This document shows positions 1 to 64,000 of a stretch of DNA of 64,000 bases, piece by piece. This DNA comes from a plasmid, in the sequence record NZ_CP104760.1; one strand, 5' to 3'. Within the stretch, counting starts at the first letter, position 1. Every line of letters starts with the position of its first letter. The translations under genes were made by a program, and so were the position numbers. Under the pieces are notes generated by a model, which was given only the letters and a program-made list of their open reading frames with translations, had not been told where the DNA came from and searched no databases.

Positions 1-1602
1 ACCTATCAGCGCTGCCGGGGCATTGGCTACTTTGATGCGACCCGCGCTAAAAACGTGGTATCGCCAGGCAGCGCGCTTGACGCCTCCGTCAGCCCGCAGC
101 GGCTGTTCTTCCCAACCGGTGACGGGCGCCTGGTCGCCATTGATGCGCACACGGGCAAGCCCGCCGCGAACTTTGGCGATAACGGCGTTGTCGACCTGAA
201 GACCGGCATGGGTGAAGTGAAGCCTGGCTACTATCAGCAGTCTTCCGCGCCGTTGGTGGCTGGCAACCTGGTTATCGTCGGCGGCCGCGTTATCGATAAC
301 TTCGAAACCGGTGAGCCGCCGGGCGTGGTTCGCGCCTTCGATGCCGTGACCGGAAAGCTGGTATGGGCGTGGGATCCAGGTAATCCTGCGGTGACGCGCG
401 AGCCGCTCTCCCCGGCAGGTTACACGCGCGGCACGCCAAACGTCTGGGTCGGTATGTCTTATGACGCCGATCTCGGCCAGGTTTACCTGCCAACAGGCAA
501 CGCCACGCCGGACTTCTTCGGTGGCGAACGTACCCCGGAAGATGACAAGTACAGTTCCTCTATCGTGGCGGTCAATGTGGCAACCGGTCGTCCGGTCTGG
601 CACTTCCAGACCGTTCATCACGACCTGTGGGACTTTGATGTCACGGGCACGCCGCTGCTGTATGACATTAAAAACGATGACGGCACCGTCACGCCTGCGC
701 TGGCTGAAACCTCTAAAACCGGCATGATTTACCTGCTCGATCGCCGTAACGGTAAACCGATCGCGCCGATTGAGGAGCGTCCTGTACCACAGGGCAATCT
801 GCCGGGCGAACGCTATTCGCCTACGCAGCCTTACTCCTCAATGCCGGGTATCGGCAATGAGACGCTGAAAGAGTCCGATATGTGGGGCGCCACGCCGTTC
901 GATCAGCTGCTGTGCCGCATTCGCTTTAAGTCCAGTCGCTATGAAGGCATTTTTACTCCTCCTGGGCTGGATATGACGCTGCAATATCCAGGATCGCTTG
1001 GTGGAATTAACTGGGGAGGCGTCTCAGTTGACCCCACGACGAATCTGATGTTTGTTAATGATTTACGTCTGGGTCTGTACTACAAAATGGTCGCTGCCAA
1101 AGACATTCCACCGGGACAAGGCACCAGCGAAGGGATGGGGTGGATTGTCCAGAAAGGGCTTCCGTTTGGTACTTTGCGTGAGCGTCTGATGTCGCCGCTG
1201 GGTGTGCCTTGCCAGGCGCCGCCTTTCGGCACGCTCTCGGCGATTAACCTGAAAACGCATCAGCTGGTATGGCAGATTCCAGTAGGCACCGTCCAGGATA
1301 CCGGGCCGTTAGGGATACCGGTTGGCCTGCAGATGCCGCTGGGTATGCCAACCCTGGGGCCATCGCTGGCCACGCGTTCTGGCCTGCTGTTCTTTGCGGG
1401 TACGCAGGATTTTTATCTGCGCGCGTATAACAGCCACACGGGCGAGGAGCTGTGGAAATCACGTCTGCCAGTGGGTAGCCAGAGCGGTCCCATCACCTAC
1501 CGCTCGGCGAAGACAGGCAAGCAATACGTGGTTATTTTTGCCGGCGGTTCACCACATTCTGGCAAGCGCGGCGATGACGTTATCGCCTACAGCTTGCCCT
1601 GA
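1..1602 (+). CDS. gcd: PQQ-dependent (quinoprotein) glucose dehydrogenase, C-terminal beta-propeller part; the 5' end lies upstream of the window
   Basis: The frame is open from nucleotide 1 and the listed ORF is 55..1602. The translation has PQQ-propeller features: repeated W/G-rich blades and the motifs DGRLVAIDAHTGK and GGINWGG. It ends with a canonical C-terminal region. This is an established membrane GDH fold. Confidence 0.8.
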   Translation, partial: TYQRCRGIGYFDATRAKNVVSPGSALDASVSPQRLFFPTGDGRLVAIDAHTGKPAANFGDNGVVDLKTGMGEVKPGYYQQSSAPLVAGNLVIVGGRVIDNFETGEPPGVVRAFDAVTGKLVWAWDPGNPAVTREPLSPAGYTRGTPNVWVGMSYDADLGQVYLPTGNATPDFFGGERTPEDDKYSSSIVAVNVATGRPVWHFQTVHHDLWDFDVTGTPLLYDIKNDDGTVTPALAETSKTGMIYLLDRRNGKPIAPIEERPVPQGNLPGERYSPTQPYSSMPGIGNETLKESDMWGATPFDQLLCRIRFKSSRYEGIFTPPGLDMTLQYPGSLGGINWGGVSVDPTTNLMFVNDLRLGLYYKMVAAKDIPPGQGTSEGMGWIVQKGLPFGTLRERLMSPLGVPCQAPPFGTLSAINLKTHQLVWQIPVGTVQDTGPLGIPVGLQMPLGMPTLGPSLATRSGLLFFAGTQDFYLRAYNSHTGEELWKSRLPVGSQSGPITYRSAKTGKQYVVIFAGGSPHSGKRGDDVIAYSLP

Positions 1603-1675
1603 TGGCAGACGCCTGTAGCAGGTGAACAGCGCTCAGGAGAGCCGTGAGTGACGCTCGCGGCTCGCCTGTTACTGG

Positions 1676-2587
1676 CTACTGATAGATGATTCCCGGCGGG
1701 TTCACCTCTGACGCGCTGACCGCTTCGCTCGACTGTCCCCACCGCTTTAACGCCTCACGATACTTCCCGTTCTGAATCAGCCCGTTTATCGCCTCCTGCA
1801 GCGCGATGTCCAGGCCGTTTCCCTTTTTGCTTGTGACGGCGACCGGCGTACGATAAGGGCCATAGCCGATGATTTTGGTTTTCCCGTTCAGCGCGACTTT
1901 CCAGGAGGCGGAAGAATCTGGACCAAACATTGCGTCGGCGCGTCCTGAAAGCAGGTAGAGCATGGAGGAGGCTTCGTCCGACAGATAGATGAAGTCGACA
2001 GGCTTCAGCCCCTTTGCCCGGTTTTTTTCATCCCAGCTGAGCAGTATTCTCTCCTGATTGGTGCCCGACTGAACGATGATGCGCTTGCCTGCCGCTTCCT
2101 CAGGGGAGTTGATGCTGGTCAGGCTGCTGTCAGCCCTGGCGGAAAAGCTCTGTCGGCTGGAGCGGTAGGTGGCGAAATCAAACTTCTTTTTTCTCTCCTC
2201 GGTGACCGCGATATTAAACATGGCCGCATCATACCGCCCGGAGGTAATGCCCAGCGGCCAGTCCTCCCAGGCGGCCGGAATAATTCTCAGCTTCAGCCCC
2301 AGGCTCTGCGCAATCAGCGACGCGATGTCCGGATCGCTGCCGATAAGCGATTTATTGTCAGAGCCGAGAAAGTAGAGAGGCGGCGAATGGGTGGTTGAAA
2401 TGGCGATGGTCAGATAGCCCGGCGTAATAAAGTGAAAATCTGCAGGTATTTTTGCGACAGCGTTGGGGTTAATCGGGGCGCTCAGCGGTTGTTCATTTTT
2501 GACAATATCCACGCGCTTAAAATCATCTGCATAGAGCGTGAGAGGAAGAAAGAGGGTAAAACAAAGCAGTTTTGCTAATAAGTTCAT
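1676..2587 (-). CDS. Periplasmic solute-binding protein (family 3, amino acid / cystine type) of an ABC transporter
   Basis: N-terminal signal peptide (MNLLAKLLCFTLFLPLTLYA). About 300 aa. Paralogous to the ORF at 5000..5941. Lies in an operon with an ABC ATPase and permease. Confidence 0.8.
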   Translation of the reverse strand: MNLLAKLLCFTLFLPLTLYADDFKRVDIVKNEQPLSAPINPNAVAKIPADFHFITPGYLTIAISTTHSPPLYFLGSDNKSLIGSDPDIASLIAQSLGLKLRIIPAAWEDWPLGITSGRYDAAMFNIAVTEERKKKFDFATYRSSRQSFSARADSSLTSINSPEEAAGKRIIVQSGTNQERILLSWDEKNRAKGLKPVDFIYLSDEASSMLYLLSGRADAMFGPDSSASWKVALNGKTKIIGYGPYRTPVAVTSKKGNGLDIALQEAINGLIQNGKYREALKRWGQSSEAVSASEVNPPGIIYQ

Positions 2588-2788
2588 CGGGCGGTCCTTA
2601 TCTGGCCGAGGCGTGGCCTTAATTAATAATGACGGGAGTGCATATCTTTTTATTCGCGTATCAGCGGGAAATAACGATATCCTGTTTTAACGCGTTTGCT
2701 TAATAACCATTCCGGCTATCAAAGCCGTTATATTAAATAACGGCTTTTCTTTGGGGCGGGAGGAAAGCAAGAAGACGCTCAATAACTT

Positions 2789-3577
2789 TTATAGCACCCG
2801 TGACAGGAACTGTCGGGTGCGCTCATTTTTGGCATCCGCCAGAATTTCCGCACCGCCGGTTTCAATAATTTTCCCGTGATCCATAAAGACAATATTGTCG
2901 GCAACTTCGCGTGCAAACCCAATTTCGTGCGTCACCACGACCATCGTGGTACCTGAGCGGGCCAGGTTTTTGATAACCTCCAGCACTTCGCCCACCAGCT
3001 CGGGATCGAGCGCTGAGGTTGGCTCATCAAAAAGCATCACGCGCGGCCTGAGCATCAGCGCGCGGGCAATCGCTATACGCTGCTGCTGACCGCCCGACAG
3101 ATGTCGCGGCCAGGCGTCGGCCTTATGGGCGAGTCCCACGGTGGTCAGCAGCCTGCTGGCGAGCGCGATAGCCTCATCTTTCTTCAGCTGCTTATGCGCG
3201 ACCGGCGCCTCAATTAAGTTCTGCAGAACGGTCATATGGGGGAAAAGGTTAAAGTTCTGAAAGACGTAACCCACGTTAATGCGTTGCTTAAGGATCTCCT
3301 TCTCCTTAAGCTCGTGAAGCCGATCGTTTTTCTTTCTGTAACCGATATATTCCCCGTCTATTTGAATAAAGCCCTGATCGACGCGCTCAAGGTGGTTGAT
3401 GGTTCTTAACAGCGTTGATTTTCCCGAGCCGGAAGGCCCCAGAATAACGGTAACGGTACCCGGTTTAATATTGAGCGAAATATCATCCAGCGCCTTATGG
3501 CGTCCAAAGTATTTTGTGATGGATGAAATCACGATCTCACCGCGCAGAGGCTTATCGAAATCGACGGCTTTAAGCAT
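2789..3577 (-). CDS. Amino-acid ABC transporter ATP-binding protein (GlnQ/TcyN-like)
   Basis: Walker [13 protein letters not shown] signature [15 protein letters not shown], Walker [12 protein letters not shown] and H-loop VTHE. Confidence 0.9.
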
Positions 3578-4483
3578 TTAATTTTCCTCTACGGCCTGGA
3601 TGGATTTTACGCGTGAGAATAAAGGTTTCAGCGATCCTTGCGGGCTGCGCTGCGCGCTTTTCGCCAGATGCCGTTCGACAAAATACTGAATGGCGGAGAG
3701 TGCCGTAGTGATAATCAAATACCAGGCTGCGCCCACCATCAGCAGCGGAATGACCTCCTGGTTGCGGTTGTAGATCATCTGAATGGTGTAAAACAGCTCC
3801 GGCATGGCCAGCACATAAACCATCGCGGTTCCCTTCGCCAGACTGATGATTTCATTAAAAGCAGTAGGAATAATGGCTCTAAGCGCCTGCGGCAGGATAA
3901 TGCGCAGGGTTCTGCGCCGCGCGGAAAGCCCCAGCGCTGCGGCTGCCTCAAACTGGCCATGATCGACGCCCATAAAGCCGCCGCGAATGATCTCCGCGCT
4001 GTAGGCGGACTGTACTAATGTCAGGCCGATCACCGCGGCGGGAAACTGTCCAAGCACGTTGATCGTCGGGAAACTGCCCCAGCTCAGCGTGGTAAAGGGG
4101 ATGCCTATTGAGAGCCGGTCATAGAGATAGGAGAAGTTATAAAGCACGATTAGCACCACGATCAGCGGCAGCGAGCGAAACAGCCAGATATAGCCCCAGG
4201 AGAGCGTCCGCAGCAGCCATGAGGATGACATACGCGCCATCGCGAGCAGGCCGCCAAACAGCAGGCTAAGTACGGTGCCCCACAGCGTCAGCAGCAGCGT
4301 CTGCCATAAACCGTGAATAATAACCGGATCAAAAAACCATCGCGCAAATACGCCCCATTCCCAGCGCGGGTTCAGCGCGACTGACTGAATAATCCCGGCG
4401 AAAATCGCCAGCGCGAAGATACTGCCTGCGATCCTTCCGGGATAGCGCGCCGGAACGACTTTTAATGTGTGGTGTTTATTCAT
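3578..4483 (-). CDS. Amino-acid ABC transporter permease
   Basis: Polytopic hydrophobic protein with an EAA-like loop (SAYSAEIIRGGF...). Its stop abuts the ATPase start. Confidence 0.85.
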   Translation of the reverse strand: MNKHHTLKVVPARYPGRIAGSIFALAIFAGIIQSVALNPRWEWGVFARWFFDPVIIHGLWQTLLLTLWGTVLSLLFGGLLAMARMSSSWLLRTLSWGYIWLFRSLPLIVVLIVLYNFSYLYDRLSIGIPFTTLSWGSFPTINVLGQFPAAVIGLTLVQSAYSAEIIRGGFMGVDHGQFEAAAALGLSARRRTLRIILPQALRAIIPTAFNEIISLAKGTAMVYVLAMPELFYTIQMIYNRNQEVIPLLMVGAAWYLIITTALSAIQYFVERHLAKSAQRSPQGSLKPLFSRVKSIQAVEEN

Positions 4484-4998
4484 CAGGAATTCACTTCAAG
4501 AGGGTCAATGGCCTTGCGGAAACCCAGTCGGCCGTCGTAAGGAGGCAGCGAGTAGCGCTCCAGATCGCCGCTCAGATCGTGCAGGGCGTGAAAACCGTGG
4601 CGCAGATAGAGCCGGGTGGCGCCGCGCTGCCGGAAGCCGGTTGTCAGGTAGATCTGGCTATAGCCCGCTTTCGCCGCCAGTCTCTCCAGCTCCGATAATA
4701 TTTCTCCCGCCAGGCCCTGCTGGCGAAGATCGGATCGCACCCAGATGCGCTTGAATTCGGCGGTCTGCGCGTCATAGCGTTTAAAGCCGCCCATGGCGAG
4801 GATCTGGCCCGCCTTCTCCAGCACGATAAAGCCACCCTGAGGCGGCAGATACCATTCGGTTTGTTCAGGCACGGCGTGACGAGAAAAGTAGTCGCCATAG
4901 ATGCTGGCGTACTCTTCCATTAGCCCTTTCATAATCTCTGCGAGCGCCTCGTCAGCCGGCGAGACGAGGCGAAAAGCGTAGCTGCTCTCCAGCGGCAT
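4483..4998 (-). CDS. GNAT family N-acetyltransferase
   Basis: 171 aa with acetyl-CoA-binding motif context (RQQGLAGEILSELERLAAKAGY). Overlaps the permease start by 1 nt, so it is in the operon. Confidence 0.7.
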   Translation of the reverse strand: MPLESSYAFRLVSPADEALAEIMKGLMEEYASIYGDYFSRHAVPEQTEWYLPPQGGFIVLEKAGQILAMGGFKRYDAQTAEFKRIWVRSDLRQQGLAGEILSELERLAAKAGYSQIYLTTGFRQRGATRLYLRHGFHALHDLSGDLERYSLPPYDGRLGFRKAIDPLEVNS

Positions 4999-4999
4999 A

Positions 5000-5941
5000 C
5001 TAATCTCCCAGTCCTGGCGGATTAATTTCAGAGCGATCGATTTTTTCGATCCCCTCGCCCCAGCGATTCAGCACCTTGAGGTAGTCACCGTTTTCAATAA
5101 CGCCGTTAAGCGCGACGTTAACGGCGTTTACCAGCCCTGAATCTTTTTTAACGGCCGCGCCGATATGTGCCGTTTTCGGCCAGCCGCCTGCCACGCTGCC
5201 GACCCGATGCGTAGTGCCCGTCAGGGCGGCTTTCCAGGCGCCGATCACATTAGGGCCAAAGTAGGCATCTGCGCGTCCCGATTGCAGCGTCAGATTGAGC
5301 ATCGCTTCATCGCGGGAATAAACCGGAGTGAAGGGTTTAAGCCCTTTCGCCTGATTCTGCTTGTCCCAGGCCAGCAGCACCGCTTCCTGATTGGTGCCGG
5401 AGGTCACGATAATGCGCAGCCCGGCAATATCCTCTGGCTTAGAGATTGAGGTAATGGGGCTATCCTTTTTCACGTAGAAGCCCAGCGTATCGCGGCGATA
5501 GGTGGCGAAGTCAAACTTTGCCTTGCGCGCGTTCGTTACCGTTACGTTGGTGATAGCGGCATCATATTTCCCTGCGATAACGCCCAGCGGCCAGTCTTCC
5601 CACGAGGTCGGGACGATATTCAGCTTCAGGCCCAGGCTATCCGCGATCAGCCTTGCCATATCGACCTCGCTGCCGAGCAGGGTTTTATTGTCGTCGGCAT
5701 AAACAAAAAGCGGGGGAGAGTTATGTGCCAGTACTGCCACGGTAAAGTAGCCGGGCTTTACAAAATGAAAGTCCTTTGGCAGCACGGCAAGCGCCGCGGG
5801 ATTTTCAGGCGTATCGACAGGTTGTTTATTCGCTTCGAGGCTGATGGGCTGACCGTTCAGCGAGACAGCGTTCTCATCCGCCAGCACCGGACAGGTGGCG
5901 AATAACAGCAGAGCGACTGAAAGCGTTTTTTTGATATTCAT
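5000..5941 (-). CDS. Second periplasmic solute-binding protein (family 3)
   Basis: Signal peptide [21 protein letters not shown]. Similar in length and motifs to 1676..2587 (the WEDWPLG and SGTNQE blocks are shared). Confidence 0.8.
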
Positions 5942-7254
5942 TGACCCGCCTGCCGTTGCGTTATTTTTTTGTTCAGCAAATTCTCCCGCAGGGTATTTGC
6001 GCGATAGCTTTTGGGCGTAAGCCCTCTTTCCTGAAGAAGCGGCACGACCCGATCGACGAAGCGGGGAAACGTATCGGGCGTTCCGCCCATGATGATAAAA
6101 CCGTCTGCTGCTCTGTTCTCAAACCAGTGCTGCAGTCCGTCGGCTACCTCTTCTGCCGTGCCGATAAACACCGGACGCGGCGTCGCGGACTCCAGCGCCG
6201 CCTGGCGTAGCGTAAAGCCTTGCTCTTTCGCCTTGCGTTTGATTTCGTCGGTATAGCCGCGAAAGCTGTTCTGCCCGAGCGTGCCCAGCTCCGGGAAAGG
6301 TTCGTCGAGCGGATACTGTGAAAAATCATGGTGATCAAAATAGCGACCCAGGAAGTTCAGTGCCTCCTCGACGGAAACCAGCCCGGCGACGGACTGATAC
6401 TGCTTTTCCGCATCCTCGGCGGACTCACCGACAATCACCGTCACGCCCTGCAAAATCGCTAAGTCAGCTTCGCTGCGCCCATAGTTGTTCAGCTCTCCTT
6501 TCAGGGATTCATAATAGGCCTGCGCTTTTTCGACGCTGTCCTGACGGGTAAAGACCGCCTCTGCCTGGGCGGCGGCGAGCGCGATCCCCGCATCGGAGGT
6601 GCCCGCCTGGAATATAACCGGCTGCCCCTGCGCCGAACGTCCTATATTCAGCGGACCCTGAACCTGAAAATATTTACCTTCGTGATTGAGGGTGTGCATT
6701 TTCTCCGGTTCAAAGAACTGGCCCGTCTCTTTATTGCGCACAAACGCATCTTCATCCCAGGAGTTCCATAAGCCTTTCACCACCTCGATATACTCTTGCG
6801 CTATCTGGTAGCGCTCTCCATGGTCGGGATGCTTCTCGCGGGAAAAGTTTTTCGCCGAGCCCTCAAGCGGCGTCGTGACCACGTTCCAGCCCGCCCGCCC
6901 ATCACTGAGATGATCGAGGCTCATAAATTGCCGGGCAACGGTAAACGGTTCGCTGTAGGAGGTCGAGACGGTGCCGACCAGTCCGATTTTGCGGGTTACC
7001 AGCGCCAGCGCGGAGAGCAGCGTCATCGGCTCAAAGCGGTTGAGAAAGTGGGGCGCGGATTTTGCGTTAATAAAGAGGCCATCGGCGACAAAGACAAAAT
7101 CGAAAATTCCCTCTTCCGCCTTGGTCGCAATGCTGCGTGCGAAATCAAAGCTGATGCTGGCATCTGCCTGCGCGGTTTGATGACGCCATGCGGACATATT
7201 TCCCATCGCGCCATGGATCATGGTGCCAAGATGCATTTTCCTGTTTTTCATCAT
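5938..7254 (-). CDS. FMNH2-dependent LLM-class monooxygenase (NtaA/SnaA/DszA-like family)
   Basis: 438 aa with an N-terminus ([20 protein letters not shown]...[10 protein letters not shown]) characteristic of nitrilotriacetate-monooxygenase-type flavin monooxygenases. Overlaps the downstream SBP gene by 4 nt. Confidence 0.85.
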
Positions 7255-7339
7255 ATTCCAGATTAATCAATGCCGGTAAATAAGACGTATGAATAGCCGC
7301 CGCTTTTACCTGGGGCGGCTATTTATCCCTGACGTCACG

Positions 7340-8347
7340 TTAATTAAGCGATCTATTCGCTAGCAGTTCGATCGATCTCACCCGGGCGCGCGCTTCCGCG
7401 ACAGGCGTATCAACGATGAATTCATCAATATGATATTTCTCATGCAGTCGCGTCAGCTTTTGGTGGATATCGCCAGCGGTGCCGTGCAGCAGCGACGGCA
7501 TCCGCTTTTCAATGGTGTAATGCTGATACCCCGCCTGCCTGACGTAGAGTTCAGCCAGCTCGTAAGTCGAGACGTTAACGCCCGGCTGGCCTTCGGCCAT
7601 GACGTGATAAACACACAGGCCCTCAGCGAGCGCGGCGGCCTCAGCCTGGGTGGTGGCGGCGATGACCTGAAGCGCCACCAGCGCTTTTTTGCCGCCGCTG
7701 TGCTCCGTGTAGGCCAGCAAAGCGTCCTGCATCAGCTGTTCGTCGCCGTTGATGTGTGCCGCATAGACAAAATCCCACCCCAGCTCGGCGGCGAGCCGGG
7801 CGCTTTCCCGGCTGGCGCCGAGTAAAAATCGCGAGGCGGGCTGAGCAGGGGCGGGCGTCGCCTTGAGTTCCTTCTGCTTTTCCTCCCGCGCTGGCCGTAA
7901 CCAGCCGTCCAGCAGGCGAATCTGAGCGGCAAAGTCGCCTTTTTCTGCGGGATTCACGCCCTGTTGCAGCGCCCTGGTGGCAAGCGGCAGGCCGCCGGGC
8001 GCTTTACCCACACCTAAATCGATACGGTCAGGCGCAAGCGCAGAAAGCAGGTTAAAATTCTCCGCTACTTTATAAGGGCTGTAGTGCTGGAGCATGACCC
8101 CGCCTGAGCCGAGCCGAATGCTTTTCGTCTCGCCGATCGCTCTGGCGATCAGCAACTCCGGCGAAGGGCTGGCCAGGGCCGTGGAGTTATGGTGCTCCGC
8201 AAACCAGTAGCGGTGATAGCCTAATCGCTCCGCTATCTGAACGAGCTGCAATGAGCGAGACAGTGCGCTCGCTGCGTCTTCAGATTTATCGAGCGGGCAT
8301 TTATCCAAAATGCTTAGCTGGTAGGTCATTTGTCCTCCTGTATACAT
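7340..8347 (-). CDS. Luciferase-like (LLM) flavin-dependent oxidoreductase, MsnO8/YhbW-like
   Basis: 335 aa with N-terminus MTYQLSILDK...LGYHRYWFAEHH, typical of the bacterial luciferase family. First gene of the minus-strand operon. Confidence 0.8.
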   Translation of the reverse strand: MYTGGQMTYQLSILDKCPLDKSEDAASALSRSLQLVQIAERLGYHRYWFAEHHNSTALASPSPELLIARAIGETKSIRLGSGGVMLQHYSPYKVAENFNLLSALAPDRIDLGVGKAPGGLPLATRALQQGVNPAEKGDFAAQIRLLDGWLRPAREEKQKELKATPAPAQPASRFLLGASRESARLAAELGWDFVYAAHINGDEQLMQDALLAYTEHSGGKKALVALQVIAATTQAEAAALAEGLCVYHVMAEGQPGVNVSTYELAELYVRQAGYQHYTIEKRMPSLLHGTAGDIHQKLTRLHEKYHIDEFIVDTPVAEARARVRSIELLANRSLN

Positions 8348-9527
8348 GTTTGCATTTTTTTATTTATTGCCTGTGATTGCAAAGAACAAAAAAGCAAAAA
8401 CAAATTATCTATCTGGCAATGCAGCAAGCTTTTTTCTGGGCTCGGTTGTCACTTTTCTGCTTTTTCACTCTTTTTCGCTAAGCGATCAACTTTAAATTAA
8501 GGGCGTTTGCCGGGCGGTGGGGAGCCAGAAAATCAACGGCTTTAACCGCTTATTAGCGGGAAAGGATTGCCTGACAGGATGAATGATATGAAACCATCAA
8601 GATAAAGCGTGACAAATACCTTTTTTAACTAACAGTTATTTCTAAGCGTGAGATCGCTAAGACAAGAAGAAAGAGAGTGGCAATTACTGATTTTCAGCCA
8701 ACGGGATTGTTATTATTTCAAACAGGCGAACCCGGGTAGTAATCGATCCCACCCTAAACGAGACGTTAAAGCGTAACGCGGCGGATGAGGATAGTGAGCA
8801 TTTTGTAACTTTTTGATGTTTAAATATTGGCTGTTTCGCCCGAAGGAAATTTACGCACGGGCATCAACTTTTAGCCGTTAACAAGGCGTTTGAGCAAGAG
8901 GGCGGGAAAGAGAGGTATTTTGCGGTAAAGAACTGACGGCACAGGTTTGCGTCGGGAAAATAACCGAACGCCATCTTATGGGATTAATAGTAGATTAAAA
9001 TAACACACTCCAGCTCTTCCTGAAGACGGTATACTTCTTTGAAGTAACTTTGGCATTCGGCGTTGTTATAGTTAGCCGCATCATTATTTTTCAGGCGCTC
9101 ACATATCTTGCCATAAAGAAAGCGGTAAGCGTGCTTGTCCGAATTTTCGCCATGGCAAACAAAATGAAGGAAATTCAGGGTATGTCCATACTCTATAAAG
9201 CCCAGGGCCGCAGCCGGGATAAAATATGCCTTTTTGATAATCTACCAGTCGATATTTTCTGAACAGGGCTTTGTTTCCCTTTGGGCGGGGCGCTACCTTC
9301 TTACGCGGCGGCACCTGATACCATAACCGTTGCTGGCGGCAAAATTAACTTTAACGCTTCAGTTATAGCGGCCCCTGTGCGGTATATAATTCATCTGATG
9401 GCCAGCATGCCACGCTGGGTCAGATTGCCAGAGACAGCGCGTAATCCCCTTACCCGTTACACCGGCGAAGGATTACGCGCGGAAATGTCCTCACAAAAGC
9501 GCTGACAGAACAGATGCCAGCCTGAAA

Positions 9528-11717
9528 TCAGAACACCACAGAATAATTGAGACCAAAGGTTCGGCCACGGCCCTTATAGGTATAAAGGCCTGCATCGCCA
9601 TAGGTCGGGCTGTAAAGCCCCGGCGCTCGCTGACCCCATACCGTGGTGTAATCCTTATCCAGCAGGTTCTCTACGCTGAAGCTGAGTTTTCCGACCGGCA
9701 GAGCGTAGCTTCCCAGGAAATCAACGGTGTTATAGCCATCGATTTTTTTCCCATCAGCGTCGGTGAGATCAAAGGTTTGCGTGCTCTGGACGCGCAGATT
9801 CCAGTCGCCCGGCGCCCAGTTCAGCCAGGCGCTGACTTTAGATGGGCTGGCGCTGTCTATTGTCAGCTTCTCCCATTTATCCTCTACGCGCGTTTCCGAT
9901 TTGATGATATTGAAGTTAGAGCCGGTGCTCCATTCGCTGTCGTCAAAGAAATAATCAACCTGTCCCTCAACGCCATAAATGCGACGCTTGTCGTCATCCA
10001 GATTAATGGTCATGTCGGTTTTATTGATACTGATGGTTTTATCTGAGAGCGAATAATAGGCCGCGAGCTGGGTGCGCAGGTTATCCCCGGTAAAGCGCCA
10101 GCCTAGCTCATAAGAATCAACTTTAATCCCATCCAGTCTGGAATCATTCACGTTAACGCTGTTGGTGAGGTTGTAATGGCCGTTAGCTAACCGGTAGGTG
10201 CCTGAGCCGTAATATTTTGCCAGGTCCGGGATTTCAAAGCCCTGCGAGAAGTTAAACCATACCTGCTGGCGCTCGGTCAGACGTCCCAGAATGCCGGCAT
10301 TGAACAGCAGATTATTGTAGTCAGTTGAACCGCCAGGAACTGCATCCGCCGACCTCGCCTGGCCGGTGGCGATCGCCTGCTGCTGCGCATAGCCAACAAA
10401 GTCGTCTACCTTGTTTTTCGTATACTGATAGCGAACGCCGCCGCTTAGCGTGATGGCATCGATGTCGTAGCTGGACTGCAGGAATGGCGCGAGGTTGGTA
10501 ATGCTGTAGCCCGGATAGCGCCCGACATTATAGGCATTTTTCAGCGTCATCCCGCCGCTTTGCGCAGCCGTGTTCAGGTCAAAGAATTGCTGGTTAGCGT
10601 CAAAGGTTTCATGATCGACGTCGACACCGTAAGTCAGCGACAGAGAGTCGACCGGTTTACTGTTAATGGTCAATTTGCCGCCATAAAAATCGGTTTTTTG
10701 CTGCGAGGCGCCGATGCTGGTGACGCGATTGCGGCTGAGGGTAGGGAAAGGGTAGAAGCTCAGGTTTTCGTCACGATAGTAAACCTGTGCCACCAGATCC
10801 TGACCCATAAAATCGGTATTGGAATACTGCAGGTTAATCAGATGGCGCTCGGTTCCAGGCAGACGGTCAGAGTCGAGACTGCCAGAATTGTGGGCGTTGC
10901 CGGAGCCGGTTACGGCCGAGAAGTTCTCGCCCAGATAAAGCCCGTGTTTGCCGTCTGATTCGCTTTTGAAGTACTGCGTGGTCAGCTGCAGCTGCTGGTT
11001 CTCATCAATATTGAGCGTGCCGGTGCCCATAATATCCAGGCGATCGGAGTACTGCAGCCCGGTCTGGGTATTATCGATGATCGCCTCATTGCCTTTGCCA
11101 TCATACCAGCCGCCATAGCGCTGATAGGCAACCGACAGGCGGCCCGCAGCCTTGTCGTCGCCGCCGCTCACGGCAGCGGCAATATTTTCATCACGATCGT
11201 TATGGCTGTTGAACCCGCTCTTAAACCCGGTTTGCAGTTCCGCTTCTGTTCCCGCCTGGCCTTTTTTAGTGACGATGTTAATCAAGCCGCCGGTACTGCC
11301 GCCGCCGTAGAGCGAGGTTGCGCCTGAAATCACCTCAATACGTTCGATATTAAAGGGATCGATCGCGTCCAGCTGGCGGCTGTCGCTGCGCGATGAGTTG
11401 AGGCGAACGCCGTCCACCATCACCATCATCGAGCGACCGCGCATGTTCATGCCGTAGTTCGTTCGCCCCTGACTGCTGACGTCCATGCCTGGAATAAGCT
11501 GCGCCAGCACCTCCTTCAACTCTTTACCGCCCTGAACCTGCTGCTCAATCTCAGCCTGCTCAATGATCCAAGTGGTTTGCGCCATCTCCGCCACGCTGCG
11601 ATGCGTGCGGCTGGCGGAGACGACCATCTGTTCTTCTTTTGGCTCTTCAGCCCAGGCGCTGGAAGAGAGCATTGCGAGTAAACAAGGATTTAAAACCCAC
11701 AGATACGGCTGTTTCAT
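9528..11717 (-). CDS. iutA: TonB-dependent ferric-aerobactin outer membrane receptor
   Basis: 729 aa with a signal peptide and a TonB box. Long blocks are near-identical to the E. coli IutA sequence recalled from memory (VAEMAQTTW, KELK..LAQLIPG.DVSS, RLNSSR.DSRQLD.IDPFN, the C-terminal RGRTFGLNYSV.F beta-barrel terminus). Confidence 0.92.
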   Translation of the reverse strand: MKQPYLWVLNPCLLAMLSSSAWAEEPKEEQMVVSASRTHRSVAEMAQTTWIIEQAEIEQQVQGGKELKEVLAQLIPGMDVSSQGRTNYGMNMRGRSMMVMVDGVRLNSSRSDSRQLDAIDPFNIERIEVISGATSLYGGGSTGGLINIVTKKGQAGTEAELQTGFKSGFNSHNDRDENIAAAVSGGDDKAAGRLSVAYQRYGGWYDGKGNEAIIDNTQTGLQYSDRLDIMGTGTLNIDENQQLQLTTQYFKSESDGKHGLYLGENFSAVTGSGNAHNSGSLDSDRLPGTERHLINLQYSNTDFMGQDLVAQVYYRDENLSFYPFPTLSRNRVTSIGASQQKTDFYGGKLTINSKPVDSLSLTYGVDVDHETFDANQQFFDLNTAAQSGGMTLKNAYNVGRYPGYSITNLAPFLQSSYDIDAITLSGGVRYQYTKNKVDDFVGYAQQQAIATGQARSADAVPGGSTDYNNLLFNAGILGRLTERQQVWFNFSQGFEIPDLAKYYGSGTYRLANGHYNLTNSVNVNDSRLDGIKVDSYELGWRFTGDNLRTQLAAYYSLSDKTISINKTDMTINLDDDKRRIYGVEGQVDYFFDDSEWSTGSNFNIIKSETRVEDKWEKLTIDSASPSKVSAWLNWAPGDWNLRVQSTQTFDLTDADGKKIDGYNTVDFLGSYALPVGKLSFSVENLLDKDYTTVWGQRAPGLYSPTYGDAGLYTYKGRGRTFGLNYSVVF

Positions 11718-11739
11718 TTGTTATTTTTTTCCGATGAAT

Positions 11740-13065
11740 TTAATACTGAAATGAATTAACGGATTGTTGATGATCCTGTTCGTGCTGCTCCGGCTGCTGT
11801 GTACGCCAGTGGATCACGCCAGGGGTGGTGGTCAGCTCGAAGGGCGCTTCCGGGTGCGCGCGATTGAGAATGCGGGCGGCACGCCAGGCCATCAGGCTGA
11901 GCTGGGGTTCAGCAATGCCAAGGCGCTGCATCCCGGCATTGACGGCAAAAAGGCAATTACTTTCCGGCCCGTCCCAGTTAAGGGTGAAATCAGTGTTGAT
12001 CTGGAAATTTTCGTCGCGGTCCAGCGGCAGGCGGTGCGCGACTGGCGCCAGGAAGGCTGGGCGCACAGCGCGGTAGCCGGTAGCAAAAATCACCACATCC
12101 GTTATCAGCTCCTCTTCTCCGCTGTCGAGGTGATGACGCAGCCCCAGCCGCTGCGCATCCTGTTCCTGCTGAAGAGAGATAACCGAACGTGACGGCATCA
12201 GACGCGCCCACGGCTGCTCGCGCAGCACTTCAAACCGGTGATACATCGCCCGATAGATGGCGAGAAGCGACTCGCTGGTAATGCCGTCTGACGTCATCTT
12301 CTGTTCGTTCAACATCTGCTGACGTGCGCTTTCGTCCAGAGTCGAGAAGCTTTCCAGATATTCCGGCGTGAAATACTCATTGGCAAAGGCGGCTTCATCC
12401 AGCGCGTTGTAGTTGTTGCGGCGCGATACCCAGTTCAGTGAGGCGGGCTGGCCCCACTCGCCGCGGAAGATATTGAGGAAAAGATCGGCTCCGCTCTGTC
12501 CTCCGCCGACAAGAGTGACGCGCTTATTTCTCAGGTCTGGCTTGCGCAGCATCATCTCGCTGGCGTGGAAGCAGCGATCGCTCTGTTCAGTGACGCACGC
12601 TGGCAGACTGGCCTGTTTGCCAATGCCAAGGCATATATGTCGCGCCTGAAAACGGTCGTGGGCGGTTTCGACCGTGAACAGCCGGGTCACGTCGTTAAAA
12701 CTTACGCGCGTTACCGGCTGGTTAAATGCCAGATTGCTGAGACGCTTCGCCACCCAGGCAAGGTAATCCGCAAACTCCTCTCTGGACACCGTACGCTGTT
12801 CAGTGGTCAAGAAGCGGTAGAATTTTTTCCGCTGTACCAGATAGTTAACAAAGCTATAGCGGTTCGTCGGCTCAACTGCGCTCACCAGATCTTTGAGAAA
12901 GCAGGTTTGCATCGCGCAGTCTGGCACCATCATGCCCGGATGCCAGGCGAAGTGGGGCTTACGCTCAAGAAACAGCGAGCTAAAACCTTCCAGTCCTTCA
13001 GCCAGAGCGGCAACGCTGAGGTTGAACGGTCCGATGCCGATGCCAATGAAATCATATACCTTCAT
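11740..13065 (-). CDS. iucD: L-lysine N6-monooxygenase (aerobactin biosynthesis)
   Basis: N-terminal FAD-binding DFIGIGIGPFNLS, NADPH site VVGGGQSGADLF, and blocks shared with E. coli IucD (MTSDGIT, PQLSLMAWR.ARILNR). Confidence 0.92.
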   Translation of the reverse strand: MKVYDFIGIGIGPFNLSVAALAEGLEGFSSLFLERKPHFAWHPGMMVPDCAMQTCFLKDLVSAVEPTNRYSFVNYLVQRKKFYRFLTTEQRTVSREEFADYLAWVAKRLSNLAFNQPVTRVSFNDVTRLFTVETAHDRFQARHICLGIGKQASLPACVTEQSDRCFHASEMMLRKPDLRNKRVTLVGGGQSGADLFLNIFRGEWGQPASLNWVSRRNNYNALDEAAFANEYFTPEYLESFSTLDESARQQMLNEQKMTSDGITSESLLAIYRAMYHRFEVLREQPWARLMPSRSVISLQQEQDAQRLGLRHHLDSGEEELITDVVIFATGYRAVRPAFLAPVAHRLPLDRDENFQINTDFTLNWDGPESNCLFAVNAGMQRLGIAEPQLSLMAWRAARILNRAHPEAPFELTTTPGVIHWRTQQPEQHEQDHQQSVNSFQY

Positions 13066-14789
13066 TTTGCAGACTCCTGGGTGACCAGATAGAGAGGGTT
13101 ATCAAGATCGGTGAGATAGTCAGGCAGCATTCGGCTGCCGCCGTCATGCTCTGAGAAAGTCAGCTTTACCGGATTGAGGATGACGCGGATGATCTGTGGC
13201 CTGAACAGGTCAAACATAGCGAAGCGCTCGGCCATCTCCGGGTGTTGCGCCATGTACTGCTGAACCGTGCTGGCGAGCAGGCGGTAGAAATGGGGTTCGT
13301 CGATGCCCGACTGCAGCGTGAGACGAGAGATAAAGCGCAGCACGGTGACAAAATGTCCGGTCTGCAGGTCGTGAATAAGATAGTCGGCGCTGAGGCGCGC
13401 GGTGACATCCTTAACGGCGGCGGGCAGCGACGCCGCTTCCGGAAAATCTTTATCAACGAGGCGCATATCGCCCTGAAAATCCTTGAGCAGAATGCGCTGC
13501 GGTATAGCGTCCTTCATCACCAGCGTGACGTTCTGACCATGCGCAATAAGCGCCACGCCGTAGCGACACATCAGGTGATAGAAGGGGATCACGACCGCTT
13601 CAAACATCCGGCTAAGCCAGCTTGCCGCATCCAGACCCGAGCGTTTGATCCAGGCGTCAATCAGCGGACGGCCGGCGTTATCCGTTTCCATCAGCGCCGC
13701 CATCAGCACGGCCTGCTCGCCCGGCTGCAGATAGCAGCAAGGGTTTTCGCGCCAGATAACGCCGAGCATCTCCTGGTAGCGATACGGCGCTTCAGGTAGC
13801 GCGGCATAGCCTTCGTGGGATAAATAGCCTGCGGCAGGCTCCGCCAGAATCTGGGCGCCCGTCGCGCGTAGCGTTTTATCCTGAGCGAACTGCGTCTTTA
13901 ACCAGCCGGATGCCAGCGGCCCAGCGGCGATATACTTTCCAGGGATGCCGCGATAGCAGGAGGTGTTGTAGATTGTCAGCGGCAGTTTGATATCGAACCG
14001 CGCCGGTCGGCTAACGTTGGTCAGCGTGCGCAGCGACTGCTGGGCCAGATAGTGGTCACCGAAGGCACCCAGCTCAACCATCTCTCCGCGTGCCAGATAA
14101 GGCAGAAAATGAATCGCGATTTTTTGCTGCCACTGCCAGGGGTGGACGGGCACTGCGATCCAGTTTTCGTCGAGTCCGGCTGACTGCCAGCGCTGATGAA
14201 AACGCGTTAACTCCGCGTCATTCATGGCACTGGCGATCAAGGCAGAGATGTCGCACGCCTCATCGTGGCGCCAGATAAATTTATCCCGTCGAACCGCTAT
14301 CCAGTGCAGGCGAAACCGGTTCCCATACTCCGGCGCATAGGCGCGCAGGGCATCCAGTCCCCAGCCGCGGCGGCCTTTGTTGAAGATAAACTTTGGATGC
14401 CCGCTGAGCAGGCACTGCAGCTCATCCGGATCACGATCAATCAGATCGTCCGCGCTCAGGGAGTGGCGCGCTTCCAGCAGCTGTAAATCGCCGCGCAGCG
14501 TGGCGTAGAGATCTTCCAGATGCTCTGCCGTCTGGGCATCGCTCATCTCCAGCACGACGGCCAGCTGACGCAGCAGCGCGTCAGCGTCCATCTGCCCGCC
14601 GCGTAGAGAACCGGCATCGATGTGTAGCCAGCCCCAGATGCTGCGGCTGGCCGTAAATTCCCAGCGTGCCGCGCCAACGGCGATTTCCCAGCGTCCTGCT
14701 TTTTTTTCCACCGCGCGCAACGCCTGCTCGTACTCAAGCTCGGCGAGCATTTTGGCAATCATGTCGCGATTAACGCGTTCCCACATCAT
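13062..14789 (-). CDS. iucC: Aerobactin synthase (NIS synthetase, IucA/IucC family)
   Basis: 575 aa IucA/IucC-family protein located between iucB and iucD. Overlaps iucD by 4 nt. Confidence 0.9.
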   Translation of the reverse strand: MMWERVNRDMIAKMLAELEYEQALRAVEKKAGRWEIAVGAARWEFTASRSIWGWLHIDAGSLRGGQMDADALLRQLAVVLEMSDAQTAEHLEDLYATLRGDLQLLEARHSLSADDLIDRDPDELQCLLSGHPKFIFNKGRRGWGLDALRAYAPEYGNRFRLHWIAVRRDKFIWRHDEACDISALIASAMNDAELTRFHQRWQSAGLDENWIAVPVHPWQWQQKIAIHFLPYLARGEMVELGAFGDHYLAQQSLRTLTNVSRPARFDIKLPLTIYNTSCYRGIPGKYIAAGPLASGWLKTQFAQDKTLRATGAQILAEPAAGYLSHEGYAALPEAPYRYQEMLGVIWRENPCCYLQPGEQAVLMAALMETDNAGRPLIDAWIKRSGLDAASWLSRMFEAVVIPFYHLMCRYGVALIAHGQNVTLVMKDAIPQRILLKDFQGDMRLVDKDFPEAASLPAAVKDVTARLSADYLIHDLQTGHFVTVLRFISRLTLQSGIDEPHFYRLLASTVQQYMAQHPEMAERFAMFDLFRPQIIRVILNPVKLTFSEHDGGSRMLPDYLTDLDNPLYLVTQESAK

Positions 14790-15736
14790 AAGCCCACCTC
14801 CGTGAAGAACCGGCTACGCTCGCTCATCACCAGGCGGGAGCGCTTGTGTGGAAAATCGAACTCTTTAAGGGTGTGGTAACCAGCAACGGGCAGGTGCCGG
14901 AACAGACGCTGATTGTCGTAACGCGGTTCAGCGACGATGCGCTGCGTACGGGGTTCGTCGAGGAATAAACAGTGTGTCAGCCCGCGAAGCCAGCTGCGGA
15001 TAAAGTGCGCGCCACGCCACGCCTCTTCGCCAACCAGCATATGCAGGCCGCGATCGTAAGGGTGCCAGCGGTAGTGGCGGCCGATGCGATCTTCCGCCGC
15101 CCAGTAAATTTCAAAATAGCCAAACGGCTCATCGTCGAAACAGCCAATCACGGGGTAGCAGTAAGAGGCGTCGAGCTGTTTGCGCAGGTAATTTTCCAGC
15201 TCCTGCTGTGGCGCCGCCATTTCCCAGAAGGCGTTGACGCGCGGCGTGTTCATCCAGCGGGTAAAGCGCGCGGCGTCCTCCGCCACGTCAGCGACGCGAA
15301 AGCTGAGCGTCCGTTTAATCTGCGGATCGTAACGTCGATATATTTCACCGTCTGGTCTTGCCGGACGCACCGGATAACAGAGCTGACGATCGTCATCGAA
15401 CTGCATTTTCCCGCTGGCAACCGGCTGCTCGCCGCAGCGCCAGAGCGGCAGCTGCCAGAAGGACTCGCGTGAAAAGTAATCGCTGTTGACGGCATCGAAA
15501 AGCCTCTGCGCCTGAGGCTCATGCCGCCACTGCGCCCAGGGGAGATGAATGCCGCTCAGGTGCGGCGCGGCGACCAGCAGCTGATCGATCGCCTCTGCAA
15601 GCCAGCCGTCCGGGAGGGCCGTTATGAACTGCAGCGAGGCGCTATTATCCAGCCCAAGCAGTAGCGGCAAGGTCTGTCCGGTAAGCGCGCACCGGAAACC
15701 CTGATCGCCATGAACGATATTCGCCTTTGGCATCAC
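14786..15736 (-). CDS. iucB: N6-hydroxylysine O-acetyltransferase
   Basis: 316 aa in the canonical position between iucA and iucC. Overlaps both neighbours by 4 nt. Confidence 0.9.
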   Translation of the reverse strand: MMPKANIVHGDQGFRCALTGQTLPLLLGLDNSASLQFITALPDGWLAEAIDQLLVAAPHLSGIHLPWAQWRHEPQAQRLFDAVNSDYFSRESFWQLPLWRCGEQPVASGKMQFDDDRQLCYPVRPARPDGEIYRRYDPQIKRTLSFRVADVAEDAARFTRWMNTPRVNAFWEMAAPQQELENYLRKQLDASYCYPVIGCFDDEPFGYFEIYWAAEDRIGRHYRWHPYDRGLHMLVGEEAWRGAHFIRSWLRGLTHCLFLDEPRTQRIVAEPRYDNQRLFRHLPVAGYHTLKEFDFPHKRSRLVMSERSRFFTEVGL

Positions 15737-17475
15737 GCCTTCTCCCTGTAAAACGGATTCTGGAAATCGAAGTAGATCACTGCCGGATCGGCAAGGGTGT
15801 TTTCATTGCGATCGTGGAGATAACAAAAGAAGTTGCCTTTGCAGTTCCAGTATCTGTTGTCGAGCACGTAATCGAGGCAGCGGGTATCGCTGACGCGGCT
15901 GCGCAACTCCGCCAGTCTGTCGCGCACCAGCGACATAAGACGCGCTTCTGTTTCAAAGCCCGCCGCGCCCAGCGCAGCGGTGACGGCCAGCGTCGAGTTA
16001 ACCAGCAGGTAATAGGGGAAGTAGCGCAGAACCTGCTCGCGGCTGAAGCGATTTTCTGCATCGGCTTCGTCAATTTGAGTGAGCCAGTCGCCGGCGTTTT
16101 CAGTGAAGCCGCTTCCCTGACAGTCGCGATAGAGCAGCCCAACCGGCAAATCCTGCTGCATTTCCACCAGGATGTTTTGCTGATGCGCCAGCAGGACCAG
16201 ACCGTAATCCGCTTCTGTGCCGAACAACGGCAGCAGTACACGATCGCAGTAGGCGGTCAGCCAGCATTGCGCCGCCTGGCTTAACGTCAGCCCAAGCCGG
16301 ACGCTGAGCCTTCTGACCGCCGCCGCCAGCAGGCTCTCTCCGCCGTCAGGCGCAGCCTGCGTCAGGCTGACCAGCACGTTAGTCTGCGTTTCCGGGGTAT
16401 CGAAGAGGAGATTCACGCGAAACGCCATCAGGCTCTCCTCCTGAATCGCGCCATCGACCGAGCGCAGCCCGGCCCAGCCATCCTCCTGCATAACGCGCAT
16501 CGCTGGATATTGCATCTGCAGCGCCTGCCAGCGTGGCGTCTGGGCCAGACGGGCAAGACGCATTCCACGTTTCACCTCTTTCACCGACAGGGTGCGCACG
16601 GAATTGGTCAGGCGCACGCTAAGCGAGAATTTGATCATGTCGTTGCTGGAGGGGGAATAAAGCGAACGCGATGAGCTGGTGGGCAGCCAGGCGTTCCCGG
16701 CTTCCCCTAAATCGATCACCGCGCCGTTAGTCACCAGCTGCTGACACCAGCCCTGCGATAACAGATGTCGGGCCTGCCAGGGATGCATGGGGATCAGCCA
16801 GCGCGTGTCCGTAAACTGGCTCAGCAGCGCGGGCGCGCTCTGTGCGGCAAAGCGCAATAAGCGGGCGCGCAGCGATAAGCCGAGGCTTTCGCCAGCAATA
16901 TACTGGCAGTCGACGGAGAGCCAGTGCAGCGGGAAGTCTGAACCGAAATCAGGCAGATAGCGGCGGGCTTCCGACGCATCGAAGGGCTCGTGCGATTTTG
17001 GGGCAGGGTGGAAGGCGTGCCCCACCAGAAGCGCCTGTTCCGCTTCAGCAAATGAGAGCGGCCTTTGTCGTAACGCAGGCCAGCGATGTCGCAGAGTGAT
17101 CGCCTGCCAGGTGTTCGCATGGCTTTGCGAGACGCGCTGTTGAAACCGTTCGATGACCTCACTGTCCAGCTCGGCCCGAATAGCTGGCTTTGCCAGGATC
17201 AGGGAGAGCAGGGTTTCAAAGCTGACGGCTTTGCCCTCCGGCGACCCCGGGCTGATGAACAGGGCGGGAAACTGATAGTGATGGTGCTGAGTGGGTGAAA
17301 AATAGCGCAGAGGCAGGCACAGGGCGTGCGACGCCGAAAGCGGCAGGTAAATATGGTGCTTCTGCGCTGGCGGCGCGTCTGGAACATACTTCCAGTCACC
17401 CGTTTCCCGGAAAAGCGCATTAAGAAAACACTGCGCCGCCACGTCAACGCCAGCCATCTGAGAAAGAGAATCCAT
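15733..17475 (-). CDS. iucA: NIS synthetase IucA (N2-citryl-N6-acetyl-N6-hydroxylysine synthase)
   Basis: 580 aa. Its N-terminal block VDVAAQCFLN..RET.DW matches IucA. It is the first gene of the operon, immediately downstream of the Fur boxes. Confidence 0.9.
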   Translation of the reverse strand: MDSLSQMAGVDVAAQCFLNALFRETGDWKYVPDAPPAQKHHIYLPLSASHALCLPLRYFSPTQHHHYQFPALFISPGSPEGKAVSFETLLSLILAKPAIRAELDSEVIERFQQRVSQSHANTWQAITLRHRWPALRQRPLSFAEAEQALLVGHAFHPAPKSHEPFDASEARRYLPDFGSDFPLHWLSVDCQYIAGESLGLSLRARLLRFAAQSAPALLSQFTDTRWLIPMHPWQARHLLSQGWCQQLVTNGAVIDLGEAGNAWLPTSSSRSLYSPSSNDMIKFSLSVRLTNSVRTLSVKEVKRGMRLARLAQTPRWQALQMQYPAMRVMQEDGWAGLRSVDGAIQEESLMAFRVNLLFDTPETQTNVLVSLTQAAPDGGESLLAAAVRRLSVRLGLTLSQAAQCWLTAYCDRVLLPLFGTEADYGLVLLAHQQNILVEMQQDLPVGLLYRDCQGSGFTENAGDWLTQIDEADAENRFSREQVLRYFPYYLLVNSTLAVTAALGAAGFETEARLMSLVRDRLAELRSRVSDTRCLDYVLDNRYWNCKGNFFCYLHDRNENTLADPAVIYFDFQNPFYREKA

Positions 17476-17495
17476 TAGTCAGTCTCACTGAATAA

Positions 17496-17531
17496 ATGAT
17501 AATGATTATCGTTATAATAATTATTTCATTT
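17496..17531 (-). promoter_or_regulatory. Fur box(es) in the iucA promoter, within the shiF-iucA divergent intergenic region
   Basis: The sequence aaatGATAATGATTATCGTTATaataattatttcatt matches the 19-bp Fur consensus GATAATGATAATCATTATC at 16/19 positions and is followed by a second AT-rich hexamer-repeat site, as in the pColV aerobactin promoter. It lies 20-55 bp upstream of the iucA start codon. Confidence 0.6.
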
Positions 17532-17639
17532 ACAATGGCAACTAATTTTGCAATATTTGCATACATATCATGTCAGGTATACCCCTGTTTTTAACGGTGT
17601 CTTTACATTTATGCGTCAGTTACCTCAAAACTGCTTAAT

Positions 17640-18818
17640 ATGAAAGCGTCAGGAAAATCGAGCTGGCCTCTGGCTTTCTGTGCCGGTTTACTGGGGATTG
17701 GTCAGAATGGCTTACTGGTCGTGCTGCCCCAGCTGGTTGATATGACGGGCCTGACGCTCTCGACCTGGGCAGGCCTGTTGATGTTTGGTTCGATGTTGTT
17801 TTTGCCCGCCTCTCCGTGGTGGGGGCGCGTCTCTGAAGTGAAGGGCTGTAAGTTTGTCGTGGTGGTTTCGCTGGCAGGCTATTTGCTGAGCTTTGGCGTG
17901 ATGGCGTTGATGGTATGGCTGATGGCCGAAAGAGAGGCGGGAATCTATGCAGGGCTTGCGGGCCTGATCCTTTCGCGCGTGATTTATGGCCTGACCGTCT
18001 CGGGTATGGTCCCCGCCGCGCAAACCTGGGCAATGCAGCGCGCGGGAACGGATAAGCGTATGGCTGCGCTGGCGGTTATCAGCTCCGGCCTGAGCTGTGG
18101 AAGATTGCTGGGGCCGCCTCTGGCCGCGCTTGCTCTTGGCGTTTACCCCATGGCCCCCCTTTGGCTGATGGCCGTCGCGCCACTCTTCGCCTTGATACTT
18201 ATTAGCGGCCAGTATCGCGATCCACCCCTGGCGGCTGTTCCGCATCACTCTGCGCGTTTGCATTCAGGTTTGCTGCCATGTCTGCTGCTGGCCGCGCTGC
18301 TCGCCCTGTGCATCAGCCTGATGCAGATCGGACTGACGCCCATCCTGCGGGGCATTATTGACGCGCCGGCGGCGGTCAGTCGTCACATTGCCTGGCTACT
18401 GAGCCTGGCTGCAGCCAGTACGCTGCTGGCGCAGTTTCTGATCGTAAGGCCGCAGCGGCTAGGCTTACAGCCGCTTCTTTTCACTGCGGCGCTATTGATG
18501 AGCACAGGGCTGGGCATGATGGTTATCGGCAATTTAATGTCGCTTTATGCGGGGATTGCCGTCACCTCCTTCGGCGCCGCTATGGCTACGCCTGCTTATC
18601 AGCTCCTGCTTAACCAGAAACTTTCCCTCGGCAAAGGGGCCGGCCTGATAGCTACCAGCCACACGCTTGGCTATGGCCTGAGCGCCTTGTTGATCCCCTT
18701 TATCACATGGCTATCGGGGCAGAACCACCTGCTGGCGGGCGCATGGATAGCGTCAATGCTGTTCTTTATGATGACCTGCTGGCTGGGATTAACGGCACGC
18801 GCTGAAAGCACGCGCTAA
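17640..18818 (+). CDS. shiF: MFS transporter divergent from iucA (ShiF-like)
   Basis: 392 aa with about 12 TM helices. Its position and divergent orientation relative to iucA match shiF of the Shigella SHI-2 and plasmid aerobactin loci. The symbol is assigned by synteny only. Confidence 0.6.
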   Translation: MKASGKSSWPLAFCAGLLGIGQNGLLVVLPQLVDMTGLTLSTWAGLLMFGSMLFLPASPWWGRVSEVKGCKFVVVVSLAGYLLSFGVMALMVWLMAEREAGIYAGLAGLILSRVIYGLTVSGMVPAAQTWAMQRAGTDKRMAALAVISSGLSCGRLLGPPLAALALGVYPMAPLWLMAVAPLFALILISGQYRDPPLAAVPHHSARLHSGLLPCLLLAALLALCISLMQIGLTPILRGIIDAPAAVSRHIAWLLSLAAASTLLAQFLIVRPQRLGLQPLLFTAALLMSTGLGMMVIGNLMSLYAGIAVTSFGAAMATPAYQLLLNQKLSLGKGAGLIATSHTLGYGLSALLIPFITWLSGQNHLLAGAWIASMLFFMMTCWLGLTARAESTR

Positions 18819-18833
18819 GCGTCAGGAAAAAAT

Positions 18834-19721
18834 ATGTCCATCATTTCAGGTTACCGGTTATTCAACGTCACCCTGCAGCAAAAGAAATGGCTTTCGCCTT
18901 CCCTTGTGCGCTGCGTATTTACGGGAGAAGAGGTGAGGATGATGAAGATGGACGGACCCGATCAACGTATCAAAATTCTCTTTCCGTCGCAGAAGGGGGA
19001 CGCTCCCTCGTTAACGGCACAGTCGCCCTGGCGGGAACAGCTTAAACGCCTTCCGCCAGAGCAAAGGCCCGTTCCGCGCACTTATACGCTTCGCCGCGTC
19101 AACGCAGACCCATGCCAGGCAGAGGTCGAGTTTGTTATTCACGGTACCGACGGGCCTGCTTCGGCCTGGGTCATTCGCGCCATGCCAGGCGATGCTTTGC
19201 AGATGATCGCCCCCAACCAGCAGCACAGCGGCGACAGCGGCGGATATGAATGGAAACCGCATTCCGCAGTCGAGCGCGCGCTGGTGGTTGCCGATGAGAC
19301 AGCGCTGCCAGCGGTGAAGGGGATCCTCAGACAGGTGGCGAAAATGGCATCGCCGCCTGCGCTTCAGATTTTTCAGGAGGTGCCACGCTCAGAGGACCGC
19401 GTCGACTGGCGTGAATATGCGTTTGCGGAGGTATTCTGGCTGCCGCGCGACAGAACCGGGGCGACTCACGGCGCGGCGCTGCTGGCGGCGGTTAAGGCGT
19501 ACGTATCTCTTCCTGACTACGCGCTCACGACTTACCCGAACAAGACGTATGAGGACGAACAGACGATCTTATGGCATGGCGCAGAGAGCGAAAATAACCG
19601 TTTTTATGGCTGGGTGGCTGCGGAGTCATCAGCCGTAAAACATATCCGGCGCTATCTGGTGGGTGAGCGCAAGGTTGCCAGTGAGAACGTCAGCTTTATG
19701 GCCTACTGGAGTAAAAGCTAA
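18834..19721 (+). CDS. Siderophore-interacting protein / ferric-siderophore reductase (ViuB/YqjH family, FAD-binding)
   Basis: 295 aa with RPVPRTYTLRR-type FAD-binding beta-barrel signatures and an NAD(P)-binding C-terminal half. Lies 16 bp after the MFS gene. Confidence 0.7.
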   Translation: MSIISGYRLFNVTLQQKKWLSPSLVRCVFTGEEVRMMKMDGPDQRIKILFPSQKGDAPSLTAQSPWREQLKRLPPEQRPVPRTYTLRRVNADPCQAEVEFVIHGTDGPASAWVIRAMPGDALQMIAPNQQHSGDSGGYEWKPHSAVERALVVADETALPAVKGILRQVAKMASPPALQIFQEVPRSEDRVDWREYAFAEVFWLPRDRTGATHGAALLAAVKAYVSLPDYALTTYPNKTYEDEQTILWHGAESENNRFYGWVAAESSAVKHIRRYLVGERKVASENVSFMAYWSKS

Positions 19722-20356
19722 TGTCAGGCTGATAAAGCAAGGTGCCTGAGTTTCATCGCGTTTGTTGCGGCTGAGGCCCCTGCATTATCACAGGCCCAGG
19801 GAAAATGCTCAGGTGCCGCAATACGTCAACGCCGCATGAGGCGGTTTTCAAGCCATTCCTCTCCCCTCCGCAGACCGCGCGCGATTTTATGGCTCTGCAT
19901 CTGCCGCTCGCGCTTCTGGCGACAGGCGACCTGCTGACGCGGAGGCTGGCGTCCGGCAGCGTCTTAGAGGATGACTTGCACTCTATGCTTCAGGCAGGGG
20001 AAACCTCTGACGCAGGGGCCTTTATGCGTGAACTGGCGCAGCGGGTGAGTCAAACAGTCGGTTTATTGCAGACCTCCCTCACCGTATCAGCCTGACGTTT
20101 GCGCTGTAGCGACGCTGGCACCGCCCCGGCGGCCCGAACAGTTATCAGCCCGCTCCCGTTATTCCCGCTATTGAAGCAACGGTGCGACGTAAATCATGCG
20201 GCGCGCACTTATCGATCCTGCACCTGTTCCGACGCTGGCAGAACATCTGACAGACGTATACAGGCCCGCTTTTACGATCCACTTCAAACTATCAGTAAAT
20301 CATCTGAGCAATGGCAAAAATTAAGTTGCCTGTTTCATCGGCTCATCGAATGATGA

Positions 20357-20383
20357 GTAGAACGTTTTAGTAGAACGTTCTAC
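20357..20383. promoter_or_regulatory. LacI-family operator: a perfect 14-bp palindrome GTAGAACGTTCTAC (20370..20383) preceded by an extra half-site GTAGAACGTT (20357..20366)
   Basis: Perfect inverted repeat with a central CG, typical of LacI/GalR operators. Lies 57 bp upstream of the PTS EIICB start codon. The likely cognate regulator gene is 21991..23028. Confidence 0.5.
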
Positions 20384-20440
20384 CTACTCCAACAGCACTT
20401 AAAAAGTGTCTTCCAGGGCCTTGAATCGGGGAAAAACAGC

Positions 20441-21940
20441 ATGAGTCTGTTCTCAGGATTAATTAAATCGTTATCAAAATTGTCGATGATAGGGCGCGCC
20501 TTGATGTTGCCTATCTCGCTGCTGCCTGCCGCTGGCCTGTTACTGGCTTTCGGCGACAAATTTCATTTGCCGCTGATGATGAATGCCGGGGGCGTCATCT
20601 TCGATAATTTACCGATGCTGTTCGCTATCGGTTCCGCGGTCGGGCTGGCTTCGGAGTCGGGAATCGCGGCGCTGTCGGCTGCGGTGTCGGTCTTTGTGAC
20701 CAATATTACGATCGGCACGGTGATGGGCATTACCCCGGAGATGGCGTCGCAGGGGGGCAAATATGCGATGGTGGTGGGGATCCCCACGTTGCAAATGGGG
20801 GTATTCGGCGGCCTGATTTGCGGCGTGCTCGCCGCCTGGTGTTATAACCGCTTCCATACTTTGCAGCTGCCTGAGTTCCTCGGTTTCTTCTCCGGCAAAC
20901 GCTTTGTCGCCATCGCGACGGCCTGTTTATCCTTTTTAATGGGGCTGCTGCTGCCTTATGTCTGGCAGCATATCCAGTCGGGCATTGATGCGCTCTCTGT
21001 GATGGTAAACGGCAACAACCAGGCGGCATCCACCTTTATTTTCGGTCTGGTAGAGCGCGCGCTTATTCCGCTCGGACTGCATCATATCTGGTATCCCTCT
21101 TTCTGGTACTCGTTTGGCGACTACACCACCCATGCCGGGCTGGTGATCCATGGCGATCAGACCATCTGGTTTAAGATGCTGGAAGAGGGCGTGAAATCCT
21201 TTAGCAGCGACTCGTACCAGAACGCCGGTAAGTTTATGCAGGGCGAATTCCCGTTGATGCTGTTTGCTCTGCCTGCCGCCTGCCTTGCTATGTATCACGA
21301 AGCGCATACCGCCAATAAGAAGATCGCGGCAGGGATCCTCTTTTCCGCCGCGCTGACCTGCTTTTTGACCGGGATCACGGAGCCCGTTGAGTTTACCTTT
21401 ATCTTTGTGGCGCCGGTGCTCTACGTCTTTAACGCCATCATGGCGGGCCTGGCCTACATGATGATGTATCTGATGCATGCGCATATCGCTAAATCCTTCT
21501 CCGCCGGCTTTATCGATTATCTGTCGTTTGGCATCCTGCCGTCCTTTAACGGATATCAGACTAACTACCTGAACGCCGTGATCATCGGCGTGCCGATGGG
21601 ACTGATTTACTACTTTACCTTCCGCTATGTCATCCGCCGTCTGGATATTAAAACCCCAGGCCGCACGCTGGTCACGGCCAGTGTGAACGATAAATCGGAT
21701 AACGAGGTCGCAACGGAAATCATTGGCTTGCTTGGCGGGGCACAAAATATCAATACTGTGGGATCCTGCATCACCCGGTTGCGTCTTGACGTAGTGAAAA
21801 GCGAGCTGGTAGATAAAGATGGCCTTAACGGCGTTGGCGCACGCGGCGTGGTCTTTATCGGCGATACGGGAATACAGGTGATTTTTGGCGCCCGCGCGCA
21901 GTTTATCGCGCAAACCATGCAGACCATGCTGGCAAAATAA
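20441..21940 (+). CDS. PTS glucose-family transporter subunit EIICB
   Basis: 499 aa. An N-terminal polytopic EIIC domain is followed by a C-terminal EIIB domain with the phosphorylatable cysteine motif GSCITRLRLD. Confidence 0.85.
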   Translation: MSLFSGLIKSLSKLSMIGRALMLPISLLPAAGLLLAFGDKFHLPLMMNAGGVIFDNLPMLFAIGSAVGLASESGIAALSAAVSVFVTNITIGTVMGITPEMASQGGKYAMVVGIPTLQMGVFGGLICGVLAAWCYNRFHTLQLPEFLGFFSGKRFVAIATACLSFLMGLLLPYVWQHIQSGIDALSVMVNGNNQAASTFIFGLVERALIPLGLHHIWYPSFWYSFGDYTTHAGLVIHGDQTIWFKMLEEGVKSFSSDSYQNAGKFMQGEFPLMLFALPAACLAMYHEAHTANKKIAAGILFSAALTCFLTGITEPVEFTFIFVAPVLYVFNAIMAGLAYMMMYLMHAHIAKSFSAGFIDYLSFGILPSFNGYQTNYLNAVIIGVPMGLIYYFTFRYVIRRLDIKTPGRTLVTASVNDKSDNEVATEIIGLLGGAQNINTVGSCITRLRLDVVKSELVDKDGLNGVGARGVVFIGDTGIQVIFGARAQFIAQTMQTMLAK

Positions 21941-21990
21941 CAGGTGACTCATGTCTCCGGCTCCGGCTGGAGACGCTATTTCAAGGCAGG

Positions 21991-23028
21991 ATGATTCCTT
22001 CAGGAGCAGGTTTGAAAAAAGTCAGCATCATTGATGTTGCCAAAGAGGCTGGCGTATCCGTCTCTACCGTCTCACTGGTGTTGCGGCAGAAAGGCAAGAT
22101 CTCCGACGCGACCATTGCAAAGGTGCAGGCAGCTATTGAGCAACTGGGCTATGTGCATAACGTAGCGGCGGCTAATCTGCGCGCCAGCACTTCAAACCTG
22201 ATAGGTCTGATCCTCTGCGATTTTAGCGACAGCTATGCCATCAAAGTGATGGCAAGCGTGGTAAAGGAATTAGAAAAACACGGATTTATGGTGTTTCTTG
22301 GCCAGCCCCAGGATAACGGGGCCAGCCTTGAGCGTTGTCTTCTCTCATTCAAACAGCAGGGCGTGGCGGGCATTATTTATCTGACCTCTGACACTAAGCA
22401 CGCCACGCTGCCTGAACAGCTTCGCCAGTGCCCGTTGCCATTGGTTGTCGTCTCTCAGATATTGATTAATGAGGCCTGTAACCTGGTCATGCGCGACAAC
22501 CGACAGGCCGCCGCGCTGGCGACACGCTATCTGCTGGAACGCGGACACCGTAATATCGGTTACATCGGTGGGCAGGCCGACTGTCTGCTTCGCATGCAGC
22601 GACTGCAGGGATTTCGCGCCAGCCTGCAGCAAAACGGCATTGTGCAAAAAGAGGACTCGGCGCCCGCATGCAGCGAAGATACCTGGGCGGCAAGCCAGGT
22701 CACTCGCCATCTGCTGGAAAAAAACCACACCCTGACCGCGCTGCTTTGTCATTCGCCGACGGCGCTGATTGGCGCCATTAACGGGATTCATCAGGTCGGG
22801 CGCACGCTGGGTAAGGATCTGTTTCTGACGCAGCAAGTGGCGCTGATCGGCTTTGAAGATATGCTGCACGTCAATCTTACCTCGCCGTCGTTGACCTGCG
22901 TGTCATCCGCCAGCGAGGAAACCGGGCGGCAGGCAGCAGAGCTGATGATGAGTCAGATCAGGGAGCCCGCGTTGCCGACGCAGCGCATTATGCTGAGCGG
23001 GGAGCTTGTCGTCAGGGAGTCGGCGTAG
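21991..23028 (+). CDS. LacI family transcriptional regulator
   Basis: N-terminal HTH (VSIIDVAKEAGVSVSTVSLVLRQKG) plus a periplasmic-binding-protein-like sugar-binding core. Confidence 0.85.
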   Translation: MIPSGAGLKKVSIIDVAKEAGVSVSTVSLVLRQKGKISDATIAKVQAAIEQLGYVHNVAAANLRASTSNLIGLILCDFSDSYAIKVMASVVKELEKHGFMVFLGQPQDNGASLERCLLSFKQQGVAGIIYLTSDTKHATLPEQLRQCPLPLVVVSQILINEACNLVMRDNRQAAALATRYLLERGHRNIGYIGGQADCLLRMQRLQGFRASLQQNGIVQKEDSAPACSEDTWAASQVTRHLLEKNHTLTALLCHSPTALIGAINGIHQVGRTLGKDLFLTQQVALIGFEDMLHVNLTSPSLTCVSSASEETGRQAAELMMSQIREPALPTQRIMLSGELVVRESA

Positions 23029-23135
23029 TGGTTGTGTACGCCGGAAAGATGACATAAACGTTGCTGGCCGTTCATGCCAGGGGGATTGCGGAAAAGAAGA
23101 AAAGAGGTGGGCTCAGCGGCCCTCGTCAAAGCTTT

Positions 23136-23165
23136 ACCCCAGATTGCCTGGGGTATTTTATTTAC
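23136..23165. terminator. Rho-independent terminator serving convergent genes
   Basis: Stem ACCCCAG / CTGGGGT with loop ATTGC, followed by ATTTTATTT. Confidence 0.5.
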
Positions 23166-24436
23166 AGCATGCTGTAGAGCAGCGCGGACATGGTGAGCAG
23201 GCCACCGATAATAACGGTGATTGCCATCCCGCCTCTCAGCGCATGCAGCTCCTTTCTGGTATAGACAAGGTAAGAAGGGATAGCGAACACAAAGATAGCA
23301 ATCAGAGGCCCGCATACCGTTTCAATCAGCGCCATTACATCAGGGTTCCAGTATGCGACCGCAAACGACACCGCAAACAAGATTGCGAACGCCATGGCTT
23401 TTGCCCGCTTACGGCCCGCGTCATCTTTTACGCCAACAGCATCGCCGATGAGCGTTGAGAAGGTTTCCGCAACCGGCAGGCAGACCCCAAGAAAGGATTT
23501 TGTCATCGCCACCATGGCGATAAAAGGCGCAATCAAAAATAACAGGCCAGCCCCCCCGCTCCCTTCCATAACGGAAAGTACATTCAGGTTTTGTGCTCGG
23601 GCATTCACAAACACGTCATGCGGCATGCTCAGCACGCAGCTCAGGACGAAAAAGATAACGCTGGAAAAAATGGCGCAATAAGCCAGACGAATCACGCTGA
23701 CGGCTTTCTCTTCGCCGCCGTTTCCTTTTTCCAGATAATAAGAGGATAAAGGCGACATCATCGGCGCAGAACAAAAGGAGAAGGTGATCAACGGCAGCGT
23801 CAACCAGAGCGCTTTAAGTGAGATACCGGAAGACGCACCCGTGATTTCCTGCATTGACGCCGTCAGGTTTGAAAGATGCCAGGAAGGGATCTGCATCACA
23901 GCAATCAGCAAGAGAGAGAGCGCAAAGGGTATAGCCAGCGTGCTCATCGTACTTACAACACGGTCACGCCCTTTGCTTAACACAATAAACAAGCACGCGA
24001 CGACGATGAATGACAACAGCGCGCGGCTGACTTCGGCGAAGTGCAGATGGACGGTAAAATAGTTGTCCAGCGCGTTAACCAGTGAAACAGCGTAAACAAG
24101 CGTGACGGGGAAGTGGGCTACGCAGAAAAATAGCTTAATGCCCTGACGGCCTTTCGGACCGAAAAATTTACCGAAGAGAGGAAGGGAGGCATTGTCTGCC
24201 TGCTTATCACGCATAAAGATGCGACAGATCAGTAGATGCGGTACCAGAGACAGCGGTAAAGCCAGTAAAAACATCATTAACAACACGACAGCTCCCCGCG
24301 TGCCCACTTCTACTGGCAGAAAAAGCGTACCCGCACCTACTGTCGTACCGTATACCCCCATCATCCAGACCGTATCTTTAATCGACCATGCTGTTCTGCT
24401 CGCGGCTACGTTTTTATTTTTTACTTGAGTATTCAT
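23162..24436 (-). CDS. HAAAP family (hydroxy/aromatic amino acid permease; SdaC/TdcC/Mtr-like) transporter
   Basis: 424 aa with 11 TM helices and an N-terminal region typical of serine/aromatic amino acid:H+ symporters. Confidence 0.7.
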   Translation of the reverse strand: MNTQVKNKNVAASRTAWSIKDTVWMMGVYGTTVGAGTLFLPVEVGTRGAVVLLMMFLLALPLSLVPHLLICRIFMRDKQADNASLPLFGKFFGPKGRQGIKLFFCVAHFPVTLVYAVSLVNALDNYFTVHLHFAEVSRALLSFIVVACLFIVLSKGRDRVVSTMSTLAIPFALSLLLIAVMQIPSWHLSNLTASMQEITGASSGISLKALWLTLPLITFSFCSAPMMSPLSSYYLEKGNGGEEKAVSVIRLAYCAIFSSVIFFVLSCVLSMPHDVFVNARAQNLNVLSVMEGSGGAGLLFLIAPFIAMVAMTKSFLGVCLPVAETFSTLIGDAVGVKDDAGRKRAKAMAFAILFAVSFAVAYWNPDVMALIETVCGPLIAIFVFAIPSYLVYTRKELHALRGGMAITVIIGGLLTMSALLYSML

Positions 24437-24993
24437 TTCTGCACTATATCTATTGAATGTTAAAACAATTACGCTACATTATTGCTTCTTCTTTAACTAA
24501 ATCGACGCACTAGCGCATAAAAACACCTGAAATGGGGCGGGCCAGACGCTTATCAGAAGGCGTCGAATTGTCCGTTAAAATACCGCACAGGCCAAATCAT
24601 TTCGTAGAAGTGTGACCAGACTGGCTGAAGGATGCTGCATTGTTATGCTCATCTTGCCAGCGTCAAACACTGGTCAGGGCGGCTGGGCGCTGGATGCCTG
24701 CCGGGACAGATGCTGCAAAATGTTCTTACCATGCTGATATTTTCACGAAGCAAAAAAATATTTCGCTTACGGCAGTTGTTTTTGCTGTTTCATATCATTA
24801 ATTATCTGGGTCTGGGTAACGAATTAAATACGTCGCCACACCAAAAAAATATTGCTACGTCGGGGATATTACTATTGCTGGTGCTTACAGAGATATTTTA
24901 AGTGCGCTTTTATATTAAGGGTCAGGCAAAAGCATGGCCATGTAATTTTAAATTTAAAAGGTAATGCTTATCCGCACCCTACAGCATAAAAAA

Positions 24994-25024
24994 AGCCCCA
25001 TCAAAAAATGCTGGGGCTTTTTTA
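24994..25024. terminator. Bidirectional rho-independent terminator
   Basis: AGCCCCA-loop-TGGGGCT with flanking A-run and T-run. Lies about 90 bp downstream of the stop of the minus-strand ORF at 25115. Confidence 0.6.
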
Positions 25025-25114
25025 TATAACTGCCGGACGATTCAACCGATCATTTATTTAACCGTTCGGTTCCGGCATGTTTTTTAAGGCGAAAATGGCT
25101 ATCAGCTTTACGCT

Positions 25115-26470
25115 TTATGAGTCCCAGATAGCACCGTACGCCCCGCGGCCACGAGCCTCACACCCTTCCACCACGTAATCAGTAAGCCCACGGTTTGCAA
25201 TGCACACTACCGCTTCCGCCTCTATGCGTTCTGCTTCCTGCCAGGCAAGCTCCAGCAGATCCGGTTTACCCTTCGCATCGGTGTCCCAGATAATGATATC
25301 CGGCACCACGGTCAGCACCTCGTCAACAAAAGCATCGCCGTAGGTAAGACGGGGATTACGCGTTGACCAGATCAGACTGCGGCGCGGCCGGTTAGCCACC
25401 AGGTGGGGTAGCAGAGGGCCAATACCGCTGCCCGTGGCGACAAACACCACTGAGTGAAAGAGCTGATGCACACTGCCAACGCCAGGCGTGGGAATGCCGC
25501 GAAACCAGACATGGCCTGGCGGATTATCAATAAACTCGCTGGTCCAGTCACCCGCCCGTGAAACCAGCATCCGGCAGCCGCGCCCCTGCAGCACCGGGAT
25601 GTTAGCAAACGCATGCCATTCACTCAGCGGATGACGACTAATGGTAAACGACGAGCCGGTAAAGGGATCGCGTGGCAAGTTGAAATGCAGCAGCACCGCA
25701 TGCTCCGACGGGCGGGTAAAGGTCACCGGTACCCGACGCAGATGAAGCCAGGGCACCAGCACACTGACAGTAATGGTCAGCAGCCCCCAGAAGGCGGGTA
25801 GCATGTACACTGAATGGTGCGTGTCACGGGCAAAACAGCTTACCTGAGCCCATGAGAGAAACAGTGCCAGCCAGCCAACGTAGCGATGAACGTGTTCAAA
25901 CTGATTATGATAACGCGCGCGCACCGCCGGCAGGGCCATCAGGCAGATCAACGCCAGCAGCAGCCCCAGCATAAGATTAAGCATCACCAGCTGCAGTGAA
26001 ACGCCCGGCAAATGATGCATATAGTTCCAGCAAACGCCGGCCGTAAATCCCAGCGTCCATAAAGTGGCAAATAATGCACAACCTGAATGTATCCCGCCAA
26101 AGTGATAGACCTTGGCCAGATGTCGACGCACCTTTAATGGCCAGTTTCGCGGGGTTTTCCAGACAAGGCGGAACAGCAGATTAATCAGATATTGCTGACG
26201 AATAAGCACGGTAATTAATAAATTACCCAGCGCCATATTCGCCATTGCGGCCAAATTTAACTGTTGAGGCTGCCACCAGCGTCCGGTCATCAGAGCATAA
26301 TCAAGCCACAAAAGATTGATAAACGTCACCAGAATAAACAGCCGCTGATAATGGCTTAATGGGTATAACTTACTCCGCTTTAACCAGGAAATAGTCCGCC
26401 TGTTGCCTTGCCAGACATCAATCATTCGTGACTCTTTCAAAAAATTTACCCCATGAAAATGGAAGGACAT
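25115..26470 (-). CDS. Membrane flavocytochrome-like protein: an N-terminal TM domain of about 6 helices (His-rich) fused to a C-terminal FNR-type FAD/NAD(P)H-binding domain (ferric reductase/NOX-like)
   Basis: The hydrophobic N-terminal 250 aa have conserved His in TM segments (HFGGIH, HVHRYVGW, DTHH). The C-terminal 200 aa carry an FRE/NOX-like flavin site (FTISRHPLSEWH) and the nucleotide-binding motif ATGSGIGPLLPHL (compare G[ST]GIG.TP in the NOX/FRE family). Confidence 0.5.
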   Translation of the reverse strand: MSFHFHGVNFLKESRMIDVWQGNRRTISWLKRSKLYPLSHYQRLFILVTFINLLWLDYALMTGRWWQPQQLNLAAMANMALGNLLITVLIRQQYLINLLFRLVWKTPRNWPLKVRRHLAKVYHFGGIHSGCALFATLWTLGFTAGVCWNYMHHLPGVSLQLVMLNLMLGLLLALICLMALPAVRARYHNQFEHVHRYVGWLALFLSWAQVSCFARDTHHSVYMLPAFWGLLTITVSVLVPWLHLRRVPVTFTRPSEHAVLLHFNLPRDPFTGSSFTISRHPLSEWHAFANIPVLQGRGCRMLVSRAGDWTSEFIDNPPGHVWFRGIPTPGVGSVHQLFHSVVFVATGSGIGPLLPHLVANRPRRSLIWSTRNPRLTYGDAFVDEVLTVVPDIIIWDTDAKGKPDLLELAWQEAERIEAEAVVCIANRGLTDYVVEGCEARGRGAYGAIWDS

Positions 26471-27158
26471 GACTACCTGATGGTTAGATAACGGCTAGAA
26501 TAAAGCAGGTAATATATAGGGTAAACAGATAAACAAAATTTGAGAATAATCCAAGGCGTACTGCTGGCGGATAACTTATGGCTACCGTCAGTTATAACCC
26601 ATGCACCGGAGGCGCTATCGCAACTTCATGCGCAGCAGCATGTGGCGCTTTATTGATAAATGGAATAAATCTGAATCAGCAGGAAGTTTAGACGAAGGAA
26701 AAAATAATAAAGCTAAAAATATCAGGGAGGAAAATCGAATACTACTTCCTGCCAGATGAGCAGATAACAGGCCTTATTCAGCTTGCGGTAGCGCCGGATA
26801 ATTAATGCTTCTTGAACCAGAATAAATACAAAGTATAAAAAGTGACAACATCAGTGGCGATTCCGTTGAAGTCATTCCAGCACAATTCGGGATTAAAAGA
26901 GCCCTGAGGAGAAGACTCTGCCTGGGCGGGTTTAATGACATCTTATGTTAAGTAACCAGCCTGATTAACGCCAGGGATGGCGATTAAACTATCGGCAGTA
27001 ATCGGTAGTCCACTCGCGATGTGCTTACATATTCAGGCTGTTTATGAACTCCACCCGACTGCGAAAATTGTTGATTCTTCAGTACTGCATACCCACTGTA
27101 AGCCAGATCCTTTATCTGCCTTCCTTAAGCAGCCAGCAAATGTCATTGAGAAAAGAAA

Positions 27159-27188
27159 AACGGGCGGCGATGAACTGCCCGTTTTTTA
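27159..27188. terminator. Rho-independent terminator downstream of the MHS transporter gene
   Basis: AACGGGC-loop-GCCCGTT followed by TTTTTA, with T-tails on both strands. Confidence 0.5.
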
Positions 27189-27211
27189 TCCCTGTACAGG
27201 ATGCGCTTTGG

Positions 27212-28597
27212 TTATCTTCTGACGCGATTTGCTGCTGGCGTCACGGCTGCTGCCGTCGCGGAGTAGGGATCACAGACTCGCTGGCGTGGATAGTGGAAAA
27301 ATAATCCTATTGATATAAACGAGGCAATTGCTACCGCAGCAATATAATAGACCAGCGTAAATGCGCTGCCTGACCAGCTAATCAGCGCTGCGCCGATAAG
27401 CGGCGCTGTGCCGCCAAAAAGCGCTGTCCCCATGTTGTAAGCCATAGCCCCAGCAGAGGCTCGCATCTCAGCCGGAAACATATCGACCAGGCTAATGGTC
27501 ATACCGCTCGTCACCATAGGAAAAATCATGACCGGCACGACCGCCGCGATAATCGCGCTACTCAGCGTGCCGTGCTCAGCCCAGGTAAAGGCAAAAAACA
27601 TTGCTGGAATGAGTAGCGCACAGCCCAACATTAGCCAGAGTTTACGTCCAATGACGTCGCTCAGATAACCATGCAGTAGGGTACTCAAGATCAGAACAAA
27701 CTGGGAAACCAGCACGGCCCTGGCAGCGTCAGGCCTGGTCAGACCGACAAACGTTGTAAGATAGGTTGAGAAGAACCCCAAAATCAGATAGTTCGGCAGG
27801 GTATGACTCATCAGGATAGACATGAAGACCAGCATGTTTTTCCACTGCGAGCGGATAACCTGCGTCACCGTCGGGGGCGTAATTTGTTTCTCCTGGCGTG
27901 CGCGCTCAACGGCACGGAATTCCGGACTTTCGTCAAGCTTGCGGCGAATGATCAGACCCACCAGCCCCAGCGGGAACCCGACAGCAAACAGTACGCGCCA
28001 GCCCCATTCCTCCATTTGAGCCGCAGTAATCCACGAAGACAGCAGTGTGTAGAGCCCTATGGCGATGGCTGTACCGATATAGGCGCCAATCGGAGAAAAC
28101 GAGGCGCGGAATGCACGACGTTTCTGATTACTGTTTTCAACAATATAGTCTGTTGCCGTCGCGTATTCTCCGCCGGCAAAAAAGCCCTGAATCAGACGGC
28201 AAATCACTAACAGCACCGTCGCCGTTGTACCCGCTTGCGACCATGTGGGAAGGAGAGCCGTTAGCCCGGTCACGACGCTCATACCGGTGATGGTCACCAT
28301 CAGGACAAAACGTCTGCCCCAGCGGTCGCCTGCCAGCCCCAGCACAATGCCTCCAATCGGCCTGACTAAAAAGCTTGAGGCGTAAAGCAGCAGCACAGAA
28401 AGCAGCGCAGACAGCGGCGCATCCTGCGGGAAAAAAATCCGGGAAATGACTGGGGCGAGCAGGCCATAAACGGCAAAGTCGAGAAACTCGACCAGATTGC
28501 CAGCGACAGCACCAATCAACGTTTTGCGTTGCATTTCGGTTGTCACCTCAGGAAGCGTGGCGGACGTGCTCATGGTTAACTCCATCTTCACCGTCAA
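27212..28597 (-). CDS. MFS transporter, metabolite:H+ symporter (MHS) family (ShiA/KgtP/ProP-like)
   Basis: 461 aa with 12 TM helices. The N-terminal motif GAVAGNLVEFLDFAVYG is typical of the MHS family. Confidence 0.8.
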   Translation of the reverse strand: MTVKMELTMSTSATLPEVTTEMQRKTLIGAVAGNLVEFLDFAVYGLLAPVISRIFFPQDAPLSALLSVLLLYASSFLVRPIGGIVLGLAGDRWGRRFVLMVTITGMSVVTGLTALLPTWSQAGTTATVLLVICRLIQGFFAGGEYATATDYIVENSNQKRRAFRASFSPIGAYIGTAIAIGLYTLLSSWITAAQMEEWGWRVLFAVGFPLGLVGLIIRRKLDESPEFRAVERARQEKQITPPTVTQVIRSQWKNMLVFMSILMSHTLPNYLILGFFSTYLTTFVGLTRPDAARAVLVSQFVLILSTLLHGYLSDVIGRKLWLMLGCALLIPAMFFAFTWAEHGTLSSAIIAAVVPVMIFPMVTSGMTISLVDMFPAEMRASAGAMAYNMGTALFGGTAPLIGAALISWSGSAFTLVYYIAAVAIASFISIGLFFHYPRQRVCDPYSATAAAVTPAANRVRR

Positions 28598-28833
28598 ACT
28601 GCACGGTCAATTGAACGTGAGTCAGAATGATTGCTCATTCCACATTGCGGTATGCCATTCCGTTATTCACGTTAGATGAGCGAGAAATAGCCGTCAATGC
28701 AATAGCGAGAGGATTTCAATATGGATCACAAGGCGACACGCAAGCGCGAGGATGAGGGCAGATCGAAGGAGAAGGGGGTCAATGACAGCTGTTGGGCTTG
28801 TTCTGGCAATGTAATTGCCAGAACATCATCGTG

Positions 28834-29583
28834 TTAGCTTCTGGCGTTTTTTTGCAGGCCAATTGATTGGGCAGCCTGCATCGTCAGCGCCCCCCATTCA
28901 GCGATTTTGTCTTCGCGATAGCGGGAATCCGGCATGGAAATACAAATGCTGGCGACCGGCTGATGCATAGCGTCGAAAACAGGGGCCCCTACTGCAAATA
29001 TGCCAGCGCGATAGTAACCCCTGTTAATGGAATATCCTCGTTCGCGCACCCGGTTTAGCTCATCACGTAACTGTTCAGGCTGGGTAATGGTCGACGGATT
29101 AAAAGAGTTAAGTTCGCCATTGATGATCTTTTCAATCTGCAACTCGGGCAGAAAGGCCAGGATCGCCATGCCATTGGCAGTTGAATGAATAGGGGCGATA
29201 TCGCCGACAGGACTGACCGCGCGCACCGGATGGGGGCTTTCCAGCCGGTCAATGACCACTACCGCGCTGCTGCCATCATAGACCGACACATAAACGGTTT
29301 CCTGAGTGGCATTGCGCAGTTCAGCCATTGGCTCTTGTATAGCAGACGCCAGGCCACCGCCAGTCAGTTCATCAGGCCGCACGCTGAGCACGCGCGGGCT
29401 AATCGCCCAGCGTGGCATATCGCCTTCAATCAGACGTAGCCAGCCTGCCTCATGAAAGGTCCAGAGAATGCGTTGCACCGTCGTTTTCGGCATTGACATC
29501 ATCTTTGCCAGTTCTCCAACGCTGACGGGTTGCTTCTCCGCTACCATCTCCAGCACTTTCAAACTCTTAATCAGACTTTGCAT
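28834..29583 (-). CDS. IclR family transcriptional regulator
   Basis: N-terminal wHTH (LKVLEMVAEKQPVSVGELAKMMSMPKTTVQRIL) plus a C-terminal effector-binding domain. Confidence 0.85.
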   Translation of the reverse strand: MQSLIKSLKVLEMVAEKQPVSVGELAKMMSMPKTTVQRILWTFHEAGWLRLIEGDMPRWAISPRVLSVRPDELTGGGLASAIQEPMAELRNATQETVYVSVYDGSSAVVVIDRLESPHPVRAVSPVGDIAPIHSTANGMAILAFLPELQIEKIINGELNSFNPSTITQPEQLRDELNRVRERGYSINRGYYRAGIFAVGAPVFDAMHQPVASICISMPDSRYREDKIAEWGALTMQAAQSIGLQKNARS

Positions 29584-29800
29584 AAATAAACCGTCCGTTT
29601 TTTATTTTTAATGTCATCGATAGCTGTGCCGTAATATGGCACAGCCTGCTTTACCCTGCCTCGCCTTTCCCCTGGATGCCATGACAACGTGCCCCTTTTG
29701 CTTAAATTTTGCCCTTGCAGCCAGGTTTAAATCGTGCCAGGTTATAAAAATGGAATGCCATTCCTCATTGTGGAACGATAGCGAGTGTGTTTAACGACCT

Positions 29801-31159
29801 GTGCGAGGCAAAGCGATGCGGGGAACCGAGTCAATTTTTAGCGAAGATTTTCAGGAGCAACCCTACTGGTGGTCACAATGGCAACCGCATGACGATGCGC
29901 CGCTTCCCGTTCCGCGCGAAGTGGAATATGCGATCGTGGGCGCGGGTTATGCAGGCCTGTGTTGCGCCCTTGAGCTGGCGCAACATGGCAAACAGGTTGT
30001 CGTGCTCGAGGCCGGGCTGCCCGGCAGCGGCGCCAGCACGTTGAGCGGCGGTCAGGTGACCGGTGGGATCAATGTCGGGAAGACCATGGCGTCGAAAAAA
30101 GGCATCCGGCAGCGCAGCGACCAGCACCAGCGTGACATGCTGCGGGAGGCTGCGGAAGGTTACCGTTTTCTTGAGCAGCTGATTGAGCAACATCATATCG
30201 TCTGTGATTATCGTCAGACCGGACGCCTCGCTGCTGCCTGGATCCCTGAACATCTGGAAAGCTGGAAAAAGCGGCTGCCGCTGCTCAATGAGGTCAGCCA
30301 GGTTAGCGCGCGTCTGCTGTCACGCGAAGAGCTTCGCGCCGAACTCGACAGTCCGGCCTATCATGGCGGTATCCTGATCCAGCGCGCCGGCCTGCTTAAT
30401 CCCGCACGCTATTATGCCGGCTTGCTTGCTGCGGTCCGTAACGCGGGTGTAACGGTGTGCAGCGGTTCAGCGGTAAGTCAGATCGAAAAGCAGGATGCAC
30501 ATTACCGTGTAATTTCCGGCCGCGGCAGCGTCAGAGCCCGCCACGTCATCATCGCCACCAATGGCTATACCGGACCAGAGATGGCGCATCTGCATGCGCG
30601 CGTTGTGCCAGTCACCAGCCATCAAATTGCCACCGAACCGTTACCCGACGCGTTGCGTAAGAGCCTGATCCCCGGTCAGCGCGGGGTCGCTGAAACGCAG
30701 CGGGTCACGCACTATTTCCGGTATTCGCCCGATGGCACACGACTACTGTTTGGCGGCCGCGCGCGCTTTTACCCCCTCAACCGGCGGCAGTCGGCTCGCG
30801 TACTCTATCAGCATCTGACGCAGCGCTTTCCTCAGCTGCGCGACATCAAAATCAGCCACAGCTGGGGCGGCAAAGTGGCGGTGACGCTCGACTATCTGCC
30901 GCATATCGGACAAACACCGCAGGGCTGCTTTTATGCCACAGGCTGCAACGGCAGCGGCGTCACCATGATGAGCTGGCTCGGCCACAGGCTGGCGCGTCAC
31001 CTTATCGAGCAAACGCCGTTGCACAGCAGCCCATATGGCGTCTCGCCTTTGCCTGGCCATCCGCTTTACAGCGGTAACACCTGGTTTATGCCGTTGCTGG
31101 GCAGCTATTACCAGCTACGTGACCGGATAGACAAGTCTGCACACTCACAAAAGAACTGA
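29801..31159 (+). CDS. FAD-dependent oxidoreductase (DadA/sarcosine-oxidase-beta/PuuB-like amine oxidase family)
   Basis: Dinucleotide-binding motif AIVGAGYAGLCCALELAQHGKQVVVLEAG. About 440 aa. The true start may be the internal ATG at 29816. Confidence 0.8.
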   Translation: MRGKAMRGTESIFSEDFQEQPYWWSQWQPHDDAPLPVPREVEYAIVGAGYAGLCCALELAQHGKQVVVLEAGLPGSGASTLSGGQVTGGINVGKTMASKKGIRQRSDQHQRDMLREAAEGYRFLEQLIEQHHIVCDYRQTGRLAAAWIPEHLESWKKRLPLLNEVSQVSARLLSREELRAELDSPAYHGGILIQRAGLLNPARYYAGLLAAVRNAGVTVCSGSAVSQIEKQDAHYRVISGRGSVRARHVIIATNGYTGPEMAHLHARVVPVTSHQIATEPLPDALRKSLIPGQRGVAETQRVTHYFRYSPDGTRLLFGGRARFYPLNRRQSARVLYQHLTQRFPQLRDIKISHSWGGKVAVTLDYLPHIGQTPQGCFYATGCNGSGVTMMSWLGHRLARHLIEQTPLHSSPYGVSPLPGHPLYSGNTWFMPLLGSYYQLRDRIDKSAHSQKN

Positions 31160-31168
31160 GGGGGAGTA

Positions 31169-33223
31169 ATGGGATTGCGCATTGGGGTAGATATTGGCGG
31201 CTCGTTTACCGACTTCGCCGTATTCAATGAAGCATCAGGCGTGCTTCACAGCCTGAAGGTTTTTTCACGGCCGGATGAGCCTGGCCAGGAAGTGTTGCAC
31301 GGCATCAGGGAGCTGGTGAAGCGCTACGGTATCAATCCGGCAGACATTCACTACTTTACTCACGGGACGACAGTGGGTGTGAACGCTGTGGTACAGAAAA
31401 AAGGGGCTCGGCTGGGGCTGATCACTAACCGCTACTTTGAGGATGTGCTGGCGCTTGGCAGACTGAAAACGCCCGATATGTACAGCCTGCATTCTTTACG
31501 ACCGACGCCGCTGGTCGCGCGCGAACATGTTTTCGGCATTGAGGGGCGTCTGGATGCCAGCGGCAATGAGCTGAACCCGGTTGATGAAAAGAGCGTGGCG
31601 GCTGCTATTGAAGGATTGCAGCGCGCTGGGTGTGAAGGCGTCGTCATTGCTCTGCTGCACGCCTACCGCAATCCGGTGCATGAAAAGCAGGTACAGGCGC
31701 TGATTGAGCGCGAGATGCCGGGCTTTTTCACCTGTTGCTCCAGCGATGTCTGGCCAGCTATCCGCGAGTTTGAGCGCACGCAAACGGCGGTAATCGGGGC
31801 CTATGTACAGCCGCGCGTGTCGCACTATCTCGGTGCGCTGCAACAGGCGCTGGCTCAGGCGGGCGTCACGGCTGAGCTTAAGGTAACCAAATCTAATGGG
31901 GGCGTCATGAGTGCCGAAAGCGGCAAAGCAGAGTGCGTGCAGATGATCCTCTCTGGTACCGCCTCCGGCGTTATGGGTGCTGCATGGGTGGCGCGCCAGT
32001 GCGGGCGTGAAAATGTCATGAGCCTGGATATTGGCGGCACCACCGCCGATGTGGCGCTGATTGTCGACGGCGCGGCGCAGTACGATACCGGTGAATATAT
32101 TGGTGACTACCAGATCCACATTCCCTCTGTTTCCGTTACCTCAATTGGCGACGGCGGCGGCTCAATCGCGCGTGTCGATGAGTTTGGCGTACTGAAGGTT
32201 GGCCCGGAGAGCGCGGGCTCGACGCCAGGACCGGTTTGTTACGGGCGCGGCGGCGTACAGCCGACGATTACCGATGCCTTCGTCACGCTGGGGATCCTGG
32301 GGCAGGCAAAGCTCGGCTATAACGCCGTCAATATTGATGTGGCCGCGGCTAAAAAGGCCGTGGATACGTTAGCGTCTCACCTCGGACAATCCATTGAAGC
32401 CACCGCTGAGGCGATTATACAGGTGTCGGTTTCCGGGATGTATGCCGGTATCAGTCGCCTGGTTTCTCGCTTTGGTATCGATCCGCGCGTTTTTTCTCTG
32501 ATGCCTTTTGGCGGCGCCGGTCCCATGTTGGCCTGTTATCTGGCGCGCGCGATGCACATGCGCGAAGTTCTGGTGCCGTTAACGCCAGGCGTGCTTAGCG
32601 CGCTGGGTGGCCTCGTAGCCGATGTGAAAAACGATTTTGTGCGCATCATTTACAGCGATCTTACCGCAGAAAGTCTGCCGCAGCTGGAGACGGAGTATCA
32701 GTGGCTTGAGGACAGGGCGCGCGCCTGGCTGGCGCATGAGGTGAGCGATGTCAGCCGCGGTCAGTTCAGCCTGTCCGCCGAAATGCGCTACAAAGGACAA
32801 TCGTTCGAGATCGAAACGCCGCTGCCACGTCAGCAACTGGCGGAAGGCAACCTTGAACCGTTGCGCGACGCTTTCCATGCGCGTCACGCGCATCTGTATG
32901 GCTACAGCGACCGCGATGCACAGATTCAGGTCGTTTCGCTGAGGCTGGTGGTGAGCATGCCTACGCCAAAACCGCAGCTGCAGCCGCTGCCGTACAGCGA
33001 GGTCGCGCCCACGCCCGCTGGACAGATTGACGTATGGATGTCTGGTCGCTATCACAACGTACCGCTTTACCAGCGTGAACAGCTGGCGGGCGGCCAGCAA
33101 TTTACCGGTCCGGCGGTTATCGCGCAGTCTGATACTACGGTGACAGTGCTACCTGAATTCCATGTTCAGGTTGATGCGCTGGGCAATCTCATCCTTACCG
33201 ATCTTACCCACACAGCGAAATAA
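31169..33223 (+). CDS. Hydantoinase/oxoprolinase family protein, A subunit (HyuA-like)
   Basis: 684 aa. The N-terminus IGVDIGGSFTDFAV resembles the ATP-binding site of hydantoinase A, and a second DIGGTTADVALI motif is present. Confidence 0.85.
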   Translation: MGLRIGVDIGGSFTDFAVFNEASGVLHSLKVFSRPDEPGQEVLHGIRELVKRYGINPADIHYFTHGTTVGVNAVVQKKGARLGLITNRYFEDVLALGRLKTPDMYSLHSLRPTPLVAREHVFGIEGRLDASGNELNPVDEKSVAAAIEGLQRAGCEGVVIALLHAYRNPVHEKQVQALIEREMPGFFTCCSSDVWPAIREFERTQTAVIGAYVQPRVSHYLGALQQALAQAGVTAELKVTKSNGGVMSAESGKAECVQMILSGTASGVMGAAWVARQCGRENVMSLDIGGTTADVALIVDGAAQYDTGEYIGDYQIHIPSVSVTSIGDGGGSIARVDEFGVLKVGPESAGSTPGPVCYGRGGVQPTITDAFVTLGILGQAKLGYNAVNIDVAAAKKAVDTLASHLGQSIEATAEAIIQVSVSGMYAGISRLVSRFGIDPRVFSLMPFGGAGPMLACYLARAMHMREVLVPLTPGVLSALGGLVADVKNDFVRIIYSDLTAESLPQLETEYQWLEDRARAWLAHEVSDVSRGQFSLSAEMRYKGQSFEIETPLPRQQLAEGNLEPLRDAFHARHAHLYGYSDRDAQIQVVSLRLVVSMPTPKPQLQPLPYSEVAPTPAGQIDVWMSGRYHNVPLYQREQLAGGQQFTGPAVIAQSDTTVTVLPEFHVQVDALGNLILTDLTHTAK

Positions 33224-33235
33224 AGGAGCAGTCAT

Positions 33236-35227
33236 ATGGCTTTTGATCAATCTGGTTTGCAAATTCTGGCGAACTACTGTGTGGCGGCGGCGGAGAGCAT
33301 GGCGCATACGCTGGTACGCACTGCGCACTCTACCTTTGTAAAAGAGACGGAAGATTTCTCCTGTGCGCTGCTGACACCCGAAGGCCTTGCTTTTGCCTCG
33401 CCGAAAACGCTGGGCGCCACCTGGTATATCGGTCTGGATTACGGCCCGGTCCTCGGCATGATTGATGACTACCGACCGGGCGATGTGGCGATGACTAATG
33501 ATGCCTACAGCGGCAATGTGGCGACCCACAGCCCGGATATGGTGATGTGGAAACCTGTATTTTGGCAGGAAAAGCTGGTGTGCTTTGTCGGCGGCCATAT
33601 TCACAATACCGATGTCGGCGGCGCCGTGCCGGCCTCGCTCTCGCGCACCCTGACGGAAATCCATCAAGAGGGGATCCGTCTTCCCCCTACGAAAATTGTG
33701 CGAGAGGGTGTCCTTGACGAGTCGCTGCTCACATTAATAAAAACCAACGTACGCGCGCCAGAGCAGAACATGGGCGATTTGCATGCCCAGCTGGCCATGC
33801 TGGCTAACGGCGAGAAGCGCGTACATGAAATGATTGCGCACTTTGGCGTAGAGGATTTTCAGCAGGGCATGGTTGCGCTGCTCGATTATGCGGCGCAACA
33901 GGCGGAGCGCATTCTGGAAAGCGTGCCGGATGGCGAATATTTTTTCGCGGAGTATGCCGACGAAGACAGTGTGAACGGTAAACCGATGCGGGTAGCGATG
34001 ACGCTGAAGATTCGCGGCGGTAGAGCCATTCTGGATTACACCGGCAGCGATCCGCAGCTACTTTCGTCACTGAATATGCCGACCGGTGGCATGACGCGTC
34101 ACGCGCTGGCGCTGGTGGGATACCACTACGTCCTCTATACGCTTAATCCTGATATTTTGCTGAATGCCGGGCTGGACCGCGTCGTGGAGTGCGTGTTACC
34201 CCAAGGTAGCGTGATGAATGCGGTTTACCCCGCTGCGGTGGGTATGCGCAGCCTTACCTGTAAACTGACGCACGTGCTGACCTTCGGCGCCTTTTCGCAG
34301 GCGGTACCCGATCGACTGCCCGCCTGTGCCGCTTGTGGGCTGGCGATCCTTAACGTCAAGACCACAAGCGCTGCTGGTCGCGCCGTTATCGCTTCGATCG
34401 GCCCGGTAGGCGGCGGGGCTGGCGGGATGCCCTTTGGCGACGGGGAGGAGGGGTCTGGTGCCAACGTGGCCTTTTTGCGTAACACGCCTGTGGAAATTAA
34501 TGAGGCTGAAGTGCCCATCCGTATCACCCGTTATTGTCTGGTGCCAGATTCGGGTGGGGCAGGCACGTATCGCGGCGGCTCGGGCCTGATGATGGAGTTT
34601 CAGGTCTTTGCGCCGGACACCACCGTTACCGCGCGCAACCGAGACCGCACGCATTTCGCGTCCTGGGGCGTGCTGGGCGGCAAAGCGGGCAGCACCGCGA
34701 TCTTTATTAAAAACCCCGACACGCCGTCGCCGGAGCTTCTTGGCAACAGCGATGTGATCCGCTGTCAGGCGGGAGATGTTATTCGTCTGACCGGCGCTGG
34801 AGGCGGCGGCTATGGCTCGCCACTGGCACGCGCTCCCGAAGCGGTGTTAAGCGATGTCAGAAGCGGCTACGTTTCAGCCGCGCGCGCCGAACAGGATTAT
34901 GGCGTTGTGATACGCAACGGCGAGCTGGACTACGGCGCCACGCAAACAATGCGCGAACGGTTAGCCGTTAATGCGGCACCGGCTGCTCACTTTGATTATG
35001 GCTCATGGCGCACTCGCTTCGAGCAGAGCTGGACGCGGGAGCGTTATCAAGCCCTGACGGACATTCTGTCGCACGTGCCGGTCATCTGGCGCTTTCATAT
35101 CAAACATCGCCTGTTTGACGCGCTTGCTGCGGCCGAGTCCGAAAGCAACCTCTCCGAGCAGGGTGGAGAGCTGATTTATCGTTTGTACGAAAGCATAAGA
35201 AGTGAATATCAGGCCTTCCTGCAGTAA
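33236..35227 (+). CDS. Hydantoinase B/oxoprolinase family protein (HyuB-like)
   Basis: 663 aa. Lies immediately downstream of hyuA-like (12 bp gap). Pairing with the A subunit is canonical. Confidence 0.85.
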   Translation: MAFDQSGLQILANYCVAAAESMAHTLVRTAHSTFVKETEDFSCALLTPEGLAFASPKTLGATWYIGLDYGPVLGMIDDYRPGDVAMTNDAYSGNVATHSPDMVMWKPVFWQEKLVCFVGGHIHNTDVGGAVPASLSRTLTEIHQEGIRLPPTKIVREGVLDESLLTLIKTNVRAPEQNMGDLHAQLAMLANGEKRVHEMIAHFGVEDFQQGMVALLDYAAQQAERILESVPDGEYFFAEYADEDSVNGKPMRVAMTLKIRGGRAILDYTGSDPQLLSSLNMPTGGMTRHALALVGYHYVLYTLNPDILLNAGLDRVVECVLPQGSVMNAVYPAAVGMRSLTCKLTHVLTFGAFSQAVPDRLPACAACGLAILNVKTTSAAGRAVIASIGPVGGGAGGMPFGDGEEGSGANVAFLRNTPVEINEAEVPIRITRYCLVPDSGGAGTYRGGSGLMMEFQVFAPDTTVTARNRDRTHFASWGVLGGKAGSTAIFIKNPDTPSPELLGNSDVIRCQAGDVIRLTGAGGGGYGSPLARAPEAVLSDVRSGYVSAARAEQDYGVVIRNGELDYGATQTMRERLAVNAAPAAHFDYGSWRTRFEQSWTRERYQALTDILSHVPVIWRFHIKHRLFDALAAAESESNLSEQGGELIYRLYESIRSEYQAFLQ

Positions 35228-36103
35228 AACGTATACTCAGCGACCGACCGGGAAAGGTGCTGGAGGAGCGCTACCGCCGATACCCCGGTAGGGATGCCTT
35301 GAATAAGCCGCATAGAAAGAAAAGGGTACGCGGAACAGATCGCTGAGATTAACAAGGGGCCGTCTGAATGGCCCCTTAACAGATGGGGTGTAAAACGCAG
35401 ACGGCGCCGTAAAGGGCTGGAGACTGAGCGGCTTCCGCCTCTGCACCCGAATACGCCGAGCCTGATCCAGCCGATGGATATTGTCATGGATGCACTCGCC
35501 CGTGGCCGCTGGATCACGTGTCTGACCGGCCAGTATTAAACATAAATCTTCGGACTGTTAATAACCCTGCGCTAGCTGCGACAAGCAGACCTCGCCTTCA
35601 CTTAACGCTTTGAAGAAAAATCCCCTTCAATAAGGATGGCTTCATGGAAAACATGAGTAAATAGCTTATCTTTATTTATGGATGGGAAGAGATGGTGGCT
35701 TTTCTGATGCTCGCTAAATCTGCCCATAATTTTATGCGCCGCCATCAAACGCCTTCTCAGCAAAATGCAGAGCCGCCGCATCCGACTTTATTAAAGCCAA
35801 TAAACTGGCCATAAGAGAATCTTTCTTTATAGATGAAGATCAGGCACCTGATGCCTGTGGTGGCACGTTGATAGACAAGTCAGATGGTTTAAATTTGTAA
35901 CTATTAAAATTAATTTTTATGAAGAAAAGACATCCTTCAACTATTTACACGATTCATTAACACTGAGTAGTGATTTAATTTTCCCGCGCTGCATGCTTTA
36001 TCTGACCTCAGGATTCATACCTGCACGTAACATATAAATAATATTTACGTGATGCATATTTCTGCCCTGTGGCTTGTCGAAGTGAACAAAAAAACGCCGA
36101 TCG

Positions 36104-36139
36104 TGCACCCGATTGCAAAAATCGTTGCAATCGGGTGCA
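36104..36139. repeat. Perfect 15-bp inverted repeat with a 6-nt spacer (TGCACCCGATTGCAA-aaatcg-TTGCAATCGGGTGCA)
   Basis: Seen directly in the sequence. It lies about 105 bp upstream of a LacI-family gene and has no T-tail, so it is more likely an operator or structured element than a terminator. Confidence 0.4.
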
Positions 36140-36242
36140 TGTATCAAACATAATTGCAACATCATAAAAACAGGGTTATTCATTATCATCTACGTTGTTC
36201 ATCTTTGCTTAGGAATTTATTTTCAGTTAGTTTTCACGTTCG

Positions 36243-37322
36243 TTGCTGGGATTTCCGTTTTTTTCGTACGCAGGTGTTATGAGTAAACCACACACAAAAT
36301 TACATAAAGTCACGGCAAGTGACGTTGCACGCCTTGCTGGGGTATCGAAGTGGACCGTATCTCGTGCTTTTACGCCAGGTGCATCGATCTCAGAACAAGC
36401 CCGTGAAAAAGTGTTAAAGATTGCGGAGAAGCTGGGCTATCGCCCTAATTTGCTGGCCCGTAGTCTTTCTCAGAAAAAAACACAGATTATTGGTGTGGTA
36501 ATCGACGAGCTGAAAAATCCGCACTCAATGTTAATGCTGGATACCGTCACCCATCAGCTGCAACAGCGTGGATATATGGCATTACTGCTCAACATTGGTA
36601 GTGGTGATAACTACAGCTCGGTGATGTTACTGGCCGATCAGTTGCAAATCGATGGTTTGCTATTCCTTGGCACAGTGTTAACCGATGATCTTGTCAGGGT
36701 GGCAAAAGAAACGCATAAGGTTCCCTTAGTGCAGGTGTGCCGTAACAATGATGAGCCTGACATCGATGTGGTGAATATTGATGGTTTGCGGGCGGGTAAA
36801 AAACTCGGTGAACTTTTGCTGGCGCAGGGATGTACTCGCATTGGTTACATGATGGGTCCGGAAACCAGCTCTCATCATACTCAGCGGCTGGACGGCTTAA
36901 AGCTGGCGCTCAATGAGGCGGGACTGGATTTGGATGTGTTGCTCTGTACCGGCGTTTATTCGCGGGAGCGTAGTTATGAGGTGATGAGTGAGTATCTCAA
37001 CACCCAGGCGCCCCATCTGCTCATGGATGCGCTGTTTTGCGAAAACGATATTCTGGCGCTTGGCGCACTGGCAGCCCTACGCGATCGTGCGAGCGATCAC
37101 GTTATATCTGTGGTGGGCTTCGATGATATTGAGGAAGCCAGTTTACCAACCTGGCAGCTGACAACCTTTAGTCAGCGTATTGATTTGATAATTACTGAAG
37201 CCCTGAATCGACTGATTGATGGAAAGGCCACCCCTGATGGCGTCTGGTCTCAGGGAGAATTGCGTATCAGGCGTTCTCACCTGAGGCTTTCTGATGAAAA
37301 ACAGGGGACGCATAAGAAATGA
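36243..37322 (+). CDS. LacI family transcriptional regulator
   Basis: HTH KVTASDVARLAGVSKWTVSRAF plus a sugar-binding core. The true start is probably the internal ATG about 36 nt into the listed ORF. Confidence 0.85.
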   Translation: MLGFPFFSYAGVMSKPHTKLHKVTASDVARLAGVSKWTVSRAFTPGASISEQAREKVLKIAEKLGYRPNLLARSLSQKKTQIIGVVIDELKNPHSMLMLDTVTHQLQQRGYMALLLNIGSGDNYSSVMLLADQLQIDGLLFLGTVLTDDLVRVAKETHKVPLVQVCRNNDEPDIDVVNIDGLRAGKKLGELLLAQGCTRIGYMMGPETSSHHTQRLDGLKLALNEAGLDLDVLLCTGVYSRERSYEVMSEYLNTQAPHLLMDALFCENDILALGALAALRDRASDHVISVVGFDDIEEASLPTWQLTTFSQRIDLIITEALNRLIDGKATPDGVWSQGELRIRRSHLRLSDEKQGTHKK

Positions 37323-37673
37323 TTAATCCTGCGTCATTGAGTGGGTGAGTAGTCAGCAGCCGTTTATATTTAAATCATAAAAGAAAAATAATTATTAGTT
37401 AAATAATACAGAGCGTGTCGGTAAGGAGCGCGTTCATGATCGGATTTTAATAGCTGAAAACTTCAGCCAAAGGAATCGTGCGCCAATAAAAGGCGCACGT
37501 GCACTTTATTCAATACCTTCTGAAAAATAAATAATAACGAACGCGGATTCGTCATGCATACCTGCGTGCTATTTAGCACAGGGTTTGTAACGTCTGAATA
37601 CCCGGAACGTCATGCTCTGTGAATATTAACACGCCACATCCATCAGATGATGGAATGATTTAGGGAAAGAAGT

Positions 37674-38402
37674 ATGAACCGAAGAGAAGCGCTCTTTTCA
37701 CTCAGCGGTATTGTCGCGTCACTTGCCGTGGCACCACAACTGCGTGCCAGAGAGCTGCACAATGTGCCGCCTGAAACCAAACTCAGTGCCGACCATCTGC
37801 CACAACCCGCGTGGCAAAACGGTTACCAGGTACTCACCAGTCCGCTGGATCGTCAGAATCTGCAAGCCATTTTTGATCGTTTGATCCCTGCCGATAAATT
37901 GGGCCCGTCAGCAAGTGAAGCGGGCTGTATTGAGTTCCTCGATAACCAGCTAGCCGGTGATTACGGTTCAGGTGCAGCGCTCTATTTGCAAGCGCCGCTA
38001 CATCCGGAAAATGAAGAGAAAATTATGGGAAGCCCGCAATTTCTCTCTGCGCCTAAAGAACGCTATTTAACCGGTTTACAGGCGCTTGAAAGCTGGTCGC
38101 AAAGGACTCATCGGTCCTCATTTCACGCGTTAACTGCTGAGCAGATCGATGATTTCCTCACGAAAATGGAAGACGGCAAAATTGATTTGGGCGCAGGGGT
38201 TAATAGCCAGGCCTTTTTTGAATTAATGCTGCAAAACGTGCGTGAAGGATATCTGGCTGATCCGATTTATGGGGGTAATAAAAACATGGCGGGATGGAAA
38301 ATGATCGGTTTTCCTGGCGCGCGCTATGACTATCGCCCTTATATCGAACGCCGTAATGAAAACCTGGCGCTTATACCTGTCAGTCTGATCCCCAACGATT
38401 AA
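37674..38402 (+). CDS. Gluconate 2-dehydrogenase subunit 3 family protein (small gamma subunit with a Tat signal)
   Basis: Twin-arginine signal MNRREALFSLSGIVASLAVAPQLRA. 242 aa. Has the conserved C-terminal block GYLADPIYGGNKNMAGWKMIGFPGARYDY. Confidence 0.8.
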   Translation: MNRREALFSLSGIVASLAVAPQLRARELHNVPPETKLSADHLPQPAWQNGYQVLTSPLDRQNLQAIFDRLIPADKLGPSASEAGCIEFLDNQLAGDYGSGAALYLQAPLHPENEEKIMGSPQFLSAPKERYLTGLQALESWSQRTHRSSFHALTAEQIDDFLTKMEDGKIDLGAGVNSQAFFELMLQNVREGYLADPIYGGNKNMAGWKMIGFPGARYDYRPYIERRNENLALIPVSLIPND

Positions 38403-38420
38403 TAAGACGGAGCTGAGTCA

Positions 38421-40190
38421 ATGTCATTAGTAAGAAACAAGGCTGACGTCGTTATCGTTGGTATGGGTTGGGCTGGTTCGGTCATGGCGGAAGAGTTAAC
38501 ACGCGCCGGGCTGAATGTCGTTGGTATTGAGCGTGGCGCGTGGCGTGACACCTCCACCGATTTCCCGGTGGCGATTGATCCCGATGAACTACGTTTCCAT
38601 ACGCGCCGCAAAATTCTGCAGCCGATGAGTGTGGAAACGACCACTTTCCGCAACCGCAGCGACCAACTTGCCGCACCTGTGCGCAACTGGTCCGCCTATC
38701 AATTTGGCTGGAACGTGGGGGGCGCAGGTACACACTGGGCAGGAATGTCATGGCGTTTCACGCCGTGGGATTTTGAAGTCGCGAGGCAGACGCGTGAACG
38801 TTACGGCGCGAAGCGCATGGCCGGCTTGCAGTTGCAAGACTGGGGCGTGACCTACGACGAAATGGAACCGTTCTACGATCGCTTCGAGCGCATTGCTGGA
38901 ACCTCGGGTTACGCCGGTAACCTTAACGGTGAAAAACGCGCGGGAGGCAACGTCTTTGAAGGCGCACGTCGACGTGACTACCCCACGCCGCCGCTGAAAG
39001 ATACGCACTGGATGAGCAAGTACCGCAAAACCACCGAGAATATGGGTTATCACCCTTTCACCGTGCCCGCCGGTAATCTGTCCCAGGCGTATGTCAATCC
39101 GCTGGGCGTCAGCATGGGGCCTTGTACTTATTGCGGTTTCTGTGATTTTCACGGCTGCGGTAACTTCTCCAAATCGTCTCCGCAGGCATGTATTCTGCCG
39201 GTGCTGATGCGCCGTCCAAACTTCACGCTGCTGACCGAGACAGAAGTCCTGCATGCAGTGAAACATGCAGATGGCAAAACGGTAAAAGGCGTGAAGTTTA
39301 TTACGCAGGATGGCGTAGAAGGCTTCCAGCCTGCCGACATCGTCTGTATCACCGCCTACCAGATGGATAACGTGCGCTTAATGCTGCTTTCAGGTGTGGG
39401 TGAGAAATACGATCCGCTCACCGGTCGTGGCACAGTCGGTCGCAACTACGGCTACCAGACCTGTTCGAGCGTGACGGGTTTCTTCGATAACGAATACATG
39501 AATCCGTTTATTGGTGGTGGGGCATTAGCCGTGCAGATCGATGATTTTAATGGTGATAATTTCGATCACAGCGACCTCGATTTCATTGGCGGAGCGGGCA
39601 TTATGGGCTTCTCGACCAATGGTCGTCCGATTCAGAACATGAACAGTCTGCGTCCCGGTACTAAACGCTGGGGAAGCGAATGGAAAGCGGGTTATGCGCG
39701 TGATTACCAGACGGCGGGTACCATCTTCTGCCAGGGCACTTCAATGCCGATGCGCGAAGCCTATCTCGATCTCGATCCTAACTACAAAGACCGCCACGGT
39801 CAGCCGCTGCTGCGCCTGACATTTGACTGGAATCAAAATGACAAGCGCATGGCGAAATATGTGACCGATCGCGCCATCACTATCATGAAAGAAGTAGGCG
39901 GACAGCATCTGGTGGTCGACAACCAGGCAGAAAAGAGCTGGAACCCCTACATGCAGCACAGTTCACACACCATAGGCGGCGCGGTGATGGGGGCGGATCC
40001 CAGTACCTCTGCGCTCAATCCCTATCTGCAAAGCTGGGATGCGCACAACCTGTTTGTGGTCGGCGCTTCAGCCTTCCCTAACAATGGTGGCTATAACCCA
40101 ACGGTAACCGTGGGAGCGCTGGCGGTGCGTGCCGCGCAAGCTATCCACCAGAAGTACATCCATAATCCGGCACCGCTGGTGGGAGCATAA
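38421..40190 (+). CDS. GMC-family FAD flavoprotein dehydrogenase, large subunit (gluconate 2-DH / ketosugar DH type)
   Basis: FAD-binding site DVVIVGMGWAGSVMAEEL. 589 aa. Flanked by the gamma and cytochrome c subunits. Confidence 0.85.
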   Translation: MSLVRNKADVVIVGMGWAGSVMAEELTRAGLNVVGIERGAWRDTSTDFPVAIDPDELRFHTRRKILQPMSVETTTFRNRSDQLAAPVRNWSAYQFGWNVGGAGTHWAGMSWRFTPWDFEVARQTRERYGAKRMAGLQLQDWGVTYDEMEPFYDRFERIAGTSGYAGNLNGEKRAGGNVFEGARRRDYPTPPLKDTHWMSKYRKTTENMGYHPFTVPAGNLSQAYVNPLGVSMGPCTYCGFCDFHGCGNFSKSSPQACILPVLMRRPNFTLLTETEVLHAVKHADGKTVKGVKFITQDGVEGFQPADIVCITAYQMDNVRLMLLSGVGEKYDPLTGRGTVGRNYGYQTCSSVTGFFDNEYMNPFIGGGALAVQIDDFNGDNFDHSDLDFIGGAGIMGFSTNGRPIQNMNSLRPGTKRWGSEWKAGYARDYQTAGTIFCQGTSMPMREAYLDLDPNYKDRHGQPLLRLTFDWNQNDKRMAKYVTDRAITIMKEVGGQHLVVDNQAEKSWNPYMQHSSHTIGGAVMGADPSTSALNPYLQSWDAHNLFVVGASAFPNNGGYNPTVTVGALAVRAAQAIHQKYIHNPAPLVGA

Positions 40191-40192
40191 TC

Positions 40193-41506
40193 ATGGCGAA
40201 GGCAAAGAAACTGACCTATACCCTCGCCGCGTTAGCCGTAGTCGCGGCCATTGGCGTAACCGGCAGAATGTGGATGGTGATGGACAGCGCACGCTCGCAT
40301 GTGGCGGATGATAAGGTCAGACTGGCCGATTTCCACAGCAATGATGCAGATGCCATCAAGCGTGGCGAATATGTTATGCGCCTGGCGGACTGTGCTGCGT
40401 GCCACAATCCCGATTTCTCGGGCGGCTACAAGATCGATACGCCGTTTGGTGCGTTGCAAACCTCTAACATTTCGCCTGATCCTGAAACCGGTATCGGTAA
40501 CATGACCGAACGCGACTTCTTCAATGCGGTCCGCCAGGGACGTGGCCAACACGGTTTCCTCTACCCGGCGATGCCTTACACCGCTTATACGCAGATGAGC
40601 GATGCAGACATGCACGATCTCTGGGCCTATTTCTCCACGCAGAAGCCGGTGAAAAAGGCCGTCGACGAAAATGCGGGCATGAACTTTCCCTATAATATTC
40701 GTCTGGCGATGGCAGGCTGGAATCTGTTGTTCTTTGATAATAAAGCCTTTGAACCGCAGAGCGAGCAGAACGACGTCTGGAATCGCGGCAAATATATCGT
40801 TGACGGACCAGCGCACTGTAGCGTTTGCCACACCGCGCGTAATGCACTGGGTGGAGAGATCAGCAGCCACTATCTGCAGGGCGGCAAGCTGGGCACGTGG
40901 TACGCACCGGATATCTCGCCAAATCCCCATGCGGGCATTGGTCAGTGGAGCGATGAACAGATTACGGATTATCTGAAAACCGGCTCCAACGGTGAAAGCG
41001 TCGCTGCAGGACCGATGGCAGAAGCCGTTGAACACTCGACGCAGTATTTCAACGATCAGGATCTCAAAGCCATCGCCACCTATCTGCGTAGCCTGCCTGC
41101 CTCCGCCACGGCTAAACCCGTTGCGTTCGTGATGGATAAAGCACGTCACGATCAGGCGGCACTGCGCTATGAAGTGGACTGCTCTGCCTGTCACGGCTTG
41201 TCAGGAGAAGGTATCACCGGCATGGTGCCAGCCTTTGCCGGTAATACCGCGATGCAGAACGATCCTACCAATATGATCCATGCTTTGCTGCAAGGTGCTC
41301 GCGCGCCATATACCGAAGGGCGTCCAACGTCTGCCGGTATGCCTGCATTCTCCTGGAAGCTGAACGATCAGGAGATGGCTGATGTACTCAACTACGTCCG
41401 CAATTCATGGGGTAATAAAGCCGCTGAGGTCAAAGCAAGCGACGTCACTATGCTACGAAAAGCTACCGAAGCAGGTGATAAGCTGAAAGCGCCTGCGATT
41501 AAGTAA
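40193..41506 (+). CDS. Tri-haem cytochrome c subunit of a membrane dehydrogenase
   Basis: Three CxxCH motifs (CAACH, CSVCH, CSACH) and an N-terminal membrane anchor. Starts 3 bp after the flavoprotein stop. Confidence 0.85.
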   Translation: MAKAKKLTYTLAALAVVAAIGVTGRMWMVMDSARSHVADDKVRLADFHSNDADAIKRGEYVMRLADCAACHNPDFSGGYKIDTPFGALQTSNISPDPETGIGNMTERDFFNAVRQGRGQHGFLYPAMPYTAYTQMSDADMHDLWAYFSTQKPVKKAVDENAGMNFPYNIRLAMAGWNLLFFDNKAFEPQSEQNDVWNRGKYIVDGPAHCSVCHTARNALGGEISSHYLQGGKLGTWYAPDISPNPHAGIGQWSDEQITDYLKTGSNGESVAAGPMAEAVEHSTQYFNDQDLKAIATYLRSLPASATAKPVAFVMDKARHDQAALRYEVDCSACHGLSGEGITGMVPAFAGNTAMQNDPTNMIHALLQGARAPYTEGRPTSAGMPAFSWKLNDQEMADVLNYVRNSWGNKAAEVKASDVTMLRKATEAGDKLKAPAIK

Positions 41507-42214
41507 TCAGTCTCTGTGGGCAGCCATGCGGCTGCCCAGTTAATGCCCGGCACACTGTGTCATTCCCCTTACCGAAGCGGATGCTATTTGCATCGCTTTC
41601 TCCGCATCAGTGCTCTTCAATTTTCCTCCCGCTTCACAATGCGGCTTTCTGCCAACAGGGTTGCCATATTTTCTGACTGCGCGGAATACACCAGGAACGC
41701 TGAATCATCAGGTGGGTGGGATTCATTTAAGTTAAGCCTGCTAAATTCGGTATGACTCCCGTTGTAAAATAACGCATCGAAACGTAACTGCGTTGTCGTT
41801 AATTGATACCGCGTTAAGCTGCATAGCAGATATTGCTGTTTTTCAATTTTTAAGATTAAAGCGCAGGTAATGGCAAAAAACTGCTTAATTAAACCACGAG
41901 GAAGGGTTGAATTTTAGACAAATCCAAAAGTGTGACAAGGATCAAATTTAAAATTTTGACGTTTTACAAAAAACAATATTCTTCACATGTCAACGTCAAT
42001 GAAATGAATTTGTGGTTATTAATCAACAGGTTATTATTTATTATAAAGCAATAATGATGACTACGTGCTTAAAATCACGTGTAAGAATAGCGGCATAGTT
42101 ATTTAAGCCACCCGACCACCGGTCTCTGTTCAGGCTTGTCGCGATAAGCCTGCAGAATAACGTTTTCCTCAATCAAGGAACCCACTATGATGTTGGTGAC
42201 TTTATCTGGAGGCG

Positions 42215-43684
42215 ATGATGCAAAATAATCGCCGCTGTAATGCCCGCTATGTTTATTCGCTGTGCTGTATCGCCACGCTAGGTGGCGTAATGTTCGGCTA
42301 TTCCACCGGCGTAATCTCGGGCACCGTAGATTCCATTCAGGCTCATTTCCAGCTCGATCCGTCACAAACCGGCTGGGTAGTATCCAGCATTTTCGTTGGC
42401 TGCATCATTGGATCTTTAGCGGCGGGAAAACTGGCGGAAAAGCTAGGGCGAAAGCCCGTGCTGATGCTGGCGACGATTGCTTTTGCGCTTTCTGCTGTCG
42501 GTTCAACCTTTGCGGACTCTTTTACGCTTTTCTCTGCGGCGCGCATTGTCGCGGGTTTAGGCATCGGTCTCGCCGGAACCGTGGCCCCCATGTATATGGG
42601 TGAAATTGCTCCTGCCAGCATTCGCGGTAAAGCCTCGGGAATATTCAACCTTTCACTGGTAGGGTCACAAACGCTGGTATTCCTGGTGAATTACCTGATT
42701 GGCCGTGGCATGTCTGAGGCCTGGCTAATTGATGAGGGCTGGCGCTGGATGATGGGGGCGCAGTTTGTGCCGGTAGCAATGATGCTGTTCTGTACCCTTA
42801 TCCTGCCGGAATCGCCGCAGTGGTGTATCAACCATCAGCAGGGTGAACGAGCGCTACGTGTGCTTGAAAAAATCTACCCCGATCTCAACAAAGAAGAAGC
42901 CCGGCAGATCATCTCCGTGCGCAGCGAATCGAAAAACGCCGGGAAAGGCAGCGGCTCGCTGCGGTATATCTGGCAAATGCCGGTACTGCGCTACGCACTT
43001 ATTGTGGGCTGTACTATTGCCGTCCTGCAGCAACTCACGGGGGCCAGCATTGTGATGTATTATGCCCCTCTGATCCTCAACACGGGCGAGATGGCCAAAG
43101 ATACGCTGCTGTTCCAGACTATTTTTATCGGTCTGCTCAACGCGATGGGGGCGTTTATCGCCATGAATCTTTATGACCGCTTTGGGCGTTTACCGGTCAT
43201 GAAGCTGGGCACCGTCGGCGCAATCATCGCCCTGCTGCTGCTCTCATGGAGTATGTACACGCAGCAGAGCGGATACCTTGCCATTATATCGGCCCTGCTG
43301 TTTATGATGATGTTCGCCATCAGCTGGGGGGCAGGATGCTGGGTGCTGATTTCAGAAATCTTCCCACCACGAATCAAAAGCTATGCGATGGGGCTGGCGG
43401 TGAGTTTAATGTGGATCTTCAACTTCCTGGTCACGCAGTTTTTCCCGGTTCTGAATGAAATCCCGGCGTTACAACAGGCATTTCACGGCGCATTCTCTTT
43501 CTGGATTTTCGCCGCCATCAATCTGTTCTGCCTGATATTCCTGCTGCGCTTCGTACCGGAAACGCGAGGTGTCGCGCTGGATGATATAGAGCAGCTGCTG
43601 GCCAGCCGTATGAACCCTGTCAGCGCTTCCTCAACTGTCCCGATGGCATCGACAGCTACCAACAATATGGAAGGTAAATCATGA
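42215..43684 (+). CDS. MFS sugar porter family transporter
   Basis: GVMFGYSTGVISG N-terminus, GRKPVLM loop and PESPQW motif typical of sugar porters. 12 TM helices. Confidence 0.8.
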   Translation: MMQNNRRCNARYVYSLCCIATLGGVMFGYSTGVISGTVDSIQAHFQLDPSQTGWVVSSIFVGCIIGSLAAGKLAEKLGRKPVLMLATIAFALSAVGSTFADSFTLFSAARIVAGLGIGLAGTVAPMYMGEIAPASIRGKASGIFNLSLVGSQTLVFLVNYLIGRGMSEAWLIDEGWRWMMGAQFVPVAMMLFCTLILPESPQWCINHQQGERALRVLEKIYPDLNKEEARQIISVRSESKNAGKGSGSLRYIWQMPVLRYALIVGCTIAVLQQLTGASIVMYYAPLILNTGEMAKDTLLFQTIFIGLLNAMGAFIAMNLYDRFGRLPVMKLGTVGAIIALLLLSWSMYTQQSGYLAIISALLFMMMFAISWGAGCWVLISEIFPPRIKSYAMGLAVSLMWIFNFLVTQFFPVLNEIPALQQAFHGAFSFWIFAAINLFCLIFLLRFVPETRGVALDDIEQLLASRMNPVSASSTVPMASTATNNMEGKS

Positions 43685-44505
43685 TTAAGGCCCTGCACGG
43701 CATCTCTACGCATTATTGCAACGTGGTCACGGAAACCCGCATTGCGGCTGAAACTGGCTATGATGGACTGGAGTTTTTGCACTATAAGCTGTTGCGCTAT
43801 CTTGATAATGGCGGCACTACTGCGGCGCTTAATAAGCTGGTCAAGGGTTATGGTTTGCAAACATCTTGCCTGAATGCGCTGATTGATATTGAGCGACATC
43901 AGGAGGGTGAAAAGCAGCAGTTACTGGCTGAAGCAACGCGCTTAACGCAGATTGCCGCCGATCTGGAGTGTCCGACCATCCAGATCCTCGCCCAGCACGG
44001 CATTGATCATCTCCCGGAATCGCAGATCCTCGATATCATGACCGAAAACATTTCAGAGATCGCCACTATCGGTCAGCGCTATGGCGTGCGCTATCAGATA
44101 GAGGTAATTGCTCATACAAAATTCAATACGCTGAACCAGGCGCTGGAAGTGATCCGCCGCATTGATAAGCCTAACGTGGGCGTCGTCATTGATTTCTGGC
44201 ATCTCTTTGCCACCGGGCAAACTACGCCGGATGATATTCGTCAGCTCGATCCTTCTCTGATATTTGGCGTGCACTTCTGCGACGGCCGCAAGCCTAATCC
44301 CGGTGAAGCGTGGGAGGAAACAGTGCTACGGGCGTATATGCCAGGCGAAGGCGATATTGATGTTCAGGCATGGACTGATGCCGTTAAAGCTACCGGTTTT
44401 GATGGCGTTTGGTCCGCTGAGCTATTTAGTCCGGCTCGCTGGGAAATGGATCATGCAGAACTGGCAAAACAGGTTATTGATAACATGAATCATTATATTA
44501 AGTGA
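43681..44505 (+). CDS. Sugar phosphate isomerase/epimerase (xylose-isomerase-like TIM barrel)
   Basis: 274 aa. Overlaps the MFS stop by 4 nt. Conserved His/Asp/Glu metal ligands are spaced as in the AP-endonuclease-2/xylose-isomerase-like fold (..IDFWHLF.., ..FGVHFCD..). Confidence 0.7.
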   Translation: MIKALHGISTHYCNVVTETRIAAETGYDGLEFLHYKLLRYLDNGGTTAALNKLVKGYGLQTSCLNALIDIERHQEGEKQQLLAEATRLTQIAADLECPTIQILAQHGIDHLPESQILDIMTENISEIATIGQRYGVRYQIEVIAHTKFNTLNQALEVIRRIDKPNVGVVIDFWHLFATGQTTPDDIRQLDPSLIFGVHFCDGRKPNPGEAWEETVLRAYMPGEGDIDVQAWTDAVKATGFDGVWSAELFSPARWEMDHAELAKQVIDNMNHYIK

Positions 44506-44551
44506 TTAGCATTAATTTGAGTTGTCCTGCATCCCTATTCCGCTAACCTTT

Positions 44552-44586
44552 TAGCCAGCCTTATTTATGGCTGGCTAAAATTTTAT
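44552..44586. terminator. Bidirectional rho-independent terminator between convergent genes
   Basis: TAGCCAGCC-ttatttat-GGCTGGCTA followed by AAATTTTAT. Confidence 0.55.
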
Positions 44587-44633
44587 ATCGGTGAAGCTTT
44601 AGCTATTAAGCCTGCTCGGTTTGCGTCCTGTGA

Positions 44634-45728
44634 TTACTCATGCAAACGGAACCGGTAAATCATCCAGGGCGCTTTGGTGGCGTCTTTGCCGCCGTTATTA
44701 CTGCTGGTTAATTCCATCTGCGGAGCAGGGACATAGACCCAGCCTTTCTCAATGACCAGAGCGTCAGGAGAGAGTAAACGATCGTCCTGAATCAATACTT
44801 CTTTTTTGCCGTCAGGCCTCAGAACATCAACCGATCGGTTTTCAACGTTAGAAAGATAAATATTGCCCAGCGCATCTATTGCTGAGCCACCTGTTGAGGG
44901 AATATCTGCCACTTTTTGGATCTGGCGCTCCAGCGTAGCGTCGTCCAGAGATGCATCCCGCAGCGCCGCAGTGCTTACGCGATAAAGGGGCCCGGTAGGG
45001 GTGGCAAAATAGAGCCACATGCCGTCTGCTGAAACCTCGATAACATCGCTGTGAACGGCTGGACGGGTTCCGCTTTTATCCTGCAATACTCTCCCCCTGA
45101 ATCCTTTCTGATCCAGGTCGTCGGGCTTGCGCAATAGCGTCGATTTCGACAGCCTGCGCAGCGTGCGGCCATTCTGCAAATCATGAATAATGATACCGCC
45201 GAGGCCGGAATCGGTGACGTAAATAAAATGCTGGTGTATACGCAAATCGTTTGGCGCGCCGCCTTGCGGCAGGGCCTGTTCATCAAAACGTATTAGCTGT
45301 TGCTGTTCGCCACTGTGAATATCAAAAGCGACCAGCTTTGCTGCGCCTTTGGCCGCTTTTTCTCCCTGTGGCGCACCCTGGTCAACCACCCACAAGAGAT
45401 TGTCTGCAAATATATGGCAGGCATTGACGTTAACCAGACTATTAAGCCCATCCTCACCAGGCTGCCATTTATTCCACTGATTACCTGGAAACGGAACTGG
45501 ACCCGATTTTGTCACGCGCGCAAGGGCAGGAGATGCAATATGTCCCTGTAAGCGGGGGAAATTAAGGAAATAATCGTCGTTTGATGAAACAGCTATTCCA
45601 TTCGCCAGCCAGGGAGAGGTTGCTACCACTTCTAAACCGGGTTTCAGCAGAGCATCGGCAGCGGCAATCGCGGACTTTGCCATACACATTGCCGCTACTC
45701 CGCCGACAATAAATTCACGTCTTTGCAC
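44634..45728 (-). CDS. Tat-exported periplasmic protein, probably a beta-propeller (SMP-30/gluconolactonase-like or MRJP/yellow-like); function unknown
   Basis: Twin-arginine signal MQRREFIVGGVAAMCMAKSAIAA. 364 aa. The propeller is inferred only from repetitive hydrophobic/Gly/Asp pattern blocks, so this call is weak. Confidence 0.45.
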   Translation of the reverse strand: MQRREFIVGGVAAMCMAKSAIAAADALLKPGLEVVATSPWLANGIAVSSNDDYFLNFPRLQGHIASPALARVTKSGPVPFPGNQWNKWQPGEDGLNSLVNVNACHIFADNLLWVVDQGAPQGEKAAKGAAKLVAFDIHSGEQQQLIRFDEQALPQGGAPNDLRIHQHFIYVTDSGLGGIIIHDLQNGRTLRRLSKSTLLRKPDDLDQKGFRGRVLQDKSGTRPAVHSDVIEVSADGMWLYFATPTGPLYRVSTAALRDASLDDATLERQIQKVADIPSTGGSAIDALGNIYLSNVENRSVDVLRPDGKKEVLIQDDRLLSPDALVIEKGWVYVPAPQMELTSSNNGGKDATKAPWMIYRFRLHE

Positions 45729-45994
45729 AGGCTCTCCTTATTTAATTTGCGAGCTTCAGCCTTTCAACTCAATGTGTTGCGTCCTTTGTCTGGTTTTTTA
45801 AAACAGAACTGAACCTCTCTTAAGCACGTTTAAGTCTGGCATAAATGTGATATTTGTCACATGCATAGCCACTTCTTATGACTGTGCCACACTCATTATG
45901 TGCGTGCGGCAGGCGCATAAATAAAGGCGCTTAATACCACTGAATAAGCAAAGGCCTTCACTGAACGGATCTTATGATTTAAGGGGAGAGAGGC

Positions 45995-46759
45995 ATGCAG
46001 TCTATACCATTATGGGTTCAGGCCGGGTTCTGGGGGTTTGTTTCAGGTTTTGCACTGGTTATCGGGGCGGCAGTGGCTTATTTTATTGCAGTTCCGCAAC
46101 GTATGATTGCCAGCATTATGGCTTTTGGCAGTGGGGTACTGATTTCCGCTCTGTCATTTGAATTAATGGATGAAGCATATAAAACCGGTGGGTTTGACTC
46201 TACCGCAGCTGGCTTCATAGGGGGCGCGGCAGTATACACGCTGGCCAGCTATATAGTTGCAAAGCGGGGAGGACGACACCGCAAACGTTCAGGCGGTAAG
46301 CAGCCCTCTGAGCAGGAGCAGGATGGCAGCGGAATGGCGATCGCGGTCGGGGCTTTGCTGGACGGCATCCCGGAATCAATAGTGATTGGTCTCTCTATGC
46401 TTCATGGCGGAGCCGTGAGCGTGGTTGCAGTCATTGCCATTTTTCTTTCAAACATACCCGAAGGGCTCTCCAGCGCGGCTGGCATGAAGAAAGCGGGGCG
46501 CTCAGCGCGTTATATTTTTGGCGTATGGGCAGGAATTGCCGTTATATCAGGCTTCGCCGCGCTGGCAGGTTATACCGTTTTCCAGGGTTTTTCAGCCGAC
46601 GTGGTGGCTGCTACCACAGCCGTCGCAGCCGGAGCTATTCTTGCCATGCTGGTAGATACGATGATCCCTGAAGCCTTTGAAGTGACCCATGACTATGCCG
46701 GGCTCATTACCGTCTGCGGTTTCCTTGCCGCCTTCATTCTCAGTAAGCTGGGCGGCTGA
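45995..46759 (+). CDS. ZIP family divalent metal transporter (ZupT/GufA-like)
   Basis: 254 aa with 8 TM helices. Has a His-rich cytoplasmic loop (GGRHRKRSGG) and conserved TM4/TM5 metal-site residues (..HGGAVS..NIPEGL..). Confidence 0.75.
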   Translation: MQSIPLWVQAGFWGFVSGFALVIGAAVAYFIAVPQRMIASIMAFGSGVLISALSFELMDEAYKTGGFDSTAAGFIGGAAVYTLASYIVAKRGGRHRKRSGGKQPSEQEQDGSGMAIAVGALLDGIPESIVIGLSMLHGGAVSVVAVIAIFLSNIPEGLSSAAGMKKAGRSARYIFGVWAGIAVISGFAALAGYTVFQGFSADVVAATTAVAAGAILAMLVDTMIPEAFEVTHDYAGLITVCGFLAAFILSKLGG

Positions 46760-47210
46760 ACAGACCACAGACAGAGAAGAGACCGCAGGGGCTGAAGTCA
46801 TAGCCGTATCGACGGCTGGTGAATAAATCAGTTTTATCGGTATGGCTCCAGCCTGTCACTCAGAAAATGTCATATCTGTATGAACTCCATACAGAGGCAT
46901 CAGCTCTTACAGGGGCGTTTTTTTACGAGCCTACAGCCGCTTTCTGCTTTGCCTTTCGAAGCCCGTAGCCTTCCTGCATGCTTCTTGCTTAAAAGGCATG
47001 ACGCTTGCCACAGGCTTTTGAACGGATTCGGCATCTTACAGGTGCTTAAAGTTCGTTTAATCATTGTTATGTTAAATTGCGCATGATGGATGAAGAAAAC
47101 CGGCCGATTAAAGCAAAAGTAACGGGCGTAACGTCGATGACAAATCAGGAAAGAAACGCCGGTCATTGCCGGCGTTAACATAAAAATCATTGGGACCGAA
47201 ACGTAAGCCC

Positions 47211-48533
47211 CTACTGATGCGGCTGGCCGGTATTTGGCTCGTTCTCCTTGTTCGGATCTTTTCTCTCAACGGTAGAGATATTCTTACGTAGCTTTTGAAC
47301 CTGTTCTGCCGTCACTGCTGGCGCCTGGTTGCCCCAGCTTTCACGCACAAAGGTCAGCAGATCAGCCACCTGCTGATCATCCAGACGCCAGGCGAAATCC
47401 GGCATAGTCAGACCGGTCACGGCCTCTTTTGTCACCGCCATTTTGCCGCCACGCAGCACAATACTGATTAGCGAAGCAGGATCGTCGCTCAGCACCGCGC
47501 TATTATGCGCCAGCGCCGGGAACGTCTTCGCATAGCCCTTGCCATCGATGCGGTGGCAGGCTGAGCAATTATCCATATACTCCTGCGCGCCGCGATGGCT
47601 CATATCGCCTTTTATCAGCGCTGCCGTGGTGTTATCGTCCGCAGCTGGCGTGGCTGAATCCGCTCTGGCCGCTTTCAGCGACTTCAGATAGGTAGCCATC
47701 GCTTTCAGATCGGCATCGCTAAGATGCTGAGTGCTGTGTTCAATCACATCCGTCATTGAGCCGAAAGCGGCAGTGGTATCGGTACGTCCGGTTCGCAGGA
47801 AGGTGACGATCTCTGCCGGCTGCCAGTTGCCGAGGCCACTTTTCAGGCTGCCGGTAAGGTCCGGCGCGTGCCATCCTTCCAGCGTGCCGCCAGTAAGATA
47901 AGCGGCCTCTTTTTGATCCAGCGCCTTCTCCTGGAAAGCGATACCGCGCGGAGTATGGCAGGTGCCGCAGTGCTCAAGTCCCTGCACCAGGTAAGCGCCA
48001 CGGTTCCATTCAGCGCTCTGCCCACTGTCTGGCTGAAATACCTTATCGTCATGAAAAACGATATTCCAGGCTGCCAGCGGCCAGCGCATGTTGAGCGGCC
48101 AGGGAATATCGCTGTCGCGATTGGTCTGCCTGACGGGCTTAACTTCCCGCATAAAGTAGTCATACAGCGCGTGCATGTCTGCGTCATTAATTTTGGCGAA
48201 AGCGGTATAGGGCATTGCCGGATAAAGATGATGACCATCTTTCGCTATCCCCTCACGCAGTGCTTTAGCAAAGTCAGCATAACTGTATTCGCCGATTCCG
48301 GTGGCTTTATCGGGCGTAATATTGGTGCTGTAAATCGCCCCCACCGGTGTCGACATCTTCAGCCCGCCGCTGAAAGGTTCTGCTCCTGCTGCCGTATGAC
48401 AGGCAACACAGTCCCCAGCTGTTGCCAGATATTCTCCTTTGCTGACGTTACCGTTGCTGTCTGCTGCATGGCTGACAAGAGGTAACAGGGTCAGGGATAA
48501 CAAAGGGATCAATTTTTTTAAACGCATGTTCAT
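47211..48533 (-). CDS. Tri-haem cytochrome c subunit (paralogue of 40193..41506)
   Basis: Three CxxCH motifs (CVACH, CGTCH, CSACH). 440 aa. Signal/anchor at the N-terminus. Confidence 0.85.
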   Translation of the reverse strand: MNMRLKKLIPLLSLTLLPLVSHAADSNGNVSKGEYLATAGDCVACHTAAGAEPFSGGLKMSTPVGAIYSTNITPDKATGIGEYSYADFAKALREGIAKDGHHLYPAMPYTAFAKINDADMHALYDYFMREVKPVRQTNRDSDIPWPLNMRWPLAAWNIVFHDDKVFQPDSGQSAEWNRGAYLVQGLEHCGTCHTPRGIAFQEKALDQKEAAYLTGGTLEGWHAPDLTGSLKSGLGNWQPAEIVTFLRTGRTDTTAAFGSMTDVIEHSTQHLSDADLKAMATYLKSLKAARADSATPAADDNTTAALIKGDMSHRGAQEYMDNCSACHRIDGKGYAKTFPALAHNSAVLSDDPASLISIVLRGGKMAVTKEAVTGLTMPDFAWRLDDQQVADLLTFVRESWGNQAPAVTAEQVQKLRKNISTVERKDPNKENEPNTGQPHQ

Positions 48534-48548
48534 TATCTTCCCTCCTTG

Positions 48549-50324
48549 TTATGCCTGAACCAAAGGTCCGGGGTTGGCCAGATACCGTGTACGAATCGCG
48601 TGCGCGGCGAAAAGCGCCGTCGCGCCTACGATGCCGGTCGGGTTGTACGCCAGGTTCTGCGGGAAACAGCAGGCGCCTAACACGAACAGATTAGGTACAT
48701 CCCAGCTCTGCAGGTACTTGTTCACCACGCTGTTTTTGGGGTTGTCGCCCATCACGGCGCCGCCAGTCGTGTGGGTGGACTGATAGGGACGCACATCGTA
48801 ATGCGCTTTCATGCTTTTGAAGCCCATTTCGTAAGACTTCGGCCCAATCTGCCTGGTAATTTCTTCTGCCTTAGTGCCGACAAAATGCGTCATCTTCAGC
48901 TCATTTTCCTGCCAGTCGAATGTCATGCGCAGCAGGGGCTGGCCGTGAATATCTTTATAGGTTGGATCGAGATCGAGATAGCACTGTTTGTAAGGCATCA
49001 CAGAGCCTGAGGAGCCGACGTTCATGGTGTGCAGATAAGCGTCTTTGATGGCCTGTTTCCAGCCGGAACCCCACTTAGGCGCATGAGCAGAAATGCCCAG
49101 CTGCTGAATCGGGCGCCCGCCGGTAATGGTGGCAGAGATCGTCGCGCCGCCAACGAAACCCAGCGCAGAGTGGTCGAAGTTTTCGGCGTTAAAATTGTCG
49201 ATAAACATCCCGGTGGCGCCCGTCGCGGCAAAGGGGTTAAACCGCGTCTCGTTGTCAAAGAAGAGTTTCACCCCGCCGTTCATCTGATAAGCATAATTAC
49301 GGCCCACGACGCCTTCGCCTGTGACAGGGTTGTAAGGCTTGCCGATTTGCGAAAGCAGCAACAGCCGCACGTTATGTAACTGGAAGGCGCTTAGTACCAC
49401 CAGGCTGGCGGGCTGCTCGACCTCCTGGCCGTTAGCATCAATATAAGTCACACCTGTGGCTTGCTTTCCGGTTGAGTCGGTATTGACCCGTAAGACATGC
49501 GCCTGTGTGCGTAGCTCAAAGTTTTTGTACTGATAGAGCGCCGGCAGTACGCAGGACTGCGGGGAGGCTTTGGAGTAGTTGTAACAGCCGAAGCGTTCGC
49601 AAAAACCGCAGTAGTTACAAACGCCTAACTGTACGCCGTAGGGGTTGGTATAAGGTTCGGAACAGTTGGCTGCTGGCACCGGAAAGGGATCATATCCCAG
49701 CTCTTTAGCCGCTTTGCTGAACAGAATGCCTGAATATTGCTGCTTGAGCGCTCTGGTGGGATAAGGGTTGTTTCGCGGTGCCTCGAATGGATTCCCCCCT
49801 TCGACTTTTTCGCCGTTGAGATTTCCGGCCTGACCCGCGGTGCCGCATATTTTTTCGAACTTATCGAAATAAGGCTCCATCTCTTCATAAGTAAAGGGGT
49901 AATCCTGCACGGTCATATCGGCAGGAATGAAATCCGCGCCGTACTTTTCAATCACAGTGCTGCGCATTTTGAGGTCCGCTTCCAGCGGCCGCCATAACAT
50001 GCCGTTCCAGTGTACGCCCGCTCCGCCTACCCCATCTCCGGGTAGAAAAGAACCAAAGCGGCGATATGGCAAAGCCGTTTCGCTGGAGGTATGGCGTACG
50101 GTAACGGTTTCTTTAGAGGCGTTCTGAAACAGCTTGAGGCGTACGCCATAGGTCAGTTCATCAACGATGCGCGGATAGGCAAAATCAGGATAGGTATCGC
50201 GCTGTTCACCGCGCTCCAGCGCAAGAATTTTGAGTCCCGTATCGGCAAGCTCCATCGCCATCAGCGAGCCTGTCCAGCCAAAGCCGACGATAACCACATC
50301 AACCGGATCTTTTTTGATCGCCAT
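48549..50324 (-). CDS. GMC-family FAD flavoprotein dehydrogenase, large subunit (paralogue of 38421..40190)
   Basis: FAD site DVVIVGFGWTGSLMAMEL. 591 aa. Roughly 50% identical to the other copy on visual alignment. Confidence 0.85.
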   Translation of the reverse strand: MAIKKDPVDVVIVGFGWTGSLMAMELADTGLKILALERGEQRDTYPDFAYPRIVDELTYGVRLKLFQNASKETVTVRHTSSETALPYRRFGSFLPGDGVGGAGVHWNGMLWRPLEADLKMRSTVIEKYGADFIPADMTVQDYPFTYEEMEPYFDKFEKICGTAGQAGNLNGEKVEGGNPFEAPRNNPYPTRALKQQYSGILFSKAAKELGYDPFPVPAANCSEPYTNPYGVQLGVCNYCGFCERFGCYNYSKASPQSCVLPALYQYKNFELRTQAHVLRVNTDSTGKQATGVTYIDANGQEVEQPASLVVLSAFQLHNVRLLLLSQIGKPYNPVTGEGVVGRNYAYQMNGGVKLFFDNETRFNPFAATGATGMFIDNFNAENFDHSALGFVGGATISATITGGRPIQQLGISAHAPKWGSGWKQAIKDAYLHTMNVGSSGSVMPYKQCYLDLDPTYKDIHGQPLLRMTFDWQENELKMTHFVGTKAEEITRQIGPKSYEMGFKSMKAHYDVRPYQSTHTTGGAVMGDNPKNSVVNKYLQSWDVPNLFVLGACCFPQNLAYNPTGIVGATALFAAHAIRTRYLANPGPLVQA

Positions 50325-50326
50325 GA

Positions 50327-51097
50327 TTAAACGCTCCTTTTCCCTGAGATGCTTACCGGACCCAATGGATAAGGCTTGTTCGGGTTATCCATCACCTGCT
50401 GGTAGTCAGCGCGGGCACCGGGAAAACCGATCAGTTTCCATGAGGCGAGTGTCTGGTTACCACCATGCATCGGATCGGCGAGATAACCCTCCTGGGTATT
50501 CTCCAGTAACTGTTGGAAAAACAACTTCCCGGGAACGGCTTCAAAAATGAGTTTGCCCGCTTCGAGCTGACGCAGAATATCTTCCTGCTGTTCGTGGCTG
50601 AGGTCGGCGAAGACGTTTTGAAACTGCTGCTGGCAGTGTTCGTTAACGGCTTTAATACCGCGGCGATAGGTTTCGCGTGGCACAAGATTTGACTGATAGC
50701 CCAGTTCCGGCGCGGCGCTCGCGAAGGGAGCCTGCATATACCACAGCTGGCCATGCCCGTAAGGGAGCTCCATCTGTTTATCAATAAAAACCGGTACGCC
50801 TTCGCTGACAGCACCGGGACCATTACTGTCGCCGGGAATCAATCGATCGGTGGCCGCCAGAATGAAACGCCATTCTTCATTGTTGAAAAAAGTCGGCACG
50901 TAGTGATCTGAAACGCCAGCCGATTTTGTGTCGGTGTCTGCTGCGAGAACGCTAGCAGGCGCAATACTGCCGCCGACAACTGACAGAGGTATAAGTGACA
51001 GGGTTTTTTGCAGAAAGCTTCGCCGCGAGGCGCTATCCCCGTTAAGTTTTTTGCTCATTTTGCCTTCCAGTTGGTGTTTGCCAAATTGCCTGCTCAA
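50327..51097 (-). CDS. Gluconate 2-dehydrogenase subunit 3 family protein (gamma subunit, Tat signal; paralogue of 37674..38402)
   Basis: Tat motif SRRSFLQKTLSLIPLSVVGG and the conserved GYLADPMHGGNQTLASWKLIGFPGARADY block. Confidence 0.8.
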   Translation of the reverse strand: MSRQFGKHQLEGKMSKKLNGDSASRRSFLQKTLSLIPLSVVGGSIAPASVLAADTDTKSAGVSDHYVPTFFNNEEWRFILAATDRLIPGDSNGPGAVSEGVPVFIDKQMELPYGHGQLWYMQAPFASAAPELGYQSNLVPRETYRRGIKAVNEHCQQQFQNVFADLSHEQQEDILRQLEAGKLIFEAVPGKLFFQQLLENTQEGYLADPMHGGNQTLASWKLIGFPGARADYQQVMDNPNKPYPLGPVSISGKRSV

Positions 51098-51731
51098 CAG
51101 GTGCCAGTGGCACTATGTTAAGCACGCTAATAGTTCTTCTAGGAATTAATATGCTGCTAAAGTAATCTATTTTATTGAATGCAGAGATTAATAATTTGTT
51201 AAATTTTGTAAAGGTAATGTAAATTCACGGTTAAGCTTTAAAATCAGGTCCTTTGTTATCCTTATGATCGCTGGTGCCTGTCTGAACAATATTGATCCAG
51301 TTCATAAGTATCAGTACGTACTGATGGTTAATGCCGATGAGTTGGTCTGGAGAGACAGCGAACACGTCCGTCTGATGCGTGCAGGCTGTTTCAGGGGTGG
51401 GTAATGGCCAGCGGTGAGCGCGTCGTAGTCGTCTCCGGCGAAAAATCTGCAGAGCGTTATTAAGAGTGCGTGGATATCACCCAATATAAGTGTCGCCGGT
51501 AAGACAGCACGCTCTGGCAAATGGGTAAACAAAATTAATTATTACGCACGCAGCTGTAAGGTAACGCAGCGTGACATTCTGGAAGGGCTTTGATGCCTGT
51601 GGCGGTTTTAGGATAAAGGCCATGGTCTGGCTTAAAAGTACCTATACGACTGAATTTCGGACGCTTCCCTGGTCTCTTCTTTTATCCCCGATAGCAAAAG
51701 ATTTCATTCATGTGACGCTTTTTTGACAGCG

Positions 51732-51749
51732 CTGTCATAAATCTTTCAT
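51732..51749 (+). promoter_or_regulatory. Pho-box-like sequence CTGTCAT-AAAT-CTTTCAT upstream of the pit-ppk2 pair
   Basis: Two 7-bp direct repeats separated by a 4-bp AT spacer. They match the PhoB box consensus CTGTCAT-A(A/T)A(T/A)-CTGT(C/A)A(C/T) at 16/18 positions. An AT-rich -10-like TATATG follows about 8-10 bp downstream, and the site is about 75 bp upstream of the PiT start. Confidence 0.4.
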
Positions 51750-51823
51750 AAAGTCTTTATATGTTAGTCACACTAATCGTTGTGCTTTAAGCTGCTTTCG
51801 CGATCTACAGGATATCTTTTCTG

Positions 51824-53443
51824 ATGAGTGATTACGTAACACCCCAGCCATTGAATGGCGCCGCAACGCCCTTTTCGCCAGATGAACCCCACACAAAAAA
51901 ACAGAGTAACAAACCGCGGTTGCTGTTTATCGTGTCGCTCATTTTCGGCGTGCTCTTTACGGGTACCCATCTCGCTGGCGATATTCAGCAGTCCGGTCTG
52001 AGCTTTAGCGGTTCGCTGCCGCTGATCCTGTTAGCAATTGCTTTGCTGGCGGCGCTTGGTTTTGAATTTGTAAACGGTTTTCACGATACGGCGAATGCCG
52101 TGGCAACGGTCATCTATACCCGCTCGCTGTCGCCCACAACGGCCGTAGTCTTGTCCGGGGTGTTCAACTTTCTTGGCGTGCTCTTCTCTTCAGGCGCAGT
52201 CGCCTTTGGCATTATTTCCCTGCTGCCGGTAGAGCTTATTCTGCAGGCAGGAAGCAGCGAAAGCTTTGCCATGATCTACGCCCTGCTCTTCGCCGCCATT
52301 ATCTGGAACCTGGCGACCTGGTGGCTGGGGCTGCCCGCCTCCTCTTCGCATACGCTTATCGGGGCTATTATCGGCGTCGGCGTGGCCAATGCGATGATGC
52401 ATGGCCGTAGCGCGCTGAGCGGCGTGAACTGGGGACAGGCGATGAATATCGGTAAGGCGCTGCTCCTCTCGCCGGTAGTGGGCTTCGCCTGCGCCGCGCT
52501 GCTGCTGGTGATCATGAAGCAGTTGATCAAAAAACCGGCACTTTACCAGGCGCCGAAAAACCACGGCGCGCCGCCGTTATGGATCCGCAGCCTGATGGTG
52601 CTCTCCTGTACCGGCGTCTCTTTCGCGCATGGCTCTAACGATGGACAGAAAGGCATGGGTCTGATTATGCTGATTCTGGTCGCCGCGCTGCCGGTAACTT
52701 ATTCCCTGAATCGCGCCGAACCGCAGTCGAGCGTGCCGCATATCATTACCCTGGCGCAGAGCAGCCAGCAGCAACTACAGCAGCTGTCGCCGCTGGCACC
52801 AGCCGGTCAGCCGCACGCTGTGCTGACTGCTTATCTGCGCACCGGCGAGCGCAACGTTAACGTCCTGCCGGCGCTGGCGCAGGTAGCAGGCAATATCGGC
52901 GCGACGCTTAATCATTCTGGATCGATGGCGAACCTGCCTGCCGGGCAGGTTCCCGCGCTGCGTAATGAGATGTATCTGGCGGCAGAAACCATTAAACATC
53001 TGCAGGCCGACGCTACCCTGGCCTTGCCCGCTGCGACCCGGCAAAACCTGCAGTCGCTGCGCAGCGCGCTGGATGCCGCGACACAATTTATTCCCGCATG
53101 GGTCAAGATTGCCGTCGCTCTGGCGCTGGGTCTGGGCACCATGGTCGGCTGGCGTCGCATCGTCGCCACGCTGGGGGAAAAGATCGGCAAGCATCCGCTT
53201 AATTATGCGCAGGGCGTCAGCGCGCAGCTGGTGGCGATGGGCACCATTGGCGCGGCAGATGCGTTCGGCATGCCGGTTTCAACCACCCATGTGCTCTCAT
53301 CGGGCATTGCCGGGACCATGGCGGCCAACCGCAGCGGCTTACAGCTGAGCACCCTGCGCAATATGGCGCTGGCCTGGGTGCTGACGCTGCCTGCGGCTGC
53401 CCTGCTCTCCGCCGTCCTCTACTGGCTTTTGATTTCACTGTAA
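51824..53443 (+). CDS. pit: Inorganic phosphate transporter, PiT family (long form, 539 aa)
   Basis: PiT signatures GFHDTANAVATVIYTRSL and GSNDGQKGMGLIM are duplicated in the two halves. Confidence 0.85.
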   Translation: MSDYVTPQPLNGAATPFSPDEPHTKKQSNKPRLLFIVSLIFGVLFTGTHLAGDIQQSGLSFSGSLPLILLAIALLAALGFEFVNGFHDTANAVATVIYTRSLSPTTAVVLSGVFNFLGVLFSSGAVAFGIISLLPVELILQAGSSESFAMIYALLFAAIIWNLATWWLGLPASSSHTLIGAIIGVGVANAMMHGRSALSGVNWGQAMNIGKALLLSPVVGFACAALLLVIMKQLIKKPALYQAPKNHGAPPLWIRSLMVLSCTGVSFAHGSNDGQKGMGLIMLILVAALPVTYSLNRAEPQSSVPHIITLAQSSQQQLQQLSPLAPAGQPHAVLTAYLRTGERNVNVLPALAQVAGNIGATLNHSGSMANLPAGQVPALRNEMYLAAETIKHLQADATLALPAATRQNLQSLRSALDAATQFIPAWVKIAVALALGLGTMVGWRRIVATLGEKIGKHPLNYAQGVSAQLVAMGTIGAADAFGMPVSTTHVLSSGIAGTMAANRSGLQLSTLRNMALAWVLTLPAAALLSAVLYWLLISL

Positions 53444-53469
53444 TTTTTGCGCGACAGGGATAATAAACG

Positions 53470-54378
53470 ATGGCTACTCATCAAATTGATTACAACGACA
53501 TGTTTGACGCGCGTCTTTTGCAGGAATTTTATGACAGCTATGACGAGTCATTTGAGCTGGAACTGGAAGATATCGCGGCGGCTAACAGCGATGATGCGGA
53601 ACAGAAAGCCTGGCGGCGTCGCTACTTTTCCGAACTGCTGCATTTGCAGGGCGAGCTGGTTAAGCTGCAAAACTGGGTAGTGCGCACCGGCCACCGCTTA
53701 GTGGTGATTTTCGAGGGGCGCGACGCCGCTGGCAAAGGCGGTGTAATCAAACGCATCATGCAGCGACTCAACCCACGCTATTGCCGGGTGGCCGCGCTGC
53801 CTGCGCCAAACGAGCGCGAACGCACGCAGTGGTATTTCCAGCGCTACGTTGCGCATCTGCCTGCGGCCGGAGAGATCGTCTTGTTCGACCGTAGCTGGTA
53901 CAACCGTGCCGGCGTGGAAAAGGTAATGGGCTTCTGCAGCGATGAGGAGTACCAGGAATTCTTCCGCAGCGCGCCGGAGTTTGAGCGCCAGCTGGTGCGC
54001 AGCGGCATTCAAATTGTTAAATACTGGATTTCCATTACCGATGAAGAGCAGGAGACCCGCTTCCTCAGCCGTATTCACGATCCGCTGAAGCAGTGGAAAC
54101 TCAGTCCGATGGATCTTGAGAGCCGTCGCCGCTGGGAGGATTACACTGTCGCGAAGGAGGTTATGCTGGAGCGCACCAACATTGAGGAAGCGCGCTGGTG
54201 GGTGGTGCAAGGGGTAGACAAGCGCAAAGCGCGACTTAACTGTATTGCGCATTTGCTGAAGCAGGTGCCGTATGAAGCGGAAGAGAGTGACAGGATCACG
54301 CTGCCCTCCCGTATTCATCGTGCAGATTATGCCCGCCATCCGGTACCGGAAAATATGATTGTCCCGGATCGTTACTGA
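53470..54378 (+). CDS. ppk2: Polyphosphate kinase 2 (PPK2; polyphosphate:NDP/NMP phosphotransferase)
   Basis: 302 aa with Walker A FEGRDAAGKGG, the PPK2 lid/Walker B region (LFDRSWYNRAGVE) and a typical single-domain PPK2 length. Confidence 0.85.
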   Translation: MATHQIDYNDMFDARLLQEFYDSYDESFELELEDIAAANSDDAEQKAWRRRYFSELLHLQGELVKLQNWVVRTGHRLVVIFEGRDAAGKGGVIKRIMQRLNPRYCRVAALPAPNERERTQWYFQRYVAHLPAAGEIVLFDRSWYNRAGVEKVMGFCSDEEYQEFFRSAPEFERQLVRSGIQIVKYWISITDEEQETRFLSRIHDPLKQWKLSPMDLESRRRWEDYTVAKEVMLERTNIEEARWWVVQGVDKRKARLNCIAHLLKQVPYEAEESDRITLPSRIHRADYARHPVPENMIVPDRY

Positions 54379-54499
54379 TAGTCATCGTTCCGCCTGCTGC
54401 GGTCAGCGCAAACTGGCCGCGGCAGGGCTTCTTTCTAATCCGCTTTTAAAAGTTGCGCGCTAAGCTGTTATCGTGTGCTTACGAATTTCAGCTTTTCAA

Positions 54500-54970
54500 G
54501 GTGTCTTTTGCTTTAGGTAAGCATTTATTCTGCACTGCGTAATGTTAACAGTGGCGTGTCCTATTGCTTCCCGGACTGATATCAGGTTTTCCCCGTTATC
54601 CAGCATCATTGAAGCAAAAGCGCGATGTATATCATGGCTTCGGTGTCAGCCCTGCGCTGTTCGTGGATGTTATATACCGCCTGTGGGGCATATGTTGAGA
54701 AGTCATATCGTCACCGGGGCGCTTACTTTTGAAGTACAGCCACCCTCTCGCTCTGAATGTTATCCGTCCAAATATCAATATATCGCCAGATGTTTTCTGG
54801 CATAAATACCATGAGTTCCTTGTTGCCCTCATCCTCCCGAATAATATATGCTCCTGAGAAAAGATGCCGTCTAGTCCAGCCCAACCTTCTGAACGGTGTA
54901 GACAGCCGGCGAGCATGACTGCCAGCATAGCGGCATCGCAAGGTCTTTTTAGCTAGCGTCCCATTCACAG
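54500..54970 (-). pseudogene. Tyrosine-recombinase (phage-type integrase) remnant, frameshifted; marks the left boundary of a lower-GC island
   Basis: The minus-strand translation gives the C-terminal catalytic block ...NSAGLTP | HDIHRAFASMMLDNGENLISVREAIGHATVNITQ.RINAYL (compare the integrase consensus LTPHDLRHTFAS...G.....V...LGHS......RYAHL). It is split between two frames (the 98-aa and 81-aa ORFs at 54632..54968) and has no intact N-terminal domain. GC content drops to the right of this point. Confidence 0.5.
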
Positions 54971-55801
54971 CTACGGAAAAGAGCTCGGTGCTAGCGCGTG
55001 GCCGCGGAGCAGTTGACTAACCTACATCGCATGCATTGCCAGAGCCTGCTGATAACTTCTCATATCCATTTGCTTTATCATCCGCGTCTCGCAGGTAGTG
55101 CCTTTAAGAACATACAGATAGATTTTGACAGTGACTGGTGCCCTACCGCTGTCTGAAAGCAGCTTCAACATGCCCCGGATATAGTGTCGCCGTAGTCAAC
55201 CTCTGGCGCTGCTCTTCAGAAAAAAACCGGGCATATACGGCACGATATTAAGAAAGGATTCATCGTTTGACGGCTTGCGGTGCAGGACAGCCCTTCTAAG
55301 TCAGGATTCATCAATGGGCTGCTGTTTATAATCTTAAGGGCAGACACGTTTTGTGCTTATGCTGGTGACAGTGTTAGCTTGAACGAAAGGAATCTAGTCG
55401 GTCGTTTTTCCCCAAAGAGATTATGGCGTGGGGCCTGTGTGATAAGCAGAATCTGACAGGATACCTCCTGCCAGGCCGCATCTGGTAAAGGTACTTTTTC
55501 AAAGAGACATTTTAATAAGTAGGAGTAATCTAGGCTAAGCCTGCTAACAGTTGCACAGAATGTCGTCCAAGAAATCTGGCTGACATATAGTCAGTGACGT
55601 TGATGAGCAAAAAATGTAAAATTTTTCAGAGCAATTTCATGCTTCAAAGCTTTATAAATGGCATGATAAATGCTTGCAGCAAGTCGTATATTAGATAAGC
55701 TGGATAATTTCCTTTGTCCATACCTAACTAAACATCGATTTGGCCAGAATGATATATATCCCGCATATAAAGATAGTAAGGCAATTTTGTGAAAATCAGT
55801 G

Positions 55802-55831
55802 TTGACACAAATTATATGATAAGAGATTATT
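55802..55831 (+). promoter_or_regulatory. Candidate sigma70 promoter of the unknown cassette (TTGACA, 17-bp spacer, GATTAT)
   Basis: TTGACA at 55802..55807 and GATTAT at 55825..55830 in an AT-rich leader, about 30 bp upstream of the 55861 start. Sequence inspection only. Confidence 0.3.
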
Positions 55832-55860
55832 TAAATGGTGATTTATAGGGCGCCTTCTTT

Positions 55861-56223
55861 ATGAGTGAAACTATTCAGATATTACAGATATTTCTTAGTT
55901 GGCCTGCTGTATTTATAATATGTATGATTATAATGTTTAATCCGATCCGTTTGCTTTTGAAGCGTTTGGCTGAAAGCAATACAGCTAAAGCCAAACTCGG
56001 GTTTGTTGAAATTGAAATAGGTGAATTGGCCAAGAAAGGTAAGGCAGCAGTAGATAGCATCAACGAGCTTAATTTGATTATGGCAAAAACACGTTTGCTT
56101 GAACTGGAAGTTACAAAAGCAAATTTTTCCATGAGTTTTACGGGCGAAGAACAACTGAAATTAAATGGTTTAATCCTTGATCTCAAGAAAAATATTGATC
56201 ATTTAGAAAGGGAAATAATATGA
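55861..56223 (+). CDS. Hypothetical small protein with an N-terminal TM helix and a coiled-coil C-terminus (120 aa)
   Basis: AT-rich (roughly 35% GC) ORF. Hydrophobic segment WPAVFIICMIIMF followed by heptad-like charged repeats. Its stop overlaps the next ORF's start (ATGA), indicating translational coupling. Confidence 0.5.
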   Translation: MSETIQILQIFLSWPAVFIICMIIMFNPIRLLLKRLAESNTAKAKLGFVEIEIGELAKKGKAAVDSINELNLIMAKTRLLELEVTKANFSMSFTGEEQLKLNGLILDLKKNIDHLEREII

Positions 56224-57431
56224 AGGTTTACCTTCTCAAGAATAAAATTATAATATCTTTTACGCCTTTTTTAGATGTTGCGATAAAAATATATGTTGAA
56301 GAAGGTATGGTTTTTTCAGATATTTATCATGGTAGAGTTGTTCACTCTCGCGAGACAGATTGTGGGATACCTCTCTTTAATGTAGATGTGATGGGAAGAA
56401 ATGCTGTAAACCATTTGATATACCTTCTTGGACGTCAGCCTGACGATGAGCTGATATATCAACTGCGATACGTTGACGCACAGGTTGAACTTTTTAATTC
56501 TTTGGCAGCGAGCCGGGCATTGACAGAGTTATATAGTGATTGCCCTAATTTGGCCTGGATAATAGTAATGAAAAATTACTATTCTGTAGGGTCCCATGTA
56601 TATGAGTACCTTTCTAGAATGAAGAGGCGAAACTTATTATTCTTCTTGAATGATATCGAGCCTTCAGAGCGCCGTGTCAGGGTTCTTAAAAAGACCACTT
56701 TACTTTCCGGACGCAGAGAAGAACTCAGATGGTTGATTCACTGTATGCGTAATGATGACATCCTTGATGCATATAAGCATCATCACTCAATGACATTACA
56801 AGAGCTTTATCTTTCTTTACGATATAGGATTCTTGCGGGATCAACGCTTTTAAAATCAATTTCTAGCCAAAGAAAGCCATTCCTAAGGGATTATAAAGCT
56901 GGAATGTGCTCGCTTCAGCATATTGTGAAGGACAGTATTAGAGTTGGAGAAAATATAGGCATAAAAAAAGCGTCTAATATAGTATTGGAATGCAGGAGCA
57001 AAGAAGACGTTAGATCTTTACATGATGAATGGTCTAAGAGGCTACTGGAAACTACTCGGTTTTTGAAACAGGATATTTATTTTGAAGAGCCTAGCCTTAC
57101 TCCTGAAGAAGGCATAACCTTCATAAATTCTGTTAATGCTTTGATAGCTGAAGGTAGAGATATGAAACATTGCGTGGCCTCTTACAAGGCGAGAGTAATG
57201 GCTGGAGAATCCTATATATATTCTGTCATAACCCCTTGGGGAGTAAGAGCCACTGTAGAGCTTGGATTATTAAAAGGGGTATATGTTCCTCTTCAGATAA
57301 AGGGAAAAGAAAATCGTAATTTAGATAATTTTTCTTTAAACTATATTCGGACTTGGCTCGATAATGAAAATAAAAAGTTGAAAGCTTCTCTTATTTATTA
57401 TTCACAATTCCATACGGAGAAAAGCGCATAG
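56220..57431 (+). CDS. Hypothetical 403-aa soluble protein with a C-terminal PcfJ-like motif region
   Basis: AT-rich and without TM segments. The C-terminal block ALIAEGRDMKHCVASYKARVMAGESYIYSVITPWGVRATVELGL resembles, from memory, the conserved EG..M.HCV..Y core of the PcfJ-like family (PF14284). This domain call is tentative. Confidence 0.5.
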   Translation: MKVYLLKNKIIISFTPFLDVAIKIYVEEGMVFSDIYHGRVVHSRETDCGIPLFNVDVMGRNAVNHLIYLLGRQPDDELIYQLRYVDAQVELFNSLAASRALTELYSDCPNLAWIIVMKNYYSVGSHVYEYLSRMKRRNLLFFLNDIEPSERRVRVLKKTTLLSGRREELRWLIHCMRNDDILDAYKHHHSMTLQELYLSLRYRILAGSTLLKSISSQRKPFLRDYKAGMCSLQHIVKDSIRVGENIGIKKASNIVLECRSKEDVRSLHDEWSKRLLETTRFLKQDIYFEEPSLTPEEGITFINSVNALIAEGRDMKHCVASYKARVMAGESYIYSVITPWGVRATVELGLLKGVYVPLQIKGKENRNLDNFSLNYIRTWLDNENKKLKASLIYYSQFHTEKSA

Positions 57432-57559
57432 ACGCGTGGCAGCTGCTGCTCAGCGCGGGGCGCAACGACTGGCTTATTTCGGCCGTGACCTCAGAGTTGA
57501 CTGACTCCGCCAATGGTTTACTCTGCGTACCTTCATACGGATAGGCAGAGGAGAGGATC

Positions 57560-58564
57560 ATGGACGAGCTGAAGAAAAAGTTTGAGGTGGCGGAGAAGGG
57601 GATCTCCGTTCTGACAAAAGCCTCCTTAGGATTAGGGAGCGCGATTTTCCTGATTTACTGCATGATGAACGGCGGTTTTCCCGACGGGCTCTCACTGTCG
57701 GACAGCCTTCGCATACTTTATATTTTCACAGTGTTTTCTGCAGGTACGCTCGTCTTTTATTTCTTTCTGATGTGTCTAGGTCTGTCCATCTGCCACCTGG
57801 TTTTTCGGCTGACAGGTTACTCTTTGATAGAACAGATCCTACTCAGGATGTCAGACACAGGCTACACTTCAGGGCAGCGCATGAGGGCGTTGCGCAAAGG
57901 TCCCTCTGAGTTTTACCGGACCCAGAAAAGAGAACGTCAATTTATTCATCACGTGGTTTTCCCGCCCATTGCCACTATTTTTCACAGTATTTCGGTATTT
58001 ACCGTTATTTTAATTATTACTCAGGTTCATCATGACCAGCTGCTGTGGTACTTCCGCCTTGTCATATCGGCTGTAGGGCTGGCAGTGTGGTTTGTCATAC
58101 TGGACTTCAACCGGCAGCGTCGGGGGCAGCTTAAGTTTGTTCTGCCCGGAGAACATGCAGTGGAGAGGGCAGAGAAGGATATCAGAACAGGTAATATGAT
58201 CCTTTCAATTGCTATACCGCTTGTCGTGACAATGCTTCTTGGACTCTTTGGTGATTCCGCTGAACGAACCATGAAAGTTCTTGGATTTCGTCACGACAGC
58301 GCGATCGTGTACGTCAAAAAGGAATGGAGTTCTGTGCTCACACGTCACGGAGTCAAAGGCAGCGAGGCTGAACTGCCACCTTATGCGTCCAGGTATGATA
58401 ACGTCACGGTAGCCCTGTCCTCGTTTGGTACCTCAGTCACGCTGCAGTTTCATAGCGATAAAGCTCCGCACACCCAGACGCTTCGCGTGCCCGCCTCTGA
58501 GGTGCTGATCGATCCTCTCCACGGTTCTCCCGATGGTTCTGTAACGGCGTCTTCTGTCGACTGA
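57560..58564 (+). CDS. Hypothetical inner-membrane protein (about 5 TM helices plus a soluble C-terminal tail of about 100 aa)
   Basis: 334 aa with a good RBS (GAGGAGAGG). GC content is about 50%, higher than the two genes before it. Hydrophobic segments occur around residues 27-47, 57-80, 125-147, 157-180 and 205-228. Confidence 0.5.
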   Translation: MDELKKKFEVAEKGISVLTKASLGLGSAIFLIYCMMNGGFPDGLSLSDSLRILYIFTVFSAGTLVFYFFLMCLGLSICHLVFRLTGYSLIEQILLRMSDTGYTSGQRMRALRKGPSEFYRTQKRERQFIHHVVFPPIATIFHSISVFTVILIITQVHHDQLLWYFRLVISAVGLAVWFVILDFNRQRRGQLKFVLPGEHAVERAEKDIRTGNMILSIAIPLVVTMLLGLFGDSAERTMKVLGFRHDSAIVYVKKEWSSVLTRHGVKGSEAELPPYASRYDNVTVALSSFGTSVTLQFHSDKAPHTQTLRVPASEVLIDPLHGSPDGSVTASSVD

Positions 58565-58740
58565 ACGAGGAACCACATCGGCGGCTATGCCTGCTGGCTG
58601 CGATGATAGAGTTCAGCAATCTAGTGAGAATGTTTTCATTACATTGGATTCAGCAAGGGACAGTCACGAAAGATTAATAACAGATCTGGCTGACGCCGCC
58701 CTTGCTGTCTCTTGCCAAACATTAAGCTGGGGGGATAGAC

Positions 58741-59622
58741 TTAAGCCCTTAGCTTTAGTGCGCGTAGCCAGAGGTCTACCTGGCCATATGCATCCTGTTG
58801 CCACTGTTCGGGCGTGCGTTCTCCAAGAAGGTCAGTCTCTTCAATGAATCTTCTGACACAGGTAGGCCCATAACCGTCCACATCATCGAATTTTTGTGCA
58901 ATATAGCTGTACCCAATGGCCCCGCTTTTTTCAGCAAGCACCGGGATACATGCTTCAGCGAGTGCTTCTGGCCCATCTACATAATTACGGACACAATAAT
59001 AAATATCGTAAGAATCTTTCTGCTTATGACGACCATTAATAGCATAACCTTTCATGGCCAGGAGCGCAGGAATCGAACATACTGCTATTTCTACGGTATT
59101 TCTTCCACCCTGCGGCATGTTTCCGCTTAGTGCCACCATCTCATAAAATTTGAGCGCAAGATCAGCGCCATCTGCGCGTTGCACCGCAAAATTGCTGAGC
59201 AGTGGAGGAGAGTTTTTAACAAGTTCTGCATCCCTTGGGCGAAGGAAATCTATGATAATGTCAATAGCCGGGCCTTGCGCAGTTTCTGCTATGGTGCGTA
59301 CAAGCTGAAATGCTCTGGTAAATCCCTCGCGTTGCTCATATCCGCATCCCTGAAGGCTTTCCACCAGAGTCGCGTATTCACCATCACCCAGCGCTGTTGA
59401 ATCTAGATCTAAATCGATATCGAGAGTCCCAACATGTGGCATGTCGTCATTGTTAAGAAGTAACCAAGGTACCTCACCCCCAATAACTGTGTATTTCCCT
59501 TTATAGCTACCCAGAATCTGCCCAATCTCAATCAAAACAGATTTAACGGCAGCTGTCGTTCTGTCTTCATAGTCAGCCGCCGACTGCGGCTCTCTTATTG
59601 TCATTTTTACCAATTCATCCAT
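58741..59622 (-). CDS. Nucleotidyltransferase, AbiEii/AbiGii-like toxin (type IV TA / abortive infection)
   Basis: 293 aa. The NTase motif VIGGEVPWLLL...HVGTLDIDLDLD fits the AbiEii pattern hGG.....x(n)....S.DIDh. Its start overlaps the stop of the upstream gene by 16 nt, as in abiEi-abiEii operons. Confidence 0.6.
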   Translation of the reverse strand: MDELVKMTIREPQSAADYEDRTTAAVKSVLIEIGQILGSYKGKYTVIGGEVPWLLLNNDDMPHVGTLDIDLDLDSTALGDGEYATLVESLQGCGYEQREGFTRAFQLVRTIAETAQGPAIDIIIDFLRPRDAELVKNSPPLLSNFAVQRADGADLALKFYEMVALSGNMPQGGRNTVEIAVCSIPALLAMKGYAINGRHKQKDSYDIYYCVRNYVDGPEALAEACIPVLAEKSGAIGYSYIAQKFDDVDGYGPTCVRRFIEETDLLGERTPEQWQQDAYGQVDLWLRALKLRA

Positions 59623-60692
59623 TCATTGCGGAGGTGCTCAGCAGCTTCCTGTCCACGCTCACCCTGTACTGAAAGATCGAGGTAGGTCTGCACGACGCCT
59701 GTTGTGAAAATGTCATCTGCCGGTTCGATAGTATCAAGGAATATTCCCGGATCATTAGGCATTGTAATCGTTACATTGGCACCCTTTGAAGTGGTGCTTA
59801 GCTTTAGACCGGTAAATAGCTTCTCCATGCCTTTTTCATCGGCATAGAAATAATGCATTCCTGTGCGGCCATAGGGGGATAGCCACTGGGCGGCAGAAAA
59901 TGAAGCCAGAACCGCATAACCCTGCACTTCATCACAACTTAATAATTTGCGCAACTGGGACTCCAGAGCACTCCCGTGCAGGGGGGTATAGAAGGTTTTT
60001 TTTGTTCCCGGTAATCGGCTATAGTTGTCACGCCACTCATTTACTAGCGCCGCTGGATTTTCCAACACAAGCCCTTCATCGCTGCTGATGGCCCATTCTC
60101 TTTCCAGCAAATTTTTACGCACGTTGCTTGCATGCCCCAGACTCACCATTCCTTCCTCTGACAGTTCGGAAACCTTCCAGGCGCGTAAGGGAGCGTTTAG
60201 CATCATTCGCAGTACCTGCGCTGACTTCGGGCTGAACATAGTGCGAAGACCACGTTTTTCAGGGGCTGGTTTCCCTGACATCTGATGATCGATATAAACT
60301 CCCCCAAACTGGATTCGCGCATTTCCCTCCATATCCATAAAAGAAATCTTATTATCCCGACAAATCTTGCGGGCATCAGGAGAGAGGTAAGGTGCGAGGA
60401 GTACAGGTGTCATGATGTCCTCTCTGCCGTACATATATGATCGAAGGCCGTTTACTGCGGAGCGAACGAATCGGGGTTGGCCACTATTCTTCGTTTCACA
60501 GGCAAGGGTATGGTCTTCTTTGCCTATCCGGACATTTATCAAGTAGTCAATACTTGCGTCTGTGCTAGGCCCATCACTCACCATTTTGACCCTCTCAATG
60601 ATAGGTACTTGTTCCAGAAGAGACTGCAGTTTCTGGATGTAGGCAAAGGATGGCTCATGTTTAAATTTCATTCTACTCTCATGTTTCATCAT
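59607..60692 (-). CDS. Putative AbiEi-like antitoxin / transcriptional autoregulator (long form, 361 aa)
   Basis: Called from its position immediately upstream of the NTase toxin gene and overlapping it, and from its palindrome-rich promoter. The sequence itself is not recognised with confidence. Confidence 0.4.
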   Translation of the reverse strand: MMKHESRMKFKHEPSFAYIQKLQSLLEQVPIIERVKMVSDGPSTDASIDYLINVRIGKEDHTLACETKNSGQPRFVRSAVNGLRSYMYGREDIMTPVLLAPYLSPDARKICRDNKISFMDMEGNARIQFGGVYIDHQMSGKPAPEKRGLRTMFSPKSAQVLRMMLNAPLRAWKVSELSEEGMVSLGHASNVRKNLLEREWAISSDEGLVLENPAALVNEWRDNYSRLPGTKKTFYTPLHGSALESQLRKLLSCDEVQGYAVLASFSAAQWLSPYGRTGMHYFYADEKGMEKLFTGLKLSTTSKGANVTITMPNDPGIFLDTIEPADDIFTTGVVQTYLDLSVQGERGQEAAEHLRNEWMNW

Positions 60693-60708
60693 TCGTTGAA
60701 GTACTAGA

Positions 60709-60816
60709 TTTCACTGAAAGTGCATTGATTTCGCCCTCAAACCATACCGAGCAAAAAAAGATTTTCACTGAAAAGCAACTTTCACCATTCGTTGAAACTA
60801 CCATTTTCAGTGAAAT
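60709..60816. promoter_or_regulatory. Three spaced copies of the palindrome TTTCA(C/G)TGAAA, plus the direct repeat CATTCGTTGAA(G/A) twice, in the promoter region of the putative abiEi gene
   Basis: Copies lie at 60709..60719 (tttcactgaaa), 60763..60775 (ttttcactgaaaa) and 60804..60816 (ttttcagtgaaat). CATTCGTTGAA occurs at 60689..60699 and 60786..60796. AbiEi antitoxins are known to autoregulate through inverted repeats in their own promoter. Confidence 0.45.
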
Positions 60817-61042
60817 TTGGCAATGATATGTGCGATGGTTAAAGAAGATGACCGTTGATAATAATGTCACCAGCTGGTTTCGCTTACATAGCGAAAGTTG
60901 GGCAGTCAATGTCCGCTATGAACGAAAAGCGGACACTAGGAATATGATTGTAAGCACTAGATGAAAGCGTCGCCTGACATCATGGCGTATTAGTTAACCG
61001 TGCGCAGGTCATCCCGGCCTGCGGACTAAGGTCCTATGAAAG

Positions 61043-64000
61043 CTACTGCTTGGCTATGTGAACCTCTGATGCTGTTACGCCCTCAGCAGTAGGAATAAGA
61101 GACCACAGGCGCGCATCAATGCCATCATTTTGCAGCTTGCGCATGAAATAGCGAGCCTGAAGGGCATCGTGCGTTGCTATTACTACCTGAAAACCATGAT
61201 CAACAATGTAATCCCGAAGTAAATCGAATACGGACGCTGCATGAACTAGGTCATGGTGTTGAGTCGGATCGTCCAGGAGCAGGCAGCGCCAAGAGGACCA
61301 CTGATGTTCAAGTGCCATTGAAAGCAGGAATGTCAGCTGCAAATCAGTCAGCTGCGCCTCGCTCGCGATAGCTGGTACCGGTACGGACTCGCCATGTAGT
61401 GACACAGAGACTTCAGCATGCTCCTTCCTGTATAAACTACGAAAATCAAGCTTAGTGCCAGTAAAGCGTTGCTCCCGGACGACGCGTTTTAATAATGACT
61501 GCCATCTGGGGATTACAGAGAGAACGTGTTTCTGCACGTTAGCTATTTCGGCAGACAGGCTGCGATTGAGCGTCTCCATCGCTCCGGATAACTTCTCCAA
61601 CTGTGCCTGGCTCAACTTTTCGTTCTCAATGCGCTGCTGAAGGGTCGTAGCAAACTCTTCCTCCGACAAGTCGCCTCGACGACGATCCATGAGTCCCTGC
61701 GCTAATCGTGTCTGTTCGAGCTTATTCCACGTACCAATTTCAATTTTGAGACTTTGTAGCTGTTCAGACCGGCGAGTAAGGTCAGCAGCAGAAGACTGCA
61801 ACTGGAGCTCTTTACTGTTAGCCACTTCGGGGGCAGGATCGCCGGCGAAATACAGTTGTCTCCAGGAGGCGCGTATTGTTGCCAGTTGAGCTTGAGCATC
61901 CGTAATCTGCCTCTGGAGTGCTGTTACCATGTTATCCGACTCGCTTAAGGTGGCCTGCTGGCGGTCCAGTGCGGATTGACCTGCAGCAATATTAGCGGCC
62001 AATTCACTGAGTTTGTTAGAGTTCCTGTTCTGAGCAATAGCTAATTCTGCCAGCGTTTTTGAAGGGGGTGTCTCTGCGATAATAGCCGCTAATGCAGCTG
62101 TTGACTGCTCAAGACTGGCCAGGGCCTGAGTCCGGCTCTGCCGGGATGTGTTCAGAGCACGCTCTGCAGTTTCGAAAGCTGCTTTGGATGCCTCTAGGGC
62201 ATCAGGTGCCGGTGGTCGGGCGAGGTTATTCTGTTTCTTGTCGAGCTGAAGCTTTGCTGCGGCATTTGACTCTACACGATGCTGGATAGATGCTTTAGCC
62301 TGTTCTACCGTATCGCCGTCGAGGAGAATATGCGTTTTGAGTTGATTAATATCTGCCGTCAGACGGGCTTCGTGGGATCTTAAGTTATCCCTTTTACTCT
62401 GGCACAATGTTAACTCAGTTTCGGCCTGCGTGACTGTTTCTGTGCATATGCGCAAGTAATCTGATGCTTTTTTGACGCGCTGTTCCGCTTCAATAACGTT
62501 GGGATCAATTACCTCTAGGGATTTGAGAATTCTTTTACGGAGTTCGATAGCACCGTGATCTACACGACAAAGAGGACAGTCTCCGCGATTGTCGGGTAAA
62601 TGGGCCGCAATGGATGCAACGGACTGCCTTATGGAATCTGCGGTTGAGGTTAACGTATCGTGAAGCTGCTTAGCATCCAGCACTTCTTTCTCAGCAGATG
62701 CCTTTGACAAAAAGGCATTACCAAGATGCACCTGGAGCACACCTTCCAGTGACTCTTGTTCTTTCAAAACAGCTGCATTGGTCGCAATCAGCTTAAGCGT
62801 TTCTTCCCAGCGGTTTATCAGCTGGTGTGCAGCGAGCAGATCGGCCTCTTCAGCTAGCAAAGCCTTACGCTGGTTGTTAATAAGGCCGTGTTCAACTCGG
62901 AGCTTTTCATTCCCCTCATGCAGGCTTCGGAAGGTCAAGGCCAAGGACTCAGCCTCTTTCACCCATTTATCAGCCGTTTCCAGTTGTTGCTTGTGCTGTT
63001 CGAGAACATCTTTTGTTTGCATTTCACTATTGAGTCGATGAAGCTGTTGTGCAATTGAATCACGCTCACCTTCCGCAATGACCATCTCCTGATGAAGCCG
63101 CCCGAATGCCTCAGTGACTTGTGTTCTTTCCTCCTGTTTTTGCGCCAGCACTTGGCGTGCGGCTAAAAGCTCCTTACCCAGCTGCTCGGAACGCGCCTGT
63201 TCTGAAACAAAGCGACCTATCAGCCCGTCAACTTCCACAAGCGCTGCAATTTTATCGCGCAATCTGTCCAGCTTAGTTTGTACTGTTAGCTCCAGTGCGC
63301 TATGCAGTGTTTCAAGGCTATCCAAGCCCACGGGGGGTACTAATAAGTCTAAAGGCAGTTGATCAGAGCTTTGCGTCTGACGGGCAATGTCGGAGATAGA
63401 CGCCGCAATGCTTTCTTTACTGCGCAAGACGCCCAGAGATTGGATTGACGCCATGTCCCGTTCAAGCACTAAGCTTTGCCATTCACCAAACTCGGCTTCG
63501 AGAGTAGCCAAAGTTCCTTTTGCTTGCTTCAGCTTGTCCGTCAGTACGCGGCGAATACTGCCAAGAGTCTGGCTGACTTGGGTGCTTTCTTTACCGATGG
63601 GCAACCGGGCCAGTTGTGCACCTGCCACTTTGGACTCTGCTTTTACAAGCCATTCCCCCTCGCGCTGATCCAGTAAATGGGTCAGTCGTAACAGAAAAGG
63701 AATGTCATCCATGTTCGTCCTCGGAAAAAGGGGGCTCAGGTCACCCGAGCGTTCTACTTTTCCTTGAATGTTCACCTGTGCGGAGGTCTGCACATCCCCG
63801 AAATCCAGGACAACCTTTGCTGTTGTCTGGCTGTCCCGAATGATGGGAGATAAATTCTTACCGAGGCGCAATATATTCCCAGTGAGGCTGAGTTCGATAG
63901 CCTCGAAGAACGCTGTTTTCCCTGTACCGTTGGGAGCCAGAAGAATTGTGGCCCCCTCGCTGAGCTCAATCCGGGTATCGGCACCGTACCGGCGGATGTT
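61043..64000 (-). CDS. SMC/SbcC(Rad50)-like ABC ATPase with a long coiled coil and a CxxC zinc hook; the 5' end runs off the window (at least 985 aa)
   Basis: On the minus strand at the window edge the frame reads ...ELSEGATILLAPNGTGKTAFFEAIELSLTG..., a Walker A motif, and is continuous with the listed 942-aa ORF. The coiled-coil region is several hundred residues long. A hook motif GDCPLCR sits mid-protein (about 62577..62588). The C-terminus has Walker B/D-loop CLLLDDPTQHHD and H-loop VVIATHD. The canonical LSGG signature is replaced by LTDLQLTFLL. The termini differ from housekeeping E. coli SbcC as I recall it. Confidence 0.7.
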   Translation of the reverse strand, partial: NIRRYGADTRIELSEGATILLAPNGTGKTAFFEAIELSLTGNILRLGKNLSPIIRDSQTTAKVVLDFGDVQTSAQVNIQGKVERSGDLSPLFPRTNMDDIPFLLRLTHLLDQREGEWLVKAESKVAGAQLARLPIGKESTQVSQTLGSIRRVLTDKLKQAKGTLATLEAEFGEWQSLVLERDMASIQSLGVLRSKESIAASISDIARQTQSSDQLPLDLLVPPVGLDSLETLHSALELTVQTKLDRLRDKIAALVEVDGLIGRFVSEQARSEQLGKELLAARQVLAQKQEERTQVTEAFGRLHQEMVIAEGERDSIAQQLHRLNSEMQTKDVLEQHKQQLETADKWVKEAESLALTFRSLHEGNEKLRVEHGLINNQRKALLAEEADLLAAHQLINRWEETLKLIATNAAVLKEQESLEGVLQVHLGNAFLSKASAEKEVLDAKQLHDTLTSTADSIRQSVASIAAHLPDNRGDCPLCRVDHGAIELRKRILKSLEVIDPNVIEAEQRVKKASDYLRICTETVTQAETELTLCQSKRDNLRSHEARLTADINQLKTHILLDGDTVEQAKASIQHRVESNAAAKLQLDKKQNNLARPPAPDALEASKAAFETAERALNTSRQSRTQALASLEQSTAALAAIIAETPPSKTLAELAIAQNRNSNKLSELAANIAAGQSALDRQQATLSESDNMVTALQRQITDAQAQLATIRASWRQLYFAGDPAPEVANSKELQLQSSAADLTRRSEQLQSLKIEIGTWNKLEQTRLAQGLMDRRRGDLSEEEFATTLQQRIENEKLSQAQLEKLSGAMETLNRSLSAEIANVQKHVLSVIPRWQSLLKRVVREQRFTGTKLDFRSLYRKEHAEVSVSLHGESVPVPAIASEAQLTDLQLTFLLSMALEHQWSSWRCLLLDDPTQHHDLVHAASVFDLLRDYIVDHGFQVVIATHDALQARYFMRKLQNDGIDARLWSLIPTAEGVTASEVHIAKQ

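Follow-up and report, generated by a model that had tools for sequence, protein, structure and literature searches.

Between the remnant of an integrase and genes of the AbiE and Lamassu types, a short AT-rich group of genes is located on the Pantoea plasmid NZ_CP104760.1, which raises the question of whether these genes form a unit of their own and what such a unit might do. The analysis covered one stretch of 64,000 nt of this plasmid, hereafter called the window. A sequence-only reading had proposed a cassette of three genes, here g1, g2 and g3, encoding a small membrane protein, a PcfJ-like protein and a five-TM membrane protein, which could be assigned to no named system and might act against phages by membrane disruption. 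All three ORFs are present (Table 1), and hydropathy gives the expected TM content, i.e. one helix predicted at aa 7-25 of g1 and five hydrophobic segments in g3.

Table 1. Positions of the cassette features and neighbouring genes, counted from the first base of the window
Feature	Position	Strand	Description	Basis
Tyrosine recombinase (integrase) C-terminal remnant	54496-54645	-	Stop-broken 49-aa fragment	Pfam Phage_integrase E 0.0015, sub-threshold
Sigma-70-like promoter candidate	55802-55830	+	TTGACA, 17 nt spacer, GATTAT	10/12 consensus matches
g1	55861-56223	+	120-aa protein, one predicted TM helix	ORF and hydropathy
g2	56220-57431	+	403-aa soluble PcfJ-domain protein	ORF
PcfJ domain of g2	56928-57317 (aa 237-366)	+		Pfam PF14284
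g3	57560-58564	+	334-aa protein, five TM segments; neighbour outside the cassette	Hydropathy
AbiE-type pair	58741-60692	-	AbiEii 58741-59622, AbiEi_2 59607-60692	PADLOC 2.5e-5 (AbiEii)
LmuB (Lamassu SMC-like ATPase)	61043-64000	-		PADLOC 2.1e-56

The locus and its neighbours

The neighbours named in the earlier reading, a decayed integrase, an AbiE-like pair and an SMC-like ATPase, were recognized as a tyrosine recombinase remnant, AbiEii/AbiEi_2 and LmuB, respectively, and the supposed defence-island setting is borne out by the adjoining AbiE and Lamassu genes. The recombinase remnant reads HDIHRAFASMMLDNGENLISVREAIGHATV; further degraded integrase fragments may reach approximately position 55160. 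Both AbiE proteins exceed the Pfam cutoffs. The LmuB ORF displays the Walker A motif APNGTGKT and a CPLC hook motif, is open to base 64000 and continues beyond the window. Flanking repeats, att-like sites, tRNA genes and Rfam families were not found around the cassette. AbiE genes are missing from all other loci bearing g1 and g2, hence, these two genes were ruled out as a component or partner of AbiEi/AbiEii.

The gene g3 has to be separated from g1 and g2. It begins 128 nt 3' of g2 on the same strand, and this adjacency speaks for a system of three genes with the five-TM protein as membrane effector. However, its GC content of 49.9% differs from that of the other two genes, the DNA homology of the window to the Erwiniaceae and Pantoea A4 copies of the cassette is restricted to 55854-57413 and stops before g3, and no other pair-bearing locus contains g3. 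The 18 homologues of g3 come exclusively from Pantoea or metagenomic sources, and the two contexts examined (P0014 and P0024) contain g3 without g1 and g2. The three-gene cassette of the earlier reading is thus refuted as a conserved unit, g3 is an independent gene, and its participation as effector appears extremely unlikely. No family in Pfam, PADLOC, NCBIfam or PHROG was matched by g3.

The g1-g2 pair is a mobile unit

The genes g1 and g2 are co-inherited and move as a unit. In every context of a g1 homologue that was examined, a PcfJ gene of 400-404 aa is situated directly 3' with an overlap of 4 or 26-29 nt, which agrees with the coupled pair claimed before. This pairing was seen in Pantoea, Erwiniaceae, Atlantibacter, Klebsiella, Citrobacter, E. 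coli, Pectobacterium, Kosakonia, metagenomes and Oceanobacter, and the flanks of the pair differ from island to island. In the window, the start of g2 shares the previously noticed ATGA with the stop of g1, and a Shine-Dalgarno-like AAGGG lies within the 3' end of g1. Both genes are under purifying selection, with dN values of 0.19-0.49 at saturated dS and dN/dS below 0.25 wherever it was computable.

The low GC content reported for the two genes was found (33.6% for g1, 37.0% for g2), whereas the host value of 57% given for comparison is slightly high against the 54% in the rest of the window. It had been regarded as a sign of recent acquisition, but a high AT content of the pair is seen in every host, with mostly 33-36% and in two 43% GC, and this holds between copies of only about 50% identity. 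Hence, the low GC content represents a property of the cassette.

The protein g2 is 100% identical to a protein of Pantoea sp. YU22, and its full-length homologues comprise 13 clusters. For g1, 26 homologue clusters with lengths of 86-141 aa were obtained, among which all those with a species name belong to the Enterobacterales; an additional homologue was detected in Oceanobacter (hhalign probability 99.6). Among E. coli genomes and among plasmids, no DNA near-identical to the cassette was detected. The tblastn search against isolated phage genomes was empty at E<=1e-5, i.e. no isolated phage record has the pair, and at E<=1 it returned only weak C-terminal matches in Enterococcus, Bacillus and Streptococcus phages, while a degenerate motif pattern gave 0 matches in the IMG/VR viral contigs. 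Conjugative transfer regions had been named as a setting that would argue against a defence role. Close homologues were not found there: pair-bearing loci contain no transfer genes, the pair was not found on conjugative plasmids, and the only tblastn match among 72,556 plasmids (PLSDB) is 26% identical and belongs to a non-mobilizable Marinomonas replicon.

The g1 protein shares 59-72% identity with four orthologues. Behind its TM helix come the conserved motif SNTAKAKLGF.E.EIGEL and, after it, a helical C-terminal part. Positive charges follow the TM helix, hence, the C-terminus is probably located in the cytoplasm. Searches of Pfam, PADLOC, NCBIfam and PHROG matched g1 to no family. The proposed membrane disruption received no support; g1 has a single TM helix, and no similarity to a pore or effector was seen. 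Approximately 30 nt 5' of g1 the promoter candidate is situated, which is defined by consensus match only. At the equivalent position, an element of the type TTGACA-17-GAT(T/G)AT or AATCAT precedes g1 in Erwiniaceae (L001), K. aerogenes (L005) and a metagenomic locus (L013). The pair thus apparently carries its own promoter, with a promoter-like element in several copies.

The PcfJ domain of g2

The view of g2 as a PcfJ-like protein was substantiated by Pfam, since PF14284 scores above the curated threshold (40.1 bits at a cutoff of 25, E 4e-10) and is covered from position 3 to 136 of its 147 positions. In RefSeq, the E. coli orthologue is named 'PcfJ domain-containing protein'. The family received its name from PcfJ of the Enterococcus faecalis plasmid pCF10 and shares with g2 the core L.xEG..M.HC.ASY ... 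SYIY ... (E)RAT.E ... Q.K..N. The sub-clade of g2 differs from the wider family by its size of about 400 aa, by its own N-terminal strand-rich and helical regions, and by the translational coupling to a small membrane protein. The latter was found in only 1 of 42 assessable wider-family loci, the PcfJ protein occurring without g1 in the other 41.

The residues D238, H268, D269, E311, H317, C318, Y322, R343, T345, E347 and N365 of g2 are conserved family-wide, and the Pantoea copy keeps every family-conserved polar residue. Across an alignment of 33 divergent members with 20-70% identity to g2, no variation is seen at E311, C318, R343, T345 and N365, and H317, Y322 and E347 are conserved to at least 90%. 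The AlphaFold2 model of g2 has a pLDDT of 77, that of the PcfJ domain reaches 84 and displays the topology strand-helix-helix-strand-strand-strand-helix. Fold searches with these models against solved structures yielded no informative match and only a weak GNAT-like resemblance, hence, any mechanism of the domain is a guess. Two readings of the conserved residues made by eye, a PD-(D/E)xK nuclease and a papain-like Cys-His arrangement, were dropped, since the QxK lysine is not conserved and a conserved strand histidine is missing. The domain, with its conserved E/H-C/Y/R-T-E/N residue set, is probably an enzyme or a ligand-binding module. In the literature and supplements, no function was found for PcfJ/PF14284.

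Occurrence in P2-like prophages and defence islands

In P2-like prophages of E. coli, Klebsiella, Citrobacter, Atlantibacter and Kosakonia, the pair is found between gpS and gpV, which is the position of the nonessential P2 orf30. The copy in the E. coli STEC309 prophage occupies 3107700-3109272 of NZ_CP041435.1. The orf30 region of P2 is prone to horizontal gene uptake (PMC3091744). The same slot harbours in other E. coli prophages a SIR2 protein (ThsA/LmuA-like, PADLOC 1e-20), a TIR protein, an FRG protein (PDC-S15, 9e-32) or a protein weakly matching PADLOC peptidase_U41 (E 7e-8), and DUF6216 proteins without known function are common occupants. It is empty in about 30 of the 48 sampled prophages with both flanks, hence, the pair is dispensable for P2 morphogenesis. 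In the prophages of E. coli and Atlantibacter, g1 begins 8-18 nt 3' of gpS with no terminator detectable in between, so that the pair may be part of a late lytic transcript there.

The pair resembles the accessory (moron) genes of P2, i.e. old, tin, fun(Z) and the orf30 region, as a non-essential insert between conserved late operons. Among these, old, tin and fun(Z) serve phage exclusion (PMC9122126; 10.1101/2024.10.15.618418). The pair matches no PADLOC model and has no similarity to P2 Orf30 (AAD03281), the best BLASTP E being 2.6; Orf30 itself matches nothing in Pfam or PADLOC. The hotspots reported by the papers that were read are gpA-gpQ, Z/fun and tail-CI, and gpS-gpV is not among them.

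Outside prophages, the pair is present in five islands without phage structural genes, some with decayed integrases. In addition to the copy in the window, the Pantoea A4 copy adjoins PDC-M01A/B and an integrase fragment, the Erwiniaceae copy a trio of SMC-like ATPase, HATPase_c and TCAD9, and the Oceanobacter copy an ABC-3C system (PDC-M68B), a RelE/HTH pair and an integrase. The expectation that close homologues lie next to defence genes thus agrees with the gpS-gpV slot and with four other chromosomal islands that have defence-type neighbours. Because the pair alternates in the slot with SIR2, TIR and FRG proteins and recurs beside defence genes in unrelated genomes, it is defence-hotspot or defence-island cargo, which is an operational class and not a protein family.

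Such a position could also be explained by an accessory or lysogenic-conversion role apart from phage conflict; modification of the envelope, tolerance to stress and a modulation of P2 lysis or tail assembly are examples. Moron slots of P2 can hold non-defence cargo, the DUF6216 occupants and Orf30 have no known function, g1 is a membrane protein, and family evidence points to no specific activity. However, such a role would hardly account for the pair lying beside defence genes again and again in unrelated islands, and an essential role in P2 morphogenesis does not agree with the many prophages having an empty slot. Altogether, we regard such a role as quite unlikely.

Proposed function of the pair

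The pair matches no named system, as stated in the earlier reading: in PADLOC-DB v2.0.0 with 5027 models no match was obtained for g1, g2 and g3 at E<=1 or for the E. coli orthologues at E<=1e-3. We lean, by a modest degree, towards a self-contained accessory cassette, the products of which would form a membrane-tethered PcfJ complex excluding other phages. Besides a promoter, it would contain the genes of a small membrane anchor and of a protein with the PcfJ domain, have its usual home in the gpS-gpV (orf30) slot of Enterobacterales P2-like prophages, and have landed as the Pantoea copy in a defence island. Most likely, it would shield the lysogen or host from other phages, either through superinfection exclusion or through abortive infection. 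Translational coupling would deliver both proteins in a fixed proportion, g1 could then tether g2 at the cytoplasmic face of the inner membrane, and there the PcfJ domain might act on a component of an incoming or replicating phage. More tentatively, and with somewhat less than even confidence, the pair may represent an unnamed anti-phage or anti-mobile-element system, in which the small membrane anchor would bring an enzyme with the PcfJ domain to the inner membrane. The anti-phage role is suggested wholly by genomic context, which makes the pair a credible new defence candidate.

Prophage exclusion with a membrane partner is represented by RexA/RexB of lambda and by the membrane-anchored superinfection-exclusion proteins SieA of P22 and gp15 of HK97. 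As a lead, the pair can be compared with the RexA/RexB type, because it likewise combines a small membrane protein with a soluble partner as prophage cargo and is likewise apparently expressed independently of the lytic genes. RexB possesses four TM helices, g1 only one. Searches with PADLOC and PHROG gave no match of the pair to known exclusion families.

If the anti-phage role is true, it would be the first function for PF14284, which has over 3000 representative clusters and extends over plasmids, ICE-like regions and virulent phages, and the gpS-gpV slot of P2-like prophages would become a further defence hotspot. PcfJ is a widespread mobile-element domain without solved structure, for which the g1-g2 sub-clade offers an unusually clean handle. 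A phage challenge would be simple and informative either way, since the unit has 1.6 kb, two genes and an apparent promoter of its own and occurs in E. coli prophages. If the pair is not defensive, a counter-defence role common to virulent phages would be the alternative and equally useful to know.

The wider PcfJ family

Such a counter-defence or establishment role deserves attention in view of the wider family, which comprises 3315 representative clusters (E<=1e-3). The PcfJ domain occurs in virulent phages of Enterococcus, Listeria, Brochothrix, Bacillus, Lactobacillus and Acinetobacter (BFVD), in pCF10 and in ICE-like regions. The phage proteins have 182-1403 aa, include those of the large virulent EFDG1, A9 (gp163), LP-064, LP65, Shbh1 and ME3, and match PHROGs without assigned function. 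Some metagenomic proteins fuse PcfJ to DnaA-type AAA or FtsZ/tubulin domains. Because distant members stand solo and turn up in virulent phages as well as in a variety of mobile-element settings, the PcfJ domain by itself is not diagnostic of defence, and its presence in virulent phages and ICE-like regions leaves room for an anti-defence role of the pair.

The PcfJ protein would then serve the mobile element by neutralising defences of the host or of competitors or by acting on entering DNA, and the pair would be infection cargo. The distribution of the domain in virulent phages and pCF10 is no less compatible with an element-serving function, for instance anti-defence, than with host defence. 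The naming of the family after a gene of a conjugative plasmid, the position directly 3' of gpS in late-gene orientation in some P2-like prophages, and the fusions, which hint at replication or partition neighbourhoods of mobile elements, point in the same direction. However, the pair is kept under purifying selection in the five islands lacking phage structural genes, island copies often have their own promoter-like element, and wherever an occupant of the P2 slot has an assignable family, it is a defence-type protein. The lack of copies in the IMG/VR contigs by motif search and in isolated phage records also speaks against infection cargo, hence, we consider this role rather unlikely.

The compact, coupled organisation on mobile DNA beside the TA-type AbiE and RelE/HTH genes could finally indicate an addiction module stabilising only its carrier, with g2 as toxin and g1 as neutraliser or the reverse. 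The widespread solo g2-like proteins of the wider family argue against strong intrinsic toxicity, a membrane-anchored antitoxin of 120 aa would be unusual, and the Pfam, PADLOC and NCBIfam searches showed no resemblance of either protein to known toxins or antitoxins. An addiction module is thus very unlikely.

Loci of the wider family were collected by a hand-built DNA motif search, which yielded at least 120 of them. Their neighbours are heterogeneous, and no conserved operon partner was found across these loci. One cluster of HTH regulators, of the WYL type as judged by eye, is present in 18 of the 120 PcfJ loci.

Architecture of the locus and features of the proteins

The ORF list confirmed the coordinates of the three same-strand open reading frames (g1, g2 and g3) described in the sequence-only reading, together with the ATGA at which the stop codon of g1 overlaps the start codon of g2; a Shine-Dalgarno-like AAGGG lies within the 3' end of g1. 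The transmembrane (TM) counts claimed for g1 (one) and g3 (five) were reproduced by hydropathy, which placed the g1 segment at aa 7-25 and gave none for g2. Likewise, the proposed neighbours, a decayed integrase, an AbiE-like pair and a zinc-hook SMC-like ATPase, were all found, the last being the Lamassu protein LmuB. It carries a CPLC zinc-hook-like motif in its middle and the Walker A motif APNGTGKT within the last 130 bases of the window. The gene extends past the window end, so that the one start given for it in the ORF list is an internal TTG. LmuA was not seen in the window, nor was LmuC, if the system has one, and any Lamassu gene upstream of LmuB would lie outside it. No tRNA, Rfam family or flanking repeats were found around the cassette. 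The GC content is 33.6% for g1, 37.0% for g2 and 49.9% for g3, compared with 54% for the first 54.4 kb of the window. A further stretch of lower GC (44-47%) with no long ORF was observed at 50750-51800, between a gluconate-dehydrogenase-like operon and a phosphate-transporter-like gene.

Features of the cassette region and its surroundings in the window
Feature	Position	Strand	Size and basis
g1	55861-56223	+	120 aa; ORF list
g2	56220-57431	+	403 aa; ORF list
g3	57560-58564	+	334 aa; ORF list
Tyrosine-recombinase C-terminal remnant, broken by stop codons	54496-54645	-	translation and sub-threshold Pfam match
AbiEii + AbiEi_2, neighbours of the cassette			Pfam
Lamassu LmuB	61043-64000	-	PADLOC 2e-56; frame open to window end

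In the g1 protein a short N-terminus precedes the single TM helix, which is followed in turn by a positively charged stretch, the highly conserved motif SNTAKAKLGF.E.EIGEL and helical sequence; by the positive-inside rule its C-terminal part probably faces the cytoplasm. The PcfJ-like reading of g2 held in the Pfam search, in which PF14284 matched aa 237-366 with an E-value of 4e-10 and 40.1 bits (curated cutoff 25). None of the three proteins matched a PADLOC model or gave a meaningful NCBIfam match; the pair of g1 and g2 is outside the coverage of PADLOC-DB v2.0.0, and among PHROGs the C-terminus of g2 alone was matched, by PHROGs of unknown function. In an AlphaFold2 model of g2 (pLDDT 77, from a 13-sequence alignment), a sheet of five strands at the N-terminus (aa 1-45) is followed by a helical middle and then by an alpha/beta domain that closes the protein with a long helix; aa 222-403 modelled separately reached pLDDT 84. 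Across 33 divergent members the residues Q88, D238, H268, D269, E311, H317, C318, Y322, R343, T345, E347 and N365 are conserved. The Pantoea protein has every one of them, and this polar set suggests an active or ligand-binding site.

A conserved and mobile two-gene unit

The window derives from a Pantoea, and its g2 has a 100% identical counterpart in Pantoea sp. YU22. Word-indexed searches gave 13 full-length clusters of g2 homologues (49-71% identity) and 26 clusters of g1 homologues (86-141 aa), all species-named ones of the latter being Enterobacterales. In every genomic context fetched, g1 and g2 lie side by side on one strand and overlap by 4 or 26-29 nt. These contexts are from Erwiniaceae, Pantoea sp. 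A4, Atlantibacter hermannii, Klebsiella aerogenes, Citrobacter koseri, E. coli, Pectobacterium polaris, Kosakonia and three metagenomic contigs; on the metagenomic contig L014, going by gene calls alone, the small gene is uncalled upstream of the PcfJ gene. In the wider PcfJ family, for which a motif-based scan with one genome per species gave at least 120 loci, a g1 homologue was found at exactly one, in Oceanobacter antarcticus and again directly upstream, indicating that the pairing is kept down to about 30-35% identity. Comparison of orthologues revealed saturated synonymous sites and dN of 0.19-0.49, hence both genes are under purifying selection. DNA similarity to the Erwiniaceae and Pantoea A4 copies is limited to 55854-57413, the two ORFs alone. 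The pair is thus a conserved, selected and translationally coupled unit, and it moves as one. By consensus match, a promoter-like TTGACA-17-GAT(T/G)AT (or AATCAT) occurs about 30 nt upstream of g1 in the window, in Erwiniaceae, in K. aerogenes and in one metagenomic copy.

Two earlier proposals have to be revised. The low GC content had been taken as a sign of recent acquisition; however, it amounts to 33-36% in most hosts and 43% in two, which makes it a stable feature of the cassette. Moreover, a three-gene, membrane-disrupting system is not supported. The g3 gene is outside the unit. Its 18 homologues come from Pantoea or unnamed metagenomic sources, two of them stand in unrelated contexts without g1 and g2 (after a lysozyme remnant and in a ParA/ParB plasmid-like region), and g3 is missing from all other loci bearing the pair. 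It is an orphan that combines five TM segments with a soluble C-terminal portion of about 100 aa, and for which neither a family nor a PADLOC match was obtained.

A cargo slot of P2-like prophages

In E. coli, K. aerogenes, C. koseri, A. hermannii, Kosakonia and several metagenomic contigs the pair lies inside P2-like prophages, flanked by gene S (tail completion) and gene V (baseplate). The equivalent interval of phage P2 (AF063097, 9368-10307) holds the nonessential orf30, between the terminator of the O operon and the V promoter, which Ogr activates. Orf30 and g2 are unrelated, and the orf30 region is one of three in P2-like phages that commonly hold horizontally acquired genes (PMC3091744). 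The E. coli variant of g1 was found in 1409 indexed blocks of an assembly collection, with 801 contigs listed for its cluster, and the pair in only 6 of 5426 complete E. coli genomes, where RefSeq names the products 'hypothetical protein' and 'PcfJ domain-containing protein'.

The slot was surveyed in E. coli with a probe of concatenated flanks, which gave 1064 genomes with flanks; both flanks were joined in 48 of 60 evenly spaced records. It is empty in about 30 of these 48 (roughly 60%), and the remainder carry DUF6216 proteins, various hypothetical proteins, or a SIR2 or TIR protein; an FRG protein is present in two partly covered records. In PADLOC, the SIR2 protein resembles the SIR2 modules of ThsA/LmuA (about 1e-20) and the FRG protein the candidate PDC-S15 (9e-32), the TIR protein gives weak matches to PDC-S66 and SpbK, and one hypothetical protein a weak match (E 7e-8) to the peptidase_U41 model. 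Hence, the pair shares its prophage cargo slot with proteins of the defence type. In its behaviour the slot resembles known P2 defence hotspots, gpA-gpQ and Z/fun (PMC9122126; 10.1101/2024.10.15.618418), and is not named as a hotspot in these two papers.

The last ~35 codons of gpS vary with the cargo that follows (L137:7880-7983 and L003:9540-9638, two fetched loci), hence the recombination junction seems to lie inside gpS. In two PcfJ-carrying prophages the gpS 3' ends are AT-rich and alike (LIIDLE.(I/L)L(L/V)EYF), and there the promoter-like TTGACT of the cassette overlaps the gpS coding sequence.

Chromosomal islands

Outside prophages the pair was found in five different chromosomal islands, and the proposed check for homologues beside defence genes was positive for the close ones, whose chromosomal copies repeatedly lie among defence-type systems. 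The accompanying genes are the integrase remnant, AbiE and Lamassu in the Pantoea of the window; PDC-M01A/B and an integrase fragment in Pantoea sp. A4; an SMC/ABC-like ATPase, HATPase_c and TCAD9 trio with transposases in Erwiniaceae; an integrase, an ABC-3C system and a RelE/HTH pair in Oceanobacter; and a CI-type repressor with genes without known function in Pectobacterium. The Erwiniaceae trio (L001:11474-15631, minus strand) adjoins the pair and consists of an SMC_N/AAA_23 ATPase, with weak PADLOC matches to Ppl, mad3 and LmuB, an HATPase_c protein and a TCAD9/receiver-like protein; together these resemble a conflict system outside the named ones. In Oceanobacter antarcticus the ABC-3C type system (L023:2932-5439) comprises a DUF2326 ATPase matching PDC-M68B as well as MC6 and CTD10 proteins, and is situated between the integrase and the pair, with RelE/HTH on the other side.

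Possible role of the pair and the wider PcfJ family

The coupling of the two genes, their joint mobility, the cargo-slot location and the chromosomal defence surroundings together make it somewhat probable that the pair is an accessory module shielding its carrier from other phages. In such a module g1 would tether g2 to the inner membrane, and the PcfJ domain would be the active part. The main alternative, a function serving the mobile element itself, for example in counter-defence or establishment, is considered unlikely; it would fit the occurrence of PcfJ domains in pCF10 and, commonly, in phage proteins, including those of large virulent phages of Firmicutes and Acinetobacter (Foldseek against BFVD), as well as the tight abutment of the pair to gpS in some prophages, where a terminator was not found. 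Other accessory roles seem somewhat less likely still, and a pure addiction module is quite improbable. The PcfJ protein family is already known, by name only, and on the function of PcfJ or PF14284 nothing was obtained from full-text literature searches or from the supplementary files of the P2-hotspot papers. The membrane-anchor coupling, the two-gene mobility and the location in a defence hotspot have apparently not been described in the literature searched. The pair is a well-supported candidate that is cheap to test, and through it a very widespread domain could gain its first known function.

An exhaustive profile search gave 3315 representative clusters at E<=1e-3 and 464 at E<=1e-10, mostly of about 390 aa and aligned over most of their length. 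The PcfJ gene usually stands alone in this wider family, with heterogeneous neighbours. PLSDB contained a single plasmid with a relative (26% identity, non-mobilizable replicon), the motif scan found none on IMG/VR contigs, and the pair was absent from isolated phage records. In a few metagenomic proteins (P0123, P0164, P0049) PcfJ is joined to DnaA-type AAA or FtsZ/tubulin domains, which may be merged gene calls rather than true fusions; in either case some PcfJ genes adjoin replication or partition genes of mobile elements. Two PcfJ-family genes occur in tandem or close together in several genomes (fetched loci L038:1048-3683, L079:1900-6019, L099:4564-7673 and L063:6023-7991).
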